This document shows positions 1-64,000 of a DNA stretch of 64,000 bases, in pieces. The translations under genes were made by a program, and so were the position numbers. The DNA is taken from positions 98,473-162,472 of the IMG/VR virus record IMGVR_UViG_2878528002_000001; one strand, given 5' to 3'. The notes under the pieces were generated by a model. That model did not search any database and was not told the DNA's origin. It saw nothing but the letters and a program-made list of their open reading frames with translations. The DNA comes from a virus (Duplodnaviria > Heunggongvirae > Uroviricota > Caudoviricetes). Numbering within the stretch: position 1 is the first letter of the stretch; each line of letters begins with the position of its first letter.

Positions 1-1
1 A

Positions 2-835
2 AGTAATCTAATCTGTCTATGTCCAGAACATCATCAGAAAGCACATGATAATCATAACAATAATAAATTGTTTAAAGAATTGCAAGAGAGGAAAATTCCT
101 ACTTTTTATAAAGATTCTACATATATGAATATTGTTAGATGGGAATTATTTGGACGGCTACAAGAGTTATGTGAAACTGAAATTGCCTATGGATATGAAA
201 CAAAAATAAACAGAAGAAATGCTAGTCTTGAAAAATATCATTACACTGATGCTGTTTGTATAAAAAATTTTAAAGATACGACATTGACAAAAACAATTTA
301 TATAGTTGAACAAAAACGATGCAATGACAGATGTATGGAAACTTTTACAGACGCAAAATACATTGATAGTAGAGACGGGAAAAGGAAAAATGGAAATCAA
401 TTAGCATATATACGTCTTAGCAATCGCCCGTCTGCAAGAGTAACACAAAAAGAGTATATAGATAATCAACGTATTTACAGAGAGAAAAAGATCTCGCCAG
501 GGAAAAGAACTTTTGTAAAACATTCATATTGTCTCAAAAGTGGAGATTTAATTTACATAAATACAGGCGGACACAAAGGCGTTTTTGCGGAATATGTAAC
601 TGCTCAAAAAGTAAAAAATGGTGGATATAAAATATTATTTACATATGAAGGACAAACAGTAGATAATCCATCTATTACATTGAAATCGTTTGAATATGAA
701 CAACTACGAGAAAATAAATGTGAGAAAATAAAAATAGTGAGAACTCGTAGAGGTATGATTTATCGAAGTGTTGATAGATTGGAATACGAATCATTACATC
801 GTGATCAGTATGATAAAAAACAGAAAGCATCATAA
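2..835 (+). CDS. HNH-endonuclease-like protein, 5'-truncated at window edge (C-terminal part)
   Basis: The reading frame is open from nt 2 with no stop before the annotated TTG at 68. The upstream in-frame translation '..CLCPEHHQKAHDNHN..' resembles the C-x2-C...H-x3-H end of an HNH motif. Confidence 0.4.
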   Translation, partial: SNLICLCPEHHQKAHDNHNNNKLFKELQERKIPTFYKDSTYMNIVRWELFGRLQELCETEIAYGYETKINRRNASLEKYHYTDAVCIKNFKDTTLTKTIYIVEQKRCNDRCMETFTDAKYIDSRDGKRKNGNQLAYIRLSNRPSARVTQKEYIDNQRIYREKKISPGKRTFVKHSYCLKSGDLIYINTGGHKGVFAEYVTAQKVKNGGYKILFTYEGQTVDNPSITLKSFEYEQLRENKCEKIKIVRTRRGMIYRSVDRLEYESLHRDQYDKKQKAS

Positions 836-869
836 CGATGAAACTCACATTTCAGAGAGGAAAGATTGA

Positions 870-1193
870 ATGGATAAAGAACTAGAAACAACATTTGCGA
901 TTGTAGGGTTTATTGTAATAATTTTTATTATGCTTATTATGATCCTTATTATTGTTTGTGGAATAAAAGACTTAATTGTAAAGGCATTTAGAGCATGTAA
1001 AAGAAAATCAGAGATCAAACATAGATTCGATAAGCCTCCTGTAGCTAAATGTTATTGTATTGATTGTAAATATGGATCATATTTCGGAAATATGTCAGAG
1101 ATTGATGGTAGACATGGTAAATGTATGTTATGGAATAGTGATGTGCCAATTAGGGATGATAATTTTTGTTATCGTGCAGATCCGGAGGAATAA
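870..1193 (+). CDS. small membrane protein with Cys-rich C-terminal domain
   Basis: N-terminal hydrophobic helix (FAIVGFIVIIFIMLIMILIIV), then a CxxC-containing region. RBS GAGAGGAAAG is upstream. Confidence 0.4.
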   Translation: MDKELETTFAIVGFIVIIFIMLIMILIIVCGIKDLIVKAFRACKRKSEIKHRFDKPPVAKCYCIDCKYGSYFGNMSEIDGRHGKCMLWNSDVPIRDDNFCYRADPEE

Positions 1194-1570
1194 GGAAAAT
1201 ATGTTTTCAAGAGATTGGGCAATTACAATATTAAATCATCATCCAAATGTGAAGATTACTCATAGGTTATTTAGTACAGATGAGTATATCTATGGACGAA
1301 ATGGTAAAGTATATGACGAATTTGGGAATTGTGTGAAATTTAGTTATAAATTGGACAAAGAAATATCTGAAGTGTTGGATAAGGAAGGAACAGAATGACA
1401 ATTAGAGAATTATATGAATGGGCGAAGCAACAAGGTATTGAAGACTATGATATAGAAATCCAGTACAGAGATGGCGGCGGATATTATGATGGTACAGATG
1501 ATGCATATTTTTACGATATAGAAACAAAACATGATAAGAAGATAATAATAATTTAGAAAGAAGATAAAAT

Positions 1571-1894
1571 ATGAGGTTATTTAGTACAAAGAAAAAATTA
1601 ATTAAAGAAATGGCAAAAGAATTGGCATATTTAGAGATTAACGCAGACTGGTGGTATTACACGACTAAGGTTGAAGAGAAACAGCAGATGTCAAGTCATA
1701 ATCTCGATGGTGTTACAGAGCTTAGATGTATTTGCGATGCTCTTGGAATTTTAAAGGAAGTATATGATGAGGCTTATAAAATCTATGATTTTAGAAACAG
1801 CGGAAGTGACGATTTTAAACCAAACGTTCCATTAATCAGAAAATTGCATGATGAATTTTGTGAACCAATCGCAAAGAAACGTCCGTTTATGTAA
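1571..1894 (+). CDS. hypothetical protein
   Basis: ORF of 107 aa tiling the + strand. No motif recognised. Confidence 0.35.
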   Translation: MRLFSTKKKLIKEMAKELAYLEINADWWYYTTKVEEKQQMSSHNLDGVTELRCICDALGILKEVYDEAYKIYDFRNSGSDDFKPNVPLIRKLHDEFCEPIAKKRPFM

Positions 1895-2062
1895 AAAGAG
1901 GAATACAATAAGACATGAAACAGATACCCAGGCATATGCTATTGCTGCGGAAAGTACGTATCTACAAGATACTGGCATATTGATTATCAGATGCCGGCGG
2001 ATAGCGAGATGGAAGCATGAGTGATGGAATAAAGTCGAAATCGTAAAAGGTAGGGGAGTTGA

Positions 2063-2356
2063 ATGAGTAAATCAGTATTAGTGATGAAAACGCCAGAAAA
2101 AGGTTGTATATCTTGTCCAATTGGTCGATGTTATATTGAATCATTTATCTACTGTCCAATTACAGGAAGATGCGAGTCTGATAAAGAAGCAGAAACGATT
2201 CCTGATTGGTGTCCGTTGAAACCATTGCCGAAGAAAAAGAAAGTAACTGGGATTTATAACGGCGAGTATTTCAAAGCAGGAGGTAAACTGCCGAGCTATA
2301 AGATCGGTTGGAATGATTGTATTAATGCAATTACAGGAGGACATGCGGATGATTGA
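2063..2356 (+). CDS. Cys-rich small protein (paralog of 7294..7566; shared ..SVLxMxTP..C..C...PDWCPLKPLP)
   Basis: Shares the motif KSVL.M.TP...C..C...PDWCPLKPLP with ORF 7294..7566. RBS GGTAGGGGAG is upstream. Confidence 0.5.
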   Translation: MSKSVLVMKTPEKGCISCPIGRCYIESFIYCPITGRCESDKEAETIPDWCPLKPLPKKKKVTGIYNGEYFKAGGKLPSYKIGWNDCINAITGGHADD

Positions 2357-2900
2357 TTTAACAAATACATGTGTTCTGGTTAGAACAAAAGAAGAAAACG
2401 AAATGATTCTCAAAGAAGCTGAGAAGCAGGGATTTCATTGGTACTATGAAGACCATTGTAAGCCATTACAAGAACAGCATTTCCCAGACATTTTAAAATT
2501 TTGCAAAGATAAAGATATCATTCATAGAGCATTTATTAACTCGAATTACGCTTTCTACGAAGCATCAGAACTCCTCGGAACAAAAGAAATGACAGTAAGA
2601 GAGTTTGCTGAACGGATTGCAGATGCAGGCAATTGTTACGAACGTGAATGTTCGGAATGTGTATTTAGCAAAGTGAATACTAAGTGCAGCATCCATTTGT
2701 GTAATATATACAACTGGAAAGGCAACATTGATGAACTCTTTGAAATTGTGAAATCAGGAAGAGCGACAGTTCCTACACCGGAAGAGAAAGCAGTTGAAGA
2801 TATTGAAAAATTTATTGAGAATCCAGACCGCGCAGCATTAAATGATGAATTTGTAGAGTCTTTAAAGCTGGTTGTAGAGAAGTTGAAAGAGGTGAAGTAG
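2313..2900 (+). CDS. hypothetical protein
   Basis: ORF of 195 aa on the + strand. The start may be the internal ATG (MRMIDL). Confidence 0.4.
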   Translation: MIVLMQLQEDMRMIDLTNTCVLVRTKEENEMILKEAEKQGFHWYYEDHCKPLQEQHFPDILKFCKDKDIIHRAFINSNYAFYEASELLGTKEMTVREFAERIADAGNCYERECSECVFSKVNTKCSIHLCNIYNWKGNIDELFEIVKSGRATVPTPEEKAVEDIEKFIENPDRAALNDEFVESLKLVVEKLKEVK

Positions 2901-3335
2901 ATGGAGAGATTAACAAAATGGGAAGATGGTAGTATCACATATAACGAAAAACGAGAGCTTGAGTGTGGTGAATATTGCGATAGCTGCTCACAGGGCGCAG
3001 GAATTTGTAAAACAGTAGAGAATATGATTAAAAAACTTGCTACCTATGAAGATGCAGAAGAACATGGCTCGATTGTGAGATTGCCGTGCAAGGTTGGAGA
3101 TACGGTATGGGATAACGATTTTGGATATCCAGAATCGTATGAAATAAAAGCATTTTCATATGGATATTGCGATAGTTATGTTGAGCCAGATATAGAAGAT
3201 CAAATTATATTTTACTATGAAAATTATAGCGGTTCAATAACAGGAGCTTTCCCAATGAGCGAACTTGGCAAAACCGTATTCCTCACCCATGAAGAAGCTG
3301 AGAAGAAGTTGGAACAACTCAAAAATGAAATTTAA
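2901..3335 (+). CDS. hypothetical Cys-containing protein
   Basis: ORF of 144 aa. The start codon overlaps the upstream stop (TAGATG). Confidence 0.4.
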   Translation: MERLTKWEDGSITYNEKRELECGEYCDSCSQGAGICKTVENMIKKLATYEDAEEHGSIVRLPCKVGDTVWDNDFGYPESYEIKAFSYGYCDSYVEPDIEDQIIFYYENYSGSITGAFPMSELGKTVFLTHEEAEKKLEQLKNEI

Positions 3336-3535
3336 AGAATTTGAAAACTGGTGCAATGAAAGAGCCTGTGATGGATGTTGGGGAATGCTGGAAGCTATGA
3401 CATGTATTGGTTTAATAAAAGAGATTAGAAAAGCCCCATTTTGGAAAAGAGAAAAAATCTGGAAAGAAAATTATGAGCAACAAGTATTGGAAGAGATTAT
3501 TAATCCGATAGAGAAGAAGTTAGAGGAGATGGAAA

Positions 3536-3784
3536 ATGGCAAGTAAAACTATCAAAACAATGGGTGTTACCCCTGTTACAAATATCATTTACTATGGAAA
3601 TGTAAACGAAGAAAAAGGTTTATGGGTAGGTGAGAGAAAAGACGTAACTGATATAGCAATCGCCTCTGTATTTGAATGGTTCATGAATCAAATGGATGGA
3701 AAAGAAGAGTTTGGGATCTCATATCCAGATGTTCCAGGGTTTAAGTTGAAGATGACAAGAGATGAGGTAAAAAATGGAAAATAG
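3536..3784 (+). CDS. hypothetical protein
   Basis: ORF of 82 aa that overlaps both flanking genes, which suggests translational coupling. Confidence 0.35.
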   Translation: MASKTIKTMGVTPVTNIIYYGNVNEEKGLWVGERKDVTDIAIASVFEWFMNQMDGKEEFGISYPDVPGFKLKMTRDEVKNGK

Positions 3785-3974
3785 AAAGCATCAGAATTGC
3801 TTCAAATACATAAATCCGCACGGAACAGTATTCATTTGGTGTAATATCGCAAACAGCAAGCCGTATGATGCAAGTTATCTCGATTCATTTCAAGACGGGC
3901 ATGGTGGTTATGCGGATAATTATAATTATTGTCCGTATTGCGGAAAAAAGTTGGAAGTAATAGAGAAAATGTAA
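3774..3974 (+). CDS. small zinc-ribbon protein (..FKYINPHGTVFIWC...NYNYCPYCGKKL)
   Basis: ORF of 66 aa with a C-terminal CPYC motif. It has a degenerate paralog at 4294..4502. Confidence 0.45.
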   Translation: MENRKHQNCFKYINPHGTVFIWCNIANSKPYDASYLDSFQDGHGGYADNYNYCPYCGKKLEVIEKM

Positions 3975-3992
3975 GGTAAATGGAGATAAGAA

Positions 3993-4259
3993 ATGATTGA
4001 AGTGATAAAAGAAATTTTTATGATACTGGGAATGGGCGTAGTTGCTATCATTATTTACGAATTATTTTACACAATAATCAATAAATTCAATAGATGGCGA
4101 AAGAACGGCTACAAAATTAAATGTCTTTGTAAACCACATAAATACAAATTGGTTTGGTATTGGAGGAATACTGAGGACGCTATTTTGGAATGCAAGAAAT
4201 GTGGTAAAAGAAAGCGAGTATTCATTGATTATGATTCCATTAAGGAGAAATTTCATTAG
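3993..4259 (+). CDS. membrane protein with C-terminal zinc ribbon
   Basis: N-terminal transmembrane helix, then CLCKPH...CKKCGKRK. Confidence 0.4.
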   Translation: MIEVIKEIFMILGMGVVAIIIYELFYTIINKFNRWRKNGYKIKCLCKPHKYKLVWYWRNTEDAILECKKCGKRKRVFIDYDSIKEKFH

Positions 4260-4293
4260 GAGGATTAAAATGAAGTTGAGAAGAAGTTGGAGA

Positions 4294-4502
4294 AGATGAA
4301 GAATGCAGGAATGTTATAAATACATCAATCCTCATGATCATGTGTTCATTTGGTGTAGAGAGCACAATACTAAACCTGGATCTGGTGATTATCTTGTATC
4401 ATTTCAAAATTATACAAAAAGTTATCAAAGTAATTATAACTATTTTGCCCGTATTGTGGAAAGAAATTAAAAGAGGTAAGGAAAAATGGGACAGTGGCAT
4501 AG
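4294..4502 (+). pseudogene. frameshifted paralog of the 3774..3974 zinc-ribbon gene
   Basis: Translates MQECYKYINPHDHVFIWC..NYNYF and then hits a stop. The conserved CPYCGKKL continues in the +1 frame; the shift is an extra T at TATTTTGCCCG compared with TATTGTCCG in the intact copy. Confidence 0.35.
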
Positions 4503-4830
4503 TCATACAATTCCAAAATGTAGAGATAGAGATTGCTCTGATGAACTCCTTGTAACAGTAAAAACAGATTATGGGAAACGGGTAGTTAAGGCAGTGTATT
4601 TTCCTCATCATCACTGTACGATAGAAGAAGTTGGATGCAATATGCCGACTTATATGTTGGAGTATTCAGAAAAAGATAATTCATGGTGGATTCCGGAAGG
4701 ATGGTATGAAGTGAATGATTATTTTGGAGATTATTGTTATTCGACTATTACGGATGAAATAATTGCTTGGTCAAAACTTCAAAAGCCATATGAACCTAGG
4801 ATTAAACAGATGGAGGAATATTATGGATGA
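4486..4830 (+). CDS. hypothetical protein
   Basis: ORF of 114 aa with a GGTAAGGAAAAATG RBS. Confidence 0.4.
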   Translation: MGQWHSHTIPKCRDRDCSDELLVTVKTDYGKRVVKAVYFPHHHCTIEEVGCNMPTYMLEYSEKDNSWWIPEGWYEVNDYFGDYCYSTITDEIIAWSKLQKPYEPRIKQMEEYYG

Positions 4831-5104
4831 GAAAGAGGCTATTGAAAGATTAACAGATCATTTTAGAATACATTATGATGGTAGACCGACTCCATATCTC
4901 GATAAAGCAGTTGCAATAACAATGAATGCATTACATAAGCAGATTCCAAAGAAGCCTAAAAATATAAAGACTATCCTTGACTTTTCAGGCAGATATTATA
5001 CGACAAAAGGTGATTGTCCAGTTTGTAATAGAGAGGGACTTTATAAGTCGGATTTTTACTGCAATAAGTGTGGACAGAAATTAGATTGGGATTTTATGGG
5101 TTAG
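4823..5104 (+). CDS. small protein with C-terminal zinc ribbon (CPVCN..CNKCG)
   Basis: ATG at 4823 preceded by GGAGGAATA. Two CxxC motifs. Confidence 0.4.
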   Translation: MDEKEAIERLTDHFRIHYDGRPTPYLDKAVAITMNALHKQIPKKPKNIKTILDFSGRYYTTKGDCPVCNREGLYKSDFYCNKCGQKLDWDFMG

Positions 5105-5290
5105 AAGGGGGACAATATCAATGGATAAGATCTATTGTATAATGGCGCAGTAATTATTTTGAATATATTTCTTTCACGATGGTATGCTCATCAAGGTAAA
5201 TTAGAAGATGTAATTAATGCATGTGCAACTTCAATAATTGTATCCTTAATGATGATATTGATAAAGATGGGATGAAAGGTTGATTTAAAA

Positions 5291-5725
5291 ATGTATTATT
5301 TTATTTATGATATAAATGACTTTGATAAATTAAACGATATTATAGCAGATTGTAAAAAGAAACAGAGAAAAATATTGAATGAAAAATGGAAGTCTTTATA
5401 TAAAGAATGTTGTCCCAAATATTATGTTGAATTAGAGGAATTAGTTAAAGGATTAGATGTATATAATCATTCTTATAATATAACTAATCATTTAACATTT
5501 ATTTCAGATTGGGTATATTCAGATTTATTTAATAGTAGTTCTATTTATTATATATTACAGTTTTTAAAAGAACACGATTTGTTATTGACAAAAGAAATAA
5601 AACTAATGACATGCGAAGCTTGTGTATGCCAAGGATGCAAATATATAAAAGAACATCTAGGACATACATGCAAAGAATGTAAAGAAAACTATTATACTGG
5701 ATATGAAGGCTATTGTGATGAATGA
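5291..5725 (+). CDS. Cys-rich hypothetical protein
   Basis: ORF of 144 aa with CEACVCQGCKY...CKECKEN. Confidence 0.4.
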   Translation: MYYFIYDINDFDKLNDIIADCKKKQRKILNEKWKSLYKECCPKYYVELEELVKGLDVYNHSYNITNHLTFISDWVYSDLFNSSSIYYILQFLKEHDLLLTKEIKLMTCEACVCQGCKYIKEHLGHTCKECKENYYTGYEGYCDE

Positions 5726-6044
5726 AGTGTTAAATAAATTTCCAATAATGCATTTGATTGGTAGTACGAAAATAGAAAATGAACAACAATTCATAGATGC
5801 TGAGAAATACTATACTAAGAATGGTTATATAGTATTTAAACCTATATTTTTCGGGTTAGATAAAAATGATAAGAGGTTATCTATGTATACCGATATGTGT
5901 ACACAAAAATTAAATATGTGTGATGTAGTTTGTGTCGTTACTGAACATATTGGAGAATCTACGAGAAAAAGAATAGAACAAGCAATGGAATCTGGTAAAG
6001 AAATTATATATTTTAATTTGGAAAGGAATAAACAATATGATTAA
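5703..6044 (+). CDS. hypothetical protein
   Basis: ORF of 113 aa. Confidence 0.35.
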   Translation: MKAIVMNEVLNKFPIMHLIGSTKIENEQQFIDAEKYYTKNGYIVFKPIFFGLDKNDKRLSMYTDMCTQKLNMCDVVCVVTEHIGESTRKRIEQAMESGKEIIYFNLERNKQYD

Positions 6045-6151
6045 AATTGTTTGTATTGTGAGCTTTGTTTTACTTACATGTGTTGCTATTGGTGCATCAT
6101 TTGAATAATGGATAAAAGAAATTTTTTTATTGTATCAAAAGGGGTGATTTT

Positions 6152-6430
6152 ATGACGATAGAAAATAAAACAGATAATAAATATTTAGACGCTCTGATTA
6201 AAGATGCTTTTGATGGAATTCCATATGATGATCCATACATTATTGTCAAAGATTATGATTTAGACAGAGTGTATTTAGATGTTGATGGTGAAGAATTTAA
6301 TATCAGAACATGGAATATTTCGGAAATTGGTAATTCTAAAATTGAAATTATTTATACGTTATTTAAAATCAAAGAAGATTGTGGAGTAAGTATTAAAGAA
6401 GATAAGGTGGTGATTAAATGCGATGGCTGA
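6152..6430 (+). CDS. hypothetical protein
   Basis: ORF of 92 aa with a GGGGTGATTTTATG RBS. Confidence 0.4.
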   Translation: MTIENKTDNKYLDALIKDAFDGIPYDDPYIIVKDYDLDRVYLDVDGEEFNIRTWNISEIGNSKIEIIYTLFKIKEDCGVSIKEDKVVIKCDG

Positions 6431-6600
6431 TTAATTATATTCGTAGCTGTTTTTGTAAACATGAATGGGAATGGATTTTTAATAATGACTTTTATTCACG
6501 AAGTATTGCAACAGGAAAAATGGATGAATGTCCATATAGAACAGAAAAAGTCTATCGTTGTAAAAAATGCGGTATAGAAAAGAGGTATAGGAGTAGTTAA
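6418..6600 (+). CDS. small zinc-ribbon protein
   Basis: CFCKHEW...CPYRTEKVYRCKKCG. Overlaps the neighbouring genes. Confidence 0.35.
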   Translation: MRWLINYIRSCFCKHEWEWIFNNDFYSRSIATGKMDECPYRTEKVYRCKKCGIEKRYRSS

Positions 6601-6911
6601 TGGAATCTTTCGATAAGGAATTATTCATGGAATTGTGCAAGAAATATAATGTAGAAATGAGTGAAACGGCATCTTCCCCAATGATAAAAGACGAATACGG
6701 AACCCATCCTATAAAATATGATCCAGGTTCTGAAAAAGCTTTGCTGACAACTCATACGATATTAGAAAATACATTACGTAAAATGATAGATGGGGAATAT
6801 AGTGGTGAATTATATACTTTTGGAGAGTATGAAATTGCTAAAGGAGTTGTAGGTGAATTATTTTGCACCATAAGAAAGAGTAATGAAAGAGAAGTTTCGT
6901 ATGAAGAATAA
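6600..6911 (+). CDS. hypothetical protein
   Basis: ORF of 103 aa. ATGA overlap with the upstream gene. Confidence 0.4.
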   Translation: MESFDKELFMELCKKYNVEMSETASSPMIKDEYGTHPIKYDPGSEKALLTTHTILENTLRKMIDGEYSGELYTFGEYEIAKGVVGELFCTIRKSNEREVSYEE

Positions 6912-7027
6912 AATGACCATGGTGGAATTTCTGGAAAGATATTTTGGTATGGAGTTTTTGCTGTACCAGAAAATTATTTTAAATCGATTTGAGGAATCAA
7001 CATCATCAAATTTAAACGAGGTGAAAA

Positions 7028-7312
7028 ATGAGAGTAGAAGAAATTGCATTACGCCAGGAAATTCGGCAGATGTTAAATGAAGCAGGAATCAACAGAGAAA
7101 CGCTGCGCGAAATGGCACAGAATACTATTAAAGAAGAAGTCGAAAAACAAGTCAATTTTAAAATATCCCAAACTAATATCATGTCAATGGTGTCATTAAA
7201 TAAATATGAAGTTAGAGATGCGTTCAGAGAAGCAGTAAAAGAACAGGTAAAATCCAATGTTAAAATTTTCGTAAATATTAAGGACAACGAGTTATGTGCA
7301 AATCAGTGTTAA
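7028..7312 (+). CDS. hypothetical protein
   Basis: ORF of 94 aa with an AACGAGGTGAAAAATG RBS. Confidence 0.4.
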   Translation: MRVEEIALRQEIRQMLNEAGINRETLREMAQNTIKEEVEKQVNFKISQTNIMSMVSLNKYEVRDAFREAVKEQVKSNVKIFVNIKDNELCANQC

Positions 7313-7566
7313 CGATGAATACTCCGGATAGGTGTGATGATTGTCTTTGTGTTGACACATACGATTCTTCGTATCAATGGTGCAGATATGCTAAAAAGAA
7401 AATGCCATTTTCTATTCATTTCACAAAACCTGATTGGTGTCCATTAAAACCATTACCAGAGAAAGATGACTGGGATGACCAGTATGACGAATATTATACT
7501 GGATATGCTAACGGCTGGAACAGATGTTTGAGTAAAATCACAGGAGAGTATGATGAGTTATGTTAA
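7294..7566 (+). CDS. Cys-rich small protein (paralog of 2063..2356)
   Basis: Shared motif KSVLTMNTP..C..C....PDWCPLKPLP. Confidence 0.5.
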   Translation: MCKSVLTMNTPDRCDDCLCVDTYDSSYQWCRYAKKKMPFSIHFTKPDWCPLKPLPEKDDWDDQYDEYYTGYANGWNRCLSKITGEYDELC

Positions 7567-8108
7567 TTTCTCTTATAAAATGTATTAATGGCAATGAAAC
7601 AAGATATAAATATCTTCCATTAGAATATTGTTGTGATAAAATGCGGCTGAATCCTATGCTGAATTTGACAAGTGAATGTGATGAAAACAACTATGTATTT
7701 TGTGATGAATGCGAAGAACGATGGAATCCGTGGGCTGATTGCGATCAAAAGTGTGGGATACGAATGGATTCTAAAACTTTTGAGCTACCTCATATAAAAA
7801 TGTTTCGACAGGTATATGATGAAGATGATTTTCCAGTAGATGAAAGTATTTCGATTAAATATTGTCCTCATTGCGGTGAAAAAATAAACATATCAGTTGT
7901 TGGAGAAGTAGATATTACTAATCTTGTAAAAGAATTGGAGAATAAATATATTGCAGCAAGAGAAAAATATGATAACTGTGACAGTATTAAACAAAGAAAA
8001 GCATTATATGAGGAAATGAAAAAAGCTGATAATGAATACGAAGATGTATTCAGATTTGGAGAATTCAAATATAATATTAAGGATGTGAAATGGCATGGCA
8101 ACAGTTAG
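7560..8108 (+). CDS. multi-zinc-ribbon protein
   Basis: ORF of 182 aa with several CxxC pairs (CDECEERW, CPHCGEKI). Confidence 0.4.
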   Translation: MLISLIKCINGNETRYKYLPLEYCCDKMRLNPMLNLTSECDENNYVFCDECEERWNPWADCDQKCGIRMDSKTFELPHIKMFRQVYDEDDFPVDESISIKYCPHCGEKINISVVGEVDITNLVKELENKYIAAREKYDNCDSIKQRKALYEEMKKADNEYEDVFRFGEFKYNIKDVKWHGNS

Positions 8109-8418
8109 TGAAAATTATATTAAACTAAAGAAAAAATGGTACTCAAGATATCACGAATTCGTGTATGTAGATACAGAAAATCATCTGGCAGATGATATTT
8201 TTGTAACAAATAAAATTCCCGTTAAATTCAAAGGGGATTATAAACATGATGATAAAAAATATATTATTGTATATTGTAAAGTGAAATCAAAGTACTTAGA
8301 TGAATTTACAAATTCTCTTGGACAATTAAAAAATAAGATGATTCATAATGGATTCAAGGATTATGAAGTTTTTTGTAAAAATCTGTCAGAAAAAATCTAT
8401 CAAGATTGTCTAAATTAA
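8095..8418 (+). CDS. hypothetical protein
   Basis: ORF of 107 aa. Confidence 0.4.
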   Translation: MATVSENYIKLKKKWYSRYHEFVYVDTENHLADDIFVTNKIPVKFKGDYKHDDKKYIIVYCKVKSKYLDEFTNSLGQLKNKMIHNGFKDYEVFCKNLSEKIYQDCLN

Positions 8419-8581
8419 TTCTAATAAAAATCCCCAATAAATGTGATCACAATTGAATATTGAAAGAAAGATTTTGAAATTTTTCTTTCATGGGCGGGCT
8501 TGCAACCGCCCTATTTAGCAGCACTAAAATTATTTTACGAAAGGAAAAGTAGAGTAATCCTAGGTAAAATGCGTGTACACG

Positions 8582-8603
8582 CCTTGAAAAACAAGGCTTT
8601 TTG
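8582..8603 (+). terminator. rho-independent terminator-like hairpin (CCTTG-AAAAA-CAAGG + CTTTTT)
   Basis: A 5-bp stem with an A5 loop followed by a T-run, preceded by a second palindrome GCGTGTACACGC. It overlaps the TTG start of the methyltransferase gene. Confidence 0.4.
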
Positions 8604-9554
8604 AACGATTCTAATGAAAGAAAAAGTTTATCGGTATTATCATTATTTGATGGCATTTCATGCGGTAGAGTCGCACTTGATCGTTGCGGAATTCCAGTAA
8701 AAGATTATTTTGCATATGAGATTGAACCGAATGCAATCAAAATTAGTAGATACAATTATCCTGAAATTCATCAATGTGGTGATGTATTTGCAGAAGATTT
8801 TTCGAAGTATCAAGGTATAAATCTTTTAATCGGAGGTAGTCCTTGTACAAATTTCTCAGGAGCGAAATGTACTAAAACCGCCAAGGCAAAAAAGGAAACA
8901 AAACCAAATGAAGGTGAAGGATGGGATTTATTTAAGCAGTATGTCAGAGCATTACATGAATCTCAACCAAAATATTTCTTATATGAAAACAATTATAGAA
9001 TTTCACTGGAAATCCAGGATGCAATTTCTGATGCTTTAGGTGTAAAACCAGTGTTGATTGATAGTCAACTCGTTTCCGCGCAGAGAAGAAAGAGATTATA
9101 TTGGACAAACATACCTGTATCGGGACTTCCGGAAGATAAAGGAATATTAGTGAAAGATGTTATCTGTGATGATTCATCATTAATTAAGGAATTTGACGAT
9201 AGGATGAGAAATACATTAATCAAATGTGAGAATTACATAAAATATGATCTAGGTGGTAAAGGACATTATTCGCAGCAAGACAGATTATATTATCTGGACA
9301 ACAAGGCTCCTACGGTTCCGAGATGTAGAACTGAAACTAAGTTCAATGTGTGGTTAGGTGGAGAATTATATAAAAAGACATGTCCATTGGAAATTGAAAG
9401 ACTTCAAACTTTACCAGATGATTACACAAAATACGGCAGAGAAGCAGATGGAACAATTGTTGAAATACCGAAGACAAGAAGATTTGAAGCAATTGGTAAC
9501 GGATGGACAGTTGATATAATCTCATGGATTTTAGGAGGAATAAAGAATGCATAA
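8601..9554 (+). CDS. DNA (cytosine-5)-methyltransferase
   Basis: Motif I LSLFDGISCG, motif IV GGSPCTNFS (the PC catalytic Cys), an ENV-like YENNY and motif VIII QRRKRLYW. The start is TTG, because an in-frame TAA lies 36 nt upstream. Confidence 0.8.
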   Translation: MNDSNERKSLSVLSLFDGISCGRVALDRCGIPVKDYFAYEIEPNAIKISRYNYPEIHQCGDVFAEDFSKYQGINLLIGGSPCTNFSGAKCTKTAKAKKETKPNEGEGWDLFKQYVRALHESQPKYFLYENNYRISLEIQDAISDALGVKPVLIDSQLVSAQRRKRLYWTNIPVSGLPEDKGILVKDVICDDSSLIKEFDDRMRNTLIKCENYIKYDLGGKGHYSQQDRLYYLDNKAPTVPRCRTETKFNVWLGGELYKKTCPLEIERLQTLPDDYTKYGREADGTIVEIPKTRRFEAIGNGWTVDIISWILGGIKNA

Positions 9555-9894
9555 CACTAATATTTATCAAAAATACAAAAGAATCATGAAATATGACGAA
9601 ACAGTATTGGATGAAATTGATAATTTGGATGAAGCCAAATCTTTAATCCGAATGATAGTGAATTCTATTAATTCGCATATAGTTGCTTTGAATCATAACT
9701 ATCGATGGCACGACTTGAGACAAAATCCTGGCGATTTACCTCGGAAATATAAAGAAGTTATTGTACGGGTTAAAGAGAACAACTTTTCGCGTACATATTA
9801 TATGGTTAGTCGTTTAGATGATGATGGTTTCTTAGTTTGTAAAGGTGACAAAGTTCTGGCATGGAAAAATATAGAGCCATTTGAGGAGAAATAG
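9547..9894 (+). CDS. hypothetical protein
   Basis: ORF of 115 aa overlapping the methyltransferase stop. Confidence 0.4.
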   Translation: MHNTNIYQKYKRIMKYDETVLDEIDNLDEAKSLIRMIVNSINSHIVALNHNYRWHDLRQNPGDLPRKYKEVIVRVKENNFSRTYYMVSRLDDDGFLVCKGDKVLAWKNIEPFEEK

Positions 9895-9945
9895 AACATA
9901 TATATGAAATTTTGTTTTCATCAATAAAAAAGGAGATGCAAAAGC

Positions 9946-10554
9946 ATGGCGAAGTTCAATATAACTGTAGATCTTGACTGGATGGATGACGAAGAAGGAT
10001 ATTCTATCGACGACGAATTAAAGGAAAGAGTGATTAAAGGTATCGAAGACGCTTTATTAAAAAGGGCGACGGATGATGCTGTGAAAGCTGTTGACGATAA
10101 GATTCGTGAAAAAGTTGGTGAAGCAGAGAATTCAATACAGGAAGCGGTTGACAAATTCATTTCCACGGTCTGTGAAGAAAAAATAAACAAGATAATGATT
10201 CCTGTAAAAAAGAATTCATGGAGCGGTGAAGTAAAATATAAACCACTTTCTGAATATGTAGGGGAAAGATTTAATTATTATATTACCGAGAAGAAGTTTG
10301 ACAAAGACGGCAATGTTGCAAGGTGGAGCAGTGAATCCGTATATTCCGCGGCTGATTTACTAACAAGTGATTATCTCAAAAAAGAGCTGGATACAAAAGT
10401 AGAGACAATGATTTCAAATGCGAGAAAAGAAGTTGAAGAATCGTTGATTAAATCTTTTGAACAGAAACTGAAAGAAAACTTATCAAAAGACATTATTGAG
10501 AAAATGAATATTCCTGATGTGTTAAGAAGATTTAGTGAAATGAGTCTGGAATAG
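9946..10554 (+). CDS. hypothetical acidic protein
   Basis: ORF of 202 aa with a GGAGATG RBS. Confidence 0.45.
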   Translation: MAKFNITVDLDWMDDEEGYSIDDELKERVIKGIEDALLKRATDDAVKAVDDKIREKVGEAENSIQEAVDKFISTVCEEKINKIMIPVKKNSWSGEVKYKPLSEYVGERFNYYITEKKFDKDGNVARWSSESVYSAADLLTSDYLKKELDTKVETMISNARKEVEESLIKSFEQKLKENLSKDIIEKMNIPDVLRRFSEMSLE

Positions 10555-10570
10555 AAATGTTGGGTGAAAA

Positions 10571-11011
10571 ATGAAAAACATAGAATATTACAAAGAAAAG
10601 ATATTAGATATTATAGGTCATGGCGATAGTGTAGGAGTAGATAGAAACACTAATGAGCCAGAAGGATGTGCGTTCCTTGGGTGTGAAAACTGTAAATTGT
10701 TAGATAATTGTAATAATGGATTGCGGGAATGGTGCAATGAAGAATATATTGAAAAGCCCCAAATTACAGAAAATGATAAGAAATTTTTAGATATTGTCAA
10801 TCCTAAATTTAAATATATTGTAAAAGGTAGAGACAATATATTATGTCTTTCTATGGGAATGCCCATTAGAAGCGAAAACCATTGGATAGGAGTAAATAGT
10901 TGTGAATATATAAGTGAGAATTGTTTTAACGGATTGTTTAGATTCATTAAATGGGACGATGAGGAACCATGGCAGCTTGATGATTTGAAAAAATTGGAGA
11001 TATGTGAATGA
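10571..11011 (+). CDS. Cys-rich hypothetical protein
   Basis: ORF of 146 aa with GCAFLGCENCKLLDNCNNG. Confidence 0.4.
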   Translation: MKNIEYYKEKILDIIGHGDSVGVDRNTNEPEGCAFLGCENCKLLDNCNNGLREWCNEEYIEKPQITENDKKFLDIVNPKFKYIVKGRDNILCLSMGMPIRSENHWIGVNSCEYISENCFNGLFRFIKWDDEEPWQLDDLKKLEICE

Positions 11012-11274
11012 GATTAATTGATGCAGACTTATTAAAAGAAAGAATCGCAAAATGGTTGAAACCATCTAAGCCAGATGAAACAGAAATGATAGAGGTTACA
11101 GATGCTCTTGTTAGTACGATGATGGAAATTGACGAGCAGCCGACAGCTTTTGATGTAGATAGGGTGTTGGGGAAAATGCACAGTGAAATGATGAACAGCG
11201 CAAGTAGTGAGTTTGATTACGCAATGTATAGGGCAATCGAAATTGTGAAAGGTGGCGGAGTTGATGGCAATTAA
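11008..11274 (+). CDS. small protein, family 'MRLIDADxLK...QPTAFDxD..IVKxGGV' (paralog of 12049..12297)
   Basis: Protein-level paralog of 12049..12297 that flanks the ASCH-like gene on the other side. Confidence 0.45.
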   Translation: MRLIDADLLKERIAKWLKPSKPDETEMIEVTDALVSTMMEIDEQPTAFDVDRVLGKMHSEMMNSASSEFDYAMYRAIEIVKGGGVDGN

Positions 11275-11914
11275 ACCTATTTTATTCAATACCGAGATGG
11301 TTCGGGCAATCATGGACGGGAGAAAGAGCTGTACTCGGCGGATGGTAAAACCCCAGCCAAATGAAAAGCATACATACCCGCTCGGTTTTGTTACCGACAG
11401 TACAGAGAAGAAAGATGTGGGATGCTTTGGATTTGGCATTAATGAATACAGCGGTTCTATTCAATACACAAAGCCACAGTATCATCCGGGAGATATCCTG
11501 TATGTCCGGGAAACATGGGGACATCCAATTTCCTTAAATTCAGATAAACAGTATGTTTTTAGAGCAGATAAGATAGCGGAAAGTGGCTTTAAAAATGATA
11601 GTCATATATGGCACCCATCCATCCACATGCCGAAAGAAGCGGCGAGAATCTGGCTGAAGGTTACGAATGTGAGAGTGGAGCGGTTGCAGGATATCACAGA
11701 GGATGGCGCAGAAGCAGAAGGAGCGATAGATAACAGAGGGTTTATTCACAGCCCGGAGAATGAATATGATCGCATATATACAGCTAGAGAATATTTTATT
11801 AAAATCTGGGACAGAACCATCAAGAAATCTGATCTTGACATCTACGGTTGGGATGTGAATCCGTGGGTCTGGGTGATCGAGTTTGAGAGGTGTGAGAAAC
11901 CACAGGGGGTATGA
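11252..11914 (+). CDS. ASCH/PUA-like domain protein (putative)
   Basis: The N-terminus IKPILFNTEMVRAIMDGRKSCTRR fits the ASCH beta-strand and helix signature (..G.KT.E.R). Confidence 0.4.
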   Translation: MAELMAIKPILFNTEMVRAIMDGRKSCTRRMVKPQPNEKHTYPLGFVTDSTEKKDVGCFGFGINEYSGSIQYTKPQYHPGDILYVRETWGHPISLNSDKQYVFRADKIAESGFKNDSHIWHPSIHMPKEAARIWLKVTNVRVERLQDITEDGAEAEGAIDNRGFIHSPENEYDRIYTAREYFIKIWDRTIKKSDLDIYGWDVNPWVWVIEFERCEKPQGV

Positions 11915-12048
11915 TATGGCTAAACACTGTACCAGAGAGTGTCCAGACAGCGAAACAGAATGCTGCATCTGCTGTACGAAACAGGATTCCTGCCAGAGTA
12001 GATGTGATGATATGGACGGTTATGAATATGCGGAGGAGTGTGAAGAAT

Positions 12049-12297
12049 ATGAGACTGATTGATGCAGATAAGTTGAAACATGTAATACATTGTGCGTATT
12101 CTGATGATTTAGAAATTCTTGAAAAGATTGACAATCAGCCGACAGCTTTTGATTTGGATAAGGTTGTGGAGCAGTTGGAAACGAAAGAGACAAGAGCTAC
12201 CGAATTAAAGAAAAAATATATATCAGAGTATTTCAAGGGTAAAGCTGATGCGTTTGAATTTGCAATCAAAATTGTGAAGGAGGGTGGAGTTGAATGA
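12049..12297 (+). CDS. small protein, paralog of 11008..11274
   Basis: ATG at 12049 with a GCGGAGGAG RBS. Shares MRLIDADKLK...QPTAFDLDKV...IVKEGGVE with its paralog. Confidence 0.45.
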   Translation: MRLIDADKLKHVIHCAYSDDLEILEKIDNQPTAFDLDKVVEQLETKETRATELKKKYISEYFKGKADAFEFAIKIVKEGGVE

Positions 12298-12516
12298 GAG
12301 AAATTCTTTTCAAGGCAAAGTGGAAAGATAATGACAAATGGGTTGAGGGATATATAGTTCGTAAACTTTGTCTCGCCATCAAATAAAAGATGAATTTGGA
12401 AGAAATTATTAGAATGAAAGAAATCTTTCATTAGAGAATTAGGTAATTAAAATAAGTTTAAATAAAATCATTTTAAATCAAATATTGTATTAAGGAATAT
12501 CGCTGGAGGTGAAGTT

Positions 12517-12867
12517 ATGGGATTGGCAAAATCTGGAATTTTGTCGGAGGTAGAATTCTATAAAATGATTATGCTGCCATATGAAGATCAACCGGATTAT
12601 CTGTTGTGTGATGATTTTAAATGGATAGAAAATGAATTTTTTGTATGGATTAGGCATGATCGAATCGAAGATTTTGTGGATTATTTTGTAACTAAATTCG
12701 GGAAAGAATGTTTCGATTATAAAAGCACAAAAGCCGATTTGACTATAGATCATGTGATTATAAATATGACAGATTTAATTGGACATGCGGTAGATATTGA
12801 ATCTGTATTTCCAAAAGATCCGCGCATGTTTAGCGAAAAGATAGACGATCACATAATGTGGGGTTGA
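12517..12867 (+). CDS. hypothetical protein
   Basis: ORF of 116 aa. Its 3' end is duplicated about 150 bp downstream, and a truncated paralog of its N-terminus lies at 13803..13925. Confidence 0.4.
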   Translation: MGLAKSGILSEVEFYKMIMLPYEDQPDYLLCDDFKWIENEFFVWIRHDRIEDFVDYFVTKFGKECFDYKSTKADLTIDHVIINMTDLIGHAVDIESVFPKDPRMFSEKIDDHIMWG

Positions 12868-12996
12868 TGCAGGTGGTATAGATGTGAAATTGCAGGATAC
12901 ATATGTTGTTATTAATTTATGTGAATTGTTTGGAGACACAGTAAATATTGAATCTGTATTTCCAAAAAAGGAATATACACATTAGGAGAATCTATT

Positions 12997-13281
12997 ATGA
13001 AAGTAGTTGATTTAATAAATATTTTAAATCAGATAGGATATGATGAAAATACTGAATTAACATTTAGTTGCACAGATGGCAATACCGGGCAGTATTACGA
13101 GATTCCATTTGAAGAAATATCTTTTGGAGAAGAATTAACTGGAAAACCTTACGAAAAAGATCAAATTGACATTGAAGTCGATGTGGATTCAGTTAAATCG
13201 TATTTACATAATAAAGGAATGTCAATGTTAGATGACTTAATTTTGGACATGTGTGATGTAATAGCAAAATATAGAGAATAA
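12997..13281 (+). CDS. hypothetical protein
   Basis: ORF of 94 aa with an AGGAGAATCTATTATG RBS. Confidence 0.4.
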   Translation: MKVVDLINILNQIGYDENTELTFSCTDGNTGQYYEIPFEEISFGEELTGKPYEKDQIDIEVDVDSVKSYLHNKGMSMLDDLILDMCDVIAKYRE

Positions 13282-13318
13282 ATATAATAATGAAAAATTT
13301 CTTTCGTATGGATTTTAG

Positions 13319-13555
13319 GTGATTAAAATGAGCGTTAGACAAGATACATTAGACCAGGTAGAAGAAGTTTACCAGCGAAATCAGCGTTGCATAGGATCTT
13401 TTAGTAAAAAAGAGAGTCCGGAATTATATAATATGTGCAAGCACTGTGAAATTTATATGGGAGATGATCATGATTATTCTGAATGTCGAGATCAACAGTG
13501 CTTCATTAATTGGCTTGCACTAGAATATTTAGATTGGATTAACGGGTATCATTGA
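13319..13555 (+). CDS. Cys-containing small protein
   Basis: ORF of 78 aa. Confidence 0.35.
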   Translation: MIKMSVRQDTLDQVEEVYQRNQRCIGSFSKKESPELYNMCKHCEIYMGDDHDYSECRDQQCFINWLALEYLDWINGYH

Positions 13556-13802
13556 ATGGGAAGTAATGAACGGATTCAATATTAGTCTTTTATTAATTGT
13601 GGTTAAATGAAAAAACGAAAACTTAGACCAGAACCGCCATGGTGGTGGACATTAGATAATGATAATTGCTGGTTTTGCAAAAATAGAAATAATTGCAATG
13701 GATGCAAACTTTTAAAAGAACAACAAGCAATTGAAAGAAAAAGAAGAGATAGAAAACGAAAATTAAGAAAAGTAAATTACGAAGAATAAAGAAGTGGATG
13801 AT

Positions 13803-13925
13803 ATGACAAATTCTGGGATTTTGCCGGAAGTGAAATTGTATAAAATGATTATGCTTCCAAATGAATACGATTACGAAGATATCCTGATCGAAGAATTTGG
13901 TTGGGTAAAAGATATTTTAAATTAA
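13803..13925 (+). pseudogene. truncated paralog of the N-terminus of 12517..12867
   Basis: MTNSGILPEVKLYKMIMLPNEYDYEDIL aligns with MGLAKSGILSEVEFYKMIMLPYEDQPDYLL. Confidence 0.3.
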
Positions 13926-14218
13926 CAGAAGATCAATTGAAAAAGTGTTCTGAATTTTTTAGAAAATATCCATATGGAGTAATTACATTTGGGTGAAAAG
14001 GAGAAACAATGAATATATTAAATGTCTATTTATTACTTATAGGAATTTTTATGTCAATCATGGGAATTGTCTGGTCTAAGAAAAATTGGATTAATGTTTT
14101 TATAAAAATATTATATTTAGTAAGTGGTACATACTTGATTTTATATGCTTTGTATTTGAGTAATATTTTATTAGTTATACATAAGAGTTGAAAAATTTAT
14201 TTCAAGGAGAATTTAATT

Positions 14219-14461
14219 ATGAGAATAAAAAATATTAAAGACATAGAAGTATTTCTGAATGTTGTAAAACAGTGCAAAGGTGATGTTACGTTAACATCTC
14301 AGTATGGTGATAAATTCAATCTCAAATCTGCACTGAGCCAGTATGTTGCAGTTGCAGCACTTCTTGGAGAGCATGGGGATGAGCTGGAACTCTGGTGTAC
14401 CGATAAAAGTGATGAGACAAAATTTTTAGAAATGTTTAAAGAAAATCCGGCAATGGTATAG
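14219..14461 (+). CDS. hypothetical protein
   Basis: ORF of 80 aa with an AAGGAGAATTTAATTATG RBS. Confidence 0.4.
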   Translation: MRIKNIKDIEVFLNVVKQCKGDVTLTSQYGDKFNLKSALSQYVAVAALLGEHGDELELWCTDKSDETKFLEMFKENPAMV

Positions 14462-14640
14462 AGGATACTAAGATGAAAAGTATTATTGGATGTATTATAA
14501 ATGGAATTATAGCTTCGGGAATAGTATTTCTATCAGGAGTTCAGAGTAATAGTCCTGAATTTTGGGGATTATTCGGATTATGTTGTTTGATGGTAATTAA
14601 TAGTGCAACGACAATTTGAGATGAATAATTTTGTGAAATT

Positions 14641-15414
14641 ATGCAAGTAAATAAAATATATAATCAAGATTGCCTAGAAGGATTAGGATTATTAGACAAT
14701 GAATGTATTGATTTGACAGTAACATCACCGCCGTATGATAACTTGCGATTATATAATGGTTATTATTTTAAGTTTGAAGAAATAGCGAAGGAACTATATA
14801 GAGTGATGAAACCAGGAGGTGTTATTGCATGGATCGTTGGAGATAAAACAAAAAACGGTTCTGAAACAGGAACATCATTTCGTCAAGCTTTATATTTTAA
14901 GGATATAGGTTTTAATTTACATGATACTATGATATACGAGAAAAATAATCCTACACCTCAAAAATCAAACAGATATCAACCATGTTTTGAATATATGTTT
15001 ATATTAAGTAAGGGGAAACCAAAGACATTCAATCCTATAATGATTGAGAAGAAATATATAGAATCTCGACCAAATAAAATGTATAACAAAGACAAATCTG
15101 GGATGCAAATTCAGCATCAATATTCCTCATCATCTAATTTGAAAATCAAAAACAATATATGGAAATATAATGTGGGGCTATATCATAGTACAAATGATAA
15201 AGAAGCATTTAAACATCCTGCTATATTTCCGGAACAGTTGGCTGCTGATCATATTCTATCATGGTCAAATGAAGGTGATATTATTCTTGATCCATTTATG
15301 GGTAGCGGAACCGTTGCAAAAATGGCATTGATTAACAAGAGAAAATTTATAGGATTTGAGATAAGTACTGAATATTGTAAATTAGCAAAAGAAAGGATAT
15401 CTAAGTATGTATAA
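14641..15414 (+). CDS. DNA methyltransferase, beta-class N6-adenine/N4-cytosine (PF01555-like)
   Basis: N-terminus MQVNKIYNQDCLEGL, motif IV TSPPYDNL, and motif I ILDPFMGSGTVAKMA near the C-terminus. Confidence 0.8.
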   Translation: MQVNKIYNQDCLEGLGLLDNECIDLTVTSPPYDNLRLYNGYYFKFEEIAKELYRVMKPGGVIAWIVGDKTKNGSETGTSFRQALYFKDIGFNLHDTMIYEKNNPTPQKSNRYQPCFEYMFILSKGKPKTFNPIMIEKKYIESRPNKMYNKDKSGMQIQHQYSSSSNLKIKNNIWKYNVGLYHSTNDKEAFKHPAIFPEQLAADHILSWSNEGDIILDPFMGSGTVAKMALINKRKFIGFEISTEYCKLAKERISKYV

Positions 15415-15658
15415 AACATTAAATGAAACCGTAGACGGAATGTGTAGTACTGATTATAAAGAAAGATTTGTTGCAGAATATAATCAGCTTGTAATTAGAT
15501 ATAGAGGATTAAAGAATATGTTGGACAAATGGGATAGAAATGAATTAGATTTTACACCTACTTGCCCGCGAAGCACCTATAATTTACAGATTAAAGCTAT
15601 GACAGATTATATTGACGTACTTGAGGCACGAGCTGCTATGGAAAATATTTATCTTTGA
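15407..15658 (+). CDS. hypothetical protein
   Basis: ORF of 83 aa overlapping the methyltransferase stop. Confidence 0.35.
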   Translation: MYKTLNETVDGMCSTDYKERFVAEYNQLVIRYRGLKNMLDKWDRNELDFTPTCPRSTYNLQIKAMTDYIDVLEARAAMENIYL

Positions 15659-15674
15659 TAATGGATAATATTGT

Positions 15675-16046
15675 ATGTTTGAGCCAAATGAATGGAGAAA
15701 TAGAATATATCTAAGTCCTCCGGATAACATGTATGACTTGTATTATAAAGTTTGTTGTTATTGGAATGCAAAAACTGAAATGTATGATTCTATTTTAGCT
15801 GACAGTTATTTATATGATTCAGCATATATTTCAAATCCTAAACTTCGTGGCTATTCTGCCGAATATTCCCGTCAAATATTTTTATTTTGTCAACATGTAC
15901 TTATTTGTGAATGTGAGAAACCGTTTGATGAAACCTTATGGAAGCATATAAATAATAATAAATATTCTGCTCGTCAGTGGATAAAAGAATATGAAAGAAT
16001 GGTTTCAACTGGAGAATTAGATTTTATAGAAAAATATAAAAATTGA
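15675..16046 (+). CDS. hypothetical protein
   Basis: ORF of 123 aa. Confidence 0.4.
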   Translation: MFEPNEWRNRIYLSPPDNMYDLYYKVCCYWNAKTEMYDSILADSYLYDSAYISNPKLRGYSAEYSRQIFLFCQHVLICECEKPFDETLWKHINNNKYSARQWIKEYERMVSTGELDFIEKYKN

Positions 16047-16058
16047 ATAGGAGAGTTT

Positions 16059-17423
16059 ATGAATTACGAAGATTTTCTGAAACAAAAAGATTATGTTCTG
16101 GAAAGTAGTGGATTTGATATTGATAAAGATAAATTAAATCCAATGCTATTTGATTTTCAGAAAGATGTAGTGAGATGGGCGTTAGCAAAAGGTAGAGCTT
16201 GTATTTTTGCATCTTGCGGCTTGGGAAAAACGTTAATGCAATTATCATGGGCGCATCAAGTTCATTTACATACGGGTGGTAAAGTATTGATTCTTGCCCC
16301 TTTATCAGTTGCAGATCAGACAAAAAGAGAAGCAGAAAAATTTCATTATGCAGCAAAGGTCTGTGAGAAACAAGAAGATTGCATTGATGGAATTAATATT
16401 ACGAATTATGAAAAATTAGACAAATTTGTTGCAAATGAATTTGTTGGAGTAGTCTTAGACGAGAGTTCAATTATTAAATCCTATACCGGAAAGGTTAGGA
16501 CATCTATTATAGATAATTTCGCAAATGTTCCCTATAAATTAGCATGTACTGCAACGCCAGCTCCAAATGATTATATGGAATTAGGAAACCATTCTGAGTT
16601 TTGTGGAGTAATGACAAGATCCGAAATGCTTTCTATGTTTTTTGTTCATGACGGAGGACAGACCTCCAAGTGGAGATTAAAAGGACATGCAAAAGATGTA
16701 TTTTGGCAGTGGATGGCAAGTTGGTCTGTATTTATTGATAATCCTGCAAATTTAGGATATGACGGCACAGATTATAATCTTCCGCCACTTAATATTCACG
16801 AGATTATTGTAGACGGGGATGAACCAGTAACCGAAACAATGACATTAACAGAAAGAAGAAACGCAAGAAAAGATACCCTTGAATTAAGATGTCAAAAGGC
16901 AGCGGAGTACGTAAATAATTCAGACGAACAGTGGCTCGTTTGGTGTGATCTAAACGCAGAAGGTGAGCGTTTAGGAGAATTAATCAATGAGAGCAAAAAT
17001 GTTCAGGGTAGCGATAAGAATAAATATAAGAGTGAAACAATGCTTTCATTTTCAGATAGAAATCTAAAATGTCTCATCAGCAAACCCCAGCTCGCAGGTT
17101 ATGGCATGAATTGGCAGAATTGTCACAACGTTATTTTTACTGGATTATCAGATAGCTTTGAGCAGTATTATCAGGCTGTAAGAAGATGTTGGCGCTTTGG
17201 TCAGACGGAAGAAGTCAATGTATATATTATTATTTCCGCAAAAGAAGGTTGCGTAAAAGAGAATATCGAAAGAAAGCAATCTGATTTTGTCGCAATGAGA
17301 GATGCCATGATTAGCCTCACAAAAGAGATCACTAAAAAAGAACTTAGATCAACTTGTAGACTTACCACACCTTATGAAGCAAATACAGAAATGAAATTAC
17401 CAAACTGGGAGGAATTTAAATAA
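16059..17423 (+). CDS. SF2 helicase, SNF2-like
   Basis: Motif I ASCGLGKT, motif II VLDESS, motif III CTATPAPN and motif VI QAVRRCWRFGQ (the SNF2-type Q..R..R.GQ). Confidence 0.75.
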   Translation: MNYEDFLKQKDYVLESSGFDIDKDKLNPMLFDFQKDVVRWALAKGRACIFASCGLGKTLMQLSWAHQVHLHTGGKVLILAPLSVADQTKREAEKFHYAAKVCEKQEDCIDGINITNYEKLDKFVANEFVGVVLDESSIIKSYTGKVRTSIIDNFANVPYKLACTATPAPNDYMELGNHSEFCGVMTRSEMLSMFFVHDGGQTSKWRLKGHAKDVFWQWMASWSVFIDNPANLGYDGTDYNLPPLNIHEIIVDGDEPVTETMTLTERRNARKDTLELRCQKAAEYVNNSDEQWLVWCDLNAEGERLGELINESKNVQGSDKNKYKSETMLSFSDRNLKCLISKPQLAGYGMNWQNCHNVIFTGLSDSFEQYYQAVRRCWRFGQTEEVNVYIIISAKEGCVKENIERKQSDFVAMRDAMISLTKEITKKELRSTCRLTTPYEANTEMKLPNWEEFK

Positions 17424-18337
17424 TGGAAAATGTAAATGTAATCGATCAGGCAATCGCAAATAGATATGCTCTTTATCATGGAGACAGTGTGGAAATCACA
17501 AAAGATATTCCAGATAATAGCATTCACTATACAATCTTTTCACCTCCGTTCTCGCAGCTTTATGTTTATTCAAATTCTGATAGAGATATGGGTAACTGTA
17601 AAGGTGACGATGAATTTTATAATCATTTCAAATATCTGGCGAAAGAATTATACAGAATCACAATGCCAGGCAGACTTTTAAGCTTTCATTGTATGGATCT
17701 TCCATTAATGAAATCCAGAGATGGTGTTATTGGACTTAAAGATTTTCCTGCTCTGATGCTTAAAATCTTTCAGGATTGTGGATTTATTTATCATAGTAAA
17801 GTAACAATTTGGAAAAATCCTGTAACAGAAATGCAGCGTACAAAAGCATTAGGTCTTTTACATAAACAGATTAAAAAAGATAGTTCTATGAGTAGACAGG
17901 GACTTCCGGATTATGTAATTACTGTAAGAAAACCTGGTGAAAATCCCGAAAGAGTAGAACATACAAATGAATCATTTCCTGTCGGAGTATGGCAGAATTA
18001 TGCATCTCCTGTATGGATGGATATTCGTCAGAGTGATACATTACAGAGAAAATCTGCGAGAGCGGATCAGGACGAGAAACATATTTGTCCTCTTCAGTTG
18101 GAAGTTATTCAGAGATGTATTGAACTGTGGACAAACCCGAATGATATTGTTTTTGATCCATTTGGAGGAATTGGATCAACTCCGTATGTTGCTGTAAAAA
18201 TGGGTAGACGTGGAATTGCGAGTGAATTAAAAGATAGTTACTTTGAACAGATGAAGAAAAATGTTGAATTGGTAGCTGCCGAAGAACCATCTCTTTTTCC
18301 TGTAGGAGAGAAAAGTATTGAGGATGTAGTCGCCTAA
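17423..18337 (+). CDS. DNA methyltransferase, beta-class amino-MTase
   Basis: Motif IV FSPPFSQL at the N-terminus and motif I FDPFGGIGSTPYVA near the C-terminus. ATGA overlap with the helicase stop. Confidence 0.75.
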   Translation: MENVNVIDQAIANRYALYHGDSVEITKDIPDNSIHYTIFSPPFSQLYVYSNSDRDMGNCKGDDEFYNHFKYLAKELYRITMPGRLLSFHCMDLPLMKSRDGVIGLKDFPALMLKIFQDCGFIYHSKVTIWKNPVTEMQRTKALGLLHKQIKKDSSMSRQGLPDYVITVRKPGENPERVEHTNESFPVGVWQNYASPVWMDIRQSDTLQRKSARADQDEKHICPLQLEVIQRCIELWTNPNDIVFDPFGGIGSTPYVAVKMGRRGIASELKDSYFEQMKKNVELVAAEEPSLFPVGEKSIEDVVA

Positions 18338-18353
18338 GTGACTATTTTCTCAT

Positions 18354-18659
18354 ATGAAATACAACTTTCGAGGGAGAATAAATATGTATACAAAATTGGA
18401 CGCGAAAATAGAAGCATTAGGGTTTGTTAAGTTAGAGAACGAAGAACCAGAAGATGAATTCGGAGTGTCTTACAGGCGTGAAAAATACACGCAGCGAGTA
18501 GATATTCTTCGTATTCCAGAAGGTGATCACATTGTAACTTCCTATGAAGAGAAAATGAATAGTGAAGATAGAAATAATGTAATTGGACTTACATATGAAG
18601 AAATGGTTTTATTCGCGAAGAAATTAAAAGAAATGAAGAAGAAATATAAGTGGGAGTAG
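18354..18659 (+). CDS. hypothetical protein
   Basis: ORF of 101 aa. Confidence 0.4.
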   Translation: MKYNFRGRINMYTKLDAKIEALGFVKLENEEPEDEFGVSYRREKYTQRVDILRIPEGDHIVTSYEEKMNSEDRNNVIGLTYEEMVLFAKKLKEMKKKYKWE

Positions 18660-19117
18660 CTATGAGATTAAGTGAAATTGCAGAATATATGATAGAACAT
18701 CATATGGGAGAAAGTCTGGAATCAGAAGTCGTGCGTGGTAATCACGAAAAATGGTATGAAGAATCATTGATTGATCCTCTGATGGATGAGTTCTGGTATC
18801 ACGACTTGGGATTATGTGGATGTAATTGTCCCGAAGATACAAAAGAGGCAATCAGAAAATATCTTCACATCAGAAAAGACTTTCATGACAAAGAACTTGC
18901 ATACGAAGGTGTTGTGAGAAGATATCGGACTGATCTTGGAATAGACGAGCATAGTCAGGTGCAATATGGAGTTTTACAGTTCATGATGTATGTACTTGAT
19001 AAAGAAGGTTATACGGATCATGGCGGCAGCGTGGGCGGTTCTTGGCTTACTAAAAAAGGTGAAATGTTCATGGACGTATTGGATGCGTGGTATAAACGAG
19101 AACATTCGGAGAATTAG
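18650..19117 (+). CDS. hypothetical protein
   Basis: ORF of 155 aa. Confidence 0.4.
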   Translation: MGVAMRLSEIAEYMIEHHMGESLESEVVRGNHEKWYEESLIDPLMDEFWYHDLGLCGCNCPEDTKEAIRKYLHIRKDFHDKELAYEGVVRRYRTDLGIDEHSQVQYGVLQFMMYVLDKEGYTDHGGSVGGSWLTKKGEMFMDVLDAWYKREHSEN

Positions 19118-19137
19118 TAATAGAAGGAGTTAAAAAT

Positions 19138-19401
19138 ATGAATAGACAAACGGAAGATTATATTTCATTAAAGCCTATTGCTGATAGATTTAAAAATGTT
19201 GCGAATTCCATTACTGATAATGAGATTAGGAATATGATTAAAAATTCTTTGCAAAGACAAATTGATGAACAGCTTAATTTAGGATTGGACACTTTAGGAT
19301 GTCGTACAACAGAGATAATTGATCACTGGTTTGATGATTATGGTAATGAGGATTTTGTTGTAACTCTAATTCAAAATGGTTTAAAGAAAAAATTTGATTG
19401 A
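19138..19401 (+). CDS. hypothetical protein
   Basis: ORF of 87 aa with an AGGAGTTAAAAATATG RBS. Confidence 0.4.
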   Translation: MNRQTEDYISLKPIADRFKNVANSITDNEIRNMIKNSLQRQIDEQLNLGLDTLGCRTTEIIDHWFDDYGNEDFVVTLIQNGLKKKFD

Positions 19402-19720
19402 AACATAGGATTCGCGCATTCTCGTGACTTTAGTCATGAGTAATTCACACAGCCGACAGTTGTAGAAGTTGTTAAGACAGCCGAGAAAGAACCGGTTCCG
19501 GCAGCAGGTAAAGAACCTGAGATTCCAGATTTTATGAAACAAGAGGAATAAGATATAGCAACAATTCATTCAGTATTTGAGTCATTGCTGTATATTTCAT
19601 TTTTACCATTGTTAGGCACAATAATTTATGCTGCCGCAAAGGATAAGATCCGACCATTGTTCGTAGCCTCGGTAGTATCACTTGTTATGAACATTCTTGT
19701 TCAACTTACGAGGTGACAGC
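19402..19720 (+). other. GC-rich segment with coding-like remnants and no valid start (possible captured gene fragment)
   Basis: GC is visibly higher than in the flanks. It translates to ..PTVVEVVKTAEKEPVPAAGKEPEIPDFMKQEE* and to a transmembrane-like ..FESLLYISFLPLLGTIIYAAAKDKIRPLFVASVVSLVMNILVQL.., neither with an initiator codon. Confidence 0.35.
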
Positions 19721-20122
19721 ATGATCGGGACGTTAGAAGAAGTCATGAAGGATATGAAATATGGCGTACTTGATTTCACAAAGGACGGTAAATGCAGTGG
19801 TTGCGGACAATGTTGTAGCAACTACTTGCCAATATCCAGTAAAGAAATTAAAGAAATTAAACGTTACGTAAAGAATCGTCATATCACTGAACAGAAGCAT
19901 AATTATCCTTCAGTTGTGGCATTTGATCTTACTTGCCCGTTCCTGGATGATTCCAAAGAAAAAGAAAAATGTCTCATTTATCCAGTGAGATCTGAGATAT
20001 GCAGAGATTTTGTCTGCAACAATCCGAACGAGGCAATCAAAAACAAGAAACTTATGTATAAGAAGTACGCAGCAGTAGATATGCGAGAAATATTTTTTGG
20101 AGGCAACGGGAATGAACAATAA
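19721..20122 (+). CDS. YkgJ-family Fe-S/zinc CxxCxxCC protein
   Basis: CSGCGQCCSNYLP motif. ATG at 19721 preceded by AGGTGA. The annotated TTG at 19697 is unlikely to be the real start. Confidence 0.4.
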   Translation: MIGTLEEVMKDMKYGVLDFTKDGKCSGCGQCCSNYLPISSKEIKEIKRYVKNRHITEQKHNYPSVVAFDLTCPFLDDSKEKEKCLIYPVRSEICRDFVCNNPNEAIKNKKLMYKKYAAVDMREIFFGGNGNEQ

Positions 20123-20720
20123 AGAAATTTTAAAGAAAGTGAAGGAGCTTGTTGAACTTCTGGAAAAGCAGGAAGAAGCTGACAAAGTTGTGTTGTCAAC
20201 ACTGAAACGAGGAGATGTGTTTCAGACCACTGGAAAGCGTAAATACAAGGTTCTGGAACAGTATGGAGATACAACGAAAATTATTTCGCTTGATCTGGTG
20301 AAAGAAAATGTAGAGTTTGGTGATACCTCAGATTACAAAACATCAAACGTAAAGAAACTGTGTGACACTGAAATTCTGAAAGACTTCGAAGAAGAATTCG
20401 GGGCAGAAAATGTCGAAACACACACAGCAGATATTATCACTGCGGATGGACAGAAATTTGGGACTGTTGATTATAAAATCCGTCCAATTACATTTGATGA
20501 AGCACGAGAATACACAGATATTACACCGAACAATGATCTGAACGACTGGTATTGGACATTATCGCCATGGTCAACGGAAGAACGTGGATGGAAAAAAAGT
20601 ATTACCGTTGTTTCCCCTTCGGGCTTTGTCAGCAGCCACGGCTATTACTTCAGCGTAAGTGGTGTTCGCCCAGTTTGTATCTTAAAATCTAATATCTTTG
20701 TATCTAAGGTGGAGGAATGA
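20097..20720 (+). CDS. hypothetical protein, tandem paralog A (C-terminal ..LSPWST..VSPSGFV..GVRPVC.. domain)
   Basis: Shares a C-terminal domain of about 65 aa with 20717..21322. The two copies share identical DNA 23-mers (TTGTTTCCCCTTCGGGCTTTGTC). Confidence 0.5.
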   Translation: MEATGMNNKEILKKVKELVELLEKQEEADKVVLSTLKRGDVFQTTGKRKYKVLEQYGDTTKIISLDLVKENVEFGDTSDYKTSNVKKLCDTEILKDFEEEFGAENVETHTADIITADGQKFGTVDYKIRPITFDEAREYTDITPNNDLNDWYWTLSPWSTEERGWKKSITVVSPSGFVSSHGYYFSVSGVRPVCILKSNIFVSKVEE

Positions 20721-21322
20721 TTATGAAGAAAAATCTGAAATATTTTGAGGATGAATTATCCAGATTAAGTAAAGAGTTCGTAGAATTCAAGAAAAAGCAC
20801 ATCGGAAAGCCGGAAATCGGAAAAGCTATTGAACTTGCTGGTATGGAATGGCTGATTCTGGATAAGACAGAAAAAGGATATTTTGCCATTTTGAATGGAT
20901 TTGATGGAAAAGAAAGAACATTTGATTCAGCTTCAAATAACTGGATTTCAAGTAAACTGAGAAATGAGTTAAACACTCGTTTTCTTAAAAAAATTACGGA
21001 CGAGCTTGGAGAAGATGCAGTTATTGAGTTTGATCGAGATTTACTTTCTATGGACGGTCAGACAGAATATGCACATTGTAAAGATAAGATTTCGATTTTG
21101 ACGGTGGATGAATACCGAAAATACAGAAAAATCCTTCCAAATATGGATAAATGGTGGTGGCTGCTTACTCCATGGAGTACACCAGCAAATGATTACAGTA
21201 CAACAATTGCTATTGTTTCCCCTTCGGGCTTTGTCTGCAGCGTCAATTGCTTCTACGTTTATGGTGTTCGCCCAGTTTGCATCTTTTCTTCTTCAATCTT
21301 TGAATCAGGAAATGATGATTGA
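20717..21322 (+). CDS. hypothetical protein, tandem paralog B
   Basis: Same C-terminal domain as paralog A. ATGA overlap. Confidence 0.5.
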   Translation: MIMKKNLKYFEDELSRLSKEFVEFKKKHIGKPEIGKAIELAGMEWLILDKTEKGYFAILNGFDGKERTFDSASNNWISSKLRNELNTRFLKKITDELGEDAVIEFDRDLLSMDGQTEYAHCKDKISILTVDEYRKYRKILPNMDKWWWLLTPWSTPANDYSTTIAIVSPSGFVCSVNCFYVYGVRPVCIFSSSIFESGNDD

Positions 21323-21368
21323 TGGCGAATGAAGATTTAAAGGTAATAACAAATGTTAAACAGCACGT

Positions 21369-21391
21369 TTGGCAAGGCAAATTGCCAATTT
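21369..21391 (+). terminator. hairpin TTGGCAA-ggcaaa-TTGCCAA followed by TTT
   Basis: Perfect 7-bp inverted repeat after the stop of gene 20717..21322. Confidence 0.35.
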
Positions 21392-21437
21392 ACCAGAAAA
21401 AGATGAAATCGAAATTTCAAAGGGAGAAATATAAAGT

Positions 21438-21791
21438 ATGAGAAGATATGAATCAGCAAAATATCTGAGAATCACGATGTATGATAATGATTTCACTTAT
21501 TCACTCTTACAGTTGGCTGATATTTTGTACGAAATTTTTTGTATAACAAGATTTCCAGAAGACAACGATTTACCTATATTAAAAGATTATGTACAGCATT
21601 TGTGGTTTTCATTACATAATATTGATCGTCGAATGGAATACAAGAGTTGTAATGATTTTAAAGAAACTCATTTAAAAATATTTACGCCTCATTTGAAGTT
21701 TGTGGATTATTTAGATATTCCGGCTGAAGGGAACAATGACGCAGATGTATATATTCCAATGTTTGAAAATGCTGAAATTCTTAGAAGATAG
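21438..21791 (+). CDS. hypothetical protein
   Basis: ORF of 117 aa with an AGGGAGAAATATAAAGTATG RBS. Confidence 0.4.
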   Translation: MRRYESAKYLRITMYDNDFTYSLLQLADILYEIFCITRFPEDNDLPILKDYVQHLWFSLHNIDRRMEYKSCNDFKETHLKIFTPHLKFVDYLDIPAEGNNDADVYIPMFENAEILRR

Positions 21792-21794
21792 GAG

Positions 21795-22259
21795 ATGGTA
21801 TTGTTGTTGGACATTCAGGATCTTACACTACTTAAAATAACATATGTAAAAGAATGGCAAATCCGTTTTGATTATGGAGATGTCCATTATTTGCTGCATG
21901 GTACAGAAGAATTAGGAGAACCAGATAGACAAGAGCTTTATAAAAGAACCGTATTCCAAGATGGAAAATATGATCTTTATCATATCGCAACTCATTATGG
22001 GTCAGAAAATGTATGCAATGATTACATAAGAATAAGGAACAAGAGTAAAAAAGCATTTGGTTATTACGATAAAATTGTATATGGTCATATTGATAAAGAG
22101 TTTTTTGCTTATAAACTAACAAAACGAGGTTTTGCTTCTGGAATTATGGAGAATAAAGTAAAAGAAGAATCACAAAGAATAAGTAAGATTCAAAAACAAA
22201 TCATGGAACTTCAAAATCAGATTGACGAACTAAGACAACAGATAAATGATTATATCTAA
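21795..22259 (+). CDS. hypothetical protein with C-terminal coiled coil
   Basis: ORF of 154 aa. Confidence 0.4.
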   Translation: MVLLLDIQDLTLLKITYVKEWQIRFDYGDVHYLLHGTEELGEPDRQELYKRTVFQDGKYDLYHIATHYGSENVCNDYIRIRNKSKKAFGYYDKIVYGHIDKEFFAYKLTKRGFASGIMENKVKEESQRISKIQKQIMELQNQIDELRQQINDYI

Positions 22260-22264
22260 CATAA

Positions 22265-22876
22265 ATGAAACCGATATTTCAGGAGGAAAATATGAAAAGA
22301 CAGATTAGAAAAGGTGTTTATGAAACAAATTCTTCAAGTACACATGCGATTTGTATTACAAAAGAAAATGTAGAAAATAATGTAATTCCAAATCATATTG
22401 ATTTTTGCATCGGAGAATATGGTTGGGAATTTGAAGAATATAAGGATATCTATAATAAAGCTTCTTATTTAATTACCGCAATTCTATCATTTGAAAAAGA
22501 ATATGCAGATGAAAAATTAGAACAGTTAAAATCAATCCTGAATTCTTATGGAATTACTTACACTCTTCCAGATGTAAAAGTTCAGGCAACTGAATGGGAT
22601 GGAAAAACTTGTTATCACTATGATATAGACGGATACATTGATCATAGTGGTGAACTAAAACCTTTACTTGATGATTTGTTATCAGATTCGGATAAGTTAT
22701 TTAGATTTTTATTTGGAGAATCTCTTCTTATTACTGGAAACGATAATGGTTATGACTATAATGATAGAATGCGGATTGCTGAAGAAACAGAAGATGAGAG
22801 TTGGGGTAGTTATACAATATATGGTGATTTGAAACCTGAATTTGACAAATATGATATTTATGAAAAGAGGAATTAA
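22265..22876 (+). CDS. 'MKRQIRRGVFETNSSSxH' family protein, copy 1
   Basis: N-terminus MKRQIRKGVYETNSSSTHAICI. First of three tandem paralogs. Confidence 0.55.
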   Translation: MKPIFQEENMKRQIRKGVYETNSSSTHAICITKENVENNVIPNHIDFCIGEYGWEFEEYKDIYNKASYLITAILSFEKEYADEKLEQLKSILNSYGITYTLPDVKVQATEWDGKTCYHYDIDGYIDHSGELKPLLDDLLSDSDKLFRFLFGESLLITGNDNGYDYNDRMRIAEETEDESWGSYTIYGDLKPEFDKYDIYEKRN

Positions 22877-22878
22877 AC

Positions 22879-23592
22879 ATGAAGAGGCAAATTCGCAGAG
22901 GAGTTTTTGAATCAAATTCAAGTTCCATGCATGCATTATGTGTAATGAAAAAGAGTGAGCAATATACACCAGAAGAAATTTTAGACAGTTTATATTTGTA
23001 TGATGATTACGAGACTCAAGAAAAGGACTGTATTTGGGAGCCGCGAGAATCAAACATGGAATTTGGAAGAAGCCCATTTAAAGCAATTGGAACATTTGCA
23101 GATAAATGGTTATATGCTTGCGCATCAATGGTTGAAGAATATAACGACAATACTTATAAAGAACTCGAAAGAATTGCATTTAAATATATTCCTGGATTAA
23201 AGAAAATAGTGATGCCGTTTACATATGGATGCAATCTAAATAAAGATAATCCTAAAAATGATGGTGATATTCTTTGTAAAGAATGTGGAATGACAGAAGA
23301 TGAATTAATCGAATATCTCATGCAAAAAGAAGAAAAATGGGGTATAGAAATAAATTATTGGAAAGACAGAGATGGAGACTGGGGCTATCATGAACCATAT
23401 ACAGGACAGGTTGATGAAGATATTTTAAGTAGATTCCTAGAAACGGAGAATATTACATTAGAGGAATTTTTGATTAACAAGAAATATGTTGTGATTCAGG
23501 ACGGAGACGAATGTTGCGAATTCACAAAAATTAAGAAAACTGGATTAATTAATTTTGATGCAATTGATCATGAATATCCGGATAGAGAATAG
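22879..23592 (+). CDS. 'MKRQIRRGVFETNSSSxH' family protein, copy 2
   Basis: N-terminus MKRQIRRGVFESNSSSMHALCV. Confidence 0.55.
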   Translation: MKRQIRRGVFESNSSSMHALCVMKKSEQYTPEEILDSLYLYDDYETQEKDCIWEPRESNMEFGRSPFKAIGTFADKWLYACASMVEEYNDNTYKELERIAFKYIPGLKKIVMPFTYGCNLNKDNPKNDGDILCKECGMTEDELIEYLMQKEEKWGIEINYWKDRDGDWGYHEPYTGQVDEDILSRFLETENITLEEFLINKKYVVIQDGDECCEFTKIKKTGLINFDAIDHEYPDRE

Positions 23593-23605
23593 GAGAATAA
23601 AAAAT

Positions 23606-23899
23606 ATGAAGAGACAAATTAGACGTGGTGTATTTGAAACTAATTCATCAAGTGTGCATAGTTTAACAATGTGTACACAATCAGATTATGATAAATGGAA
23701 AAATGGAGAACTTATTTATGATTATTGGGAAGATAAATTAATTCCACTTGATGATACAGAATATCATGATGATGACAGATATTACACATATGATCGTTTT
23801 AATGAGTATGGCACACTTGATTATGAAACTTTTGAAGATACATTTACGACAGAAAATGGTGATACAGTAGTTGCATTTGGATATTACGGTCACGATTGA
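23606..23899 (+). CDS. 'MKRQIRRGVFETNSSSxH' family protein, copy 3 (short)
   Basis: N-terminus MKRQIRRGVFETNSSSVHSLTM. ATG at 23606 with an AGGAGAATAAAAAATATG RBS. Confidence 0.5.
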   Translation: MKRQIRRGVFETNSSSVHSLTMCTQSDYDKWKNGELIYDYWEDKLIPLDDTEYHDDDRYYTYDRFNEYGTLDYETFEDTFTTENGDTVVAFGYYGHD

Positions 23900-23914
23900 T
23901 TAGGAGGATTAAGA

Positions 23915-24811
23915 ATGGGATTATTGGGAAGATATAAAAACGGTAACTTTGTGACAACTATTTTGAGTGATGGAACAAAAATTAGAGAAACAGAAGATGA
24001 TGAATTTATTCCTTTATTTGCTGAAAATATGGATATTAAAATTTGCAACTATTGTGATATGGGATGTAAATTTTGTCATGAAGGTAGCACAATAAATGGT
24101 AAATTTGGTAATATTTTAAATGAAAAATTTATTGATAGTTTACATCCATATCAAGAAGTTGCGATTGGAGGTGGAGATGCAACCAGTCATCCTGATTTAA
24201 CCCCGTTCTTACAAAAACTAAAAGAGAAAAAAGTGATTGCAAATATGACTGTTAATCAGATCCATTTTGAAAAGAAACAGGAATTAATCAAAAAGTTAGT
24301 CAACGAGAAATTAATCTATGGTCTTGGCGTTTCGCTAGTAAATCCCACAAAACATTTTATTGAACTTATAAAACAATATCCAAATGCAGTTATTCATGTG
24401 ATTAATGGAGTATTAAAACCATCTGATATAAAAGCATTAGAGAATAATAATTTAAAGATGTTAATTCTTGGGTATAAACATTTGCGTAGAGGTAATGAGT
24501 ATTTTGAAGAAGAACAGAATGATATTGAGACTAAGCAGCAATGGTTATATGAAAATCTTGAAGATATTATTCAGAAATTTCAAGTTGTAAGTTTCGATAA
24601 TCTTGCTATTGAGCAGTTGGATGTAAAAAGATTATTAACTCAGGAAGAATGGGATGAGTTTTATATGGGAGATGACGGATCAACAACTTACTATGTTGAC
24701 ATGGTAGAGCGAAAATTTGCAAGAAGTTCAACAGCTCATATGAATAAAAGATATGATTTACTTGATTCTGTCGATGATATGTTCAATGTGATTAGAATGG
24801 AGAATGATTAA
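23915..24811 (+). CDS. radical SAM domain protein (activase/QueE-like small subfamily)
   Basis: C-x3-C-x2-C in ICNYCDMGCKFCHEG and a Gly-rich SAM motif AIGGGDATSHPDL. RBS AGGAGGATTAAGAATG. Confidence 0.65.
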   Translation: MGLLGRYKNGNFVTTILSDGTKIRETEDDEFIPLFAENMDIKICNYCDMGCKFCHEGSTINGKFGNILNEKFIDSLHPYQEVAIGGGDATSHPDLTPFLQKLKEKKVIANMTVNQIHFEKKQELIKKLVNEKLIYGLGVSLVNPTKHFIELIKQYPNAVIHVINGVLKPSDIKALENNNLKMLILGYKHLRRGNEYFEEEQNDIETKQQWLYENLEDIIQKFQVVSFDNLAIEQLDVKRLLTQEEWDEFYMGDDGSTTYYVDMVERKFARSSTAHMNKRYDLLDSVDDMFNVIRMEND

Positions 24812-25078
24812 ATGGAATGGAGTAATAGAAAATATTTTCTTGTTAATTGCGGTGGGTGGTTGCATAATCTCTGGGTTTCTGAATTAAAAGGAATTAAATC
24901 TGTAAAAATTCACAATCCATATTCATGGAATATAAATCATAAAGGACATGAAAATTATATGGTAGGTGTAAATTCTTCTAAGGTAAATTCCGTTATAACA
25001 ATTTTCAATAATGCAAAGAAAGTAACCAATGGTAGATATTTATATAAAGAAATCACAAAAGAAATTGCAGGACAATAG
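24812..25078 (+). CDS. hypothetical protein
   Basis: ORF of 88 aa immediately after the radical SAM gene. Confidence 0.35.
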   Translation: MEWSNRKYFLVNCGGWLHNLWVSELKGIKSVKIHNPYSWNINHKGHENYMVGVNSSKVNSVITIFNNAKKVTNGRYLYKEITKEIAGQ

Positions 25079-25090
25079 TGGAGGTAAAAC

Positions 25091-25336
25091 ATGAAAGTGC
25101 TTAAAGATGAAATGCCAGATATTAATTGGAGGCAAACTTTTACAATTGAATTTTCGTTAAAGGAATTATTGATTTTATATGATGCGTTTTCAATGGTTTC
25201 GTTTGATTCACAAATAAGTGAATATAAAAACAAAGCAAATATTCCATACTCTATAAAAGAAAATGATAGTTTTTATAAGGATTTTGCGGATTTAGTAGAG
25301 AATAAAATAGATATAGAAAAATTACATAGAGAATGA
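25091..25336 (+). CDS. hypothetical protein
   Basis: ORF of 81 aa with a GGAGGTAAAACATG RBS. Confidence 0.4.
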   Translation: MKVLKDEMPDINWRQTFTIEFSLKELLILYDAFSMVSFDSQISEYKNKANIPYSIKENDSFYKDFADLVENKIDIEKLHRE

Positions 25337-25372
25337 AACGTTGCTTTCATATGAAAAATTTGAGGTGAAATT

Positions 25373-25843
25373 ATGATTTATAAATTAACATTAGGTGATT
25401 GGTCAGAGGATGGACATGGACAATATCGAGAATTCTTATTTGACTGTAACTATGACGTTCATAAGATCCGTCAGGCATATAAAGATAGTTGCAAAAAATT
25501 AGGGATTTCATTTAATCATAACTCCGATTATACAGAATTAGGGCTTCGTTTCAGAGATGAACGTCAGATATGGACTGAATATGAGGATGAGAACATAAGT
25601 GAATTTGCCTTTAATGTTTTAAAAACAGAAGGATGTCTTGATAATATTGATTATCATGAAGAAGATGGTGAATATTTTATTGAAGGATATTCTGAATGTG
25701 CAATACTCATTATGAATTTTATTGCATTATCCATGCCTAACGATTTCGAGTATAAACTGGTAGAAAAAGAAGACTACGAGCCTATTAATGGATGGTGGAA
25801 TGATGAATTGAACGAGCAATTTGGATATGGATTGTTTTATTAA
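25373..25843 (+). CDS. hypothetical acidic protein
   Basis: ORF of 156 aa with a GAGGTGAAATTATG RBS. Confidence 0.4.
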   Translation: MIYKLTLGDWSEDGHGQYREFLFDCNYDVHKIRQAYKDSCKKLGISFNHNSDYTELGLRFRDERQIWTEYEDENISEFAFNVLKTEGCLDNIDYHEEDGEYFIEGYSECAILIMNFIALSMPNDFEYKLVEKEDYEPINGWWNDELNEQFGYGLFY

Positions 25844-25855
25844 AAGGATTGTTTT

Positions 25856-26179
25856 ATGAATTTTTATAGAGAACTAACTTCTGACGAACAGGTGGTATAT
25901 AAATCACTTTTTCGTGGAGATAAAAGTAACTATGTTCCAGAAGAAATTAATGGAAAATCTGCTAATAGCTGCGACTATCATGCCATGACTCATGCTCATA
26001 CAGAAATATTAGGTGTTTTCTGCGACAATACTGCAACATCAGATCAGGAATTAAGAGAAATACTTACTATAGGACTTTCTGAATGGCGAAAAAGATGCCT
26101 AAATGCTGACTGTATATCTTGTGTGTGGTACAGACAACAAGAAAACCCATGTGAAATTTGTAATGATTGCTATGACTGA
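25856..26179 (+). CDS. Cys-rich hypothetical protein
   Basis: ORF of 107 aa. Confidence 0.4.
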   Translation: MNFYRELTSDEQVVYKSLFRGDKSNYVPEEINGKSANSCDYHAMTHAHTEILGVFCDNTATSDQELREILTIGLSEWRKRCLNADCISCVWYRQQENPCEICNDCYD

Positions 26180-26183
26180 TTTG

Positions 26184-26483
26184 ATGGAGAATAAAATGTG
26201 TGTATGTAAAAATGGATATGAATTACAAAAAGATTTGAAACCACCACAGCGTTGTCATTCTGATGAACAATGCTATATTGATTCATGTAAAGAATGTAGT
26301 GCTTACGATCACAGATATGACATTATTGATCAAGCAATTGAATCTGCGAAATGCAGAATTTACAGATTAAAAGCTAATCGAGGTGAAAGTTTTGCTCATC
26401 AGAACAAAGCAGAAAATCAAATTCAGCTTATGAATGTAACAATTGATGCACTTAAGTATTATAAAGAGAATCTATATATGTAG
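26184..26483 (+). CDS. Cys-rich hypothetical protein
   Basis: MENKMCVCKNG...CHSDEQCYIDSCKECSAY. Confidence 0.4.
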   Translation: MENKMCVCKNGYELQKDLKPPQRCHSDEQCYIDSCKECSAYDHRYDIIDQAIESAKCRIYRLKANRGESFAHQNKAENQIQLMNVTIDALKYYKENLYM

Positions 26484-26505
26484 AACAAAACAGGAGGAAG
26501 ATAAA

Positions 26506-27108
26506 ATGATGAATAATTTTTTAAATGGAATGTTTGGCAAAATCGGCAATGGAATGTGTAAATTATCTATGAGTGGCAATATTGCCGTCAAAACATCTAA
26601 TGGATACAAAAGCTACAATGTAAAGACTGGAAAACTCACAAATTGTGGCAACTTCGTATTTCCTGGTGTTGATGAGAATTTTTTCTTTGTGATTCCGACA
26701 AATAAGGTTACAAAAGGAGATATTATTCTTGTAAGTGGAAAACCAAGATGTGTCATTGAAACAGAAAAAAATCGAATTACAGTTATTAACTACGAGGATT
26801 CCACCATTGAAACAATTTTGCCTGAACGCCACATGTTTATGGGAAATACATATTTCTACGGAAAAATCGTTTCTATGTTCGGGAGCGATTTAAAAGGTAA
26901 GAACGGTGCAAATAAAATCTTCAAGTATATGATGATGTCTCAGATGATGGGTGGAAATAATACTTCCGGATTATCAACTGAAAGTAACGGCATGAATTCC
27001 ATGCTTCCATTTATGATGATGGGCGGCAATATGGGTGATATGTTTGATGGAATGTTTGACTTTGACGAAATTGAAGATACAGATGAAGTAGACGAGGAGG
27101 AAGAATAA
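26506..27108 (+). CDS. hypothetical protein with Met/Gly-rich C-terminal region (MMMGGN repeats) and acidic tail
   Basis: ATG at 26506 after AGGAGGAAGATAAAATG. The stop overlaps the start of the vWA gene. Confidence 0.45.
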   Translation: MMNNFLNGMFGKIGNGMCKLSMSGNIAVKTSNGYKSYNVKTGKLTNCGNFVFPGVDENFFFVIPTNKVTKGDIILVSGKPRCVIETEKNRITVINYEDSTIETILPERHMFMGNTYFYGKIVSMFGSDLKGKNGANKIFKYMMMSQMMGGNNTSGLSTESNGMNSMLPFMMMGGNMGDMFDGMFDFDEIEDTDEVDEEEE

Positions 27109-27109
27109 T

Positions 27110-27991
27110 ATGGGATGCGGATCATGGACAAGTAAATGCTTTACTGATTATTCACTAAGCAAAGGAATGGATGTTTCTACAAGCGGATCTATTTTAGGAA
27201 CATATTCAAATCAGGAGATGTTCAAATCTCGAAGCATTGATCCGGGGCTTTCTCCAATCCATGTCATGAGAGAATGCTGTGACAACGATGAACATCCAAA
27301 TACCGTCCCAGTGGTACTAGGCTTGGATGTGACAGGATCGATGGGTGATGCAGCAGTTGAAATTGCTAAGAAACTCAATGTAATTATGACAAAACTGTAT
27401 GAAAAAGTAACTGATGTTGAATTTATGATCATGGGTATTGGAGATTTGTCTTATGATAATTGTCCTATTCAGATTTCACAGTTTGAATCAGATATCAGAA
27501 TTGCGGAGCAGCTGGATAAACTTTATTTTGAGTTTGGTGGCGGCGGTAACAGATTTGAATCCTATACAGTAGCATGGTATATGGGATCTCGCCATACAAA
27601 ACTTGATTGTCTGTCTCGTGGTAAAAAAGGAATAATCATCACAATTGGAGATGAACAACTTAATCCTTATCTCCCGTTAAGAGGTAGATATTGTGGACTC
27701 GAAGATGCAACAGGTGATAAATTACAGACAGACATTGAAACAAAAGATCTTTACGATGAAACATCTAAAAAATTCAATATCTATCATCTGGATGTTCAGC
27801 ATGGACGAAGATGGGATGAAGATGAAATTGAAGCATCTTTTAAAAAATATCTCAAAGATAATCATTTCAGAAGAGTTTCTATGGACAGCATCGCAAATGA
27901 AATTGTAGATATTGTAGTCAGCGAAGTAGAGAATAATAAAACAGAAGAACCAGTAATTGCATCAGAAAATTCTGAAGGAATCATATGGTAA
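27110..27991 (+). CDS. von Willebrand factor A (vWA) domain protein
   Basis: MIDAS-like VVLGLDVTGSMGD, then Rossmann-like alternating hydrophobic strands. RBS GAGGAGGAAGAATAATATG. Confidence 0.6.
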   Translation: MGCGSWTSKCFTDYSLSKGMDVSTSGSILGTYSNQEMFKSRSIDPGLSPIHVMRECCDNDEHPNTVPVVLGLDVTGSMGDAAVEIAKKLNVIMTKLYEKVTDVEFMIMGIGDLSYDNCPIQISQFESDIRIAEQLDKLYFEFGGGGNRFESYTVAWYMGSRHTKLDCLSRGKKGIIITIGDEQLNPYLPLRGRYCGLEDATGDKLQTDIETKDLYDETSKKFNIYHLDVQHGRRWDEDEIEASFKKYLKDNHFRRVSMDSIANEIVDIVVSEVENNKTEEPVIASENSEGIIW

Positions 27992-28009
27992 GGTAGGAGA
28001 TCATAGAAG

Positions 28010-29119
28010 ATGAAAGACATTAAGATTGTGATTGGAAGTAATTTTGGGGATGAGGGAAAAGGAATGATGACAGATTTCTTTTCCCAGAAATCAAACAGCA
28101 TTGTAGTGTGTTCAAACGGCGGAGCACAACGCGGACATACCGTAGTAACTCCAGATGGAATCAGACATGTCTTTCATCATTTTGGTTCCGGAGCATTTAA
28201 TGGAGCAAGCACGTATTTACCAGAAGATTTTATCTTAAATCCAGTTGTTTTCCGCCAGGAATTACACGAGCTTTACAGAGTAAAGCATCTTCCCGCAACA
28301 TATATTCATAATGATTGTATGGTCACAACTCCATGGGATATGATGGCAAATCAGATTGTTGAAGAAAGTCGTGGTAAGAATAAACACGGAAGTTGTGGCA
28401 TGGGAATTTTTGAAACAATTACACGCTACAAGGCGGGAGTAGTTGATTTAGATTCTTCTATTCGCGATTATTATTTGGAACGGTTTTCGGAAGAAAATAT
28501 ACAGTTATCTGATTCATGGAAAACTCTTATTATGAATGATGATATATTCGATCATTTCTTAGATGATTTGGATTTTATGAACGAATATTGTTCTGTAATT
28601 TCTGATGACTATTTTCTAAATCTATTCGATAACATTGTATTCGAGGCAGGACAGGGTTTACTACTTGATCAGAACAATCTTGAATATTTTCCAAATTTAA
28701 CTCCTTCAAATACAGGCATTAAAAATCCTAAGAAAATTATTGAACGTGTTGAGTGGAATGATGAGATCGAGATAGAAACCTGTTATGTTACAAGAACATA
28801 TATGACGAGACACGGTGTGGGCAAGTTTCCTACTGAATGTAATAAATCGGTAATTAATGGAAAAATGTTTGATAAAACAAATGTACCTAATATTCATCAG
28901 AATTCATTAAGATACGGAACATTAGATTACGAAGAATTATGTAGTAGATGTTCAAACGATGTTAAAGATTTTGGGGATAAAAAATCTATTGCTATCACAC
29001 ATTGCAATGAATTTCCATATGATTCAAATAAAATCTCTGAAATATTTAAAGGATGGGATATTTACTATTCTAATGGAGAAATTCGGGACAGTATCAATAG
29101 AAAGTGTGATAGTTTATGA
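28010..29119 (+). CDS. adenylosuccinate synthetase (PurA) homolog; candidate PurZ-type N6-succino-2-amino-2'-deoxyadenylate synthase
   Basis: Aligns along its length with PurA: IGSNFGDEGKGMMTD (P-loop with Asp13), NGGAQRGHTVV (His41 loop), FEAGQGLLLD (FEGAQG), VGKFPTE. The guanine-specificity (T/S)KLD motif position reads ITHCNE. Confidence 0.7.
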   Translation: MKDIKIVIGSNFGDEGKGMMTDFFSQKSNSIVVCSNGGAQRGHTVVTPDGIRHVFHHFGSGAFNGASTYLPEDFILNPVVFRQELHELYRVKHLPATYIHNDCMVTTPWDMMANQIVEESRGKNKHGSCGMGIFETITRYKAGVVDLDSSIRDYYLERFSEENIQLSDSWKTLIMNDDIFDHFLDDLDFMNEYCSVISDDYFLNLFDNIVFEAGQGLLLDQNNLEYFPNLTPSNTGIKNPKKIIERVEWNDEIEIETCYVTRTYMTRHGVGKFPTECNKSVINGKMFDKTNVPNIHQNSLRYGTLDYEELCSRCSNDVKDFGDKKSIAITHCNEFPYDSNKISEIFKGWDIYYSNGEIRDSINRKCDSL

Positions 29120-29412
29120 AAAAAGATAATAGAGAAATTCATATTTGGTTAGACGATCCGCCGTGTATAGTGAATGCATGTACTTCATATTTTTGTACTA
29201 GAGATTTATTTGATATAAATGAGAAAATTATTCACACTACACAAACACATTTTTGTTCGTTCAGATATCACAGAAGAATCTTTGTACATGTAAACGGTGG
29301 AGTACATGAAATTAAAATTGGTGAAACAGAAGGTACGAATAGAGAAATTCGCGAAGGACATAATATTGAGAAAATGTTATTTGCTGGAGAATTTGACTGG
29401 TTTAGAGGGTAA
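29116..29412 (+). CDS. hypothetical protein
   Basis: ORF of 98 aa. ATGA overlap with the PurA-like gene. Confidence 0.4.
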   Translation: MKKDNREIHIWLDDPPCIVNACTSYFCTRDLFDINEKIIHTTQTHFCSFRYHRRIFVHVNGGVHEIKIGETEGTNREIREGHNIEKMLFAGEFDWFRG

Positions 29413-29417
29413 AGAAA

Positions 29418-29786
29418 ATGTCTACAGGATTTAATTGGTTTAAGTCATATAAAATCACAATCCATCGAGCAACAAAAATGTGGGATTGGGATGAACACAA
29501 GCTCGAATATATTGGTGGAGGAAGTAGTTCTCATTCAGGAACAAACATTGCCAATGTTCAAGACCTCATTGAAAAATATAGTGGAAAGAGAATCCCTACA
29601 ATTGAAGAGGATTTTATAAATTCAGAAGATGAAGATTTACATTTAATTGATCCAAAAGAGATGTCACAAATTTGTGAAAAGATATTAGCTGACAACGAAG
29701 TTGACAAAGTAAATATGAGAGATCGAATAGAGTTGTTTAAAGATTTATCAGACGAAGGATATTTTCTTTCATATGACTATATGTAA
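29418..29786 (+). CDS. hypothetical protein
   Basis: ORF of 122 aa. Confidence 0.4.
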   Translation: MSTGFNWFKSYKITIHRATKMWDWDEHKLEYIGGGSSSHSGTNIANVQDLIEKYSGKRIPTIEEDFINSEDEDLHLIDPKEMSQICEKILADNEVDKVNMRDRIELFKDLSDEGYFLSYDYM

Positions 29787-30020
29787 CAGCAATGAAATCA
29801 GAGTTTCATCGGCATAAAATTGAGGTAAAAATGATAGAAAATGAAGAAATTCAAGAAATTAGACTAAATCCGGTATTTTTCAAGAATGACGACCTGCAAA
29901 GCCTTATAAATCAAGGGTTCCAGGCATCATATATGACGGACGAAGAATTAAGTGATAAAGACGTTATTTACGAAATTTGGACAAAAAACCAATGAAAATG
30001 CGTGTTTTAAGGAGGATAAA

Positions 30021-30371
30021 ATGGTTCACATATGTGTCGGAAGAGAATGCAACGATTATATAGATTGTGATAAAAAGGACATATGCAAGTATTCGCGAAA
30101 TAAAAAGTTTCCAATGAGCATATTTAATCTATTTTTGCTATATAAGAGAGATAATAGACTTAGTGGCACTTCTAAATGTCCATATAATAAAAGTCGAAAT
30201 TATACGTGTTGGGATTGCGCTCATCAAACAAATTGGGAAGAATGTGATGTAGTTCCAAAAGATAGACTTCCGTATGTTGCACAGGATGGCTGGAAAGTTT
30301 ATAGCAGATGTGGAAGTTTTAAGAAAGCAAACTATGCGGATAATTATCTGTCCGAAGAATATAAATATTAG
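30021..30371 (+). CDS. Cys-rich hypothetical protein
   Basis: ATG at 30021 after AAGGAGGATAAAATG. CVGRECNDYIDCDKKDIC...CPYN...CWDCAH. Confidence 0.4.
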   Translation: MVHICVGRECNDYIDCDKKDICKYSRNKKFPMSIFNLFLLYKRDNRLSGTSKCPYNKSRNYTCWDCAHQTNWEECDVVPKDRLPYVAQDGWKVYSRCGSFKKANYADNYLSEEYKY

Positions 30372-30383
30372 AAGGATTATAAA

Positions 30384-30647
30384 ATGAAAAGATTAACTAT
30401 TCAGGAGTTTCCACGTACTGACATATTATGGAATAAAGTAAATGAAATCATTGACTATATCAATAAAAAAGAAAACAACAATCCAGAGTCGTTATATGCA
30501 ATTAAAAATATCGAAACTGGAGAAATCATTTTCAATGCACGTGGTGGAGCGTATCAAAACAAAGAAGCAGCAATTAGCAAATGTTTAGAATTAGGACAGG
30601 AAACGCATAAATTAGTAGAGTACAAATTGAGTGAGGAACAATTATGA
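30384..30647 (+). CDS. hypothetical protein
   Basis: ORF of 87 aa. Confidence 0.4.
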   Translation: MKRLTIQEFPRTDILWNKVNEIIDYINKKENNNPESLYAIKNIETGEIIFNARGGAYQNKEAAISKCLELGQETHKLVEYKLSEEQL

Positions 30648-30859
30648 TCACATTAGAAGATATTTTGCCACTTGTTTTGGAAAATGATATTCGTCTTGTT
30701 GATAACGACTCTGGCGATGAAATCTGTTTTCTTAGAAATGGCTATTTCAATTCTATCTTATCTGAAAAATATTCCCGTGCAATTGTAAAACATATTAACA
30801 ATGATGAATGTATTGAAGATACCATAAACATTTATATTTTGGTAAGAAATAATGATTAA
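30644..30859 (+). CDS. hypothetical protein
   Basis: ORF of 71 aa with an ATGA overlap. Confidence 0.35.
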   Translation: MITLEDILPLVLENDIRLVDNDSGDEICFLRNGYFNSILSEKYSRAIVKHINNDECIEDTINIYILVRNND

Positions 30860-31124
30860 ATACAACAAACCATATCCTACAATCGGAGAATTAATAAAAG
30901 ACAAGGACTATGATTATGTTTCATATAGAATGCTGATTCCTGGATTCGATGAAGAAAACGGGGAATTCGCAGGTTGTTTCTCATCGAAAAATGGTGAGAT
31001 TATTCCATTGGATTATGACACATATTACGAGTCCGAAGAAGTTATCGCCTCGGAAGAATGGAATATGCCAAAAGAGGGAATTGAAAACGGATTAACTGTT
31101 GTTGTAGAAGGGGAATTTTTATGA
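30852..31124 (+). CDS. hypothetical acidic protein
   Basis: ORF of 90 aa. Confidence 0.4.
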   Translation: MIKYNKPYPTIGELIKDKDYDYVSYRMLIPGFDEENGEFAGCFSSKNGEIIPLDYDTYYESEEVIASEEWNMPKEGIENGLTVVVEGEFL

Positions 31125-31333
31125 AAGAAATTGGAAGAAAACGTATAAATTATGACTCAATCGTCACAGTGGAACTTTCATTAAGAGAATTACAAATCAT
31201 AAAAGATGCGTGTGGTGTGTCAAAATTCGAAACTATGCGTAATATATGGGATACAAAAAATCCACCATATACATTTGAAGATAAAGATAAAGTAAGAGCA
31301 ACGGCAAGTGCTATTTTATCAAGTTATATGTAA
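31121..31333 (+). CDS. hypothetical protein
   Basis: ORF of 70 aa. Confidence 0.35.
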   Translation: MKEIGRKRINYDSIVTVELSLRELQIIKDACGVSKFETMRNIWDTKNPPYTFEDKDKVRATASAILSSYM

Positions 31334-31355
31334 AAGGTGGTGAAAATACAATATT

Positions 31356-31529
31356 ATGCCAGTATTTTATTTTTTAGTAATTTGTGGTGCAATCGCAGTA
31401 TGGTTTTTACTTTCTGGGCTTTTTTATCCGATTGGCAAGTTTCTAAAGCACATTGGAAATGATGCAATTGGAGAATTAACTAGAGAAGATAAAAATAAAA
31501 AAGAAAAGAAAACGGAGGATAATGAATGA
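31356..31529 (+). CDS. small membrane protein upstream of the SPFH gene (not in ORF track)
   Basis: MPVFYFLVICGAIAVWFLLSGLFYPIGKF.. has one transmembrane helix. RBS AAAGGTGGTGA. Its stop overlaps the ATG of the SPFH gene (ATGA). Confidence 0.4.
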   Translation: MPVFYFLVICGAIAVWFLLSGLFYPIGKFLKHIGNDAIGELTREDKNKKEKKTEDNE

Positions 31530-32479
31530 AACGAGGGAAATTAGGTGGAATTGCATTAGGAGTATTTATTGCCGTTGTATTAATTTGTTTATGGAAATGT
31601 AGTGTTCGAGTACCAACCGGATATAAGGCAGTAACATATCATCTGAATGGCGGAATTTCAAAAGATACATTAGATGAAGGATGGCACATTGTTCCGCCAA
31701 CAGTAGTGAAAACTTCTTTATATTCTATTGGAATTGAACAGTCATACCTTACTTCCGAAGATAAGGGTGATTCTCCTAAAGACGAAAGTTTTAAGACTCC
31801 TACAGCAGATGGAAAATCCTTACTTGTTAATTTGGAATTTTCTTATATGTTTGATCAAGATAGAATTACAACAGTGTTTAAAAAATTCAAAGGACAGTCA
31901 GGCGAGACTGTAAAAAACACTTTTATTAAACCTAAAATGAAAGCATGGACACAGGAAGTTACTGCAAAATATCCTGTAACAGATGTATTTGGAGATAAAC
32001 GTCAGGAGCTGAATGAAGCACTTGATACATATCTGAAACAGAAGTTTGATCCATATGGAATCATTATTGACACTGTAAACTTCACATCTATTTCTACGGA
32101 TGATGAAACTCAGGCGGCTATTCAGAAGAAAGTCAATGCACAACAGGAACTTGAGCTTGCGAATATCGAAGCAAAAACAGCAAAAGTTCAGGCAGATAAA
32201 GACAAGGAAGTTGCACTGATCACAGCAGAGCAGGACAAAGAAAAAGCAGCTATTCAGGCTGAACAGGCGAAAATTGAGGCAGAAGGTAAAGCTGAAGCTG
32301 TAAAAATCAAGGCACAGGCAGAAGCAGAAGCTAATAAAGAAATTGCAGAATCTCTTACTCCGGAACTGATTGAGAAACAGAAGATTGACAAATGGAATGG
32401 TGAAGTTCCAAAAATTCAGGGTGGAGACGCTTCAACGATTGTAGACACAAGAGATATGACTGAATCTACAGAAGAATAA
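31526..32479 (+). CDS. SPFH/band-7 (prohibitin/HflKC-like) domain membrane protein
   Basis: N-terminal transmembrane helix, then VRVPTGYKAV..EGWHIVPP.., then a long Ala/Glu/Lys coiled coil (QAEQAKIEAEGKAEAVKIKAQAEAEANKEIAE). Confidence 0.7.
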   Translation: MKRGKLGGIALGVFIAVVLICLWKCSVRVPTGYKAVTYHLNGGISKDTLDEGWHIVPPTVVKTSLYSIGIEQSYLTSEDKGDSPKDESFKTPTADGKSLLVNLEFSYMFDQDRITTVFKKFKGQSGETVKNTFIKPKMKAWTQEVTAKYPVTDVFGDKRQELNEALDTYLKQKFDPYGIIIDTVNFTSISTDDETQAAIQKKVNAQQELELANIEAKTAKVQADKDKEVALITAEQDKEKAAIQAEQAKIEAEGKAEAVKIKAQAEAEANKEIAESLTPELIEKQKIDKWNGEVPKIQGGDASTIVDTRDMTESTEE

Positions 32480-32569
32480 TTTTTTATCCATGCACGATGT
32501 CAAAGTCGTGTGTGGGATTCACGGAAAACATAAAATGAAGGTAGCCGTTATTTTTAAAAGGAATAATTA

Positions 32570-33202
32570 ATGGATAATGTAATCGGAAGAAAAGTTCGTG
32601 TTAAGCCCTTAAATGAGATTCCAACATATTTACATTCATATTGTAAAAATTTTGCTGGAGAGATAGGAGTAATAACAGGGGTTAGTATTAGCCCTAATGA
32701 AATAGAATATCGAATTGATTTGGGATGGGAGACAATAAGTACAGTAACAAAATATTTTGATTTTATAGATGAAGAGGAGAATAAAAACATGGCAGCATTA
32801 AAAGGATATAAATCAGTAGCAGTAATTGAATTTGGATCTGGATGTTGTAAGAGTACTTATCATTACGCAATTTATGATGATGGTACAAATTACAAGCCAA
32901 AAGACATTGTATATGTTTCAGGAAATGCGACATGTCCAATTGCGTCTATCAAAGAAATTATTACACCAGAAGAAGCGGATTTAAGATTCAAAAAATCCAT
33001 TACGGCAGAAGTTATCTGTAAAATTGATAAATCCGCATATGAGAATAGAGTTAATAACAGAAAACGAGCCGAAAATATTAAAAAGAAAATGGATAAAATG
33101 ATTAAAGTCATGGATGAAAATAAGAAATACGAAATGTATGCAAATGAAAATCCTGAGTTGTTGAAACTGTTGAATGAATTTAAAGAAGTAAGTGGAATGT
33201 AA
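32570..33202 (+). CDS. hypothetical protein
   Basis: ORF of 210 aa. Confidence 0.45.
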   Translation: MDNVIGRKVRVKPLNEIPTYLHSYCKNFAGEIGVITGVSISPNEIEYRIDLGWETISTVTKYFDFIDEEENKNMAALKGYKSVAVIEFGSGCCKSTYHYAIYDDGTNYKPKDIVYVSGNATCPIASIKEIITPEEADLRFKKSITAEVICKIDKSAYENRVNNRKRAENIKKKMDKMIKVMDENKKYEMYANENPELLKLLNEFKEVSGM

Positions 33203-33373
33203 AATAATGAAATATCACTTTCATTGTTGAGAGGAGATGGATAATATGTTTAAAGTAAAGAGCCGTAGAGGGATTATCTATACCGTTTATGCAGTTGATG
33301 GGAAGTACTTTCTAGTTTACGGAACAACGTGGGAATGGAGAAGCATGTATGATTTTTACCCTATAGAAGAAAG

Positions 33374-33925
33374 ATGAAAAGAAAATTAGATTATATCATA
33401 GAATCAGATGATGATTGCAGGCTGGTTTTTAGATTTTATCCACGTAGTTCATCATGTCATAGTTTCAATGAGGAACCGCCGAAATCCTGGGGAGATGTAT
33501 ATAAAGTATATTATTCATGGGCGATTTTGATACAGTTTTTTGATGAAGAAGGTGCAATCAGATACACTAAAACAGTATATAAGGATGATTTTGATGAGTG
33601 TTCTAGGATAGATGAGATCGCCGCAAGGTGTAAATATCTTGCCAAAGGTAAAGAAAAGATTGAATTAGAACATCAAGGAGACAAATATACAGTTGCCTTG
33701 TTAGATACAAATGTTATTCCTATCGGGATGGGCACAACATGGAAAATCTTAAAAAGAGAATATAATGACATCGATTATGGGTATCACATTTCTTATCTTT
33801 TTGAGGTTTGGGGATACAATGAACAAGGCTATCGTTTTTATATATCTCAAGAAAGAATACAAGATTTTGGTGAATATTTACAGATGTGTTGTGACTATAT
33901 GTTGGAACACGGAGAACCAATTTAG
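33374..33925 (+). CDS. hypothetical protein
   Basis: ORF of 183 aa. Confidence 0.45.
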   Translation: MKRKLDYIIESDDDCRLVFRFYPRSSSCHSFNEEPPKSWGDVYKVYYSWAILIQFFDEEGAIRYTKTVYKDDFDECSRIDEIAARCKYLAKGKEKIELEHQGDKYTVALLDTNVIPIGMGTTWKILKREYNDIDYGYHISYLFEVWGYNEQGYRFYISQERIQDFGEYLQMCCDYMLEHGEPI

Positions 33926-34219
33926 AAAAGGAGAAAATAATATGACAGCAAAAGAAAATCGAGATTTACAGGAATTTACAGCATTTTGCGAAAGAAAAGG
34001 AATTTGTATTAAAGATGAGAACGGACATTATAAAAGCACACATGATGTATTGTCTGAACTTGCGAGACATTGGGAGAATAAACAGGATTAGAGAATATGA
34101 ATTGGAATCCCGTGTTAAACAAATTTATTGAAATTAAAAATACCTATATCAAAAAATGGAGAAGAAAAATTCAAATTACTGGAAGACTTTCATAAATGTG
34201 ATTTGGATGCAAGATAATT

Positions 34220-34510
34220 ATGAAGCGAGATCCTGAAAAACATTATATAAAGAAGAAAATGGATACAATAAGAGTTAAAAAGATTTATCCTAGATTTTTT
34301 TATTATCCGTGTGAGAAGTGTGGGTTTGAGTACAAGAAAGAGAATATGTATCAATGCGATTGGGAAGATAGTCGTCTAATTCTATCATATACTCGTTATG
34401 GGTGTAGTCATTGTTTCGATAGTGAAACACAATTTGTTAAATATTTACAAGATAATGGAATCTTATATAATGAAGAATCTTTAAAAAGAGCATATCGAGG
34501 TTTGGAATGA
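34220..34510 (+). CDS. hypothetical protein with zinc ribbon
   Basis: CEKCGFEY...CSHCFD. Confidence 0.4.
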   Translation: MKRDPEKHYIKKKMDTIRVKKIYPRFFYYPCEKCGFEYKKENMYQCDWEDSRLILSYTRYGCSHCFDSETQFVKYLQDNGILYNEESLKRAYRGLE

Positions 34511-34746
34511 GTATGAAATCAAATTTCAAGGAGATTTATATGATTGACAGTAACGATACTATTCAGTATGAAAATGGTAGGGATTCCGACTATGAAGATG
34601 GATTTGAATATGCGAAATCTATTTATTTGGATATCATAGAAGATATGGCGTATGAGATTGCTACGAACAGATATCCGAAAAAATATACCCATACAGATGA
34701 TGTATTAAAAATAATTGGTGAATTTGTACCTGAAAAATATAGGTAG
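34507..34746 (+). CDS. hypothetical protein
   Basis: ORF of 79 aa with an ATGA overlap. Confidence 0.35.
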   Translation: MSMKSNFKEIYMIDSNDTIQYENGRDSDYEDGFEYAKSIYLDIIEDMAYEIATNRYPKKYTHTDDVLKIIGEFVPEKYR

Positions 34747-34928
34747 TACAAATGACATTCAAAGAACAATCAGAAATTCTTAACAGGCAAAGAATTAAAG
34801 AGTGGACACATTTATGTGAAAGCGCAGGAATCTATTTAAAAAAGTCAAATGACGAATACAAGACAGTTTATGAATTTTTTAAAGAATTATCAATTAAATT
34901 CAAAGGCAAAAAATAAGAAAGGTTAATT

Positions 34929-35252
34929 ATGGCAAATTTAATTATACGAGATAGAGGAACTGGGAAAAGTACTGCATTAGTATATACAAGTTTTGCAACA
35001 AGATATCCGATTCTTGTTCAGTATGAATCAAGAATTCAACATTTAATAACCATTGCAATAGATTTAGGAGTTAATATCCCTCGTCCTATACGAATAGATC
35101 AATATCGAGATAGTAAAAGAAAAGAAGAAAATGTATTAATTGATGAAGGTTATGATCTGATTGGAGCTGCGGTTGATTCATATTTAGGAACTCATGTAGC
35201 TGCTATTACATTTACAGACAAAATAAAAGAGGGTGAAAATCAATGCAGATAA
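34929..35252 (+). CDS. small P-loop NTPase-like protein
   Basis: Walker A IIRDRGTGKSTALVYTS. Confidence 0.4.
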   Translation: MANLIIRDRGTGKSTALVYTSFATRYPILVQYESRIQHLITIAIDLGVNIPRPIRIDQYRDSKRKEENVLIDEGYDLIGAAVDSYLGTHVAAITFTDKIKEGENQCR

Positions 35253-35485
35253 TTCATGCAATTTCAGACAACTTAGAAGCACTATATATTGACGGAGAAT
35301 TAGTAAGTGAAGGCAGTCATATTGATTTTGATGATACTTTGTCGCTTCTTGCTACTCAAGCAAATACAAAAAATGAAAAAATTTATTTTGAATCTGTATC
35401 AGTTGATCAGGATTGGCTAGAAAATTGGAGTTGTTTTCCTAGTCATTTTCATCATATACCAAAAGATATGATTTGTATAAATTAA
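35243..35485 (+). CDS. hypothetical protein
   Basis: ORF of 80 aa. Confidence 0.35.
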   Translation: MQIIHAISDNLEALYIDGELVSEGSHIDFDDTLSLLATQANTKNEKIYFESVSVDQDWLENWSCFPSHFHHIPKDMICIN

Positions 35486-35502
35486 AGGAGAATATATAGA
35501 AA

Positions 35503-35784
35503 ATGATTATTACAGGAATGAATCACTTCCAGAGAGTATGTTTAAAGAAAATGGTTGAATGGTACAACGCAGATGCCGATATTTACCATACGCGGCAAAG
35601 GATTAATCTTGATGATGTATTTGTAGTATGGAGTTGCAAAACATTACAGAATTATAAATGTCTAGTATCCACAACGGTTTCTGGTGATGGCATTTACGCG
35701 GAATATACATATAATGGGGACAAACAAGAACTTTATGAAGATGTATATAAGAAACTTACAAATACTTGCATTACAGAAGAATAG
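35503..35784 (+). CDS. hypothetical protein
   Basis: ORF of 93 aa with an AAGGAGAATATATAGAAAATG RBS. Confidence 0.4.
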   Translation: MIITGMNHFQRVCLKKMVEWYNADADIYHTRQRINLDDVFVVWSCKTLQNYKCLVSTTVSGDGIYAEYTYNGDKQELYEDVYKKLTNTCITEE

Positions 35785-35793
35785 GGGAAAAAA

Positions 35794-36048
35794 ATGAAAC
35801 CAATTGTGTTTTATGATTTTGACCATGTATATCAGAACGAAATCACTATTAAGAAGGATAAATTCGAAAAATTGCTTAAAGATGTTTACAATGCAGGATT
35901 TGAAGATGGAAGAAGAGATTCGCATTTGTATTTTTCGAATCCTCCGAGAAATGGGGAATGGGAAATTACATGTGGCAGCAATGTGAAAAGAGATCCGATA
36001 AACGGCTCATTACATATGGGAACAACAAAAGTCTCTGACAAAATTTAA
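35794..36048 (+). CDS. hypothetical protein
   Basis: ORF of 84 aa. Confidence 0.4.
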   Translation: MKPIVFYDFDHVYQNEITIKKDKFEKLLKDVYNAGFEDGRRDSHLYFSNPPRNGEWEITCGSNVKRDPINGSLHMGTTKVSDKI

Positions 36049-36068
36049 CCACGAAATTTATTTTTCAT

Positions 36069-36095
36069 GGGAATATTAAAAATTCCCTTATATAT
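36069..36095 (+). terminator. hairpin GGGAAT-attaaaa-ATTCCC followed by TTATATATA
   Basis: Perfect 6-bp inverted repeat 20 nt after the stop of 35794..36048, followed by about 200 bp of noncoding DNA. Confidence 0.35.
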
Positions 36096-36289
36096 AATGG
36101 TTTTTTATCTAAGTATCATAGCTTACAAATGGTAAAAATATCAGTATTTTTTCTAATTTTATACGGTAAATCAAGAGTTTTATGATGTGCTGATGAAAAA
36201 TAAAATTAATTGGAAAGGATAAGAGTACCATGGGTAAGCTGCGCAGCACTTAGGTACTTATTATAAAAATAGCAATTATAGATGCGGAT

Positions 36290-37345
36290 ATGATTGGACG
36301 ATCAAAGCATAGATTTCCCAATTTAGTATGTATGAAACTCTCTGGATTTTATAAAGACAAGGGATATGATGTTTTGTTAAAAACTGATTATGAAAACATT
36401 TCAGAATATGATCAAGTGTTTATTTCTAAAGTATTCACAGATACTCTTATAGACGAATCTATTTTAAAATTCCCAAATGTAAAACATGGTGGCACAGGAT
36501 TCTTTTATGATAAGGCTGCATCATTACCAAATGATATAGAACATCATATGCCAGATTATCATTTATATGACGAATGGGTGAAATCACAACTTGATAATGG
36601 CAGCAAGAAAAATGATTTCAAATATTATATGGATTACTCAATAGGATTTATGACACGCGGTTGTTTCCGTAAATGCGAGTTCTGTGTAAATAAAAACTAT
36701 AATAAGGTTTCTCGGCATAGCCCTTTGGAAGAATTTTATGATCCAACGCGAAAAAAGATTTGCCTTTTAGACGATAATGTTTTTGGTTACAAAAATTGGA
36801 AAGATATATTTGAAGAACTGCAAAGCACTGGAAAACCTTTTCAGTTTAAGCAAGGCATGGACGAGAGAATCCTGACAGATGAAAAATGTGAAGTATTATT
36901 TAAGAGCAAATATGACGGCGATTATATTTTTGCTTTTGATAATATTGCGGATTCCGAAATCATAGAAAAGAAATTAAAGATGATTCGACAATATACAGAA
37001 AAGGCTATTAAATTTTATGTTCTGTGTGGATTTGATCGTGACAACAACTGGGATAATAAATTCTGGCAGCAGGATATTTTTGACATGATGGAGAGAATAA
37101 AAATTTTACAACAGTATCATTGTGTTCCATATATTATGCGATTTAATAGATATTTAGAATCTCCATATCAAGGAATCTATAAAACCGTTGCTGCATGGTG
37201 TAATCAACCGAGTTTCTTTAAGAAGAAAAGTTTACGTGAGTTTGGTATTGAAAGTGAAAAATACTCAAAGACACGAAACAAATACATAACAGATTTCGAG
37301 AAGAAATATCCGGAATTTGGAGAATATATGGATATGAAATGGTAA
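36290..37345 (+). CDS. radical SAM domain protein (second)
   Basis: C-x3-C-x2-C in GFMTRGCFRKCEFCVNKNY with an aromatic before the third Cys. The N-terminal about 110 aa (KLSGFYKDKGYDVLL..YDQVFIS) resemble a Rossmann or B12-binding-like lid. Confidence 0.55.
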   Translation: MIGRSKHRFPNLVCMKLSGFYKDKGYDVLLKTDYENISEYDQVFISKVFTDTLIDESILKFPNVKHGGTGFFYDKAASLPNDIEHHMPDYHLYDEWVKSQLDNGSKKNDFKYYMDYSIGFMTRGCFRKCEFCVNKNYNKVSRHSPLEEFYDPTRKKICLLDDNVFGYKNWKDIFEELQSTGKPFQFKQGMDERILTDEKCEVLFKSKYDGDYIFAFDNIADSEIIEKKLKMIRQYTEKAIKFYVLCGFDRDNNWDNKFWQQDIFDMMERIKILQQYHCVPYIMRFNRYLESPYQGIYKTVAAWCNQPSFFKKKSLREFGIESEKYSKTRNKYITDFEKKYPEFGEYMDMKW

Positions 37346-37372
37346 CGAAACATCGTTTTTATAGGAGAAAAT

Positions 37373-37648
37373 ATGATTAAAAAGTGTATAAGAAAAGAAC
37401 ATCTTGATTGCATTCAATTCACAAAAGATAACCAGGATGAAATTTTAAAAATATTGGAACCAAACCTGGATGGAGAACATATTTTTATTAAGGAAGAAAC
37501 TGATAAATATTGTTTAATTGAACATTTGGGCTGGTGTAAAAAGTACTACTATTACAATCATTGGTATGTACTGGGAGATGATAGAGATTATTTATGGAAT
37601 CAATATAGTCCAGAAGATTTCCAAGAAATGTTTAAATTAGTAGAATGA
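37373..37648 (+). CDS. hypothetical protein
   Basis: ORF of 91 aa with an AGGAGAAAATATG RBS. Confidence 0.4.
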   Translation: MIKKCIRKEHLDCIQFTKDNQDEILKILEPNLDGEHIFIKEETDKYCLIEHLGWCKKYYYYNHWYVLGDDRDYLWNQYSPEDFQEMFKLVE

Positions 37649-37885
37649 TGAAAGAAAATGACTGAGAATCAAAAAGAATATAAACGAGCAGTAATTGATG
37701 AAATTCAGAGAAAATATGAAGTAGATTGGATCACGGCAAGTAAAATGCTTGCCTTGACCAATATAGATGCTTCATTAAGAGATTATCCAAAAGAAACAAT
37801 GCATGATGATACTGATTATTGGGTAGAATGGGCACACGAAGCTTGGATATCAAAACTTTATCCATTTTTGTAGAAAGGAACAGAT

Positions 37886-38269
37886 ATGGAGGTATTATGT
37901 AAAAGTGATTATCAAGATTTATATCGCGTAATGGACGGAGTGCTTTTGGTCGTAAATAAGTTCCGATATACCCTTGAAAATGGTAAATATCGTATTTCTA
38001 CTTATAGTAAATCGAGAGATTCCACCGTATATGTTAAAGGTTGTCAGGATCAATTACGTAAATTAGTAAAACCAAGACAAAGTTATATTTGTGGAAGTGT
38101 ATGTCCGGCTGGTACAGTTGTTTATTACGGATATCTCATTGAAAAATGTCCAGTAGAAGAATATGATTTCCAGATTAAAACGACTGGAGATTTATTCAGT
38201 GGCAACGCAGCTCAATTAACAGAAGTTTTAGAAGAAATCAAAGAGAAGATTGGAGAATATAAAAAATGA
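37886..38269 (+). CDS. hypothetical protein
   Basis: ORF of 127 aa. Confidence 0.4.
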   Translation: MEVLCKSDYQDLYRVMDGVLLVVNKFRYTLENGKYRISTYSKSRDSTVYVKGCQDQLRKLVKPRQSYICGSVCPAGTVVYYGYLIEKCPVEEYDFQIKTTGDLFSGNAAQLTEVLEEIKEKIGEYKK

Positions 38270-38814
38270 AAAACGCATGGAAAGTAGTTTTAATTGTATT
38301 CGTAGGTGTTTTAGCCGTGCTTCTTATGGGAGTATTTGGAGTCCAGGGATTCCAAAATAAAGCGATTTCATATGAAGAACAGGTAAACACAGCAGAATCA
38401 GATATCAAAGTTCAAGAAAAAAGAAGAGTAGATTTAGTATACAATCTTGCTGATTGTGTAAAGCAGTATGATAAACATGAATCTGAAACGTTGAAAGCAA
38501 TTGCTGATGGACGAGGCGGATCAAGTGGAGATGTAGAAAATGTAACTACTGCTATTTCCGCAGTAAGTGAAGCATATCCAGAACTGAAATCTAACCAGAA
38601 TTACAAAGAATTAATGAATGAACTGTCTATGACCGAAAATCTAATTGCTGAATACAGAAGCAATTACAATAAGCAAGTTAAATCATACAGAAGATATGTA
38701 CGAGCATTTCCACAGAGATTTTTCTTAAATATGCTCGGATATGAAATTCAGGACTTCAAGTTGCTTGATTATGGTGCAACTGAGGATGCACCACAGAACT
38801 TATTTGGAGAGTAA
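38266..38814 (+). CDS. LemA family membrane protein
   Basis: N-terminal transmembrane helix and YEEQVNTAESDIKVQEKRRVDLVYNLADCVKQYDKHESETLKAIADGRGG, which matches the LemA core. Confidence 0.7.
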   Translation: MKNAWKVVLIVFVGVLAVLLMGVFGVQGFQNKAISYEEQVNTAESDIKVQEKRRVDLVYNLADCVKQYDKHESETLKAIADGRGGSSGDVENVTTAISAVSEAYPELKSNQNYKELMNELSMTENLIAEYRSNYNKQVKSYRRYVRAFPQRFFLNMLGYEIQDFKLLDYGATEDAPQNLFGE

Positions 38815-38816
38815 AT

Positions 38817-39560
38817 ATGAAAAGAGGATGGGATTTCGGAGATTTTGAAATAACAAAGCGTGAAATTCTTGTCAGTGTGTCAATTATTGCAATTATGCTT
38901 TTGATTGGCACGCTGCTATCCGCCAAGATATCAAATTGGCAGATGGACAGAAATGAGAAATATAACAAAGCAGTTAAAATCGAAAACAATACCGACTTGT
39001 TTCAATATGGGATGGATACAAATGTAGGAAATGCTTTTGTGTATGGAGAATTAAAAGCTATAGATACCGTTACATATCCGGAAATTGGTGGAAAATATAT
39101 ATATGTGGAAAAAGTAAAAGAAAAGTATACCAAGCATACACGACGCGTTGCTCATAGAAGTGGTAATCGTACATATTACACAACAGAAACATATTGGACA
39201 TGGGATTATGCAGGATCTGATGATAAGGAATGCAAAGAAATCTCATTTTGTGGAGTTGATTTTCCAATTAAAAAGATCGATTACCCAAGTCCTGACTATA
39301 TTCAAACAATAAAAGAATCTTATTATATTAGATACAAGTATTATGGCACCGCCACAAAATACAAAGGAACTATTTTCACTGTACTGAAAAATAAAACAAT
39401 CGTAGATGGAAGTTCGTTTTATGAAGATTCTAAAATTCCAGAAGTAATTGATAGGTTGGAGTCTGGAATATGGAATGTTGTTTTCTGGATTTTTTGGATT
39501 TTGTTGACAGGATTCGCTGTTTTTGGATTTTACTATTTAGACAATGAATGGTTGGAGTGA
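38817..39560 (+). CDS. membrane protein with N- and C-terminal TM helices (possible LemA partner)
   Basis: ORF of 247 aa that starts 3 nt after the LemA stop. Hydrophobic segments at both ends. Confidence 0.45.
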   Translation: MKRGWDFGDFEITKREILVSVSIIAIMLLIGTLLSAKISNWQMDRNEKYNKAVKIENNTDLFQYGMDTNVGNAFVYGELKAIDTVTYPEIGGKYIYVEKVKEKYTKHTRRVAHRSGNRTYYTTETYWTWDYAGSDDKECKEISFCGVDFPIKKIDYPSPDYIQTIKESYYIRYKYYGTATKYKGTIFTVLKNKTIVDGSSFYEDSKIPEVIDRLESGIWNVVFWIFWILLTGFAVFGFYYLDNEWLE

Positions 39561-39565
39561 ATAAT

Positions 39566-40042
39566 ATGAAAATGTGTGTTACAGGACATCGCCCAAATAA
39601 ATTATATGGATATGATTTGACAGATGATAGATGGATTGCTCTCAAAGAAGATTTTAAGCAAATTTTGATAGAAAATAAATGTGATGAAGCAATTACTGGA
39701 ATGGCACTAGGGGTTGATACTATTTTTGCATATGCGGTTTTAGAGCTGAAAGAAGATGGGCATGATATTAAGCTGCATTGTGCAGTTCCATGTAGGAATT
39801 TTTCTGGTAAGTGGAATATCTATGACAGAGTAAAATATCGTAATATTATTTCTTTAGCTGATACTGTAAAGCTGGTATCTGATGAAGAATATAAACCATA
39901 TCTGATGCAAAAGAGAAATGAATATATGGTTGACCATTCAGATAAAGTCATTGCTGTTTGGGATGGCAGCAAAAGTGGCACGAAAAATTGTATTGACTAT
40001 GCAAAGAAAGTTGGAAAAGACATTATATTTGTTCAGCCATAA
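39566..40042 (+). CDS. YpsA/DUF1273 SLOG-family protein
   Basis: MKMCVTGHRPNKL.., ITGMALGVDTIFAY, KLHCAVPCRNFSGKWN and VIAVWDGSKSGTKNCIDYA align motif by motif with B. subtilis YpsA (ITGYKPFEL / ISGQLGVELWAAE / KVAVITPF..EKNW / LLLLYDPEKEGSPKY). Confidence 0.6.
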   Translation: MKMCVTGHRPNKLYGYDLTDDRWIALKEDFKQILIENKCDEAITGMALGVDTIFAYAVLELKEDGHDIKLHCAVPCRNFSGKWNIYDRVKYRNIISLADTVKLVSDEEYKPYLMQKRNEYMVDHSDKVIAVWDGSKSGTKNCIDYAKKVGKDIIFVQP

Positions 40043-40327
40043 AAATTTTCTTTCTAAAAAATCCCTTCTTAGATGATTGTAAATTATGTCAAATTTTCTA
40101 TTGTAAAATATTGCATTGACAAGTTCTTATCCTATTCTATTCAAAGTCGAAATCGGTGTAATTTCTAATCAATATATAAGCAAAAAATTAAAAAATGAAC
40201 AAAATCTAAGAAACGATGAAACTGGTCTTTCATCGGAATTTTTAAACTATATGTTGTATTTTATTTCCTTTTATATAGCATATATTGTGTATTTTGTATG
40301 AACAACTGAGAGGATTGAATAAGTATT

Positions 40328-41026
40328 ATGATACATAAAAAAATAGTGAATACATATGCCGCTATAGCCTCAGTGTTTCCGGCAGAACTTGAAAAAGACT
40401 TATCTGATAATGAAAGAATATGTCCTACTTGTCATGGACTCGGAATGGTGGTCGAAGATAATATTTTTGGGCTAAAAGATGACAATTCAGAATTTGGCAA
40501 AAAATATAGATTTCCATACAAAAAACAAGCTCTTTCATTTTGTCCAGATTGTGTTAATGGTGTTCAAACACTTTGTCCATATTGTAAAAAACCATATCTA
40601 AAATATGGGACATATTGTGATTGCCCTGGGGCAAAAGAAGAGAAAGAGAGAATTGAAAAAGAGAAATATAACAAATTAATTTCAAATGCAAAAGAAGTAA
40701 ATGTAGATTGCGTAGAAAATATGCTTTATTGCGAAGAAGATGATGTGTTTTATGAAGATATTCATGATTTTTTTGATCGTTGGTATGATGACCTACCCCG
40801 ACCTGAAAGATTATGGGTAACATCGAAAGTAGAATTGTCCATTGATGCAGCAAATGTAATAGAAGATGCATGCTCAGAATTGCATGAAGATGCGGTAGAT
40901 TGTTGCGATTATAAAGAATTGCAAGGAATATTAGACAAATGGTGTAGCGAGCAAAAAGGAACCACCACGTATTATCCGAATTATACAGAATATGTGACTA
41001 TCGACTGGGATAAATATAATGGATGA
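40328..41026 (+). CDS. Cys-rich protein with DnaJ-type CxxCxGxG zinc-finger repeats
   Basis: CPTCHGLGMV, CPDCVNGVQT, CPYCKKPY. An upstream 285-bp noncoding stretch carries a TTGACA promoter-like hexamer. Confidence 0.4.
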   Translation: MIHKKIVNTYAAIASVFPAELEKDLSDNERICPTCHGLGMVVEDNIFGLKDDNSEFGKKYRFPYKKQALSFCPDCVNGVQTLCPYCKKPYLKYGTYCDCPGAKEEKERIEKEKYNKLISNAKEVNVDCVENMLYCEEDDVFYEDIHDFFDRWYDDLPRPERLWVTSKVELSIDAANVIEDACSELHEDAVDCCDYKELQGILDKWCSEQKGTTTYYPNYTEYVTIDWDKYNG

Positions 41027-41207
41027 ATGTATGTGTAAATATTGTGATTATAACTCGAATGAATGTTGTATTTTTATAGATTCGTTAGACGGGAATTATT
41101 ATTTAGATATTTTAACTTGGAACGCTTATGATGACGACATTGCACATCAGAGAAACTATATAAATTACTGTCCTTGGTGTGGACGAAAGCTAAAAGGAGA
41201 TAAGTAA
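41019..41207 (+). CDS. small zinc-ribbon protein
   Basis: CKYCDYNSNEC...CPWCGRKL. Confidence 0.35.
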   Translation: MDECMCKYCDYNSNECCIFIDSLDGNYYLDILTWNAYDDDIAHQRNYINYCPWCGRKLKGDK

Positions 41208-41209
41208 AC

Positions 41210-41575
41210 ATGGAAAATTTTGAAGAGAAACTTTTGGACATGTTACAAAAGAAAATTCTTTCGGATATTTCAAAACAGGAATTAATCAGTGTGAAATATG
41301 ATGATAGAATTCCGGTTCCGGAGAATTTACTTACAGAAGTATATATGAGTTTAGATATCGCCGTTATTAAAAAGAAATTAAAAGAACGATTAGAAGAAGA
41401 AATGGCAGATAAGATTGCTAATAAAATGATCACGGAGTATTCCAATGATATTAAACTTAAACAAATTATGTGCAACAGAGAACTACGGGAAGAACTTCGC
41501 AGTTATATGCGTGGCAAAATTCGTAAAATTGCAGATGATGTATGTATTCCGGAAGGAGAAAATCATGATTATTAA
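41210..41575 (+). CDS. hypothetical protein
   Basis: ORF of 121 aa. Confidence 0.4.
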   Translation: MENFEEKLLDMLQKKILSDISKQELISVKYDDRIPVPENLLTEVYMSLDIAVIKKKLKERLEEEMADKIANKMITEYSNDIKLKQIMCNRELREELRSYMRGKIRKIADDVCIPEGENHDY

Positions 41576-41912
41576 TTTAGACGATAGTTGGAAATGGAAA
41601 TATTTTCAGCACCCATATTATCGACTTAAAGAAAATGTTTCGAATTTCTATTATAAACATCATAAAAAAATTTACAGATGCAGAATATGCGGATTAAAAG
41701 AAGCTCCATTCTTATGGGATTCATATAACAGTCTTCCGAATGAATTTGGATGGCATCAGTTCAAAGATGGAACTTGGGCTTGCCATCATTGTATTGATCA
41801 TCATGGTGATAGATCAACTGAGGAATGGAACGAGGTGGTTAAAATGCATAACAGAATACTATATCAGAATTTACGAAAGATGGGATACATAAATGAAAGT
41901 GTTAAAAAATAA
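41565..41912 (+). CDS. hypothetical zinc-binding protein
   Basis: ATG at 41565 after GGAAGGAGAAAATC. CRICG...CHHCIDHH. Confidence 0.4.
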   Translation: MIINLDDSWKWKYFQHPYYRLKENVSNFYYKHHKKIYRCRICGLKEAPFLWDSYNSLPNEFGWHQFKDGTWACHHCIDHHGDRSTEEWNEVVKMHNRILYQNLRKMGYINESVKK

Positions 41913-42291
41913 TTATCCTGAAACACTAGAAAAACAAGCTTTAGAGAATATAGAAGTAGAATGTGAAAATTGCGGATCTATTTTGAGTGTCAACAATAAA
42001 GACACTCATATCGGATGGCTAGGAATGAAATACGTGACATGTCCTTGTTGTAATAAAGATACCTCTGTAGAAGAATTTGAGGGAATCACAGTCACTGCGA
42101 AAAACGTAAATTTTCCAACATATTTTCTTTATACGGACAAAGAGCAAAGAAGTGTTGTACATGTAGAAGACGATAGAATCAATAAATGCATCAAAGAAGG
42201 TATTGAATATTTCAGATTAAACAAAGATGAATATTATTGGTTTGTTCAATCTGGAGATACTATTGTAATTGTGTTCCGTTATGAGGGATGA
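41893..42291 (+). CDS. hypothetical zinc-ribbon protein
   Basis: CENCGS...CPCCNKD. Confidence 0.4.
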   Translation: MKVLKNNYPETLEKQALENIEVECENCGSILSVNNKDTHIGWLGMKYVTCPCCNKDTSVEEFEGITVTAKNVNFPTYFLYTDKEQRSVVHVEDDRINKCIKEGIEYFRLNKDEYYWFVQSGDTIVIVFRYEG

Positions 42292-42363
42292 TTCTATGTA
42301 TTCCGTTTATGTATCACGTAGTTTTTACGAGGGAGATATCGAATTTGAAGGAGAAGATTATAA

Positions 42364-42684
42364 GTGACAGATTTTGAAACATGGATGCTAGATGATGGAT
42401 ATGACAGAATATTTCGATATTTAAGATATCGGCAACCAGGGCAATTTACTCCTGAAGAAATGGACAGAAAGTATTCAGATCAACCACTAGCATATTTAGA
42501 TATCCATTATGAATTTATGAAAATTGAAACGGCGATTGAATTGCCGGATGGCGACATTCTGCTGGAATATCATCCATGTTATAAATACGAAAATGAGTGG
42601 GATATTTCTGAAAAACTGGAATATATCAAATTGAGTCAGATTGAATTGTCTTATTATCCAGACGAACAGATTTTAGGGGACTGA
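42364..42684 (+). CDS. hypothetical protein
   Basis: ORF of 106 aa. Confidence 0.4.
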   Translation: MTDFETWMLDDGYDRIFRYLRYRQPGQFTPEEMDRKYSDQPLAYLDIHYEFMKIETAIELPDGDILLEYHPCYKYENEWDISEKLEYIKLSQIELSYYPDEQILGD

Positions 42685-42990
42685 CGAAAGTAACAGTTCA
42701 ACCATATATAGGGTCAAATCTATATATGGTATTACAAGTAAATACATAATGAGGTGATTATAATTAAGATTTATAAAGAAAAACAATTTCTAATATTTGA
42801 TTTCGAAAACGGAAAAACATGTAGATACGATTTTGCGACAAAAACAAGCATTGGTATAAAAGGAAAACCTGTCAAAAATTTGCAGCATCAATTGCAAGGG
42901 TATAATTTGGATCAATTGTGGGATTGCTTTGAGGACAAGAATTATGCTAGATTTTTACGATATATTTAGAGAGCGAATTCACGATATGGT

Positions 42991-43878
42991 ATGAGAAATA
43001 TTGGAACTATTTTGGATAATGTACCATATTATAAAAATCTTGAACAGATATTTTCGGCGAATATAGAAAATCTTATATATCTCTCTAATCATGATACCGA
43101 TTTTACTATAAATGACATTCCTAAACCATTGATCAAAATCGCTAAAGAACATAATATTACAATTTCAAAAAGATTAATTTCGAATTATAAAATAAACCCT
43201 AATGCACATCTAATCGCATACAATCTGGATTATATGACCTTAAACGACGATGATATCTATCATACAATGATGGGAACTGCAAGTTATAGACAGGATGAAC
43301 CTGGATATTTCAATAGGTTGATTGCATCATATGGATATAATGGAAAAGCTCTTTGGATGTATTTGGATCGTTTAAAAACATTGGAAGCTCTTACGGATTT
43401 TGATTACATTATAAGAGAAATTTATGATTATGCTCGTATGATGAGTACTATAAGTGATAAATATGATAAATATCCTCGCAATTTTTTAACTACACATAAA
43501 ATTGCATGCCGCAATTACAATCGATTAAAGAAAGAATTTGAGGAAGATATTTTTAAAAAGAGAATTAATAAAATGTATGAAGTTGCATATAAGGATTATA
43601 TTTTCATATGCCCAAAATGCACACAGGATATCAAAGACGAGGCAGTAATGCAGAACAATTGTGTTGCTTCTTATATTGATAAGGTGATTAATGGAGAATG
43701 TCAGATTTTATTTCTCAGAAAGAAATCTAACCCAAAACAGAGTCTTATAACAATCGAAGTTAGAGATAACAGAATCGTTCAGGCACTCAGAAGATTTAAT
43801 AATCCAGTAACAGACGAAGATCAAGAAGCAATCAATTATTTCAATAGAAAATTTGAAAAGGAGAAAATGGCAGCATGA
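42991..43878 (+). CDS. hypothetical protein, possibly PcfJ-like
   Basis: The C-terminal AVMQNNCVASYIDKVINGECQILFLRKK resembles the PcfJ-family M.HCV..Y motif. This is a weak assignment. Confidence 0.3.
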   Translation: MRNIGTILDNVPYYKNLEQIFSANIENLIYLSNHDTDFTINDIPKPLIKIAKEHNITISKRLISNYKINPNAHLIAYNLDYMTLNDDDIYHTMMGTASYRQDEPGYFNRLIASYGYNGKALWMYLDRLKTLEALTDFDYIIREIYDYARMMSTISDKYDKYPRNFLTTHKIACRNYNRLKKEFEEDIFKKRINKMYEVAYKDYIFICPKCTQDIKDEAVMQNNCVASYIDKVINGECQILFLRKKSNPKQSLITIEVRDNRIVQALRRFNNPVTDEDQEAINYFNRKFEKEKMAA

Positions 43879-44309
43879 TTGAAGCAGGAACAAAATTAAG
43901 ACTTATTAAACCGATTGGCGGATTAAAAAATATTGGCGAAGAATTTACTGTATCAGAAGTAAATGACGGCATAATTTATTTTTATTCTAAATCCGGAGGT
44001 GGATGTATTTCAACTGACGGATGGAATATGTATTTTAGGGAAGTTAAAGCAACAGAAAATAATTGGGCAAATTGGTATAAAGAAAAGGCTGAATTAGTTT
44101 TTGATAAACAAACAATCGAATTTTCCGTAAAAGTTAGATGTAACGACTATGGATTACAGGTTAAATATAAAGGATTGAAAGTGAAAGTTCTTGTTAAAGA
44201 TCCAGATGATTTTGATTATGATGAACTTTTTTCTAAAGCATGTCAGAAATTGTTTTATAAATATTCAAAAAATAATGTTGTCTTTTTTCTTAAGGGATGT
44301 AATTCATGA
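43875..44309 (+). CDS. hypothetical protein
   Basis: ORF of 144 aa with an ATGA overlap. Confidence 0.4.
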   Translation: MIEAGTKLRLIKPIGGLKNIGEEFTVSEVNDGIIYFYSKSGGGCISTDGWNMYFREVKATENNWANWYKEKAELVFDKQTIEFSVKVRCNDYGLQVKYKGLKVKVLVKDPDDFDYDELFSKACQKLFYKYSKNNVVFFLKGCNS

Positions 44310-44821
44310 ATAAATTATGCTTCCTTAAAGAGATGATGAATCCAATTGTCGAGAAATGTTTGGATAAATATGGTGGAGGAGAATCATATTTTACAGAAAT
44401 TGATGCAATGATTAAATCAAATCCTGTGCTGATGAGCGAATACATTCAATATATCACAGAAAAAGAGAACATATATAATGTGATATTTAGTGGTGAAATT
44501 GGACTGAAATACTTTGCTATGCAATTGAAGCAACAAATTCCGAGTGATATTAATCTATTTCTGCTTCCTGGTGGGCTAAGACTAAATCCATTAAAATTAT
44601 GTGAGGTAGACAATAACATATTAGAGTCACGAACAGTCTTATCATCTAAATTTATATTTTTAGACGACAGCTATTATAGTGGCAAAACATTAAATGCTGT
44701 GTCTGAATTTGTGAAAAAAGGCGGAGGAGTCATTGAAAAATCATATGTGTTTTATGATGGCTCGCCAGTAAAAACAAATGTGCAAAGTTTATATAGATAT
44801 TACGATAATTTGGAGAATTAA
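44306..44821 (+). CDS. phosphoribosyltransferase (type I PRTase)-like protein
   Basis: PRPP-binding-type motif FIFLDDSYYSGKTLNAV (hydrophobic run, two acidic residues, then SG.T), with a preceding NVIFSGEIGLKYFA loop. Confidence 0.5.
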   Translation: MNKLCFLKEMMNPIVEKCLDKYGGGESYFTEIDAMIKSNPVLMSEYIQYITEKENIYNVIFSGEIGLKYFAMQLKQQIPSDINLFLLPGGLRLNPLKLCEVDNNILESRTVLSSKFIFLDDSYYSGKTLNAVSEFVKKGGGVIEKSYVFYDGSPVKTNVQSLYRYYDNLEN

Positions 44822-44824
44822 TAT

Positions 44825-45334
44825 ATGAATGAATATTTAGAAAAACATGGTATTGAAAAAATAGAAAATCTTATAGGAATGATCGTATATCATACATATC
44901 CATCACAGGGGATTATTCAATCCAGAATCCGTAAAATATTATTCAAAACGAAATGGATTATTTATGATGAAAGTAGTTATGGCATCGAAGAACTAGGCAA
45001 ATCCATATTTTTTGATTATGACGAGGCAAAAGAATATGAATTTTCGCAGCTTAACAAAAGAACCGCTAGACAGTTAATTAACACCGTTTCTAAAAATATG
45101 GATAATCACAATTCGGAAATCGACACTTTATATCGGCTTCTTAAAAAATATCCGACAGAGGAATCGCGTAAACATTATCATAAAAATTGCGGGAATTGTG
45201 TAAATGTATCCGATGATTGTATAGCTGGTATTTGTAGAGAATGTATGGAAGACGAAGTGACTACTGGAAAATTCGAAAATTGGAATCCGGATTTAGAAAA
45301 ACTTAAAGAATTATGGATTCAAACAGAGAATTAA
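44825..45334 (+). CDS. hypothetical protein with C-terminal Cys cluster
   Basis: CGNCVNVSDDCIAGICRECM. Confidence 0.4.
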   Translation: MNEYLEKHGIEKIENLIGMIVYHTYPSQGIIQSRIRKILFKTKWIIYDESSYGIEELGKSIFFDYDEAKEYEFSQLNKRTARQLINTVSKNMDNHNSEIDTLYRLLKKYPTEESRKHYHKNCGNCVNVSDDCIAGICRECMEDEVTTGKFENWNPDLEKLKELWIQTEN

Positions 45335-45375
45335 TATATATGAACCGATGTTTTTAGAATTGAAGGATGTAAAGT

Positions 45376-45675
45376 ATGTATAAAGAATTAAGTAAAGATG
45401 AAGATTTTTCAAAATCTTACCCTACATGGGTAATTGCGTATTGTGTTGACATCAATTCCTTTTTTGTAACAAATCAGAGACATTTCTTTTGGGAATACGA
45501 TAATGAATTTTCCTGTGAGAGTGATGCCATAGAATATTTCAAAACTCATTTAGATGAATTTAGGAAAATAAGGAATGGGATACTGACCTCAACTGGCGGT
45601 TGGAGTGTAAATAGCGATTTATATTTAGAAAATACACAAGAAAGTTTCAAATATGATGAAACGAATATTTCATGA
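45376..45675 (+). CDS. hypothetical protein
   Basis: ORF of 99 aa. Confidence 0.4.
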   Translation: MYKELSKDEDFSKSYPTWVIAYCVDINSFFVTNQRHFFWEYDNEFSCESDAIEYFKTHLDEFRKIRNGILTSTGGWSVNSDLYLENTQESFKYDETNIS

Positions 45676-45693
45676 GAAAAAAGGAGTTACTGA

Positions 45694-46722
45694 ATGACGA
45701 TTGAAGAAATCAAACAGAAAGTTGCGAGTAAAGAATATAACTTTTTAAGAGAAAATGAACACCTTGGAAAGAATATTATTCTTCTTGGACTTGGTGGAAG
45801 CCATGCATACGGAACGAACACGGAAAGTTCTGATCTCGATGTTCGTGGTATCGCAGTTAATAGAAAAGAAGAAATATTATCAAATATTCGTTTTGAACAG
45901 TTTGTTAATGAAGAAACGGATACGACAATTTATTCGTTTAACAAAATAATTGCGTTGTTGTCAAATTGCAATCCTAATACAATCGAAATCCTTGGATTAA
46001 AGCCGGAACATTACCTTTATATCAATTCTGTAGGAAAAGAATTGCTTAATAATTCACATATGTTTTTATCAAAAAAATGTGTGCAATCATTCGGCGGTTA
46101 TGCAAATAGCCAGTTGCGAAGGCTAGACAATAAAGCAGTTCGTCTTGTAGGACAGGCAGAAAGAGAGAATCATATATTAAATAGTATTAAAAATGCTTTT
46201 GCAACTTTTCCTGATAAATATTTTCCATTTAAAGATGGTGATATTAAACTCTATATAGATAAAGCCGTACAGGAAGATTATGATACCGAAATTTTCATGG
46301 ACGTTAATTTGAAACACTATCCACTAAGAGATTACAAATCTATGTGGTCTGAAATGAATAATATTGTGAAAGATTATTCCAAAATCGGCAAACGGAATAA
46401 GCACGCAATTGAGCATGAAAAACTTGGCAAACATATGATGCATTTGGTTAGATTATTTTACACATGTTTTGATATTCTTGAAAATGAAAGAATTGTTACG
46501 TATAGAAAAGAAGAACATGATTTGCTCATGGATATTCGAAATGGCAAATATCTTGATGATAATCGACAGCCAATACCGGAGTTCTTTGAGTTAGTGGATG
46601 AACTCGAAAAACGATTAGATTATGATAAAGTAAATACATCTCTTCCAGATAAACCAGATTATAAGAGAATTAATGATTTTGCAATTTCCGTCAATGAACG
46701 GATTGTAAAAGGAGAATTATAA
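45694..46722 (+). CDS. Pol-beta-superfamily nucleotidyltransferase
   Basis: IILLGLGGSHAYGTNTESSDLDVRGIAV matches the GS-x(9-13)-DxD minimal nucleotidyltransferase signature. Confidence 0.6.
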   Translation: MTIEEIKQKVASKEYNFLRENEHLGKNIILLGLGGSHAYGTNTESSDLDVRGIAVNRKEEILSNIRFEQFVNEETDTTIYSFNKIIALLSNCNPNTIEILGLKPEHYLYINSVGKELLNNSHMFLSKKCVQSFGGYANSQLRRLDNKAVRLVGQAERENHILNSIKNAFATFPDKYFPFKDGDIKLYIDKAVQEDYDTEIFMDVNLKHYPLRDYKSMWSEMNNIVKDYSKIGKRNKHAIEHEKLGKHMMHLVRLFYTCFDILENERIVTYRKEEHDLLMDIRNGKYLDDNRQPIPEFFELVDELEKRLDYDKVNTSLPDKPDYKRINDFAISVNERIVKGEL

Positions 46723-46958
46723 TATGTGGAAAAATACAAACAAATACAATAATATGATTAGTGCTTTCCAGTGTGATTTTGCATGTGCCAGAGACAGACT
46801 TTGTAATTTACGGTTATCCGACTTAGATACTGCAATTACAAATAAAGATGATCCTCGGTATAAAAGTATCAATGAAGATATTGATCTCCTTGAAGAACTA
46901 GAGTTTCTTCTTCGATACGGGAAAGCAAAAATTATGGTAAAAGAAGGAGAATAAACAT

Positions 46959-47342
46959 ATGGGAACTAAATTTCTAATTTTAATATCTATGGTTTTCTGC
47001 CATATTGTAGATGATTATTATTTACAGGGTTGGCTTGCATCCGCAAAACAGAAATCATGGTGGGATAAAAATTCGCCAGATAAATTATATAAACATGATT
47101 ATATTGCGGCGTTGTTCATGCACAGTTTTAGCTGGACATTCATGATGATGCTTGTTCCTACAATTTACATAATTCTATTTGGCGGAAGATATTACCCGTT
47201 AGTATTTGTAGTCAATCTCATTATTCATATGATTACCGATAACTTAAAAGCAAATGCAAAAGTAATTAATTTGTGTCAGGATCAGTTGATTCACATGATT
47301 CAGATTATTGGAACGTTCATTGTTTTTATCATATGTAAATAA
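46959..47342 (+). CDS. integral membrane protein
   Basis: Several hydrophobic helices (FLILISMVFCHIV, FMMMLVPTIYIILFG, IIGTFIVFIIC). Confidence 0.45.
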   Translation: MGTKFLILISMVFCHIVDDYYLQGWLASAKQKSWWDKNSPDKLYKHDYIAALFMHSFSWTFMMMLVPTIYIILFGGRYYPLVFVVNLIIHMITDNLKANAKVINLCQDQLIHMIQIIGTFIVFIICK

Positions 47343-47367
47343 ATGACATTAAAAGGAGAATTTATTT

Positions 47368-47772
47368 ATGACAAAAGAAGAAGCTGTTGAAATAATCAAA
47401 AAAGATATGAGTAATATTATGGCTGATGAAAATACATTCAGAAGACAATATGATCTCCATCAGGCGGAAGCATTGGCGTTACAGGCTTTGAGTAATGAAA
47501 TTTTAGAATCAAATCAAAGAAAAGATTATGTTAAAATGACGCCAGGAAACATCGTTTATTTAAGAAAAGATAAATTATTTGCAATTGTACTTGATGTTTC
47601 AGACGATGAAATTCCTAATTACATGGTATATGATGAAAATAAGATAGTTCAAAAAATCTCAATAACTGAAGTATTGCCAATTATATCATCATCTATAAAA
47701 TATGACACTCAATTGTATTTTGACAAGATGATGTCGGAATTACATAGAATGAACCATCCAATGGAGAATTAA
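47368..47772 (+). CDS. hypothetical protein
   Basis: ORF of 134 aa with an AAAGGAGAATTTATTTATG RBS. Confidence 0.4.
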   Translation: MTKEEAVEIIKKDMSNIMADENTFRRQYDLHQAEALALQALSNEILESNQRKDYVKMTPGNIVYLRKDKLFAIVLDVSDDEIPNYMVYDENKIVQKISITEVLPIISSSIKYDTQLYFDKMMSELHRMNHPMEN

Positions 47773-47904
47773 TAACTGTCCAAGTATGAATGACATAAAA
47801 CTTATCATAAAGTAGCGATTATCTCTAACGAGATATGATAAGCCAGTTCATTAAGTGGCGGGTTAGGACTGGCATCTGAAAAGATGAAGCAACTTCCACA
47901 ATAA

Positions 47905-47990
47905 TGGGCATTCGCCAAGCGGATAAGGCACCAGAATTTGACTCTGGCAGAGTAAAACTCATTACGTTGGTTCGAATCCAACATGCCCAG
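47905..47990 (+). tRNA. tRNA, anticodon UUG (Gln-type identity: U1:A72, G73) but with an 18-nt type-II extra arm
   Basis: Manual fold: acceptor TGGGCAT/ATGCCCA, D-stem GCC/GGC, anticodon stem CCAGA/TCTGG with loop ATTTGAC, extra arm CAGAGTAAAACTCATTAC (GAGT/ACTC stem), T-arm GTTGG-TTCGAAT-CCAAC. Confidence 0.6.
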
Positions 47991-47994
47991 TTTT

Positions 47995-48075
47995 GCGGAT
48001 ATGGCGGAACGGCAGACGCAGAAGACTCAAAATCTTCCGGAGAAATTCATGTGGGTTCAAATCCCACTATCCGTA
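47995..48075 (+). tRNA. tRNA-Leu (anticodon CAA), type II
   Basis: Acceptor GCGGATA/TATCCGT (G1.U72), anticodon stem GAAGA/TCTTC with loop CTCAAAA, 13-nt variable arm, T-arm GTGGG-TTCAAAT-CCCAC, A73. Confidence 0.65.
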
Positions 48076-48391
48076 TTAGGCTAATATTTGTAAGTAAGTT
48101 GCTGAAGCGCAAGGTGATTGAAAACAAAATTAGACCTAAAGTTATAACTTTTAACGCGTGTTGTGATCTGGAACCGAGTAAAGTTGGGGCTACGGCATAC
48201 TGGTTGTATGGTTTGGGTATGCATTTTTTGAGTCAGCTACAATGACGAGGGTTGTGGTGAAATGGCGAGGATGTCGGGGGTAACGCCGATGTGTAGTCGT
48301 AGTTGATGAGAAATATCTTTCAAGTTCAATGCAGCGAGGGAAGATGAACGGATCGTAGGCTTAGTATATCTTTCACGTCTAGTATTAAACC

Positions 48392-48462
48392 TGCTCGTTG
48401 GTGCAATGGTAGCACAATAGGGATGATTCCTAGTGATAAAGGTTCGATTCCTTTGCGAGCAA
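48392..48462 (+). tRNA. tRNA-like gene with canonical D- and T-arms but aberrant anticodon loop (GATGATT; apparent anticodon UGA, A at position 33)
   Basis: Acceptor TGCTCGT/GCGAGCA, D-arm GTGC-AATGGTA-GCAC, T-arm AAAGG-TTCGATT-CCTTT. The anticodon stem is only 4 bp (TAGG/CCTA) and the loop lacks U33. Confidence 0.45.
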
Positions 48463-48495
48463 TATCTCGAAATCACAAAAAATGTTGGAGGTAAA

Positions 48496-48777
48496 ATGAA
48501 ATATATAGAGAATATAGTAATAGGAAATCCAATTTTGCCACCATGTGTTATGTTTGCTTCTGATGTGCATGATTGGATAAATAATGAAATTGAGAAGACT
48601 TATTATACAAATGAACGATTTTTACCAAAGATTTTGGTAGAGCTTGGCATCTATCCGTCGATAAGTGAAATTCGAAGAAACAAACCTGATCTTATGGTTT
48701 CATTAGATAGACTAGATTTCTTAGATAATTTGAAGATTAGTAAGAAAAGACGATTATGGATTTTAGTAGGAGAATAA
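48496..48777 (+). CDS. hypothetical protein
   Basis: ATG at 48496 after GGAGGTAAA. 93 aa. Confidence 0.4.
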   Translation: MKYIENIVIGNPILPPCVMFASDVHDWINNEIEKTYYTNERFLPKILVELGIYPSISEIRRNKPDLMVSLDRLDFLDNLKISKKRRLWILVGE

Positions 48778-48780
48778 GAA

Positions 48781-49050
48781 ATGGCAAAAGCAGTGGTAAT
48801 GCGAACTGATCAAGGAGTAATGTTGTTGGGAACAACTCAGACTGTTTCCGGAGCCTGGTGGAATGCTGAAGGATGCTATAAGTATTGTCAGAGAAATGAA
48901 AAATGGCAAGCTGCGTTACAGTCGCATAAATTGATTCATGCATCCTCATTGATTGGATATGAGAAGAATACAGAAGATTGGTATACAAAAAGAGAGAATT
49001 TTATAGATGTGGATGTATCTTATAAATGCTCTCAAACATACGGAGGATAA
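48781..49050 (+). CDS. hypothetical protein
   Basis: ORF of 89 aa. Confidence 0.4.
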   Translation: MAKAVVMRTDQGVMLLGTTQTVSGAWWNAEGCYKYCQRNEKWQAALQSHKLIHASSLIGYEKNTEDWYTKRENFIDVDVSYKCSQTYGG

Positions 49051-49053
49051 GTA

Positions 49054-49464
49054 ATGGAGAATATCGAGTTTCATGAAGGAGACTTCGTTCAGAGAAAAGA
49101 TGGTGCAATAGGTTACATATATTACATCTGTCATTGCTCAGATTGTAAAAGTCGAGGTTTCTTTGAACCGACTATTAAATATTTAAACGGTGAGACAGAA
49201 TATATTTCTAATTATGATGTTAAAAATCTTGAAAATTCTTATATTCAAATAGGTACTCATGTATTTGACAAAAATGCAAAAAGTAAGATAAAAAACAATT
49301 GTCCTAAATATTCTCTAATTGGAGAAATAACATATAAGGATATTGATCCGGATATCATTTCAAATGCGTTGATAGACATGAAAAATAATAATTATGTTCC
49401 AGTATTAAAAGATATTTCGTATTCCGGATCGAAATTATATTGGATTCTTAAAAAGGAGAACTAA
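49054..49464 (+). CDS. hypothetical protein
   Basis: ORF of 136 aa. Confidence 0.4.
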   Translation: MENIEFHEGDFVQRKDGAIGYIYYICHCSDCKSRGFFEPTIKYLNGETEYISNYDVKNLENSYIQIGTHVFDKNAKSKIKNNCPKYSLIGEITYKDIDPDIISNALIDMKNNNYVPVLKDISYSGSKLYWILKKEN

Positions 49465-50396
49465 TGAACAAGTTATTTACACATACAGATTTAGATGGCG
49501 TTGGATGCGCTATTATAGCAAAATTGGTTTACGGAGATGAAATAGATATTTCGTTCTGTGATTATAACGAAGTTGATGAAAAAGTTGGAAAATGCCAGCC
49601 TAATAATTATGATCATATCGATATAACAGATATTAGCGTTGGTGAAAAACTTGGTAAATCTATAGATGAAAATTATTCAAATCAAGTTAATTTATATGAT
49701 CATCACGCAACGGCAAAAGATCTTGATAAATATTCGTGGGCAGTCGTTAAGGTAAATGACGAGGGAACAGGATTAATGACATGTGGTACAGAAATTTATT
49801 ATAACCATATTGGTCAGTATATTGATAAAGAATATCGATTGGCTGTCGAGTCATTTGTAAAATATGTAACGTTATGGGATACGTGGAGATGGAAAGAAAA
49901 AAATTCTGGATTAGCAGGAGCCAATGCTAAGAAAATCAATACTTTATTTGGTATTTATGGAAGAGAGAAATTTATCAAATGGGCGATTGATCATATAAAA
50001 TCTGGAGTCTTCCCCAATTTTACAGTAGCAGATTTGAGCATTTTAGAAGCTAAACAGAATGAAATTTTTCGATATATTGATGAAAAAGACAATCAATATA
50101 TTAAGAGAAAAGATTTTGCAGGAAGAGTATTTGGTGTGGTGTTTACAGAAAATTACATTAGTGAACTTGGAAATGCCTTATGTGAACGACATCCAGAATT
50201 AGCTTATGCTGTAATTATTGATATTGGAAATGGAAATGTTTCTTATAGAACTATTCGCGATGATATTAATTTAGGAAAAGATATTGCCTCATTATGTGAT
50301 GGCGGTGGACATGCTAAAGCAGCTGGTTCAGAATTTGGAAAAATCATTGCTTATGATGTAATTGATAAGCTTTTTAAAGGCAGGATTATATCATAA
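49464..50396 (+). CDS. DHH-DHHA1 family phosphoesterase (NrnA/oligoribonuclease-like)
   Basis: Motif I HTDLDGVGCAI, motif III YDHHAT (DHH) and DHHA1 DGGGHAKAAG. Confidence 0.75.
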   Translation: MNKLFTHTDLDGVGCAIIAKLVYGDEIDISFCDYNEVDEKVGKCQPNNYDHIDITDISVGEKLGKSIDENYSNQVNLYDHHATAKDLDKYSWAVVKVNDEGTGLMTCGTEIYYNHIGQYIDKEYRLAVESFVKYVTLWDTWRWKEKNSGLAGANAKKINTLFGIYGREKFIKWAIDHIKSGVFPNFTVADLSILEAKQNEIFRYIDEKDNQYIKRKDFAGRVFGVVFTENYISELGNALCERHPELAYAVIIDIGNGNVSYRTIRDDINLGKDIASLCDGGGHAKAAGSEFGKIIAYDVIDKLFKGRIIS

Positions 50397-50410
50397 CGAG
50401 GTATTAAAAT

Positions 50411-50788
50411 ATGACTAATTATTTTAGTAATATATTCCATAATATTAGTAACTTAATAATGGATTGTTATGATGCTCACAAAAATAAATGGGTAGATATA
50501 ATTCTCTACGATAGTCATCCACATATAGGTGATGTCGTATATACAAAAATGAATACAGTTCTGGATATTGGAATAATAAAAAATTTAAACCCGCTTCAAA
50601 TATATGCACGAAGCACCAAATATGATAGGTGCGGAATTCCGGGCCAATTTGGTGGTGTATTATATTGTACGTGGTATAATTCTAAAATCAATTTATCTCT
50701 TAGCGAATGGATAAAAATATCAAAAGATTCTGATGTAAAAACTGTATGTAGTAGGATTAACATTCCATATTACAGATCATATGATTAA
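50411..50788 (+). CDS. hypothetical protein
   Basis: ORF of 125 aa. Confidence 0.4.
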   Translation: MTNYFSNIFHNISNLIMDCYDAHKNKWVDIILYDSHPHIGDVVYTKMNTVLDIGIIKNLNPLQIYARSTKYDRCGIPGQFGGVLYCTWYNSKINLSLSEWIKISKDSDVKTVCSRINIPYYRSYD

Positions 50789-50903
50789 TTTGGACGATTA
50801 TTTCAGTGATTTTTCTCCAGAAGAATACATTGAGCAAACGGATGAATACTTTAACGAAATTATTTCAAGAATTCTCCCACTTCTAAAGTGGTGAGATGAA
50901 TTG

Positions 50904-52143
50904 AAAAAAGAGAATTATATATAAGAAGGTGGTGATTATGAATGTTGGTTGCATATAAATATAGATTATATCCAAACAAAGAACAGCAAATATATTTTGC
51001 AAAATGTTTTGGATGTGTACGATTCATTTATAATCGTATGCTTTCAGATAAAATTGAACATTATAAAGAAACAAAACAGAGACTTAACAATACACCAGCT
51101 CAATATAAGAAAGAATTTCCTTGGTTGAAAGAAGTTGATTCACTTGCACTAGCAAACGCACAGATGAATTTACAGACAGCTTATAATAATTTTTTCAAAA
51201 GACCAGAAGTAGGATTTCCTAAATTCAAGAGCAAGAAAAGTCATAAATATTCTTATACTACTAATAATCAAGGTGGAAACATTTATGTTTCTGACAGATA
51301 CATTAAATTACCTAAGATTGGGTTGATAAGAATAAAGAAGCATAGAGATTTTGAAGGGTTAATAAAATCGGTGGCAGTCTCTCAGAAACCATCTGGAAAA
51401 TATTATGTTTCAGTTTTGGTTGAATGTGATGAAATTGAAAAACTTCCGAAATCGGAATCTGAAATTGGAATAGATTTAGGTCTAAAAGACTTTGCTATTC
51501 TGTCGAATGAAGAAAAAATAGCTAATCCGAAATACTTATCCAAATCTGAACTCAAACTTAGGAAATTGCAAAAAGATTTATCCAGATGTCAAAAAGGTAG
51601 CAAGAATAGAAATAAGTGCAGAATAAAAGTTGCGAAGCAACATGAGAAAATTGTAAATCAAAGAAAAGATTTTCTAAACAACCTATCCAAAAGACTTATT
51701 TGTGAAAACCAAACAATATGTCTTGAGGACTTGAAAATCAAGGAAATGATGAGTAATAAACAAATATCAAAATCGGTTGCAGATGTATCATGGAGTGAAT
51801 TTGTGAGACAGCTCGAATATAAAGCACAATGGTATGAACGAGAAATTATAGAAATAAGCACATGGTTTCCGTCAAGTCAGACGTGTTCTTGTTGCGGGTA
51901 TATCAATAAAAGGATCAAAGACACAAATATTCGAGAATGGATATGTCCTAATTGCAATGTACACCACGATAGAGATATCAACGCAGCAATAAATATCCTC
52001 AATGAAGGATTGAGAATAAGAACCGCAGGAACTGTGGAGATAGCCTAAGTAAACTTGTCTCGGTAGAGATATTGACTAGGAAGCTCAGACCTCTAAGCAA
52101 AGCGTAAGGTCGTGAGTAGTTCACACAATTAGAACGAGAAGAT
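50904..52143 (+). mobile_element. IS200/IS605-family tnpB-only element (IS1341-like); ends approximate
   Basis: A single TnpB ORF with about 95 nt of structured noncoding sequence between its stop and the next gene. No tnpA is present and the exact left and right ends were not determined. Confidence 0.45.
50942..52048 (+). CDS. tnpB: TnpB (IS605 OrfB-family RNA-guided nuclease/transposase accessory protein)
   Basis: N-terminus MLVAYKYRLYPNKEQ, central RuvC-like region, C-terminal zinc finger CSCCGYINKR..WICPNCNVHHDRDINAAINI. Confidence 0.85.
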   Translation: MLVAYKYRLYPNKEQQIYFAKCFGCVRFIYNRMLSDKIEHYKETKQRLNNTPAQYKKEFPWLKEVDSLALANAQMNLQTAYNNFFKRPEVGFPKFKSKKSHKYSYTTNNQGGNIYVSDRYIKLPKIGLIRIKKHRDFEGLIKSVAVSQKPSGKYYVSVLVECDEIEKLPKSESEIGIDLGLKDFAILSNEEKIANPKYLSKSELKLRKLQKDLSRCQKGSKNRNKCRIKVAKQHEKIVNQRKDFLNNLSKRLICENQTICLEDLKIKEMMSNKQISKSVADVSWSEFVRQLEYKAQWYEREIIEISTWFPSSQTCSCCGYINKRIKDTNIREWICPNCNVHHDRDINAAINILNEGLRIRTAGTVEIA

Positions 52144-52389
52144 ATGATTGAAAGATTACGAGAATTCTTTGATCGTGGATGTGGATATTCTGAAACACAA
52201 GAACAACTTAATGATTGGATACAAGAGTCTATTAAAGAGCTTGATCCTAAAACCACATCATATTTCGATGATTGTATGATTACGAATTATGATGGTAGCG
52301 AACTTCTTGGTGGCTTAGATAATTTTGTCAACATATTTTGGGATAAGGCTATTGAAGGAATACTAAATGTTGTTGCTACCGAAAATTAA
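52144..52389 (+). CDS. hypothetical protein
   Basis: ORF of 81 aa immediately after the IS element. Confidence 0.4.
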   Translation: MIERLREFFDRGCGYSETQEQLNDWIQESIKELDPKTTSYFDDCMITNYDGSELLGGLDNFVNIFWDKAIEGILNVVATEN

Positions 52390-52392
52390 ACA

Positions 52393-52432
52393 CTATATAT
52401 TGTGTGTATTATCTATATACCACAATATATAG
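52393..52432. repeat. perfect 12-bp inverted repeat CTATATATTGTG / CACAATATATAG with a 16-nt spacer
   Basis: Read directly from the sequence. It lies 3 nt after the stop of 52144..52389. Confidence 0.6.
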
Positions 52433-52503
52433 ATTGAAATTCTGATGAAATTTTAGTTTCATTTGCAAATTCTAATCAGTCTATTCTGACTGAAATTTCC
52501 AGT

Positions 52504-52560
52504 AAAAAGAGAAATAAAATATAGGTGGCAACAGCATACCTTTGGAATTCCATAAACCAC
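52504..52560 (+). promoter_or_regulatory. conserved intergenic motif copy 2 (AAAAAGAGAA-n-TATAT...GG.GG.A.AGCATACC..TGG.ATTCC.A..CCAC)
   Basis: Shares a leader of about 55 nt with copy 3 at 53805 and the first about 25 nt with copy 1 at 50904. Contains the palindrome TGGAATTCCA. Confidence 0.35.
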
Positions 52561-52652
52561 TGTTTACATAGAATTATCTTATAGATTTACTTCTATGTTC
52601 CGTCGATTTTTCGGCGTTTATATAAAATTAAATACAGAAAGGATGATGAAAG

Positions 52653-53105
52653 ATGAGTGGTGAAATAGGTATTGAAATTGGTAAAATTGATTTTAATAGG
52701 GTCGATGATTTGATAAGACCATATAGAAATGCATCAATTTATACTGACAACAATCCAGCCCAGGATTTGACTATTACCAGCACAAGCAATGAAACATTTC
52801 ATATTTGTGGAAATAATGATTGGGCATATTTAGCAGTAAATGCGTTTTCTCCATTATTACAATATGCTTCACTTGTAGAAAATGAGGTTTCCGGTAAACT
52901 CAGAAGAATGGATAGAGACAAAAATTTGAAACCTAAAGTTATTGGATTGGGTAGAAATGAGTTTAGAGCATTGGATATTCTACATAGAATTCGCGGATCA
53001 GAAGAATCATTAAAAGAATACAGAAACATTCCTGTCGTAAGACTAGAAGAAGATAATACAATAGAATTTTTAGGTACAAAAGAATTTGATGTACCATTCA
53101 AATAA
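52653..53105 (+). CDS. hypothetical protein
   Basis: ORF of 150 aa with an AAAGGATGATGAAAGATG RBS. Confidence 0.45.
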   Translation: MSGEIGIEIGKIDFNRVDDLIRPYRNASIYTDNNPAQDLTITSTSNETFHICGNNDWAYLAVNAFSPLLQYASLVENEVSGKLRRMDRDKNLKPKVIGLGRNEFRALDILHRIRGSEESLKEYRNIPVVRLEEDNTIEFLGTKEFDVPFK

Positions 53106-53123
53106 AAAGGGGAAATAAAATAT

Positions 53124-53762
53124 ATGGCAGAAAATTATTTTAAATTACTGTATGACGTTGATGTAAGCGGAAAAGTCAAAGAAAAAAACGGATTAAGCTT
53201 TTTATCTTGGGCGGCTGCATGGGCAGAAATTAAGAAAAGGCATCCAGATGCAACTTACAAAATTTATCATCAGACAATTACGAGGCATGTTGGTGACGAA
53301 AATAGTTGGTACGAAACTACATTTGAAAGACCATGGTTTGACGACGGAAGATCTGGATGGGTAAAAACTAGCGTCACAGTTAATGGTATTGAACATATCG
53401 AAGAACTTGCTATTATGAATTTTAGTAATAAATCCATTGAAGCGGAAAAAATCACATCTACGGATGCTACCAAATCATTTCAGAGAGCTATCACAAAAGC
53501 ATGTGCAAGACACGGAATCGGACTCTTCGTATATGAAGGAGAGGATCTTCCTGAAGAACTTAAAGTGACTGCGAAATTACAGGCAGAATGTATGGATTTA
53601 ATGAAAAAGAAATCTGCGTTATCTGAAAAAACAAAAGAAAAAGTCGCAGAAATTTGCAAAGAAGTTCTCGCTGATGAAAATGGAGATCCGAGAATTTGCG
53701 AAAATAATGAGAAGCTCGAAGATTTAAAAAAGAAACTTCTAGCCACTAGAAAAATTGCTTAA
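53124..53762 (+). CDS. Rad52/Sak-like single-strand annealing protein (putative)
   Basis: GLSFLSWAAAWAEIKKRHPDATY resembles the LSYLSWA.AW signature of phage Sak/DUF1071 proteins. It sits beside SSB and a Cas4-like nuclease. Confidence 0.4.
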   Translation: MAENYFKLLYDVDVSGKVKEKNGLSFLSWAAAWAEIKKRHPDATYKIYHQTITRHVGDENSWYETTFERPWFDDGRSGWVKTSVTVNGIEHIEELAIMNFSNKSIEAEKITSTDATKSFQRAITKACARHGIGLFVYEGEDLPEELKVTAKLQAECMDLMKKKSALSEKTKEKVAEICKEVLADENGDPRICENNEKLEDLKKKLLATRKIA

Positions 53763-53804
53763 TTTATTTTATCTATTGACCAATTTCAGGTCAAAAATTC
53801 CACT

Positions 53805-53873
53805 AAAAAAAGAGAATTGTATATTGGGGCGGTATAGCATACCCCTGGGATTCCTATTCCCACAAATCACTAA
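53805..53873 (+). promoter_or_regulatory. conserved intergenic motif copy 3, upstream of ssb
   Basis: AAAAAAAGAGAATTGTATATTGGGGCGGTATAGCATACCCCTGGGATTCCTATTCCCAC. It has an extended -10-like TGTATATT and a TGGGA/TCCCA inverted repeat. Confidence 0.35.
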
Positions 53874-53898
53874 ATAATTAAACAGAGGAGAAAAACAT

Positions 53899-54285
53899 AT
53901 GTTTTCAGAAGGAAATTATGCGCACATTTGGGAGTTAGAGGACAAAGGTAAGTATCATGAAGCTCGTATGTCTACATCCAGAAAAAATAGTCAGACAGGA
54001 GAGTACGAACAGGACTGGTCATCATTTGGAGTTAGACTCGTTGCTACGGCTCACGAACAGGCAAAAAATCTCGATACAAGTAAAAATGTAAGAATTGGAA
54101 GATGTGGAGTTTCCAATAAATATGATAAAGAAAAGAAAATCACATATACAAACTATGTAATTTTTAATTTCGAAGATGAAAATTCTAATTCTGGCGGTAG
54201 CGATACTCAGAAACCTCAGAAATCAAAAGATGATTTTATGGATGTTTCCGCCTCTATTGACGACGATGAACTTCCATTCTGCTAA
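53899..54285 (+). CDS. ssb: single-stranded DNA-binding protein (divergent)
   Basis: An OB-fold-sized core followed by a Gly/Ser-rich linker and the acidic tail DDDELPF(C), the hallmark SSB C-terminus. Confidence 0.5.
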   Translation: MFSEGNYAHIWELEDKGKYHEARMSTSRKNSQTGEYEQDWSSFGVRLVATAHEQAKNLDTSKNVRIGRCGVSNKYDKEKKITYTNYVIFNFEDENSNSGGSDTQKPQKSKDDFMDVSASIDDDELPFC

Positions 54286-54298
54286 GAGGTAGTTAAAT

Positions 54299-54649
54299 AT
54301 GGCAGATAAAGAGTATGTCTGCGCATATAATCATTGCTTACATCACGGCGAGAAGGTGAAAGCCTCAGAAGCCGTGGTGATTGGCAATAAAAAATACCAT
54401 TGGGATTGCGCAGCGACAAAACAAGAAATTGCAGAATGCGCTTCAACATATATGGAATACATGGAAGATAAAACGCAGTATCCAGTAGTAATGAGGATTT
54501 TGAATACACTTGTGTTTAAAAATCAAGTACCTCCGGAATATATTTTGAAGCAAATCAAGAAGTCAAAATTGTATTACAAATCAAAACCAGTTCATGCCTT
54601 ATATGGATTGAGACGATTATTTTGGGAATATGAGATGAAGATGGGGTAA
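54299..54649 (+). CDS. hypothetical protein
   Basis: ORF of 116 aa. Confidence 0.4.
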   Translation: MADKEYVCAYNHCLHHGEKVKASEAVVIGNKKYHWDCAATKQEIAECASTYMEYMEDKTQYPVVMRILNTLVFKNQVPPEYILKQIKKSKLYYKSKPVHALYGLRRLFWEYEMKMG

Positions 54650-54655
54650 TAAAAA

Positions 54656-56581
54656 TTGATCGTTGACAGAAAACTTATTGAAAAAGCAAAAGAAAAACTT
54701 GGAAATCAGAACGCATTTATCATGGCAGAATTACTTGAACTTGAAGATTTTGATGAAAAAAATCTGAAATCCTGTTGCCCATATCATGATGAGGATACTC
54801 CAAGCTTTATTTACAATCCTAAAAATTATAGCATGCATTGCTTTTCATGCAATAAAACAGTAGATATCATTGATGTATTGATGGGAAAAGGAAGAACTTT
54901 TCTTGAATCCGTCCAGTTTCTATTTGATAAAGCAGGAATCGAATGTAGTTTTGGTGAACAGAATGTAAAGACCAAACATAATTATCGTTATCCGCATGAA
55001 GAACCAATTAATGATAAACCAAATGTTGTTGACTATTTTGGTAAACGTGGCATTTCAAAAAATGTTCTGGATTACCTTGATGTGAGAGAAGACAATCATG
55101 GCAATGCCGTATTCAACTTCTATGATACAAACGACGTTCTTACTATGGTGAAATATCGCCCATCTCATACAGTAGAAAAACATTCTGGACAGCCGAAAAC
55201 ATGGTGTCAGAAAGATTCGGATACCGCACCATTGCTTTTCAATATGAACCGCGTCAACACATCAAAACCTCTCCTTTGTACGGAAGGCGAAATTGACTGC
55301 GCTAGTGCAATCGAGGCAGGATATCTAAACACGGTCAGCGTTCCTCTCGGAGCGGGGAATCTCCATTGGATTGAAGAAAACTGGGATTGGCTTGATACTT
55401 TTGACGACATAATCATCTGGTCTGATAACGATGTAGCAGGTGAAAAAATGCGAAAAGAGTGCATTTACAGACTCGGAACATGGCGCACAAAGTACATTGT
55501 TACACCAGAGTATTATGAAAAAGAAGACGGACGTAAGATTCCACTGAAAGATATCAATGACTGTTTGCAGATTGGCGGTAAGCAGTTTGTAATGGATTTG
55601 ATTTCCGCGGCAAAAGATGTTCCTGTAAAAAGTGTTGTTGATTACTCAGAGATTGAGGAACTTGATGTATCACAGATGGACGGGGTACAAACGGGAATCA
55701 AGCCTCTGGACAATGAATTAGGTAAACTGTTTTATGGTACACTCACGATTTTATCAGGGAGGCCAGGATCTGGGAAAACCTCGCTTATCGACCAGGCGAT
55801 TGCTATGACAATCGACAATGGCAGCCCGACATTCTTATATTCCAAAGAGCTGCCGGAACGTCTTTCTGCAAACTGGTTTAATACAATTATCGCAGGACGC
55901 AGGAATATGGTAGAAAAACATAATAGTAGCGGTAAAAAATATTATGTTGTTCCATATGATACACAGAAAAAAATGCAGCAGTATTATAATAAGAAGCTTT
56001 TCATTTACAAAGACGAGGAATCTAATGATTTTGAAGCTGTGCTGAAATCAGCTGAAGAATGCGTGAGAAAATTTGGTTGCAAATTAATCGTGTTGGATAA
56101 TCTCATGATGCTCGACTTGAAGTGCAATGAAAGTGATAAAAACACAGCTCAGACAAATCTTATAAATCTATTAATCAAATTCGCCGTGAAGTTCAATGTC
56201 ACGGTAGTCTTAATTGCTCATCCAAGGAAAACCCAGGATTCAAATTCAGATATTGAAATGTATGATATTGCCGGAAGTTCCAATATTATCAACCTTGCCA
56301 TGAGATCTATTGGTTTGCGTCGTGTTTCCAAAAAGGAAAAAGAAGACCCTAAATACAAATGGCATAAATATGATGTTGTACTAACTGTAATGAAAGACAG
56401 GATGTTTGGTAAGTCCGATGTACAAATTGGACTGTGGTATGACTTAGTATCCAGAAGATTTTATACGGATTACGCGGAATATGACAAGCAATTCGCGTGG
56501 GACGACAATTATTACATTGACAAATTGGAGTATGTGGATAGAGGACGGGTTGATCCTGAAGATGAATTTCCTGATAAGTAA
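54656..56581 (+). CDS. primase-helicase (DnaG-type zinc-binding + TOPRIM fused to DnaB/gp4-like helicase)
   Basis: Zinc-binding domain CCPYHDEDTPSF..HCFSCNK, TOPRIM LLCTEGEIDCASAIEAG and IIIWSDNDVAGEKM, Walker A LSGRPGSGKTSLIDQ, Walker B LIVLDNLMML. Confidence 0.85.
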   Translation: MIVDRKLIEKAKEKLGNQNAFIMAELLELEDFDEKNLKSCCPYHDEDTPSFIYNPKNYSMHCFSCNKTVDIIDVLMGKGRTFLESVQFLFDKAGIECSFGEQNVKTKHNYRYPHEEPINDKPNVVDYFGKRGISKNVLDYLDVREDNHGNAVFNFYDTNDVLTMVKYRPSHTVEKHSGQPKTWCQKDSDTAPLLFNMNRVNTSKPLLCTEGEIDCASAIEAGYLNTVSVPLGAGNLHWIEENWDWLDTFDDIIIWSDNDVAGEKMRKECIYRLGTWRTKYIVTPEYYEKEDGRKIPLKDINDCLQIGGKQFVMDLISAAKDVPVKSVVDYSEIEELDVSQMDGVQTGIKPLDNELGKLFYGTLTILSGRPGSGKTSLIDQAIAMTIDNGSPTFLYSKELPERLSANWFNTIIAGRRNMVEKHNSSGKKYYVVPYDTQKKMQQYYNKKLFIYKDEESNDFEAVLKSAEECVRKFGCKLIVLDNLMMLDLKCNESDKNTAQTNLINLLIKFAVKFNVTVVLIAHPRKTQDSNSDIEMYDIAGSSNIINLAMRSIGLRRVSKKEKEDPKYKWHKYDVVLTVMKDRMFGKSDVQIGLWYDLVSRRFYTDYAEYDKQFAWDDNYYIDKLEYVDRGRVDPEDEFPDK

Positions 56582-56596
56582 GAGAGGTAAATTTCA

Positions 56597-59500
56597 TTGA
56601 TTCAAAATTATCATTGTCATAAATCATATAGTAATATTTTAGTTGCTGATTGTCCTGCTTCATATGATGATTATTTTAAAAGAGTTGTAGAATTAGGACA
56701 TAATGTAATATCAAGTGTAGAACATGGATATCAAAGCAACTACTATATTCCATATGAAATTGTCAATAATTATAATGACAAATTAAAGAAGCAAGTAGAA
56801 GAAGGTACTCTATCTGGATCTGAATACAATAGAAAGAAGCTTAAATTTATTTTTGGAGCAGAGGCTTATTGGGTAAAAGATAGACTTGCTGAATATTCCA
56901 AAATAGATAAAAAAACAGGGAAGATTGTATCTGCAAAAGACAGAACAAATTGCCATATTATTTTGTTAGCAAAAAATGAAGAGGGTCGGCAGGATATTAA
57001 TGAAGTCCTTTCAATTGCGAATATAGATGGATTCTATGGACAGCCACGAATCGATATAGATCTTCTTCTAAAAATCAAACCAGAAAATGTATTGGTAACA
57101 ACAGCTTGTTTAAAATACTGGGTTTATGAAGATATAGATGAAATTACAAAAACCTTGCATAATCATTTTAAAGAAAATTTCTTTCTTGAAATTCAGTATC
57201 ATAATACCGATTTACAGAAAAAAATAAATCGACATATTCTCGAATTATCGGAAGAACTTGGAATTAAATTGATTTTTGGATATGATAGCCATTATATTTA
57301 TCCAGATGATTCTGTAGAACGAGATAATTATTTAGAAGCACGAGGAATCACTTATGACGAAGATGAAATTGGATGGTATATGGATTATCCGGATGAATCA
57401 GAAGTTCGCAGAAGATTACGTGAGCAAGGTGTTTTAAATGAAGAACAAATCAATGAATGTATTAATAATACAAATTTACTTCTTGATTTTGATGATATTG
57501 TTCTTGATAAACGAATTAAGCTGCCTAGAAATTATAAATTTAATGGTGAATGGGTAGGAGATAAATCCCAGGAATGGAGAGACAATAAACTTAGAGAACT
57601 TGTATATTCTAAATGGAATGATATAAAACACACGATTTCGCCGGACAGATACGAAGAATATGAAAAAGGTATTGAATACGAACTTGATGCCATTATTGGT
57701 ACAAAAATGTCTGATTATTTCTTAATTGACTATGAGTTAGTTCGTATTGGCACATCCAACGGTGGAGTAATTACAAAAACAGGTAGAGGAAGTGGTGTTT
57801 CATATTATATAAATTCACTTCTTGGATTTAGTAATATTGACAGATTTATTTCCCCTGTAACATTATATCCAGACCGATTTATTTCAAAAACGCGAATCTT
57901 AAAAACTCGTTCACTACCTGACCTTGATCTAAATCTTGGAACTGTAGATATTTTTGCAAAGGCACAACTTGAAGTTATGGGTGAAGGACATGCTTATCCC
58001 ATGATTTCGTATAAACCATTAAAAACATCTTCAGCATTCAAACTCTATGCAAAATCCCAAAAACTTGATTTTCAAATTGCAAATGACATATCTGCACAGA
58101 TTAAAGAATATGAAAAAGCTTTAAAAAATGCAGATGATGATATGAAAGATACCATCGACCTTTATGATTTTGTAGATAAGAAATATAGAAGATATATTGA
58201 AGAAAGTAAAAAATATCAAGGTATTATTAATGCCAAATCCCAGGCTCCTTGTGGGTATCTGATTTATGACGGGGATATTAAAAGAGAGGTCGGACTTATT
58301 CGTTGTAAATCAGAATCTACCAAGAAAGAAGTTATCACAACTGTCATTGATGGAATGGTAGCTGAAAATTACAAATTTGTTAAAAATGATTTATTAAAAG
58401 TAGATATTTGGCTTACAATTAATAATATTTTTAAGATGGCGGGAGTCAAAACTCCTACCGTTCCAGAGATGACTAAACTTATTGAGAATGATGAAAAAAC
58501 ATGGAGTGTTTATAAGAGTGGATACACATTAGGAGTCAATCAATGCGAATCTTCATTCGGTATTCAATGTTGTAAAAAATATCAGCCACAAGATATGAGA
58601 GAATTAACATCTCTTGTTGCAGCTCTTCGTCCTGGATTCAAAACTCAGTTAGATACCTTTTTAAATAGATTACCATATACAACCGGAGTTCAAGAACTGG
58701 ATGATCTTTTAAAAGATTCTTTTCATTATATGATGTATCAAGAATCTATTATGACATATCTTGGATGGCTTGGTATTGAACAAACAGAGACTTATGCTAT
58801 TATCAAAAAAATTAGTAAAAAGAAATTTAAAGAAAAGGAATTGACTGAACTAAAAGCTAAATTGCTTAATGGATGGATTAAAAATGTCGGTACGGAGAAT
58901 GGATTTACAAAAACATGGGAAATCATTGAGGCTGCCGCAAAATATTCTTTCAATGCATCCCATGCTCTGAGCTATGCCTACGATTCTGTATATGGAGCTT
59001 ATGCAAAAGCTCATTATCCATATGAATTCTATGCTGTTATGATGCAACACTATGCTGATAAAGGTAATAAAGATAAAGTAACTGCATATAAAAAAGAAAT
59101 GTTTGAATTTGCCAAAATAAAAGAAGGATCATATAAACTTGGTCTTGACAACAGAAAATTTACAATCGATAAAAAGAATAAAGTAATTCATCCCGCGCTA
59201 TCTTCGATAAAAAATTTCTCATATGCAATTGCAGAAAAATTATATGAATTAGGAAAAAATAAATATGCTACATTTGAGGAAGTATTGGTTGCTTTTAGAG
59301 TAGCTGGAATATCTGAATCAAGAATCGAAGATTTAATTAAAATTAGTTATTTTTCTGATTTTGGAAATATCAATTATCTTCTTCATTATCTAAATATCTT
59401 TAAATTATTCTTCAAAAATAAACAATATCTGAAACAGCCCACAAAAGAAAGCATGTTTAAAAATAATATTGACTTCGATATTCTTCGGCAACACTGTCAA

Positions 59501-59902
59501 TCAGAATCTCCTAAAAATTTTATGAATATTGATGCATCCGCTATTATCAGGGATTTGTGTGAAAACTATCAGATTGATACTAAATTCAAAGATATGCTGA
59601 AAATGAGAAAAGATATTTTAGGATATTATGATATCGTAGATAAAAAGTATCAAAGATATTGCGTTGTAGAAGACTTAAATGTCAATTATTCTCCTAAAAT
59701 AATGTTATATCCATTAGCAAATGGAAACTCTTTTCAGGTAAAAATAAAGAAAGCTATTTTTAAAAAGTATCCACTAAAACGAGGTGATATTATAAAAGTA
59801 GTAGACAGTGATCATCAGTACAAAATGAAAAAAGTTGATGGAGAATGGGTTAAATCTACAACGGAGAAGGAATGGTGGATAAATGAGTACAAGGTATATT
59901 AA
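56597..59902 (+). CDS. dnaE: DNA polymerase III alpha subunit (DnaE-like) with N-terminal PHP domain
   Basis: PHP domain NYHCHKSYSNILVADC and palm motif TGRGSGVSYYINSLLGFSNIDRF (compare DnaE PGRGSAAGSLVAY). 1101 aa. Confidence 0.85.
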   Translation: MIQNYHCHKSYSNILVADCPASYDDYFKRVVELGHNVISSVEHGYQSNYYIPYEIVNNYNDKLKKQVEEGTLSGSEYNRKKLKFIFGAEAYWVKDRLAEYSKIDKKTGKIVSAKDRTNCHIILLAKNEEGRQDINEVLSIANIDGFYGQPRIDIDLLLKIKPENVLVTTACLKYWVYEDIDEITKTLHNHFKENFFLEIQYHNTDLQKKINRHILELSEELGIKLIFGYDSHYIYPDDSVERDNYLEARGITYDEDEIGWYMDYPDESEVRRRLREQGVLNEEQINECINNTNLLLDFDDIVLDKRIKLPRNYKFNGEWVGDKSQEWRDNKLRELVYSKWNDIKHTISPDRYEEYEKGIEYELDAIIGTKMSDYFLIDYELVRIGTSNGGVITKTGRGSGVSYYINSLLGFSNIDRFISPVTLYPDRFISKTRILKTRSLPDLDLNLGTVDIFAKAQLEVMGEGHAYPMISYKPLKTSSAFKLYAKSQKLDFQIANDISAQIKEYEKALKNADDDMKDTIDLYDFVDKKYRRYIEESKKYQGIINAKSQAPCGYLIYDGDIKREVGLIRCKSESTKKEVITTVIDGMVAENYKFVKNDLLKVDIWLTINNIFKMAGVKTPTVPEMTKLIENDEKTWSVYKSGYTLGVNQCESSFGIQCCKKYQPQDMRELTSLVAALRPGFKTQLDTFLNRLPYTTGVQELDDLLKDSFHYMMYQESIMTYLGWLGIEQTETYAIIKKISKKKFKEKELTELKAKLLNGWIKNVGTENGFTKTWEIIEAAAKYSFNASHALSYAYDSVYGAYAKAHYPYEFYAVMMQHYADKGNKDKVTAYKKEMFEFAKIKEGSYKLGLDNRKFTIDKKNKVIHPALSSIKNFSYAIAEKLYELGKNKYATFEEVLVAFRVAGISESRIEDLIKISYFSDFGNINYLLHYLNIFKLFFKNKQYLKQPTKESMFKNNIDFDILRQHCQSESPKNFMNIDASAIIRDLCENYQIDTKFKDMLKMRKDILGYYDIVDKKYQRYCVVEDLNVNYSPKIMLYPLANGNSFQVKIKKAIFKKYPLKRGDIIKVVDSDHQYKMKKVDGEWVKSTTEKEWWINEYKVY

Positions 59903-60441
59903 TGAAACAATATTATACAGATAAACATTACAAAGAATTGTTATCACACATGATAATTCTAGTTGACACTCGGGATCAAACCAACGGTGCGATCCTTGAG
60001 TGGTTCAACAAACACAAAGTCCGTTGGAAGACAAAAGCTTTGAAAACAGGTGATTACGGTCTGATGATAGAAGCGTGTCCAGAGCTAGGATTTCTTACGG
60101 ATACATACTTTACAGATGAACTTTGTATTGAGCGCAAAAATTCAGTATCTGAACTTGCAGGTAATTTTTCAAATGTCTTAAAAGATGATGATCGTATCTT
60201 TAAAGAGTTCAACCGCATGATAAATATCGAGAGAAACTTCCTATTAATAGAGAATGATAATATAGGAGACATCATAGACCGTAATTACCGATCGAAACTT
60301 AATCCGGATTCATTTTTGAGAGCATTACTAACTTGGCAGCACAGGAACAATATGCATATATATTTTGTACCAAAAGAACATATGGGCAAGATGATATATG
60401 AAATTTGTAAAAATTGTTTGGATTCAAAAATATTAAGATAA
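59902..60441 (+). CDS. ERCC4/XPF-type (restriction-endonuclease fold) nuclease, putative
   Basis: ILVDTRDQ (V-D-x-R-E/D), LKTGDYGLMIE (GDY) and CIERKNSVSEL (ERK) match the ERCC4 signature. Confidence 0.45.
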   Translation: MKQYYTDKHYKELLSHMIILVDTRDQTNGAILEWFNKHKVRWKTKALKTGDYGLMIEACPELGFLTDTYFTDELCIERKNSVSELAGNFSNVLKDDDRIFKEFNRMINIERNFLLIENDNIGDIIDRNYRSKLNPDSFLRALLTWQHRNNMHIYFVPKEHMGKMIYEICKNCLDSKILR

Positions 60442-60455
60442 AAGGAATAAATAAC

Positions 60456-61094
60456 ATGGACAACAATTTAATAACAACGTTTGAATCACTTCTAAATAAA
60501 GTAGACAGAGACGGAATGGATAAATTACTTACCTTTATTAAGAAAAGTGATTTTTATACAGCTCCGGCAAGCACCAGGTTTCACTCCTGTCATGAAGGAG
60601 GACTTCTTGAACATACCATGAACGTGTATAACTGCTTGCTTTCTAAAAAGAAAAATCCCATTTGGGCGGAGAAACTTGCCGAAATTCCAGATGAATCACT
60701 TATTATTTCTGCACTTTTACATGACTTATGCAAGACGTATTTTTATGGTTCTGAATTAAAAAATCAGAAAACATATGATGAAGAAAAAGTCAATGCTGCA
60801 AATCCGCGTCTAGTTAAAAGTGATTCTAATGGCAAATTCATTTGGGAAACGGTACCGAAATATGTTGTGGATGATAAAATTCCGTATGGTCATGGTGAAA
60901 AATCAGTCATGATGATAGAGGAATATATCAGACTAACTCCTTCAGAAAGATATGCGATTCGTTGGCATATGGGGTGGTCTGAACCGAAAGAAAATTATAA
61001 TGCTCTCGGCGCAGTATTTGGCAAATATCCGCTGACACTTGCATTACACGAAGCAGATCAGGAAGCTACATATTTACTGGAAAAGGAAGAATGA
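60456..61094 (+). CDS. HD-domain phosphohydrolase (candidate dNTP triphosphohydrolase, DatZ-like?)
   Basis: FHSCHEGGLLEHTMNV (H..H), LLHDLCK (HD), RWHMGW and ALHEADQ. ATG at 60456 after AAAGGAATAA. Confidence 0.65.
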   Translation: MDNNLITTFESLLNKVDRDGMDKLLTFIKKSDFYTAPASTRFHSCHEGGLLEHTMNVYNCLLSKKKNPIWAEKLAEIPDESLIISALLHDLCKTYFYGSELKNQKTYDEEKVNAANPRLVKSDSNGKFIWETVPKYVVDDKIPYGHGEKSVMMIEEYIRLTPSERYAIRWHMGWSEPKENYNALGAVFGKYPLTLALHEADQEATYLLEKEE

Positions 61095-61570
61095 TTATGA
61101 ATAACTTGACAATTTCGGATGCAATTCAAATCTTAGACCCTAAAACCACATCTGACGCTATCCGTGAAATCGAGTATTATGGAGGATTCGCGGGTAAGAA
61201 AAGAGCGATAGAAGCAGTAAACCAAGCATGTGAAATGGCATGCAGTATGATGCGAGCGTATAGAAAGGATATGCATATGTTATATAAAATTACACGAATT
61301 ACCCATACAGGAACATATGGGAAAGAAGGAACTGACCGTACTGACGGAAGATATCCTTTGAGAATCGGCAGAATTGTGGAAATGAGATATGATTCCATTG
61401 GAATTGGTATTCCTATGACATTAAATTATATAAGAGATTCTGATGGAATGCCACTCAGATTTAATTATATTCGCACAAGTGATGTAGTTTCGAAAAGTAA
61501 AAATAATAACAAAGTTGTAATCACAACTCGAAATTCCGTTTTCGAGTTTGAAGAATACGAGGAAGAATGA
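61091..61570 (+). CDS. hypothetical protein
   Basis: ORF of 159 aa with an ATGA overlap. Confidence 0.4.
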   Translation: MIMNNLTISDAIQILDPKTTSDAIREIEYYGGFAGKKRAIEAVNQACEMACSMMRAYRKDMHMLYKITRITHTGTYGKEGTDRTDGRYPLRIGRIVEMRYDSIGIGIPMTLNYIRDSDGMPLRFNYIRTSDVVSKSKNNNKVVITTRNSVFEFEEYEEE

Positions 61571-62355
61571 CATCTTATAAAGAAATTTTAGACAAAATCA
61601 CATTCTCATTTTCAACTCTACACCAATATGAACAATGTCCGTATGCTTTTTATAATAGGAAAATTGATGGAACAGAATTGAACGAGGGGAATTTTTATTC
61701 CGATGCGGGCGGTTATATGCACGATATTCAGGCACAGATTTTTTCAAATCAACTCAATCTTGATGATGCGTTGGATTATTACATAGAAAATTATGATAAT
61801 AATGTTTGTTATACCGCGAAACAGTCAACTATGGACAAGAAATATGAACAGGGCGCGGATTATTTAGCAGCATTAGACTTATCAGAACTAGATAATTATG
61901 AAATTCTTGGCGTAGAAAAGGAAGTTCATTTCGAATTACAAGGCTACAAGTTTATCGGATTCATTGATTTGCTACTTCAAAACAAAATAAATGGAGAAAT
62001 AATACTTATAGATCATAAGTCATCTGATCACTTCCTGAAAAAAGACGGTAAGCCACTAAAAAATCAGTTATCGAATTTTGAAGCATATAGTAAACAGATG
62101 TATTTATATTCATATCCGATTTATCAGGAATATGGCAAATATCCAAGTTGTATTGTCTGGAACCACTTCTATGAACAAACTATCACAAATATCCCATTTG
62201 TAAAAGAGAACTATGATAAGACGCTAAACTGGGCAGTCGATATCATCCACAAGATTTATCAGGATGAAGAATTTGCAGCGCATTTAGATTATATGATGTG
62301 TCATGTCCTTTGTGGATATCGGAACAGTTGTGAATATGTGAAAGGTGAAGAGTAA
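61567..62355 (+). CDS. Cas4/RecB-family PD-(D/E)xK exonuclease with Fe-S cluster cysteines
   Basis: QYEQCPYAFY (N-terminal Cys), GFIDLL..EIILIDHKSSD (D...D/E-x-K) and C-terminal CHVLCGYRNSC (C-x3-C-x5-C). Confidence 0.6.
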   Translation: MTSYKEILDKITFSFSTLHQYEQCPYAFYNRKIDGTELNEGNFYSDAGGYMHDIQAQIFSNQLNLDDALDYYIENYDNNVCYTAKQSTMDKKYEQGADYLAALDLSELDNYEILGVEKEVHFELQGYKFIGFIDLLLQNKINGEIILIDHKSSDHFLKKDGKPLKNQLSNFEAYSKQMYLYSYPIYQEYGKYPSCIVWNHFYEQTITNIPFVKENYDKTLNWAVDIIHKIYQDEEFAAHLDYMMCHVLCGYRNSCEYVKGEE

Positions 62356-62657
62356 TGGCAGTATCAAATGACAAGTATTATAAACCAGAAGAAGCACTTC
62401 AAGAGTTGAGATTGCAACAAACCATTTTCGATGTAGCGGTTGATATTCAATCACTACTGAGAATTCTGGTGGATAAACAAGTTATCACTAGAGAAGAAGT
62501 TTCAAAATATCGCGAAGAAGTTAGGAATAGCCCGAAATACAAACCTGTATTAGAGGAAATCCAGAGACAGACGAGAGCGTTTGAATTTGCGAAAGATAAT
62601 CCTCAAGAATATTTACAAGCAATTTTAAAAGCTAAAATGAATGGAGACATTAAATGA
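62355..62657 (+). CDS. hypothetical protein
   Basis: ORF of 100 aa. Confidence 0.4.
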   Translation: MAVSNDKYYKPEEALQELRLQQTIFDVAVDIQSLLRILVDKQVITREEVSKYREEVRNSPKYKPVLEEIQRQTRAFEFAKDNPQEYLQAILKAKMNGDIK

Positions 62658-63262
62658 GTGAAGATAAAAGATATGATATCCTTGGGCGAGAGATAAAAGA
62701 TGGGGATATTTGCGTAGGGAAGGGCACGGGACGCGATGTTATTGGAATGGATGTTGGCATCTGGTGCGGTAAATCAATTGCATTTCTTGGTGGTTCTAAA
62801 CGTTCTATGGGTGATGTATTTAAAGTTGTAAATCCATCCAAAGAAGAAATTGAAATTGCGGATAAGATAAAAGCAGATTTAAGTAAAAGAAAAGAAGAGA
62901 ATAAAAAGAAGGAAAAGACAAAAGGTATTCCTTTATCTCAATTAACTGTCGGTGGAATATATGAAGATATCAATAGGCAATTATATGTTTACTTAGGTAA
63001 AAGAAAAGTCACAGTAACTTGCGGATCTCGAAAAAGAGTAGAAGAGGGAAATTGTTTTTCTAAGATATATAGAGATATCGGTACTTCCAAATCAGAAGTT
63101 ATGAATCAAATAACATGGATACAATATTATGGAAAAACTAATATTGATATCCTAAAAACAAGTAAGAAATTGATTTCTTTAAAAGAAACAGTTGACCTTA
63201 CTTTTCCGATAAAAACAACTTGTTCCATATGGAATGAAGATTACACTTTAACAGTCGAATAG
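62654..63262 (+). CDS. hypothetical protein
   Basis: ORF of 202 aa. Confidence 0.45.
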   Translation: MSEDKRYDILGREIKDGDICVGKGTGRDVIGMDVGIWCGKSIAFLGGSKRSMGDVFKVVNPSKEEIEIADKIKADLSKRKEENKKKEKTKGIPLSQLTVGGIYEDINRQLYVYLGKRKVTVTCGSRKRVEEGNCFSKIYRDIGTSKSEVMNQITWIQYYGKTNIDILKTSKKLISLKETVDLTFPIKTTCSIWNEDYTLTVE

Positions 63263-63276
63263 GAGATTAATTCAAC

Positions 63277-63495
63277 ATGAGAAATAAAGAACGTATCGAT
63301 ACATTTACATGGGAATTCGCAGAAATTTGGAAGAGATCATTCCCTGATCTGAGATTTGGTCAGTTGTGTATGAATTTCTTTGGATGGTTACAATCGAAAA
63401 AAGAAAAAGATCCATTCTTTCCGGAAAAACCGGATATGATTGAGTATTTTCGTGAATATGCCAACGAAAGCTCACTTTGGTATCGCGAAAATTAG
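63277..63495 (+). CDS. hypothetical protein
   Basis: ORF of 72 aa. Confidence 0.35.
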   Translation: MRNKERIDTFTWEFAEIWKRSFPDLRFGQLCMNFFGWLQSKKEKDPFFPEKPDMIEYFREYANESSLWYREN

Positions 63496-63590
63496 TAACC
63501 GATGAAATCCTGATTTCATAGGTAAAATAAATCAATATATTGTGGTCATTATTTTACTAAATACTATATATTGTGGTTACAGGAGACGAA

Positions 63591-64000
63591 ATGAAAGAAA
63601 GAATACAATATCTTGTAAAACAGCTCAATATTTATAGAAATGCATACTATAATGAGTCGAAATCGCTAATTTCCGACTATGAGTATGATGAATTGTATGA
63701 CGAGCTGGAAAAGTTAGAATATGTAACTGGAATTATATATTCCAATTCACCAACGCAATCTGTTGGGTATGAAGTTGTATCAAAACTTCAAAAAGTAAAA
63801 CACAGTCATCCAATGATGTCACTTGACAAAACCAAAATAACAAATGATTTAGTTGAATTTTCAAATGGCAGAGATTGTGTATTATCATTAAAAATGGACG
63901 GACTCACCACATTAATCACATATGATTTTGGAAGAGTAATTCAGGCTGAAACTCGCGGAAATGGGTTAATTGGAGAAGTTATTACTCATAATGTAAAAGC
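63591..64000 (+). CDS. ligA: NAD-dependent DNA ligase (LigA), 3'-truncated at window edge
   Basis: N-terminal Ia-domain pattern IQYLVKQLNIYRNAYYNESKSLISDYEYDELYDELEKLE and the adenylation motif LSLKMDGLTT (KxDG). The ORF runs off the window. Confidence 0.8.
   Translation, partial: MKERIQYLVKQLNIYRNAYYNESKSLISDYEYDELYDELEKLEYVTGIIYSNSPTQSVGYEVVSKLQKVKHSHPMMSLDKTKITNDLVEFSNGRDCVLSLKMDGLTTLITYDFGRVIQAETRGNGLIGEVITHNVK

What the first reader, a model, noticed from the sequence alone, without database searches (positions are those of the whole stretch)
22265..24811. Three tandem paralogs with invariant N-terminus MKRQIRRGVFETNSSSxH followed by a radical SAM enzyme
The proteins are 203, 237 and 97 aa long and lie head to tail. 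They share an almost identical first 22 residues at the protein level, but the DNA has diverged (for example ATGAAAAGACAGATTAGAAAAGGTG versus ATGAAGAGGCAAATTCGCAGAGGAG), which argues for purifying selection on the motif and against a recent duplication. The short third copy keeps only the N-terminal domain. A radical SAM gene starts 16 nt after the third copy, and two small ORFs follow it. I cannot assign the ETNSSSxH motif to any fold I know. The arrangement of repeated substrate-like or paralogous proteins followed by a radical SAM enzyme suggests either a modification pathway (the paralogs acting as carrier or scaffold proteins) or a diversified anti-defence family.
Basis: seen in the sequence. 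Interest (0 to 1): 0.7.

Follow-up and report, generated by a model that had tools for sequence, protein, structure and literature searches.

The report
Phage radical-SAM enzyme with N-terminally tagged proteins
Three neighbouring phage genes whose proteins all start with the same invariant 18-residue tag sit next to a radical SAM enzyme, and this tag-plus-enzyme pair turns out to be a widespread, undescribed two-part module of large phages whose main tagged protein has no recognisable fold.

Summary
Four tightly packed + strand genes encode three acidic proteins (194, 237 and 97 aa) followed by a 298-aa radical SAM (rSAM) enzyme. All three proteins begin MKRQIRxGV(F/Y)E(T/S)NSSSxH, and the DNA under this motif differs at synonymous sites.

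The pairing is conserved far beyond this phage.
- Of 78 loci fetched through the tag alone, 64 carry the orthologous rSAM, on the same strand and usually adjacent.
- Of 80 diverse viral loci fetched through the rSAM alone, 79 carry at least one tagged gene. The exception is cut off at the contig end.
- The module occurs in Microcystis phage Ma-LMM01 (gp130/gp128), in Lak megaphages (five tagged genes) and in many metagenomic phages.
- Tagged genes number 1 to 10 per locus; each locus in the one set clustered (81 loci) had exactly one rSAM gene.
- No other gene family recurs nearby.

Only the tag is obligatory: R6, F10, E11, T12, N13, S14-16 and H18 are about 100% conserved, with Glu at residue 10-11. 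The C-terminal parts fall into at least three classes with no detectable similarity.

Most likely the rSAM recognises and modifies the tag. This is inferred, with confidence about 0.5; the chemistry and the biological role are unknown.

The parts
22292..22876 (+). P1, a 194-aa tagged protein of type A, the commonest class. Conserved features: the tag, GEFGWE, YLxTAI, GYIDH, TGNDN and a C-terminal KGN (KRN in this copy).
22879..23592 (+). P2, a 237-aa tagged protein of type C. It is a divergent relative of type A: IDH has become VDE, TGNDN has become QDGDE, and there is no KGN end.
   Evidence: With the tag trimmed, hhalign against type A gives E 1e-4 and probability 58% over 44 columns. Found in 11 of 81 diverse loci. 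Shine-Dalgarno AAGAGGA upstream.
23606..23899 (+). P3, a 97-aa tagged protein of type B: the tag, then HSLTMC..Y.KW.NGEL, a variable acidic insert, and a conserved C-terminal GDxVVAFGYYGHD. pI 4.3.
   Evidence: At least 6386 90%-identity clusters. Found in 46 of 81 diverse loci, usually as the last gene before the rSAM. No homology to type A outside the tag. Shine-Dalgarno TAGGAGA upstream.
23915..24811 (+). Radical SAM enzyme, 298 aa. It has a CX3CX2C motif and no other invariant Cys, so no auxiliary cluster or SPASM domain. A conserved N-terminal stretch YxNGNxxxTIxxDGTKIRxT precedes the core.
   Evidence: PF04055 at 1.4e-6 (29.0 bits against a cut-off of 29.5) and phrog_16999 at 1.6e-44. 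40-49% identical to Ma-LMM01 gp128 and to the Lak-A1 orthologue. At least 7939 90%-identity clusters; the identical sequence is named 'radical SAM protein [Blautia obeum]'. Shine-Dalgarno AGGAGG upstream.
22292..22345 (+). N-terminal tag of P1: MKRQIRKGVYETNSSSTH
22879..22932 (+). N-terminal tag of P2: MKRQIRRGVFESNSSSMH
23606..23659 (+). N-terminal tag of P3: MKRQIRRGVFETNSSSVH

Best explanation
This is a self-contained two-component phage module. It consists of one dedicated radical SAM enzyme plus one to ten acidic proteins. What those proteins have in common is an invariant N-terminal tag of about 18 residues: M-K-x-Q-I-R-x-x-V-F-E-T-N-S-S-S-x-H.

**Proposed mechanism.** The tag is the handle that the rSAM recognises and the site it acts on.
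- The flexible first ten residues (QIRxGVF) dock on the enzyme, plausibly against its conserved N-terminal stretch of about 35 residues.
- This places the E-T-N-S-S-S-x-H loop at the [4Fe-4S]/SAM site.
- There, a 5'-deoxyadenosyl radical abstracts a hydrogen and installs a post-translational modification.
- The variable C-terminal domains (types A, B, C and more than 20 others) are the functional cargo, matured by the same enzyme.

**What is shown.**
- The pair is near-obligate and adjacent.
- Only the tag is common to all partners, and it sits at a fixed N-terminal position.
- In the one set clustered (81 loci), the rSAM was single-copy per locus.
- The rSAM has no auxiliary-cluster cysteines.
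- The first ten residues of P1 are not modelled with confidence.

**What is inferred.** That the rSAM binds the tag, that it modifies it, which residue is hit, and what the matured proteins do.
For: 1. **Linkage starting from the tag.** 64 of 78 loci found through FETNSSSxH alone carry the rSAM orthologue (E 1e-65 to 1e-148), on the same strand and usually adjacent. Several of the 14 exceptions are short or truncated contigs.
2. **Linkage starting from the rSAM.** All 80 close viral loci carry tagged genes. So do 79 of 80 diverse viral loci (38-98% identity to the cyanophage enzyme), mostly less than 60 nt away. The one exception is cut at the rSAM's 5' end.
3. **Conserved across unrelated phages.** Ma-LMM01 has gp130, gp129 and gp128; Lak-A1 has the rSAM followed by five tagged genes.
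4. **No third partner.** Clustering of all ORFs within 4 kb found only these two families recurring. There were 67 rSAM genes in 67 loci, and 205 tagged genes in 81 loci.
5. **Only the tag is obligatory.** The arrangements A+rSAM, A+B+rSAM, B+rSAM and other+rSAM all occur.
   - Type B and several other classes show no homology to type A once the tag is removed.
   - In 23 further classes the only invariant residues are M1, R6, F10, E11, T12, N13, S14-16 and H18, at 14% mean column identity.
   - P2 keeps the tag but has lost type A's other conserved residues.
6. **Fixed position.** Glu lies 9-10 residues after Met in 179 of 192 proteins. R, F, E, T, N, S, S, S and H are 99-100% conserved.
7. 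**Flexible N-terminus.** In the AF2 model of P1, residues 1-10 have pLDDT 49 and residues 11-20 have 77, while the rest exceeds 90. This fits a free N-terminal arm.
8. **Enzyme features.** The rSAM has only the three cluster cysteines invariant. Its best curated hits, all far below cut-off, are the protein-activating NrdG2 and MoaA.
9. **Co-transcription.** The four genes are tightly packed with no terminator between them.
Against: - There is no direct evidence of binding or modification. A complex could not be modelled here.
- rSAM enzymes that modify peptides or proteins usually carry an RRE and/or SPASM/twitch auxiliary clusters. This one has neither. Without an auxiliary cluster, a two-electron oxidation of Ser in the manner of anSME is hard to rationalise.
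- No Gly is invariant, so a glycyl-radical mechanism is unlikely.
- Type A has several further near-invariant polar residues (W45, D117, H118, TGNDN, K192, N194) that look like an enzyme active site. The tag could be part of that site rather than a substrate.
- About 7 loci with adequate flanks have tagged genes but no rSAM within several kb.
Confidence: 0.5

Rival explanations
1. The tagged proteins are interchangeable partner or adaptor subunits of the rSAM rather than its substrates. The tag plugs into the enzyme and completes or gates its active site. The variable domain brings in different targets, such as host proteins, nucleic acids or metabolites, on which the rSAM then acts.
For: The same linkage and tag-autonomy data apply. 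In the clustered set there was one rSAM per locus but many tagged proteins. The invariance of nine residues would suit a structural or catalytic insert.
Against: I know of no precedent for an rSAM completed in trans by a peptide arm. Many loci have a single tagged gene (38 of 80), so diversification is not essential. Type B proteins are tiny, and much of their length is a variable acidic insert.
Confidence: 0.2
2. Type A is an enzyme. The E-T-N-S-S-S-x-H loop, together with D117/H118, TGNDN and the C-terminal KGN, forms its active site. It works with the rSAM in one small-molecule or nucleic-acid pathway, for example nucleotide or DNA modification. The other tagged proteins are degenerate or regulatory paralogues.
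For: Type A carries enzyme-like near-invariant polar residues along its whole length. The motif loop is modelled with moderate confidence at the start of strand 1. The module lies in a DNA-metabolism region in this window and next to primase and resolvase genes in Ma-LMM01. The rSAM lacks auxiliary clusters, as QueE and viperin do (from my own knowledge; not tested here).
Against: The tag is kept, and is more conserved than anything else, on domains with no detectable relation to type A and in P2, which has lost the other residues. Loci with only type B or 'other' proteins plus the rSAM exist. No further pathway gene co-occurs. The fold matches no known enzyme.
Confidence: 0.17
3. The tag is a sorting or processing signal, like the capsid-targeting sequence shared by the polymorphic T4 internal proteins. 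It could be cleaved after the Glu of V-F-E. On this reading the rSAM is a neighbour with an unrelated job.
For: A conserved N-terminal peptide sits on polymorphic, tandemly duplicated proteins in large phages. V-F-E resembles the T4 prohead-protease site (L/I)-x-E (from my own knowledge; not tested here).
Against: Near-obligate adjacency to one rSAM across unrelated phage lineages is not explained. Invariance continues for seven residues past the putative cleavage site. The module lies among replication and early-type genes, not head genes. No protease co-occurs.
Confidence: 0.05

Closest known systems
Sulfatases and their radical SAM maturase (anSME), which forms formylglycine
   Same: One rSAM serves several paralogous proteins. 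These share a short invariant motif near the N-terminus that contains the Ser (or Cys) to be modified, while the rest of each protein diverges.
   Different: anSMEs carry SPASM auxiliary clusters; this enzyme has no extra conserved Cys. The motif is ETNSSSxH, not (C/S)xPxR. P1 does not match the alkaline-phosphatase/sulfatase fold or any other solved fold. This module is phage-borne.
Glycyl-radical enzymes and their activases (PflA, NrdG; the small GrcA/YfiD protein)
   Same: A small rSAM without auxiliary clusters is encoded next to its protein substrate and acts on a short invariant loop. The best curated hit of the rSAM, though far below cut-off, is NrdG2.
   Different: No invariant Gly is present; the Gly in R-x-G-V-F occurs in only 48% of tags. 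The motif is N-terminal rather than C-terminal. There is no glycyl-radical-enzyme fold. TIGR02495 scores 25 bits against a cut-off of 131.
RiPP pathways with rSAM maturases and tandem multi-copy precursors that share a leader (SCIFF/ranthipeptides, proteusins with NHLP leaders)
   Same: Tandem arrays of genes have a conserved N-terminus and a variable C-terminus, next to a single rSAM. Copy number varies between genomes.
   Different: The partners are acidic proteins of roughly 90-320 aa, one modelled here as folded, not short peptides. The conserved part is itself the likely target. No SPASM-type cysteines are present and no RRE, protease or exporter was identified. The module was found here in phages and in phage-like contigs of MAGs.
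T4-type internal proteins with a shared capsid-targeting sequence
   Same: Polymorphic, tandemly arranged small proteins of large phages share only a short N-terminal peptide.
   Different: Here the peptide is linked to an rSAM rather than to a prohead protease, and the genes lie outside the structural module.

Membership tests
Radical SAM superfamily (PF04055) | CX3CX2C motif that ligates the [4Fe-4S] cluster | tested here: met
   C48-x3-C52-x2-C55 in the window protein. The three Cys are invariant in orthologues at 34-49% identity.
Radical SAM superfamily (PF04055) | Profile match at or above Pfam's gathering score | tested here: inconclusive
   29.0 bits against a cut-off of 29.5, E 1.4e-6. 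Precomputed Pfam lists PF04055 for the identical protein P0294. phrog_16999 'Fe-S oxidoreductase' matches at 1.6e-44.
SPASM/twitch rSAM maturases (anSME, RiPP maturases) | C-terminal Cys-rich domain that binds auxiliary [4Fe-4S] clusters | tested here: not met
   No invariant Cys beyond the CX3CX2C triad in alignments A4 and A8. There is no SPASM hit in Pfam or NCBIfam; a radical SAM/SPASM family model scored only 12.3 bits against a cut-off of 400.
Glycyl-radical activases (TIGR02495 NrdG2 / PflA) | Family score above cut-off, and a partner with an invariant Gly in an RVxG[FWY]-type loop | tested here: not met
   25 bits against a cut-off of 131.15. The Gly in the tag is present in only 48% of proteins.
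RiPP rSAM systems | RRE (PqqD-like) leader-binding domain, short precursor peptides, and an associated protease or exporter | tested here: not met
   No Pfam RRE/PqqD hit. The N-terminal extension is only about 35 aa. The partners are roughly 90-320 aa. No other gene family recurs nearby.
Any described protein family or solved fold for the tagged proteins | Significant profile or structural match | tested here: not met
T4-like internal proteins / capsid-targeting sequence | Presence in virions, and cleavage by the prohead protease | not testable with these tools
   This needs virion proteomics. Genomic position among replication genes argues against it.

The most novel reading that the evidence does not exclude
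The tag is the site of a previously unknown radical-SAM-installed protein modification or protein-derived cofactor, for example one derived from the Ser triplet. It would be made by an rSAM clade that needs neither an RRE nor auxiliary clusters. It would arm a hyper-variable, phage-specific family of effector proteins that includes a new fold. This would amount to a protein-scale, RiPP-like maturation system that large phages use during host takeover or counter-defence.
Probability: 0.3. Interest if true: 0.9.

Novelty: new variant of a known kind. Interest (0 to 1): 0.75.

Why it matters
- **Scale.** Each component comprises thousands of sequence clusters (at least 7939 for the rSAM, at least 6386 for type B, and 2642 50%-identity representatives for type A). 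They occur in large phages of the gut, the rumen and fresh water, including Lak megaphages and the model cyanophage Ma-LMM01. Neither the tagged family nor the pairing has a Pfam entry, a name or any literature that I could find.
- **Enzymology.** The module offers a defined 18-residue candidate substrate for an orphan rSAM clade that lacks the usual peptide-recognition and auxiliary-cluster domains. The chemistry is therefore directly testable with a peptide, SAM and mass spectrometry.
- **Phage biology.** It identifies a diversifying family of tagged proteins, 1 to 10 per genome, whose shared dependence on one enzyme suggests a common activation step.
- **Structure.** Type A is a confidently predicted fold without a solved relative.

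Tried and rejected
**Searches that found nothing**
- Megablast of the region against INPHARED phages gave no match. The window is a metagenomic gut phage, probably of Blautia.
- Cluster name look-up returned no names.
- Literature searches for the motif and for phage rSAM/anti-defence themes found nothing relevant.
- The thymidine-hypermodification rSAM of phage M6/SP10 (PMC5889632) depends on a 5-HMUDK kinase and aGPT-PPlase genes. No such family appeared in the Pfam scans of window ORFs or recurred near the module.

- The AFDB Foldseek library was not available.

**Candidates that turned out spurious**
- A third conserved partner gene: the recurrent clusters were antisense shadow ORFs of the rSAM gene.
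- ETN-rSAM fusions: the long rSAM ORFs were an intein insertion (L132), a long upstream in-frame extension in a stop-to-stop ORF listing (L128), and an overlap with a tagged ORF in another frame (L103).

**Ideas rejected on the evidence**
- A glycyl-radical motif in R-x-G-V-F: the Gly is not conserved.
- An SGNH-hydrolase block pattern or an HNH motif: the motif order is wrong and there is no fold match.
- An Ntn-hydrolase-like propeptide or Asn-mediated self-cleavage at N|S: not excluded, but unsupported by any fold match and it does not explain the rSAM.
- The first AF2 model (40 close sequences, pLDDT 82) was replaced by a deeper one (150 sequences, pLDDT 92.4).
Full report
**1. Observation**

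The window is AT-rich (about 32% G+C), and nearly all ORFs of 100 aa or more lie on the + strand. At the stated position four genes lie head to tail:
- P1: 22265 or 22292 to 22876
- P2: 22879-23592, 237 aa
- P3: 23606-23899, 97 aa
- a radical SAM (rSAM) protein: 23915-24811, 298 aa, with C48-x3-C52-x2-C55

The gaps between them are 2, 13 and 15 nt. Each start has a Shine-Dalgarno sequence, and no terminator-like site lies in the block.

P1 should start at 22292, giving 194 aa rather than 203. AGGAGG lies 7 nt upstream of that ATG, and gene calls on sister contigs give 191-194 aa.

The three proteins share MKRQIR(K/R)GV(Y/F)E(T/S)NSSSxH. The underlying DNA differs at many synonymous sites.

**2. 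What the proteins are**

No library names the three proteins.
- Pfam, NCBIfam, PADLOC and a PDB sequence search gave nothing.
- PHROGs places P1 in phrog_28997, of unknown function.
- The rSAM matches PF04055 at the threshold and phrog_16999 strongly. Its only curated-family hits are far below cut-off, with NrdG2 and MoaA best.

P1 belongs to a large family.
- It has 692 close homologues.
- With a profile, 2642 cluster representatives at 50% identity match at E up to 1e-3.
- No member carries a name.

The conserved features of this family (type A) are the N-terminal motif, GEFGWE, YLYTAI, GYIDH, TGNDN and a C-terminal KGN.

AF2 with 150 diverse sequences gives a confident model for P1: pLDDT 92.4, pTM 0.87, with all five models agreeing.
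- Residues 1-10 have pLDDT 49 and residues 11-20 have 77.
- BFVD returns only one uncharacterised family member.
- A profile search of PDB sequences found nothing.

As predicted, type A is a fold without a solved relative.

**3. Linkage to the rSAM**

A tblastn search of annotated phages found the family only in Microcystis phages and Lak megaphages.
- In Ma-LMM01 the order is gp130 (tagged, 165 aa), gp129 (112 aa, no tag), then gp128 'Fe-S oxidoreductase'.
- In Lak-A1 the rSAM is followed by five tandem tagged genes of 165, 223, 118, 186 and 101 aa. The last of these resembles P3.
- The three rSAMs are 40-49% identical over their full length.

I then sampled in both directions.

*Sampling from the tag.* Loci were fetched from 185,579 species genomes through the peptide FETNSSSxH[AS] alone. 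This gave 127 relatives, of which 78 distinct loci were kept.
- They come from MAGs of many phyla, including Methanobrevibacter and Patescibacteria, and from a few isolates.
- 64 of the 78 carry the rSAM orthologue on the same strand, nearly always adjacent.
- Several of the other 14 are short or truncated contigs.

*Sampling from the rSAM.*
- Viral contigs fetched with the window enzyme first gave 80 loci at 70% identity or more. All have 1-3 tagged genes.
- Viral contigs fetched with the cyanophage enzyme first gave 80 loci at 38-98% identity, from contigs of up to 446 kb. 79 have at least one tagged gene on the same strand, usually less than 60 nt away. The exception begins inside the rSAM gene.

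*Neighbouring genes.* All ORFs within 4 kb were clustered across 81 diverse loci. Only two families recur: tagged proteins (205 genes in 81 loci) and the rSAM (67 genes in 67 loci, one each). The next 'clusters' were antisense shadow ORFs of the rSAM gene. The 88- and 81-aa ORFs after the window's rSAM are therefore lineage-specific.

**4. The tag is the only obligatory element**

In 189 tagged proteins from diverse loci the conservation is:

| Residue | Conservation |
|---|---|
| R6 | 100% |
| F10 | 99% |
| E11 | 100% |
| T12 | 99% |
| N13 | 100% |
| S14 | 100% |
| S15 | 100% |
| S16 | 99% |
| H18 | 100% |

My selection pattern required the E/T/N/S/H positions but not R or F. Glu lies 9-10 residues after Met in 179 of 192 proteins.

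By their C-terminal parts the proteins fall into several classes:
- type A (P1-like): 72 genes in 61 loci
- type B (P3-like): 54 genes in 46 loci
- type C (P2-like): 11 loci
- more than 20 small groups

With the tag removed, profile-profile comparison gives:
- weak homology of type C and three other groups to type A (E 2e-5 to 2e-4)
- none between type B and type A (E 0.21)
- none for some other groups

Type B has its own signature: HSLTMC..Y.KW.NGEL, then a variable acidic insert, then a conserved extreme C-terminus TTPxGxxVVAFGYYGHD.

All subfamilies tested are acidic, with median pI between 4.5 and 5.75.

All of these architectures occur: A+rSAM, A+B+rSAM, B+rSAM and other+rSAM. Across all fetched loci there are 507 tagged ORFs: 188 type A, 181 type B and 138 other.

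In 23 representatives of the 'other' classes:
- the only invariant residues are M1, R6, F10, E11, T12, N13, S14-16 and H18
- mean column identity is 14%
- there is no Pfam domain

P2 keeps the tag but has replaced type A's IDH and TGNDN motifs and lacks the KGN end.

Copy number ranges from 1 to 10 (L144 and L146).

**5. Mechanism**

The facts to be explained are:
- one invariant enzyme
- one invariant peptide at a fixed N-terminal position
- that peptide attached to domains with no detectable similarity to one another
- an N-terminal arm that is not modelled with confidence in the monomer
- no third component

The simplest account is that the rSAM binds the tag and acts on it. This resembles the way anSME acts on the sulfatase motif, or an activase on the glycyl loop.

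The rSAM has no conserved Cys beyond the cluster triad. It is therefore not a SPASM/twitch maturase, and it is closer in build to activases and small-molecule rSAMs. Gly in the tag is not conserved, so a glycyl radical is unlikely.

The enzyme's conserved 35-residue N-terminal stretch (Y, NGN, DGT) is a candidate docking surface for residues 3-10 of the tag. This is inference only.

I put about 0.5 on 'the tag is recognised and modified by the rSAM'. The rivals and their weights are:
- the tag is a docking arm of adaptor subunits (0.2)
- type A is an enzyme whose active site includes the tag, working in a joint pathway with the rSAM (0.17)
- the tag is a sorting or processing signal like the T4 capsid-targeting sequence (0.05)

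**6. Context**

The window is the replication and DNA-modification region of a large gut phage. Sister contigs are about 160-200 kb.
- The rSAM sequence is identical to an NCBI entry named for Blautia obeum.
- Neighbouring genes include N6/N4 and C5 DNA methyltransferases, an SNF2-type helicase, a Sequestin-domain protein, a PurZ-like adenylosuccinate synthetase, primase-helicase and Pol III alpha.
- Neighbours differ between phages, so the module behaves as an autonomous cassette.
- In one locus (L132) the rSAM gene carries a LAGLIDADG intein just before its GGGN motif.

**7. Comparison and novelty**

The module works most like an rSAM maturase with its protein substrates (anSME with sulfatases; activases with glycyl-radical enzymes). 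In gene layout it resembles RiPP clusters with multi-copy precursors. It fails the membership tests for each of these:
- no SPASM-type cysteines
- no RRE detected
- no invariant Gly
- partners that are proteins rather than short peptides

I found no Pfam family, no name and no paper for the tagged family or for the pairing.

I rate it a new variant of a known kind (an rSAM with a dedicated protein partner), with a real chance that the chemistry is new.

**8. Verdict**

The finding is real, non-trivial and extends well beyond the window. Its details (lengths, 'truncated' third copy, the two small ORFs) need correction. Its functional guesses remain untested.

Noticed in passing
window 28010-29119 (+): A 369-aa adenylosuccinate-synthetase-like protein (PF00709, 1.4e-33, covering only positions 1-282 of the 416-position profile). 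It is conserved in sister phages. It could be a PurZ-type enzyme, which would imply 2-aminoadenine (Z) DNA. I did not look for DatZ or MazZ partners.
   Followed up: no
window 20097-20720 and 20717-21322 (+): Two tandem paralogues with a C-terminal DUF6273 domain (phrog_9958; weak similarity to Hoc-like head decoration) lie just upstream of the module. This is another local duplication.
   Followed up: no
L132 3593-5701: In a Paludibacter-MAG contig the rSAM orthologue is interrupted by an intein with a LAGLIDADG endonuclease (PF14528 at 2e-10; Intein_splicing at 3.5e-8). It is inserted between ...ELA and CGGGNP, at the conserved GGGN motif, which is probably the SAM-binding site (my inference).
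   Followed up: partly
window 19697-20122 (+): A CxxCxxCC-domain protein (PF03692, 3e-10; a putative Zn/Fe-chelating domain) lies 2 kb upstream. It is conserved in close relatives (L001-L006) but not across diverse loci. It could be a redox partner for the rSAM; this is speculative.
   Followed up: no
window 8601-9554, 14641-15414, 16059-17423, 17423-18337: A cluster of one C5 and two N6/N4 DNA methyltransferases, an SNF2-type helicase and, in sister contigs, a Sequestin-domain protein. This points to a heavy investment in DNA modification and counter-restriction near the module.
   Followed up: no
window 50942-52048 (+): A TnpB/IS605 OrfB-type protein (OrfB_IS605 at 3.6e-29; Cas12f1-like TNB at 1.4e-25) lies inside the phage replication region.
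   Followed up: no
L144 and L146 (Prevotella and Fibrobacter MAG contigs): Ten tagged paralogues lie in one locus, with the rSAM several kb upstream. This is the largest expansion seen. L124, L126 and L127 have six; L127 is binned with Methanobrevibacter.
   Followed up: partly
P0213 (228 aa, from the representative search): One family member has a Lar-like zinc-ribbon domain (PF14354, 3e-4) fused in front of the tag, so the tag is internal there. In nearly all other proteins the tag is at the extreme N-terminus.
   Followed up: no
L007 6544-6882 (Ma-LMM01 gp129): In the cyanophage, a 112-aa protein without the tag sits between the tagged gp130 and the rSAM gp128, where other phages have a type B protein. 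Whether it is a degenerate type B was not resolved.
   Followed up: no
L100, L118, L125, L135, L137, L143, L152: These loci have tagged genes but no rSAM within the fetched flanks. L118 has five tagged genes. Some are near contig ends, and L125 is from a Gracilibacteria MAG, a lineage I recall as reading UGA as a sense codon (not checked here), so table-11 translation may break ORFs.
   Followed up: partly

Follow-up and report, generated by a model that had tools for sequence, protein, structure and literature searches.

The 64,000-nucleotide stretch of phage DNA analysed here (the window) carries genes for an SPFH protein, a LemA protein and a YpsA-type SLOG protein between positions 31,356 and 40,042, which raises the question of whether the three act as one gene set. 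The original prediction described them as a membrane-stress set. The coordinates and gene calls on which it was built are real, as are the 57-residue single-pass protein, the ATGA overlap of its gene with the SPFH gene and the LemA neighbour with two transmembrane (TM) segments, and Pfam profiles support the SPFH, LemA and YpsA-SLOG assignments. The grouping did not hold, as the SPFH gene, the LemA pair and the YpsA gene are distributed independently. The interval probably consists of three independently inherited accessory modules (a small TM protein with SPFH, LemA with its partner, and a putative SLOG counter-defence protein) rather than one system (Table 1).

Table 1. Features of the interval, in window coordinates.
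Feature	Position	Strand	Description
57-aa bitopic membrane protein	31356..31529	+	N-terminal TM helix, Lys/Glu-rich C-tail; ATGA-coupled to SPFH
Prohibitin-like SPFH/Band-7 protein, phrog_200	31526..32479	+	N-terminal TM anchor, SPFH domain, Ala/Glu/Lys-rich coiled-coil tail
127-aa soluble protein, phrog_21582	37886..38269	+	ATGA-coupled to LemA
LemA family protein, phrog_1383	38266..38814	+	N-terminal TM, helical-bundle domain predicted outside the membrane
247-aa LemA partner, phrog_3886	38817..39560	+	TM helix, β-rich ectodomain of ~150 aa, C-terminal TM helix
YpsA-clade SLOG protein, 158 aa, soluble, phrog_289	39566..40042	+	Alternative start 39548 gives 164 aa
Intergenic gap, 285 nt	40043..40327	.	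Hairpin at 40214-40235; terminates the coupled gene string 37886-40042

The phage has a genome of ∼200 kb, encodes PurZ and probably infects gut Clostridia (Lachnospiraceae-type hosts). Its identity and size are based on the encoded PurZ and on contigs of 198–201 kb. Clues to the host are an identical protein annotated in Blautia obeum and homologues of the LemA partner within prophage-like regions of Hungatella, Enterocloster, Lachnotalea and other Clostridia. The interval is part of a plastic early/accessory region of the genome. Approximately 15 unrelated soluble-protein genes stand between the SPFH and LemA modules, where relatives gain and lose RNA ligase, methylase and Thg1 genes. A megablast comparison of the 8.7-kb interval with GenBank phages yielded no match. 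PADLOC gave the proteins of the interval no credible defence or anti-defence assignment, with only weak matches to ShosA (ShosA-like for the SLOG protein; 7.5e-5 over 40 residues) and PDC-S35 (8.7e-4), and a promoter scan returned site counts that were not above the shuffled expectation.

The SPFH protein and the 57-residue protein encoded in front of it make up the first module. The 57-residue protein has a single hydrophobic helix at its N terminus (19 residues, mean KD hydropathy 2.38) and has no match in Pfam, PHROG, NCBIfam or PADLOC. The stop codon of its gene and the ATG of the SPFH gene overlap as ATGA. The SPFH protein matches Pfam Band_7 (PF01145) over residues 28–220 (E 6.8e-23, 82.1 bits against a cutoff of 23.6) and phrog_200 (E 4e-61), and its best sequence matches in the PDB are prohibitins 1 and 2. 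A single hydrophobic segment spans residues 7–25, and the Ala/Glu/Lys-rich region at residues 205–265 aligns with the prohibitin coiled coil. SPFH homologues are found in 403 GenBank phage records. A small TM gene lies immediately 5' of the SPFH gene in all 86 related loci. In each of 80 IMG/VR loci, a homologue of the 57-residue protein (59–63% identity) is encoded directly 5' of SPFH, and 79 of them share the same 4-nt overlap. Analogous small TM ORFs are positioned directly 5' of SPFH in phage K and in the Bacillus phages Jabberwock and BMBtp1, and 3' of SPFH in EF24C.

The 57-residue protein and the prohibitin-like SPFH protein are a two-gene cassette of the MbpV/MbpS kind. The pairing was recognized from the outset and is borne out by the conserved synteny; the resemblance to NfeD or YqiJ that was read into it is not. 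The small protein lacks the OB-fold domain of NfeD (PF01957), and the ∼30 residues that it has outside the TM helix are too few to form one, so it was rejected as an NfeD homologue. In addition, its tail is predicted to be cytoplasmic and the SPFH domain to be on the opposite face of the membrane, with a weak charge-based topology for SPFH (+3 versus +2). By analogy with prohibitin and HflK/C, the SPFH protein would most likely oligomerize into a ring on the cytoplasmic membrane of the host and fence off a membrane patch, inside which the co-translated bitopic protein may serve as its client or regulator.

The LemA protein of the second module matches Pfam PF04011 (E 8.7e-30, 104 bits against a cutoff of 26.2) and the T. 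maritima LemA structure 2ETD (E 2e-22), is MamQ-like according to NCBIfam and has its TM helix at residues 7–26. The 127-residue protein encoded upstream (phrog_21582) recurs next to the LemA pair but is not always present, and homologues of its gene adjoin or lie near the pair in loci L015, L017, L029, L031 and L070. The partner gene begins 2 nt past the LemA stop codon, and its product matches phrog_3886 (E 4.6e-84). Searches with six family members detected no Pfam match for the partner even at E≤5, and profile searches detected no PDB sequence match. In the AF2 model of the partner (pLDDT 87), the ectodomain is all-β. A Foldseek comparison of this fold with the PDB gave nothing below E 0.01, and weak Foldseek matches to β-pore toxins (TM score <0.3) were rejected. 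In BFVD, the matches of the model were a homologue from a Lactococcus phage and giant-virus ORFans with a similar layout, all without annotation (E 5e-10 to 1e-8, TM score of about 0.45). Some Enterococcus phage records label the partner 'TMEM43'.

Upstream sequence is retained in 126 loci (77 from IMG/VR, 41 from GTDB, 3 from GenBank and 5 from the same species), and every one of them has LemA 5' of the partner, down to about 30% identity and usually with a spacing of 0–14 nt. The identities of LemA and the partner co-vary across loci (r = 0.95). Partner homology extends by hhalign profile comparison to Enterococcus phage ZJGS3 (probability 99.9%) and Lactococcus phage PLg-TB25 (99%), in both of which the adjacency to LemA is kept. 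The genes that flank the pair belong to more than 40 unrelated families. LemA and the phrog_3886 partner are thus an obligate, co-evolving pair.

The membrane-protein neighbour of LemA had been taken for the usual LemA partner. The arrangement is retained throughout, but the partner is not the usual one, given that cellular LemA is followed by a TPM_phosphatase-domain protein in all five genomes sampled. Homology of the phage partner to TPM was rejected on the basis of an hhalign probability of 0.4% against Thermotoga TPM, the all-β ectodomain of the AF2 model and the absence of a Pfam match. The partner nevertheless corresponds to the cellular TPM protein in size class (about 240–260 aa), in the ectodomain placed between two hydrophobic segments and in the tight coupling to lemA. 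The phage LemA pair is a counterpart of the cellular LemA–TPM operon, but in place of TPM it has a non-homologous protein with the length and topology of TPM. The ectodomains of LemA and the partner are predicted to reside on the outer face of the membrane, with a weak charge-based topology for the partner, and the two proteins would form a single complex that, during infection, acts on the envelope.

The SLOG gene of the third module was originally placed in the same block as the other genes. It is present there, with a likelier start at 39,566 and in a block that also holds the ∼15 unrelated genes. The ATG at 39,566 is favoured over the start at 39,548 because it is preceded by a GGAG motif at a distance of 7 nt and because the protein has 158 residues in public gene calls. 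The ORF at 39,548–40,042 matches Pfam PF06908 (E 3.8e-24, 86 bits against a cutoff of 27.7). In the alignment with B. subtilis YpsA (2NX2; E 2.7e-8), GVD is aligned to GVE, and the GxD motif of the nucleotide pocket is kept. YpsA-type homologues are found in 269 GenBank phage records. Besides the window's own lineage, a single other one has the gene 3' of the LemA pair. A fixed LemA–partner–YpsA three-gene operon was rejected, as this order is present in only 6 of 124 loci and involves two YpsA lineages. The YpsA protein encoded next to the partner in L023 is very divergent (34% identity), and its recurrence beside the partner could reflect a functional tie instead of a common slot.

In relatives, the slot beside the LemA pair is filled by nucleotide/RNA-repair genes or by genes for Tad3 anti-Thoeris proteins. 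In 26 related loci, the gene directly next to the pair encodes a Tad3 domain (PF25185, E 1e-34), a position that speaks for counter-defence as the role of the SLOG protein. Large phages commonly encode YpsA-clade SLOG proteins, for which an action on NAD/ADPR-derived immune signals has been proposed (PMC9503650). Together with the Tad3 slot, this proposal makes the cell-division or membrane-stress role given to the protein in the original prediction the less likely reading. The gpsB synteny of the cell-division-linked Firmicutes YpsA clade is absent: no gpsB-like gene adjoins YpsA, which is flanked upstream by the LemA partner and downstream by a Cys-rich 232-residue protein without a Pfam match. 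The SLOG protein would most likely bind or process an NAD/ADP-ribose-derived nucleotide and thereby blunt host immune signalling.

Whether the modules belong together depends on their distribution. About 120 related loci outside the window's lineage have neither SPFH nor YpsA in the 10 kb on either side of the LemA pair, with L023 and L073 as exceptions for YpsA, and end-to-end searches of four other phage genomes or scaffolds that carry the pair found neither gene. A coordinated toolkit, in which the three modules manipulate host membrane microdomains and division or exclude superinfecting phages, is therefore unlikely, given that the modules are inherited independently and that SPFH and YpsA are both missing from four of the six phage lineages with the LemA pair that were examined. 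The 57-residue protein, SPFH, LemA and the partner are the only proteins with TM segments among the 34 genes of the 29–43 kb region, as a toolkit would suggest, but the ∼15 unrelated genes between them form a stretch in which relatives insert and delete genes. Similarly, overexpression of B. subtilis YpsA blocks FtsZ assembly (PMC6459960), but the cell-division clade is defined by the gpsB synteny that is absent here, and YoqJ, the YpsA homologue of SPbeta, lacks residues required for the cell-division function. SPFH co-occurs with the LemA pair in two of the six lineages examined. In the second, that of Enterococcus Herelleviridae phages such as ZJGS3, the two are about 6–7 kb apart (∼6.4 kb) on one strand, and one Thermincola genome contains LemA, TPM, NfeD and FloA genes contiguously. 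This proximity and the Thermincola gene row hint at a real link between SPFH and LemA.

Other explanations concern single modules. It is improbable that the two LemA-pair ectodomains on the outer membrane face mask receptors or exclude superinfection by blocking the DNA entry of competing phages. An extracytoplasmic location is predicted for both soluble domains, and the pair is frequent within prophage-like regions of Clostridia genomes and stands among accessory and counter-defence genes. In a Hungatella prophage and in this window, however, the pair has the same orientation as replication/early lytic genes, not the arrangement of a separately transcribed lysogeny moron, and it is related to the housekeeping LemA–TPM operon of cells. 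A lysis clock, with the 57-residue protein as a holin/antiholin-like effector and its timing set by the SPFH ring, is very unlikely. The architecture of the 57-residue protein is that of phage K MbpV, which is noted as holin-like and is encoded with MbpS between the endolysin gene lysK and tgl, and the 57-residue protein and SPFH are tightly coupled in translation. This likeness is architectural only, as the sequence search gave no match; moreover, PurZ and small early-type genes flank the pair in the window, the 29–43 kb region contains no endolysin gene, and the Bacillus and Enterococcus phage pairs adjoin DNA polymerase or ribonucleotide reductase genes. We also regard with considerable doubt a membrane-level counter-defence in which the LemA pair, and possibly the small TM–SPFH pair, act as membrane-integrity devices that stabilize or repair the host membrane against membrane-disrupting abortive-infection effectors. 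If true, it would account both for the slot that the LemA pair shares with Tad3, SLOG, DrHyd-like and RNA-repair genes and for the replacement of the cellular TPM partner by an ectodomain protein of the phages' own.

With three independently inherited modules as the preferred reading, the analysis defines two obligate two-gene membrane cassettes that are testable as units. The phage LemA partner, as a non-homologous stand-in for cellular TPM, provides a handle on LemA function, and the context of the YpsA-type SLOG protein argues for grouping it with counter-defence genes instead of membrane or division functions. All four families (phrog_200, phrog_1383, phrog_3886 and phrog_289) are already in PHROGs and are functionally unstudied in phages; the literature yielded no functional study of a phage SPFH or a phage LemA protein. 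None of these outcomes overturns current views.

The first cassette resembles MbpV/MbpS (gp196/gp197) of Staphylococcus Kayvirus phage K (PMC7150955), in which a gene for a small protein with an N-terminal TM segment and a charged tail likewise lies 5' of, and overlaps, the gene of an anchored SPFH protein. Between the two phages, the SPFH proteins are homologues with 26.5% identity (E 3e-25). The small proteins differ in length (57 versus 102 residues) and have no detectable sequence similarity, and the cassette is located in an early accessory region here but in the lysis region of phage K. The phrog_200 SPFH family carries the label 'lipoprotein'. Cellular NfeD–SPFH operons (such as NfeD–FloA and YqiJ–YqiK) share the order of a membrane-protein gene followed by a tightly linked SPFH gene, but the SPFH protein of the window is prohibitin/HflK-like instead of FloA/FloT-like, and the OB fold is missing from the small protein.

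The second cassette follows the cellular LemA–TPM_phosphatase (PF04011–PF04536) operon, in which LemA comes first and the partner lies within 0–15 nt or overlaps, and in which the partner of 238–264 residues consists of an N-terminal TM or signal segment, an ectodomain and a second TM segment. The phage partner differs from cellular TPM in its β-rich ectodomain and in lacking the Gly-rich C-terminal tail. The SLOG protein resembles the viral YpsA-clade SLOGs (phrog_289, DUF1273, SPbeta YoqJ; Iyer et al. 2022) as a stand-alone domain of ∼160 residues with a GxD/E motif in a large phage. It differs from them in having no Macro, NADAR or Nudix fusion or adjacency and in adjoining the LemA pair. 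In related phages, Tad3 anti-Thoeris proteins occupy the same slot beside the LemA pair, and Tad3 and the SLOG protein both relate to the TIR/SLOG Thoeris signalling axis. Tad3 has no homology to YpsA-SLOG and binds ThsB directly, whereas the SLOG protein is expected to bind the nucleotide signal.

The window is coded entirely on the + strand at a GC content of ~32% and carries phage-type replication and nucleotide genes, including a primase-helicase, methyltransferases and a family-A-like DNA polymerase. Hundreds of human-gut metagenome contigs carry proteins identical to those of the interval 31356–40042; the most complete contigs are 198–201 kb long, and an identical protein is annotated as Blautia obeum in one record. 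The source is therefore a large, ~200-kb phage of gut Clostridia. The interval is set within a series of small genes, with a PurZ-type gene on one side and replication genes on the other. Many related loci have a PurZ homologue (~70% identity) at 3–5 kb from LemA and its 247-aa partner (the LemA pair), and the presence of PurZ suggests that adenine in the phage DNA may be replaced by 2-aminoadenine (Z-genome). TM segments are restricted to 4 of the 34 genes at 29–43 kb, which encode the 57-aa protein, SPFH, LemA and the LemA partner.

Features of the window and of compared loci (window positions, except where a locus handle precedes the coordinates)
Feature	Position	Matches or characteristics
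Radical-SAM/Fe-S-like protein	23915-24811	phrog_16999
PurZ-type adenylosuccinate synthetase	28010-29119	phrog_1211, E 1.7e-68; Pfam Adenylsucc_synt in public calls
57-aa protein	31356-31529	single hydrophobic helix at N-terminus, charged tail (hydropathy)
SPFH/Band-7 protein	31526-32479	Pfam E 6.8e-23; phrog_200 E 4e-61
Radical-SAM/Fe-S-like protein	36290-37345	phrog_9298
LemA	38266-38814	Pfam E 8.7e-30; 2ETD E 2e-22
LemA partner	38817-39560	phrog_3886, E 4.6e-84; AlphaFold2 layout: long TM helix 14-50, beta-rich ectodomain 53-203, C-terminal TM helix 218-240
YpsA-type SLOG protein	39566-40042	Pfam E 3.8e-24
Cys-rich 232-aa protein	40328-41026	CxxCxGxG-like motifs
Nucleotidyltransferase	45694-46722	phrog_388
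DHH phosphoesterase	49464-50396	phrog_4771
TnpB-like transposase, IS200/IS605-type	50942-52048	phrog_506, E 1e-136
Family-A-like DNA polymerase		1101 aa
Tad3-domain HAD-like proteins	L184:10854-11921; L069:2178-3467; L177:8385-9419; 23 more loci	immediately beside LemA pair, phage or prophage

Among the close relatives of the window, genes for Thg1, a T4-type RNA ligase plus kinase and DNA methylases have been gained or lost between SPFH and LemA. Strain-level gene flux is observed in this stretch in three same-species contigs (L006, L007 and L008), where the swapped or inserted genes encode a T4-type RNA ligase with a KTI12/AAA kinase, DNA methylases, an Asn-synthase-like protein and Thg1. 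The second radical-SAM-like gene is missing from some strains, and a TnpB-like element homologous to that of the window is found in MT835477 (L001 4750-5940). The nucleotidyltransferase and DHH phosphoesterase, encoded in this accessory region too, may be additional players in nucleotide signaling or repair.

The original prediction that a single-pass 57-aa protein is coupled to an SPFH protein is borne out, with the two genes overlapping in ATGA. Prohibitins are the nearest solved relatives of the SPFH protein. In 80 IMG/VR loci, mostly from another group of phages (~80 kb), SPFH is 85–86% identical to the window protein and is directly preceded by a homologue of the 57-aa protein (59–63% identity), with the identical 4-nt overlap in 79 of them. 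SPFH homologues are present in 403 GenBank phage records (188 from Staphylococcus, 54 from Bacillus and 53 from Enterococcus phages). Architecturally equivalent but non-homologous small TM genes are located directly upstream of SPFH in Staphylococcus phage K (gp196/MbpV, 102 aa) and the Bacillus phages Jabberwock (44 aa) and BMBtp1 (46 aa), whereas Enterococcus phage EF24C has such a gene directly downstream. The suggested likeness to an NfeD/YqiJ pairing does not hold; the 57-aa protein lacks an NfeD domain and cannot contain one. The positive-inside rule gives a weak indication that the tail of the 57-aa protein would be cytoplasmic and the SPFH domain outside.

The LemA assignment stands, as does a partner with a TM helix at each end, which starts 2 nt past the LemA stop codon. 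A 127-aa gene (phrog_21582) upstream of LemA is ATGA-coupled to it, and the genes at 37886–40042 therefore constitute a single tightly packed string, which is closed by a 285-nt gap. The partner has more than 3,500 database homologues, and no Pfam domain was found among those listed. Its AlphaFold2 model, built from a 55-sequence alignment, has a pLDDT of 87. In a BFVD structure search with this model, the next-best matches were giant-virus ORFans of Satyrvirus, Tupanvirus and Klosneuvirus (211–250 aa; E 5e-10 to 1e-8, TM ~0.4–0.46), which may reflect either homology or just the two-TM and beta-domain layout that they share with the partner. The soluble domain of LemA is predicted to be extracytoplasmic. 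The LemA-like protein MamQ is required for magnetosome membrane formation (PMC3905215).

The LemA–partner arrangement was compared across 80 IMG/VR loci, 42 GTDB genome loci (most of them from Lachnospiraceae and other Clostridia), three GenBank phages and same-species metagenome loci. LemA precedes the partner in all loci that keep upstream sequence, down to 29–30% partner identity. The gaps are mostly 0–14 nt, with larger negative values being artefacts of automatic start-codon choice, and gaps or inserts of 99–924 nt occur in four loci. Moreover, the identities of LemA and the partner are tightly correlated across 121 loci (Pearson r = 0.95). Profile comparison also places the gene after LemA in the partner family in Enterococcus phage ZJGS3 (probability 99.9%, E 9e-34) and Lactococcus phage PLg-TB25 (probability 99%, E 2e-18). 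A 76-aa TM ORF sits between LemA and the partner in Lysinibacillus phage LC76P1, and a prophage-like region of Hungatella hathewayi carries the partner together with genes for a helicase, an annealing protein and a DNA polymerase/primase of phage type. Two IMG/VR loci (L034 and L035) have a ~0.9-kb insertion between LemA and the partner. In ZJGS3 (L222 979-10363; Enterococcus Herelleviridae-type), the partner is annotated as 'transmembrane protein 43'.

The family assignments and both gene pairings of the original prediction are retained, but the NfeD likeness, the usual LemA partner and the union of SPFH, LemA and YpsA in one set are not. A coordinated envelope/division toolkit of the three modules has limited support. 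In its favor, SPFH and the LemA pair share a strand in ZJGS3 and are separated by ~6.4 kb, and LemA, TPM, NfeD and FloA (SPFH) are four consecutive same-strand genes in a Thermincola contig (L227 2501-5573), the sole direct adjacency of both membrane modules among the loci compared. Against it, the modules are apart in nearly all related loci. LemA, its partner and YpsA are absent within 10 kb of SPFH in all 80 SPFH loci save one of the window's own species. End-to-end searches of LC76P1 (165 kb), MT835477 (85 kb), MT835973 (34 kb) and PLg-TB25 (38 kb), which included six diverse phage SPFH queries, revealed no SPFH or YpsA homologue in these four LemA-pair genomes or scaffolds. SPFH is present in two of the six LemA-pair lineages, a frequency that fits with each of the two families being common among large phages of Firmicutes. 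The ZJGS3 SPFH is annotated as 'lipoprotein' and is followed by a small 67-aa TM gene, with an HNH endonuclease between.

As separate modules, the SPFH protein would most likely assemble on the host membrane into a ring like those of prohibitin and HflK, inside which the co-translated small TM protein would be confined or regulated. MbpS of phage K has been proposed to organize membrane microdomains, and the likeness of MbpV to holins has been remarked (PMC7150955); a holin-like role of the 57-aa protein has limited support. LemA and its partner would most likely function as a single complex at the membrane's outer surface, and superinfection exclusion by this pair likewise finds limited support. 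The SLOG protein would most likely bind an NAD-derived nucleotide.

The YpsA-type SLOG assignment is confirmed; the protein, for which a start at 39566 is better placed, keeps the GxD pocket motif and has homologues in 269 GenBank phage records. The genes on the flanks of the LemA pair are extremely variable, with more than 40 unrelated families downstream. Apart from the window's own lineage, only one compared locus, L023, has YpsA directly after the partner, and its YpsA is just 34% identical to that of the window; in L073, YpsA is 4 kb from the LemA pair. The largest neighbor family consists of HAD-like proteins with a Tad3 domain (24 loci downstream and 2 upstream), which match the Type I Thoeris inhibitor family PF25185 (E 1e-34 to 7e-29). 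Tad3 inhibits the TIR protein ThsB by binding it directly (PMC13402655, PMC13243611). Elsewhere, this slot is filled by RtcB, HAD_SAK_2, DUF4406 and nucleoside-deoxyribosyltransferase-like proteins. Viral SLOG domains, present in 31% of jumbo phages, belong mostly to the YpsA clade; sensing or degradation of immune signals derived from ADPR has been proposed as their role (PMC9503650). Division inhibition by Bacillus subtilis YpsA is a trait of a gpsB-linked clade, and the residues that it requires are missing from YoqJ, a prophage homologue (PMC6459960). Because of the slot contents, the viral-SLOG literature and the clade-limited division trait, we favor a counter-defense role for the SLOG protein, as judged by context only. 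The Cys-rich 232-aa protein has no Pfam or PHROG match; at least eight loci that otherwise differ from one another (L023, L028, L041, L044, L048, L082, L083 and L179) have homologues (43–54% identity) within 0.3–3 kb of the LemA pair.

The genes of the interval add new members to families that phage catalogues already list, and the chief new points are the strict pairing of LemA with phrog_3886, a variant in which TPM is replaced, and the adjoining Tad3/SLOG slot. In all five cellular LemA genes sampled (Thermotoga, Carboxydocella, Neobacillus, Sporosarcina and Thermincola), the next gene encodes a TPM_phosphatase protein and overlaps LemA or lies within 15 nt of it. In these 238- to 264-aa proteins, a hydrophobic segment at the N-terminus is followed by an ectodomain, another TM segment and a Gly-rich tail. 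The phage partner shares their size and layout but has no TPM similarity. The most apt description of the phage pair is therefore a LemA–TPM arrangement whose partner is non-homologous.

What the first reader, a model, noticed from the sequence alone, without database searches (positions are those of the whole stretch)
47905..47990. tRNA with glutamine identity (UUG anticodon, U1:A72, G73) on a type-II scaffold with an 18-nt extra arm
My manual fold gives clean acceptor, D, anticodon and T arms, and a stable GAGT-AAAA-ACTC hairpin in the variable region. Bacterial tRNA-Gln is normally class I with a 4-5 nt variable loop. A Gln-decoding tRNA with a Leu/Ser/Tyr-like long arm is odd. It might be a chimeric or hijacked tRNA, it might be mischarged to alter decoding, or my anticodon-stem parse might be wrong. 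It lies 4 nt upstream of a normal tRNA-Leu(CAA).
Basis: seen in the sequence. Interest (0 to 1): 0.6.

Follow-up and report, generated by a model that had tools for sequence, protein, structure and literature searches.

The report
Phage glutamine tRNA with extra hairpin
A large gut phage carries a real glutamine tRNA with a 12-base hairpin inserted into its normally short variable loop; similar glutamine tRNAs turn up repeatedly in phage and metagenome DNA but almost never in bacterial genomes, and I found no description of them.

Summary
ARAGORN, Rfam's tRNA model (50.9 bits) and the minimum-energy fold all give an 86-nt tRNA at 47905-47990 (+). It has anticodon UUG, U1:A72, G73 and an 18-nt variable region with a GAGU/ACUC hairpin, and it lies 4 nt before a tRNA-Leu(CAA).

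The "type-II scaffold / chimeric / mischarged" reading is not supported.
- Sister phages carry ordinary 74-nt tRNA-Gln(UUG) genes with identical acceptor and T arms. The window gene equals one of them plus 12 nt (GAGUAAAACUCA) inserted between A45 and U46, plus two compensatory anticodon-stem pair changes.
- All checked GlnRS/GatCAB identity elements are present.
- The features that define Ser, Leu and Tyr identity are absent.

The gene is not a one-off. The same 86-nt sequence sits in a second, diverged phage contig. A pattern scan found long-variable-arm tRNA-Gln(UUG) in 20 viral contigs and 54 metagenome contigs, but only 2 hits among 185,579 species genomes. The hairpins fall into about a dozen sequence classes, always at the same insertion site.

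Best reading: a working Gln decoder carrying a tolerated, possibly anti-defence, variable-arm hairpin. Its function is inferred, not shown. I rate it a new variant of a known kind, of moderate interest.

The parts
47905..47990 (+). tRNA-Gln(UUG), 86 nt, no encoded CCA
   Evidence: ARAGORN; Rfam RF00005, 50.9 bits, full-length match; cloverleaf is the minimum-energy fold; the identical sequence occurs in a second phage contig, L234.
47931..47947 (+). Anticodon arm: stem CCAGA/UCUGG, loop AUUUGAC, anticodon UUG at 47938-47940
   Evidence: Compared with sister phage L157/L095 (stem CAGGA/UCCUG), pairs 28:42 and 29:41 are both changed with compensation. Compared with L145 (stem CAGCA/UGCUG), three pairs differ.
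47948..47965 (+). Variable region, 18 nt: C44 A45, hairpin GAGU-AAA-ACUC (47950-47960), then AUUAC ending in C48
   Evidence: MFE of the isolated region is -2.3 kcal/mol against -0.17 for shuffles.
47950..47961 (+). The 12 nt (GAGUAAAACUCA) that are extra relative to the 6-nt variable loop CAUUAC of sister phage L157/L095
   Evidence: Sequence comparison. The alignment with L145 shows an 11-column gap at the same place.
47991..47994 (+). TTTT spacer between the two tRNAs (probable co-transcript)
   Evidence: Co-transcription is inferred from the spacing only.
47995..48075 (+). tRNA-Leu(CAA), an ordinary class II tRNA with A73 and a 13-nt variable arm
   Evidence: Rfam 56.8 bits; ARAGORN.
48392..48462 (+). 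Third member of the cluster: a 71-nt tRNA-like gene with a non-canonical anticodon loop (context only, not part of the finding)
   Evidence: ARAGORN; Rfam 45.1 bits, listed only by the E-value-threshold search of this stretch, although that is above the gathering score; conserved in L145 and L234.

Best explanation
This is a functional, phage-encoded glutamine tRNA (anticodon UUG, reading CAA and, by wobble, CAG). Its body is an ordinary bacterial-type tRNA-Gln, and its 5-6 nt variable loop has been expanded by a 12-nt insertion into a small hairpin arm between positions 45 and 46.

Inferred steps:
- It is transcribed together with the tRNA-Leu(CAA) gene 4 nt downstream, processed, and given its CCA end by host enzymes.
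- It is charged with glutamine, either by the host GlnRS or by non-discriminating GluRS followed by GatCAB. All identity elements those enzymes read are intact: U1:A72, G2:C71, G3:C70, G10:C25, U35, G36, A37 and G73.
- The hairpin is tolerated because these class I enzymes bind the face of the tRNA opposite the variable loop, and because EF-Tu and the ribosome already handle long-arm tRNAs.

The insertion is recent in this lineage. It arrived within a short patch (positions 27-48) that also carries compensatory anticodon-stem changes, which is most simply explained by gene conversion from another long-arm tRNA-Gln or by fast local evolution.

Similar hairpins recur in many unrelated phage tRNA-Gln genes. 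The arm is therefore at least harmless. It may be useful, for example by making the phage tRNA a poor substrate for a host tRNA-cleaving defence. Which of these applies is not shown.
For: Shown:
1. Three independent methods agree on the cloverleaf and the anticodon.
2. The 40 best-matching tRNAs among about 670 collected are all tRNA-Gln(UUG). The best, L095 (the same contig as L157, which was retrieved through a neighbouring protein rather than through the tRNA), matches at 69 of 73 aligned positions, and its variable loop CAUUAC equals the window's minus 12 nt.
3. The closest genome, L145 (99% identical neighbouring protein), has the same Gln-Leu-third-tRNA cluster with a 74-nt tRNA-Gln. Differences are 9 of 23 positions plus an 11-nt gap inside positions 27-48, and 0 of 51 in the rest of the tRNA.
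4. The identical 86-nt gene occurs in L234, whose flanks differ from the window's (upstream about 90% identical and L145-like; about 3 kb inserted downstream). It is therefore maintained in more than one genome and is not an assembly error.
5. The same search pattern found long-variable-region tRNA-Gln(UUG) in 20 viral contigs, 54 metagenome contigs and 2 hits among 185,579 species genomes. Of those two, one is a Clostridiales MAG contig that carries a tRNA array and the other does not fold as a cloverleaf.
6. Thirty-nine unique sequences have a variable region of 13 nt or more. They keep the same identity profile as 79 normal-length ones: 1:72 U:A or A:U, G2:C71, G73, loop CUUUGAC, C44 A45 and C48. 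Fifteen of the 20 canonical stem pairs show compensatory changes.
7. The inserts form hairpins beyond chance: mean -3.9 against -1.5 kcal/mol, and 12 of 29 are matched by 5% or fewer of their shuffles. Their stems differ in sequence, for example GAGAG/CUCUC, GGCGUC/GGCGCC, GGGUGA/UCACCC and GGUG/CACU.
8. Clostridium phage Amboise has a tRNA-Gln annotated by tRNAscan-SE that is 91.7% identical over positions 10-45.

From the literature:
- E. coli Gln identity lies in the anticodon, the acceptor stem, G73 and the 10:25 pair.
- A tRNA-Ser amber suppressor, a long-arm tRNA, became a glutamine acceptor after two acceptor-stem pairs were changed (review PMC9976931).
- U1:A72 is the mark read by the amidotransferase (same review).

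From my own knowledge, not tested here: class I synthetases such as GlnRS approach the tRNA from the D-arm/minor-groove side and leave the variable loop exposed to solvent.
Against: - There is no expression, processing or charging data for this or any other long-arm tRNA-Gln.
- The closest relatives do without the hairpin, so it is dispensable for the phage clade.
- Position 32 is A, whereas most relatives have C or U. The D loop has one extra nucleotide compared with L145, and the effect on GatCAB, which is sensitive to D-loop size, is unknown.
- G73, G2:C71, C11:G24 and a hairpin arm are also part of bacterial serine identity, so some serylation cannot be excluded by sequence alone.
- Codon use gives no clear reason for the gene: CAA is 46% and CAG 54% of Gln codons.
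- The enrichment in phages is measured with one sequence pattern.
Confidence: 0.75

Rival explanations
1. Anti-defence or orthogonality module. The hairpin is adaptive. It changes the shape of the variable/anticodon-arm region so that a host, or rival-element, tRNA-cleaving nuclease that depletes host tRNA-Gln cannot cut the phage copy, or is titrated by it. This refines the best explanation rather than excluding it.
For: - Long-arm tRNA-Gln(UUG) is recurrent in viral and metagenome contigs and nearly absent from species genomes.
- The hairpins fall into about a dozen sequence classes, all at one site.
- In the window lineage the changes are confined to the anticodon stem plus the variable region, 9 of 23 positions against 0 of 51 elsewhere.
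- Other class-I isotypes with variable regions of 10 nt or more are commoner in loci that also have a long-arm Gln: 10 of 112 against 6 of 267, Fisher p = 0.009.
- Published precedent: the distinctive longer variable loop of phage SP15/T5 tRNA-Tyr is what makes it resistant to, and inhibitory for, Retron-Eco7 PtuAB, and Septu cuts tRNA-Tyr in the variable arm (PMC12673091; PMC13096335). Phage tRNAs also escape anticodon nucleases through loop changes (PMC10264068).
- An RlaP-family 'RNA repair pathway' nucleotidyltransferase lies 1.2 kb upstream.
Against: - I know of no nuclease that targets tRNA-Gln at the variable loop, and none was identified here.
- The host is unknown.
- No partner protein is shared among the neighbourhoods of long-arm Gln genes.
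- The sister phages with short loops are evidently viable.
- The pattern could equally reflect relaxed constraint on phage tRNAs.
- The co-occurrence statistic comes from loci chosen by a sequence pattern, and related contigs are not independent.
Confidence: 0.27
2. Dual or switched identity. The long arm plus G73 makes it a SerRS substrate (or a LeuRS/TyrRS substrate), so that CAA/CAG is partly decoded as another amino acid, as with nematode nev-tRNAs.
For: - G73, G2:C71, C11:G24 and a hairpin arm are all present.
- Serine identity relies mainly on the variable arm and does not use the anticodon (PMC9976931).
- nev-tRNAs show that class II tRNAs with foreign anticodons exist and are mischarged (PMC3333845).
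Against: - The body is tRNA-Gln, not Ser, Leu or Tyr.
- U1:A72 replaces the G1:C72 that is conserved in bacterial tRNA-Ser. Changing acceptor pairs 1:72 and 3:70 is exactly what converted a tRNA-Ser suppressor to Gln identity.
- G73 excludes Leu and Tyr, which use A73.
- G15:C48 is present instead of the A15:U48 needed for E. coli Leu identity.
- The stem is only 4 bp with 2 and 5 unpaired flanking nt, against the usual 1/1 and 5-bp stems in phage tRNA-Ser.
- All three stop codons are used and the reading frames are intact, so nothing suggests recoding.
Confidence: 0.04
3. Disabled gene. The insertion broke the tRNA and the gene is a decaying remnant.
For: The closest relatives have the uninterrupted form. 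Many related phages carry no tRNA at this locus at all. A32 is unusual.
Against: - The acceptor, D and T arms are unchanged, and the anticodon stem changed only through compensated pairs.
- The tertiary-pair nucleotides U8, A14, G15, G18, G19, C48 and the T-loop sequence UUCGAAU are intact.
- The identical sequence is kept in two diverged genomes.
- Dozens of other long-arm Gln genes keep all four stems with covariation.
- The Rfam score is well above threshold.
Confidence: 0.07
4. Non-translational tRNA-like role. The hairpin would be a handle for a phage protein, for example in decoy, primer, packaging or regulatory use, or as an amino-acid donor for a tRNA-dependent transferase.
For: Phage tRNAs can act as defence inhibitors (PMC11464382 and PMC11555353, listed). 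A phage enzyme that uses charged tRNA to modify DNA is known (PMC13219725). The neighbouring third 'tRNA' is clearly non-canonical.
Against: The anticodon and every Gln identity element are conserved across the long-arm family exactly as in normal tRNA-Gln, which points to decoding. No conserved partner gene was found.
Confidence: 0.06

Closest known systems
Canonical bacterial/phage class I tRNA-Gln(UUG), e.g. the 74-nt genes of sister phages L145 and L157/L095, and the tRNAscan-annotated tRNA-Gln of Clostridium phage Amboise
   Same: Acceptor stem, D arm (GCCAAGCGG.UAAGGC), anticodon loop, T arm, discriminator G73, U1:A72, C44 A45 ... C48, and the genomic position directly before tRNA-Leu(CAA).
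   Different: The variable region is 18 nt with a 4-bp hairpin instead of 4-7 nt. Two anticodon-stem pairs are exchanged, there is A32, and the D loop has one extra nucleotide.
Class II (long-arm) tRNAs: bacterial tRNA-Leu, tRNA-Ser, tRNA-Tyr and tRNA-Sec
   Same: A hairpin arm emerges between positions 45 and 46/48. The overall length is 86 nt.
   Different: The body and identity elements are Gln. The flanking unpaired nucleotides number 2 and 5, against 1/1 in Ser and 1/2 in Leu. There is no G1:C72 and no A73, and the Levitt pair is G15:C48.
Nematode nev-tRNAs and eukaryotic noncanonical V-arm-containing tRNAs (PMC3333845; Hamashima et al. 2016, seen only as a reference in PMC5389517)
   Same: A long variable arm combined with an anticodon that does not belong to Leu, Ser or Tyr.
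   Different: By their description, nev-tRNAs are class II tRNAs that carry a foreign anticodon and are charged with leucine. Here a class I tRNA-Gln acquired an arm and keeps its Gln identity marks. The source is a phage, not a eukaryote.
Allo-tRNAs and other tRNAs with novel cloverleaves (PMC5389517, PMC7609411)
   Same: Found in metagenomes and phages. A long arm with G73 is combined with diverse anticodons.
   Different: Allo-tRNAs have 8/4 or 9/3 acceptor/T stems and a tRNA-Sec-like D arm. This tRNA has the standard 7/5 arrangement and a standard Gln D arm.
Phage SP15/T5 tRNA-Tyr, whose distinctive longer variable loop defeats Retron-Eco7 PtuAB (PMC12673091, PMC13096335)
   Same: A phage copy of a tRNA differs from the cellular form mainly in the variable arm. 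This offers a possible functional analogy.
   Different: tRNA-Tyr is already a long-arm tRNA. For tRNA-Gln no variable-loop nuclease is known, and nothing was tested here.
Phage T4 tRNA-Gln/tRNA-Leu gene pair, processed from a dimeric precursor (my own knowledge, not checked here)
   Same: Gln and Leu tRNA genes are adjacent, separated by a few nucleotides, in a large lytic phage.
   Different: T4 tRNA-Gln is an ordinary class I tRNA. There is no sequence relationship to this phage.

Membership tests
tRNA (Rfam RF00005) | Cloverleaf with a 7-bp acceptor stem, D arm, 5-bp anticodon stem with a 7-nt loop, and a 5-bp T stem with a UUCRANY loop; score above the gathering threshold | tested here: met
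   50.9 bits against 29, model positions 1-71 all matched; ARAGORN; MFE cloverleaf.
tRNA-Gln (bacterial type) | Anticodon YUG with U35, G36 and A37 | tested here: met
   Loop AUUUGAC, giving U34 U35 G36 A37.
tRNA-Gln (bacterial type) | Weak first pair U1:A72 (read by GlnRS, GluRS2 and GatCAB), G2:C71, G3:C70, discriminator G73 and G10:C25 | tested here: met
   Acceptor UGGGCAU/AUGCCCA plus G73; G10 and C25 in the D stem GCC/GGC. The identity set is taken from PMC9976931. The same profile is seen in 79 normal and 39 long-arm phage tRNA-Gln genes.
tRNA-Gln (bacterial type) | Sequence relationship to recognised tRNA-Gln genes | tested here: met
   The top 40 matches are all tRNA-Gln(UUG). 69 of 73 positions match L095, and 69 of 71 aligned positions match L145, which was retrieved through a protein. 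91.7% identity over positions 10-45 to the tRNAscan-annotated tRNA-Gln of phage Amboise.
tRNA-Gln (bacterial type) | Class I variable loop of 4-5 nt | tested here: not met
   18 nt with a hairpin. Among the parsed unique phage tRNA-Gln(UUG) genes, 80 of 134 have 4-5 nt.
tRNA-Gln (bacterial type) | Actual charging with Gln, directly or through Glu-tRNA-Gln | not testable with these tools
   Needs an aminoacylation assay or acid-gel northern blot.
tRNA-Ser (bacterial class II) | G1:C72 and G2:C71 conserved; G73; long arm with a characteristic orientation | tested here: not met
   U1:A72 instead of G1:C72 (criterion from PMC9976931). The arm flanks are 2/5 unpaired nt against the usual 1/1 in 47 phage tRNA-Ser arms, and the stem is 4 bp against a mode of 5. 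G2:C71 and G73 are present.
tRNA-Leu (bacterial class II) | Discriminator A73; A15:U48 and D-loop elements | tested here: not met
   G73 and G15:C48 (criteria from PMC9976931).
tRNA-Tyr (bacterial class II) | A73 and anticodon GUA (criterion from my own knowledge) | tested here: not met
   G73 and anticodon UUG.
Allo-tRNA / tRNA-Sec-like | 8/4 or 9/3 acceptor/T-stem arrangement, long D stem with a tetraloop | tested here: not met
   Standard 7/5 arrangement and a 3-4 bp D stem with a 8-10 nt loop (criterion from PMC5389517).
nev-/nov-tRNA type (class II body with a foreign anticodon) | Body derived from tRNA-Leu or tRNA-Ser, with only the anticodon foreign | tested here: not met
   The body is tRNA-Gln. 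Best shared identity with any tRNA-Leu is 0.72 and with any tRNA-Ser 0.78 of 72 positions, against about 1.0 for Gln. That comparison set is enriched for Gln by the way it was collected.

The most novel reading that the evidence does not exclude
Hairpin-bearing variable arms on class I tRNAs (Gln here; Lys, Trp, Asn, Glu, His, Ile and Arg in other phage tRNA clusters) are a phage-specific adaptation. On this reading they are a structural 'armour' or decoy that lets phage tRNAs escape or inhibit host tRNA-cleaving immune nucleases while remaining substrates for the host charging enzymes. That would extend the tRNA-Tyr/Retron-Eco7 variable-loop precedent to tRNAs that normally have no arm at all.
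Probability: 0.25. Interest if true: 0.8.

Novelty: new variant of a known kind. Interest (0 to 1): 0.5.

Why it matters
Textbooks restrict long variable arms in bacteria to tRNA-Leu, Ser, Tyr and Sec. A recurrent glutamine tRNA with such an arm, found in phage and metagenome DNA but almost never in bacterial genomes, shows that the class I/class II division is leaky in viruses.

It also gives a natural test set of sister phages that differ almost only by the hairpin. That set can address three questions:
- How much extra structure do GlnRS, ND-GluRS/GatCAB, EF-Tu and the ribosome tolerate?
- Do variable-arm changes protect phage tRNAs from tRNA-targeting defence systems, an active topic?
- Could such arms serve as handles for engineering orthogonal tRNAs?

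If the arm proves neutral, the finding still matters for annotation. Length-based or isotype-based filters would mislabel these genes.

Tried and rejected
- Megablast of the 1-kb region against GenBank phages found no match.
- The nearest GenBank phage by DNA polymerase (MT835469.1, 75.8% aa identity) has no tRNA within 20 kb of the polymerase.
- An exact search for the anticodon arm in IMG/VR gave one unrelated 79-nt tRNA-Gln.
- blastn of the tRNA against E. coli genomes found no match; the query is too short and divergent. The cellular comparison therefore rests on the pattern scan of species genomes.
- One of the two genome hits, the Salinisphaera MAG (L024), does not fold as a cloverleaf and sits next to a normal copy. 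I set it aside as a probable degenerate duplicate.
- A second pattern aimed at the AGAG...CUC hairpin class without the D-arm constraint added only 2 contigs and no window-type variant.
- MAFFT plus RNAalifold on 20 long-arm sequences recovered the four canonical stems but not the variable stem, because arms of unequal length were not aligned by structure. I relied instead on per-sequence folding against shuffles and on reading the stems class by class.
- A search for a protein partner shared by the neighbourhoods of long-arm Gln genes (72 loci, 1000 ORFs, all-against-all BLASTP) found nothing except IS200/IS605-type transposase homologues.
- Pfam and PHROGs scans of the flanking ORFs gave no synthetase, amidotransferase or RNA ligase.
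- Codon-compensation as the reason for the gene is not supported by the window's own codon use; host codon use is unknown.
- An intron or other excised element was considered and rejected. Twelve nucleotides is far too small for a group I intron, bacteria and phages lack the archaeal splicing endonuclease (my own knowledge), and the site is the normal class II arm site.
- Seven literature searches found no description of a long-arm tRNA-Gln.
Full report
**Setting.** The window is part of a large, low-GC (about 32%) phage genome. Every ORF of 150 aa or more in the window lies on the + strand. It encodes a DnaE-type polymerase, a primase-helicase, a PurZ-like enzyme and other phage replication genes. 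The nearest GenBank record is an unannotated 176-kb human-faecal phage with 75.8% aa identity in the polymerase. The next nearest are Clostridium and Clostridioides phages at about 40%. The best IMG/VR relative is a 201-kb contig, L145. The source is therefore probably a jumbo phage of a gut Firmicute.

- ARAGORN finds three tRNA genes in the window. One is tRNA-Gln(ttg) at exactly 47905-47990.
- Rfam's tRNA model matches the same interval from model position 1 to 71 at 50.9 bits (threshold 29). It places the surplus nucleotides as an insertion in the variable region.
- RNAfold's minimum-energy structure is the cloverleaf plus a fifth hairpin, and no shuffle of 200 folds as well.
- Reading the sequence gives: UGGGCAU | UC | GCC-AAGCGGAUAA-GGC | A | CCAGA-AUUUGAC-UCUGG | CAGAGUAAAACUCAUUAC | GUUGG-UUCGAAU-CCAAC | AUGCCCA | G.
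- The one slip is that the hairpin is GAGU-AAA-ACUC, not GAGT-AAAA-ACTC.
- A TTTT spacer separates it from a normal tRNA-Leu(CAA) at 47995-48075 (56.8 bits).

**2. What is it derived from?** I fetched relatives of the phage through the nucleotidyltransferase gene 1.2 kb upstream, which gave 58 loci, and called tRNAs in them.
- L145, with a 99% identical protein, has the same three-gene cluster, but its tRNA-Gln is 74 nt.
- The alignment and the count show 0 differences in 51 positions of the acceptor, D and T arms. Positions 27-48 show 9 substitutions in 23 positions plus an 11-nt gap.
- A second relative (L157, the same contig as L095) has a 74-nt tRNA-Gln with identical acceptor and T arms and the variable loop CAUUAC. 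The window's CA-GAGUAAAACUCA-UUAC is that loop plus 12 nt.
- Compared with that relative, anticodon-stem pairs 28:42 and 29:41 are both changed with compensation.
The collection is enriched for Gln, but L145, L154, L157 and L174 were retrieved through a protein, not through the tRNA.
- Clostridium phage Amboise has a tRNAscan-SE-annotated tRNA-Gln that is 91.7% identical over positions 10-45.
- The gene is therefore a tRNA-Gln that gained an arm, not a Leu/Ser/Tyr-type tRNA that gained a Gln anticodon.

**3. Is it an accident of one genome?** No.
- A metagenome contig, L234, carries the identical 86-nt tRNA-Gln and the identical tRNA-Leu.
- Its upstream flank is L145-like (it shares the AAACG indel and two substitutions). 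It also has about 3 kb inserted before the third tRNA, including homologues of the window's transposase-family gene.
- Two distinct genomes therefore keep the long form. The mosaic pattern fits exchange of a short internal patch; this is inference, and no donor was identified.

**4. How widespread is it?** I scanned for a pattern that fixes the Gln D arm, the UUUGA of the anticodon loop and the T loop, and that requires a variable region of 10-24 nt.

| Collection | Contigs with a long-arm match |
|---|---|
| IMG/VR viral contigs | 20 |
| Metagenome contigs | 54 |
| 185,579 species-representative genomes | 2 |

- ARAGORN calls every one of the 20 viral and 54 metagenome matches tRNA-Gln(ttg), at 78-94 nt.
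- Of the two genome hits, one is a 45-kb Clostridiales MAG contig carrying a tRNA array. The other does not fold as a cloverleaf and sits next to a normal copy.
- Many carriers are tRNA clusters of large phage contigs. One group of about 45-kb phages carries the long-arm gene as its only tRNA in the stretch held.
- GenBank holds an unannotated copy of that type, MT838775.1.

**5. Anatomy across the family.**
- Forty-six unique sequences have a variable region of 9 nt or more.
- The insert always lies between C44 A45 and a 3' tail ending in C48.
- The hairpins fall into about a dozen sequence classes with different stems, including GAGU/ACUC, GAG/CUC, AGAG/CUCU, GAGAG/CUCUC, GGCGUC/GGCGCC, GGGUGA/UCACCC, GGUG/CACU, GCAGA/UCUGC and GGUGGG/CCCUGC. 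A few are 10-18 nt and unstructured.
- Within the class that shares the frame CAA-stem-loop-stem-GCYC, stem positions 2-4 change on both sides while staying paired.
- Folded alone, the inserts average -3.9 kcal/mol against -1.5 for shuffles, and 12 of 29 are matched by 5% or fewer of their shuffles.
- The long-arm genes keep the same identity-element profile as 79 normal-length phage tRNA-Gln genes.
- Fifteen of the 20 canonical stem pairs show compensatory changes in a 20-sequence alignment.
- These are evolving as working tRNAs.

**6. Does the arm look like a Ser, Leu or Tyr arm?** No. I used the class II tRNAs present in the same loci as a yardstick.

| tRNA | Unpaired nt 5' / 3' of the arm stem | Stem length |
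|---|---|---|
| tRNA-Ser | mostly 1 / 1 | mode 5 bp |
| tRNA-Leu | mostly 1 / 2 | 3-4 bp |
| Long-arm tRNA-Gln | 2-3 / usually 4 | 3-6 bp |
| Window tRNA-Gln | 2 / 5 | 4 bp |

- Together with U1:A72, G73 and G15:C48, this fails the defining features of Ser, Leu and Tyr identity. Bacterial tRNA-Ser conserves G1:C72, and Leu and Tyr need A73. The Ser and Leu criteria come from PMC9976931; the Tyr criterion is my own knowledge.
- Every glutamine element listed in that review is present: the anticodon, the 1:72 and 3:70 pairs, G73 and the 10:25 pair.
- The review also records that a tRNA-Ser amber suppressor became a glutamine acceptor after two acceptor-stem pairs were changed. A long arm therefore does not stop E. 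coli GlnRS. (I infer that the suppressor kept its arm.)
- From my own knowledge, class I enzymes such as GlnRS and GluRS bind the D-arm side and leave the variable loop in solvent.

**7. Mechanism.**
- The best-supported reading is a working Gln decoder whose extra arm is tolerated.
- Why the arm recurs in phages is open.
- The window's own codon use gives no reason for the gene. CAA is 46% and CAG 54% of Gln codons, all three stop codons are used, and there is no sign of recoding.
- No protein partner is shared by the neighbourhoods of long-arm genes.
- No synthetase or amidotransferase lies nearby.
- Three observations hint at selection rather than drift:
  - The family is scarce in cellular genomes.
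  - In the window lineage the changes are confined to the anticodon stem and variable region.
  - Other class I isotypes (Lys, Trp, His, Arg, Ile, Cys) with variable regions of 10 nt or more are commoner in loci that also have a long-arm Gln: 10 of 112 against 6 of 267, Fisher p = 0.009. These loci are not phylogenetically independent.
- Published work shows that a phage tRNA-Tyr's distinctive variable loop decides whether Retron-Eco7 PtuAB can be neutralised, and that Septu cuts tRNA-Tyr in the variable arm.
- An anti-nuclease role is therefore a reasonable but untested refinement, which I put at about 0.25-0.3.

**8. Comparison with known kinds and novelty.**
- It works like, and by every sequence test except loop length is, a tRNA-Gln.
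- It resembles class II tRNAs only in having an arm.
- It differs from nev-tRNAs and allo-tRNAs, which are long-arm bodies with foreign anticodons or altered stem lengths.
- Seven full-text searches and five papers consulted gave no description of a long-arm tRNA-Gln or of arm-bearing class I tRNAs in phages. The library does not cover all journals, so prior description cannot be excluded.
- I rate it a new variant of a known kind, of moderate interest. The object is real, recurrent and testable, but its consequence may be nil.

Noticed in passing
window 48392-48462 (+); L145 8692-8762; L234 4555-4625: A 71-nt tRNA-like gene that ARAGORN calls 'tRNA-Ser(UGA)'. It has a class I 4-nt variable loop, A73, an A27.G43 mismatch and the anticodon loop GAUGAUU, so A33 replaces the universal U33 and U37 replaces a purine. 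L145 has the loop GACGACU and L234 has AAUGAUU. Pair 29:41 is A-U, G.U or G-C in the three genomes. The arm can close into a 6-bp stem with a 3-nt loop. It scores 45.1 bits on the Rfam tRNA model (above the 29-bit gathering score) but was listed only by the E-value-threshold search of this stretch, not by the whole-window gathering-threshold search. It lacks the long arm that SerRS needs, so it is probably not an ordinary decoder.
   Followed up: partly
window 48076-48391 (+): A spacer of about 315 nt between tRNA-Leu and the third tRNA. Its only listed ORFs are ones that overlap the tRNA genes. It is 96% identical to L145 (13 substitutions in 315), no less conserved than the tRNAs, and has no Rfam match at E up to 5. 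In L234 it is interrupted after about 48155 by roughly 3 kb. It may be a transcribed leader or an unknown RNA.
   Followed up: partly
window 45694-46722 (+): A nucleotidyltransferase of the RlaP family (PF10127, 'RNA repair pathway DNA polymerase beta family', E 1e-19) lies 1.2 kb upstream of the tRNA cluster. It is conserved in 58 related large-phage contigs, most of which have no tRNA within 6 kb.
   Followed up: partly
window 50942-52048 (+); L234, L007, L222, L226, L230, L255: A gene matching a PHROGs transposase family (phrog_506, E 1e-136) lies 2.5 kb downstream of the tRNAs. Homologues (30-86% identity) lie within 4 kb of long-arm tRNA-Gln genes in six other loci. In L234 they appear to lie within the ~3 kb inserted between tRNA-Leu and the third tRNA. 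Mobile elements may help shuffle these tRNA clusters.
   Followed up: partly
window 28010-29119 (+): An ORF matching PHROG 1211, which is annotated as '2-aminooxy adenylosuccinate synthetase'. I recognise this as PurZ-like (E 2e-68), which hints that the phage replaces adenine with 2-aminoadenine in its DNA.
   Followed up: no
window, 77 long + strand ORFs: Glutamine codons are 54% CAG in a 32% GC genome where GAA and AAA each make up 79% of Glu and Lys codons. This G-ending preference is specific to Gln, and the only Gln tRNA in the window has a UUG anticodon.
   Followed up: no
L060, L212, L209/L219, L218/L224/L245, L014, L249, L036, L058: Other class I isotypes in phage tRNA clusters also carry hairpin-bearing variable regions of 11-25 nt: Lys(UUU), Trp(CCA), Asn(GUU), Glu(UUC), Pro(CGG), His(GUG), Arg(UCU) and Ile(UAU). 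One contig (L060) has four such tRNAs. Arm gain is therefore not peculiar to Gln.
   Followed up: partly
L010 6950-7020; L249; L014 3584-3664; L023 4244-4323: Some contigs with long-arm tRNA-Gln also carry CUA-anticodon (amber-suppressor-type) tRNAs, or tRNAs that ARAGORN reports with four-base anticodons (cgtt, ttct). These phages may recode or frameshift. The window itself shows no sign of this.
   Followed up: no
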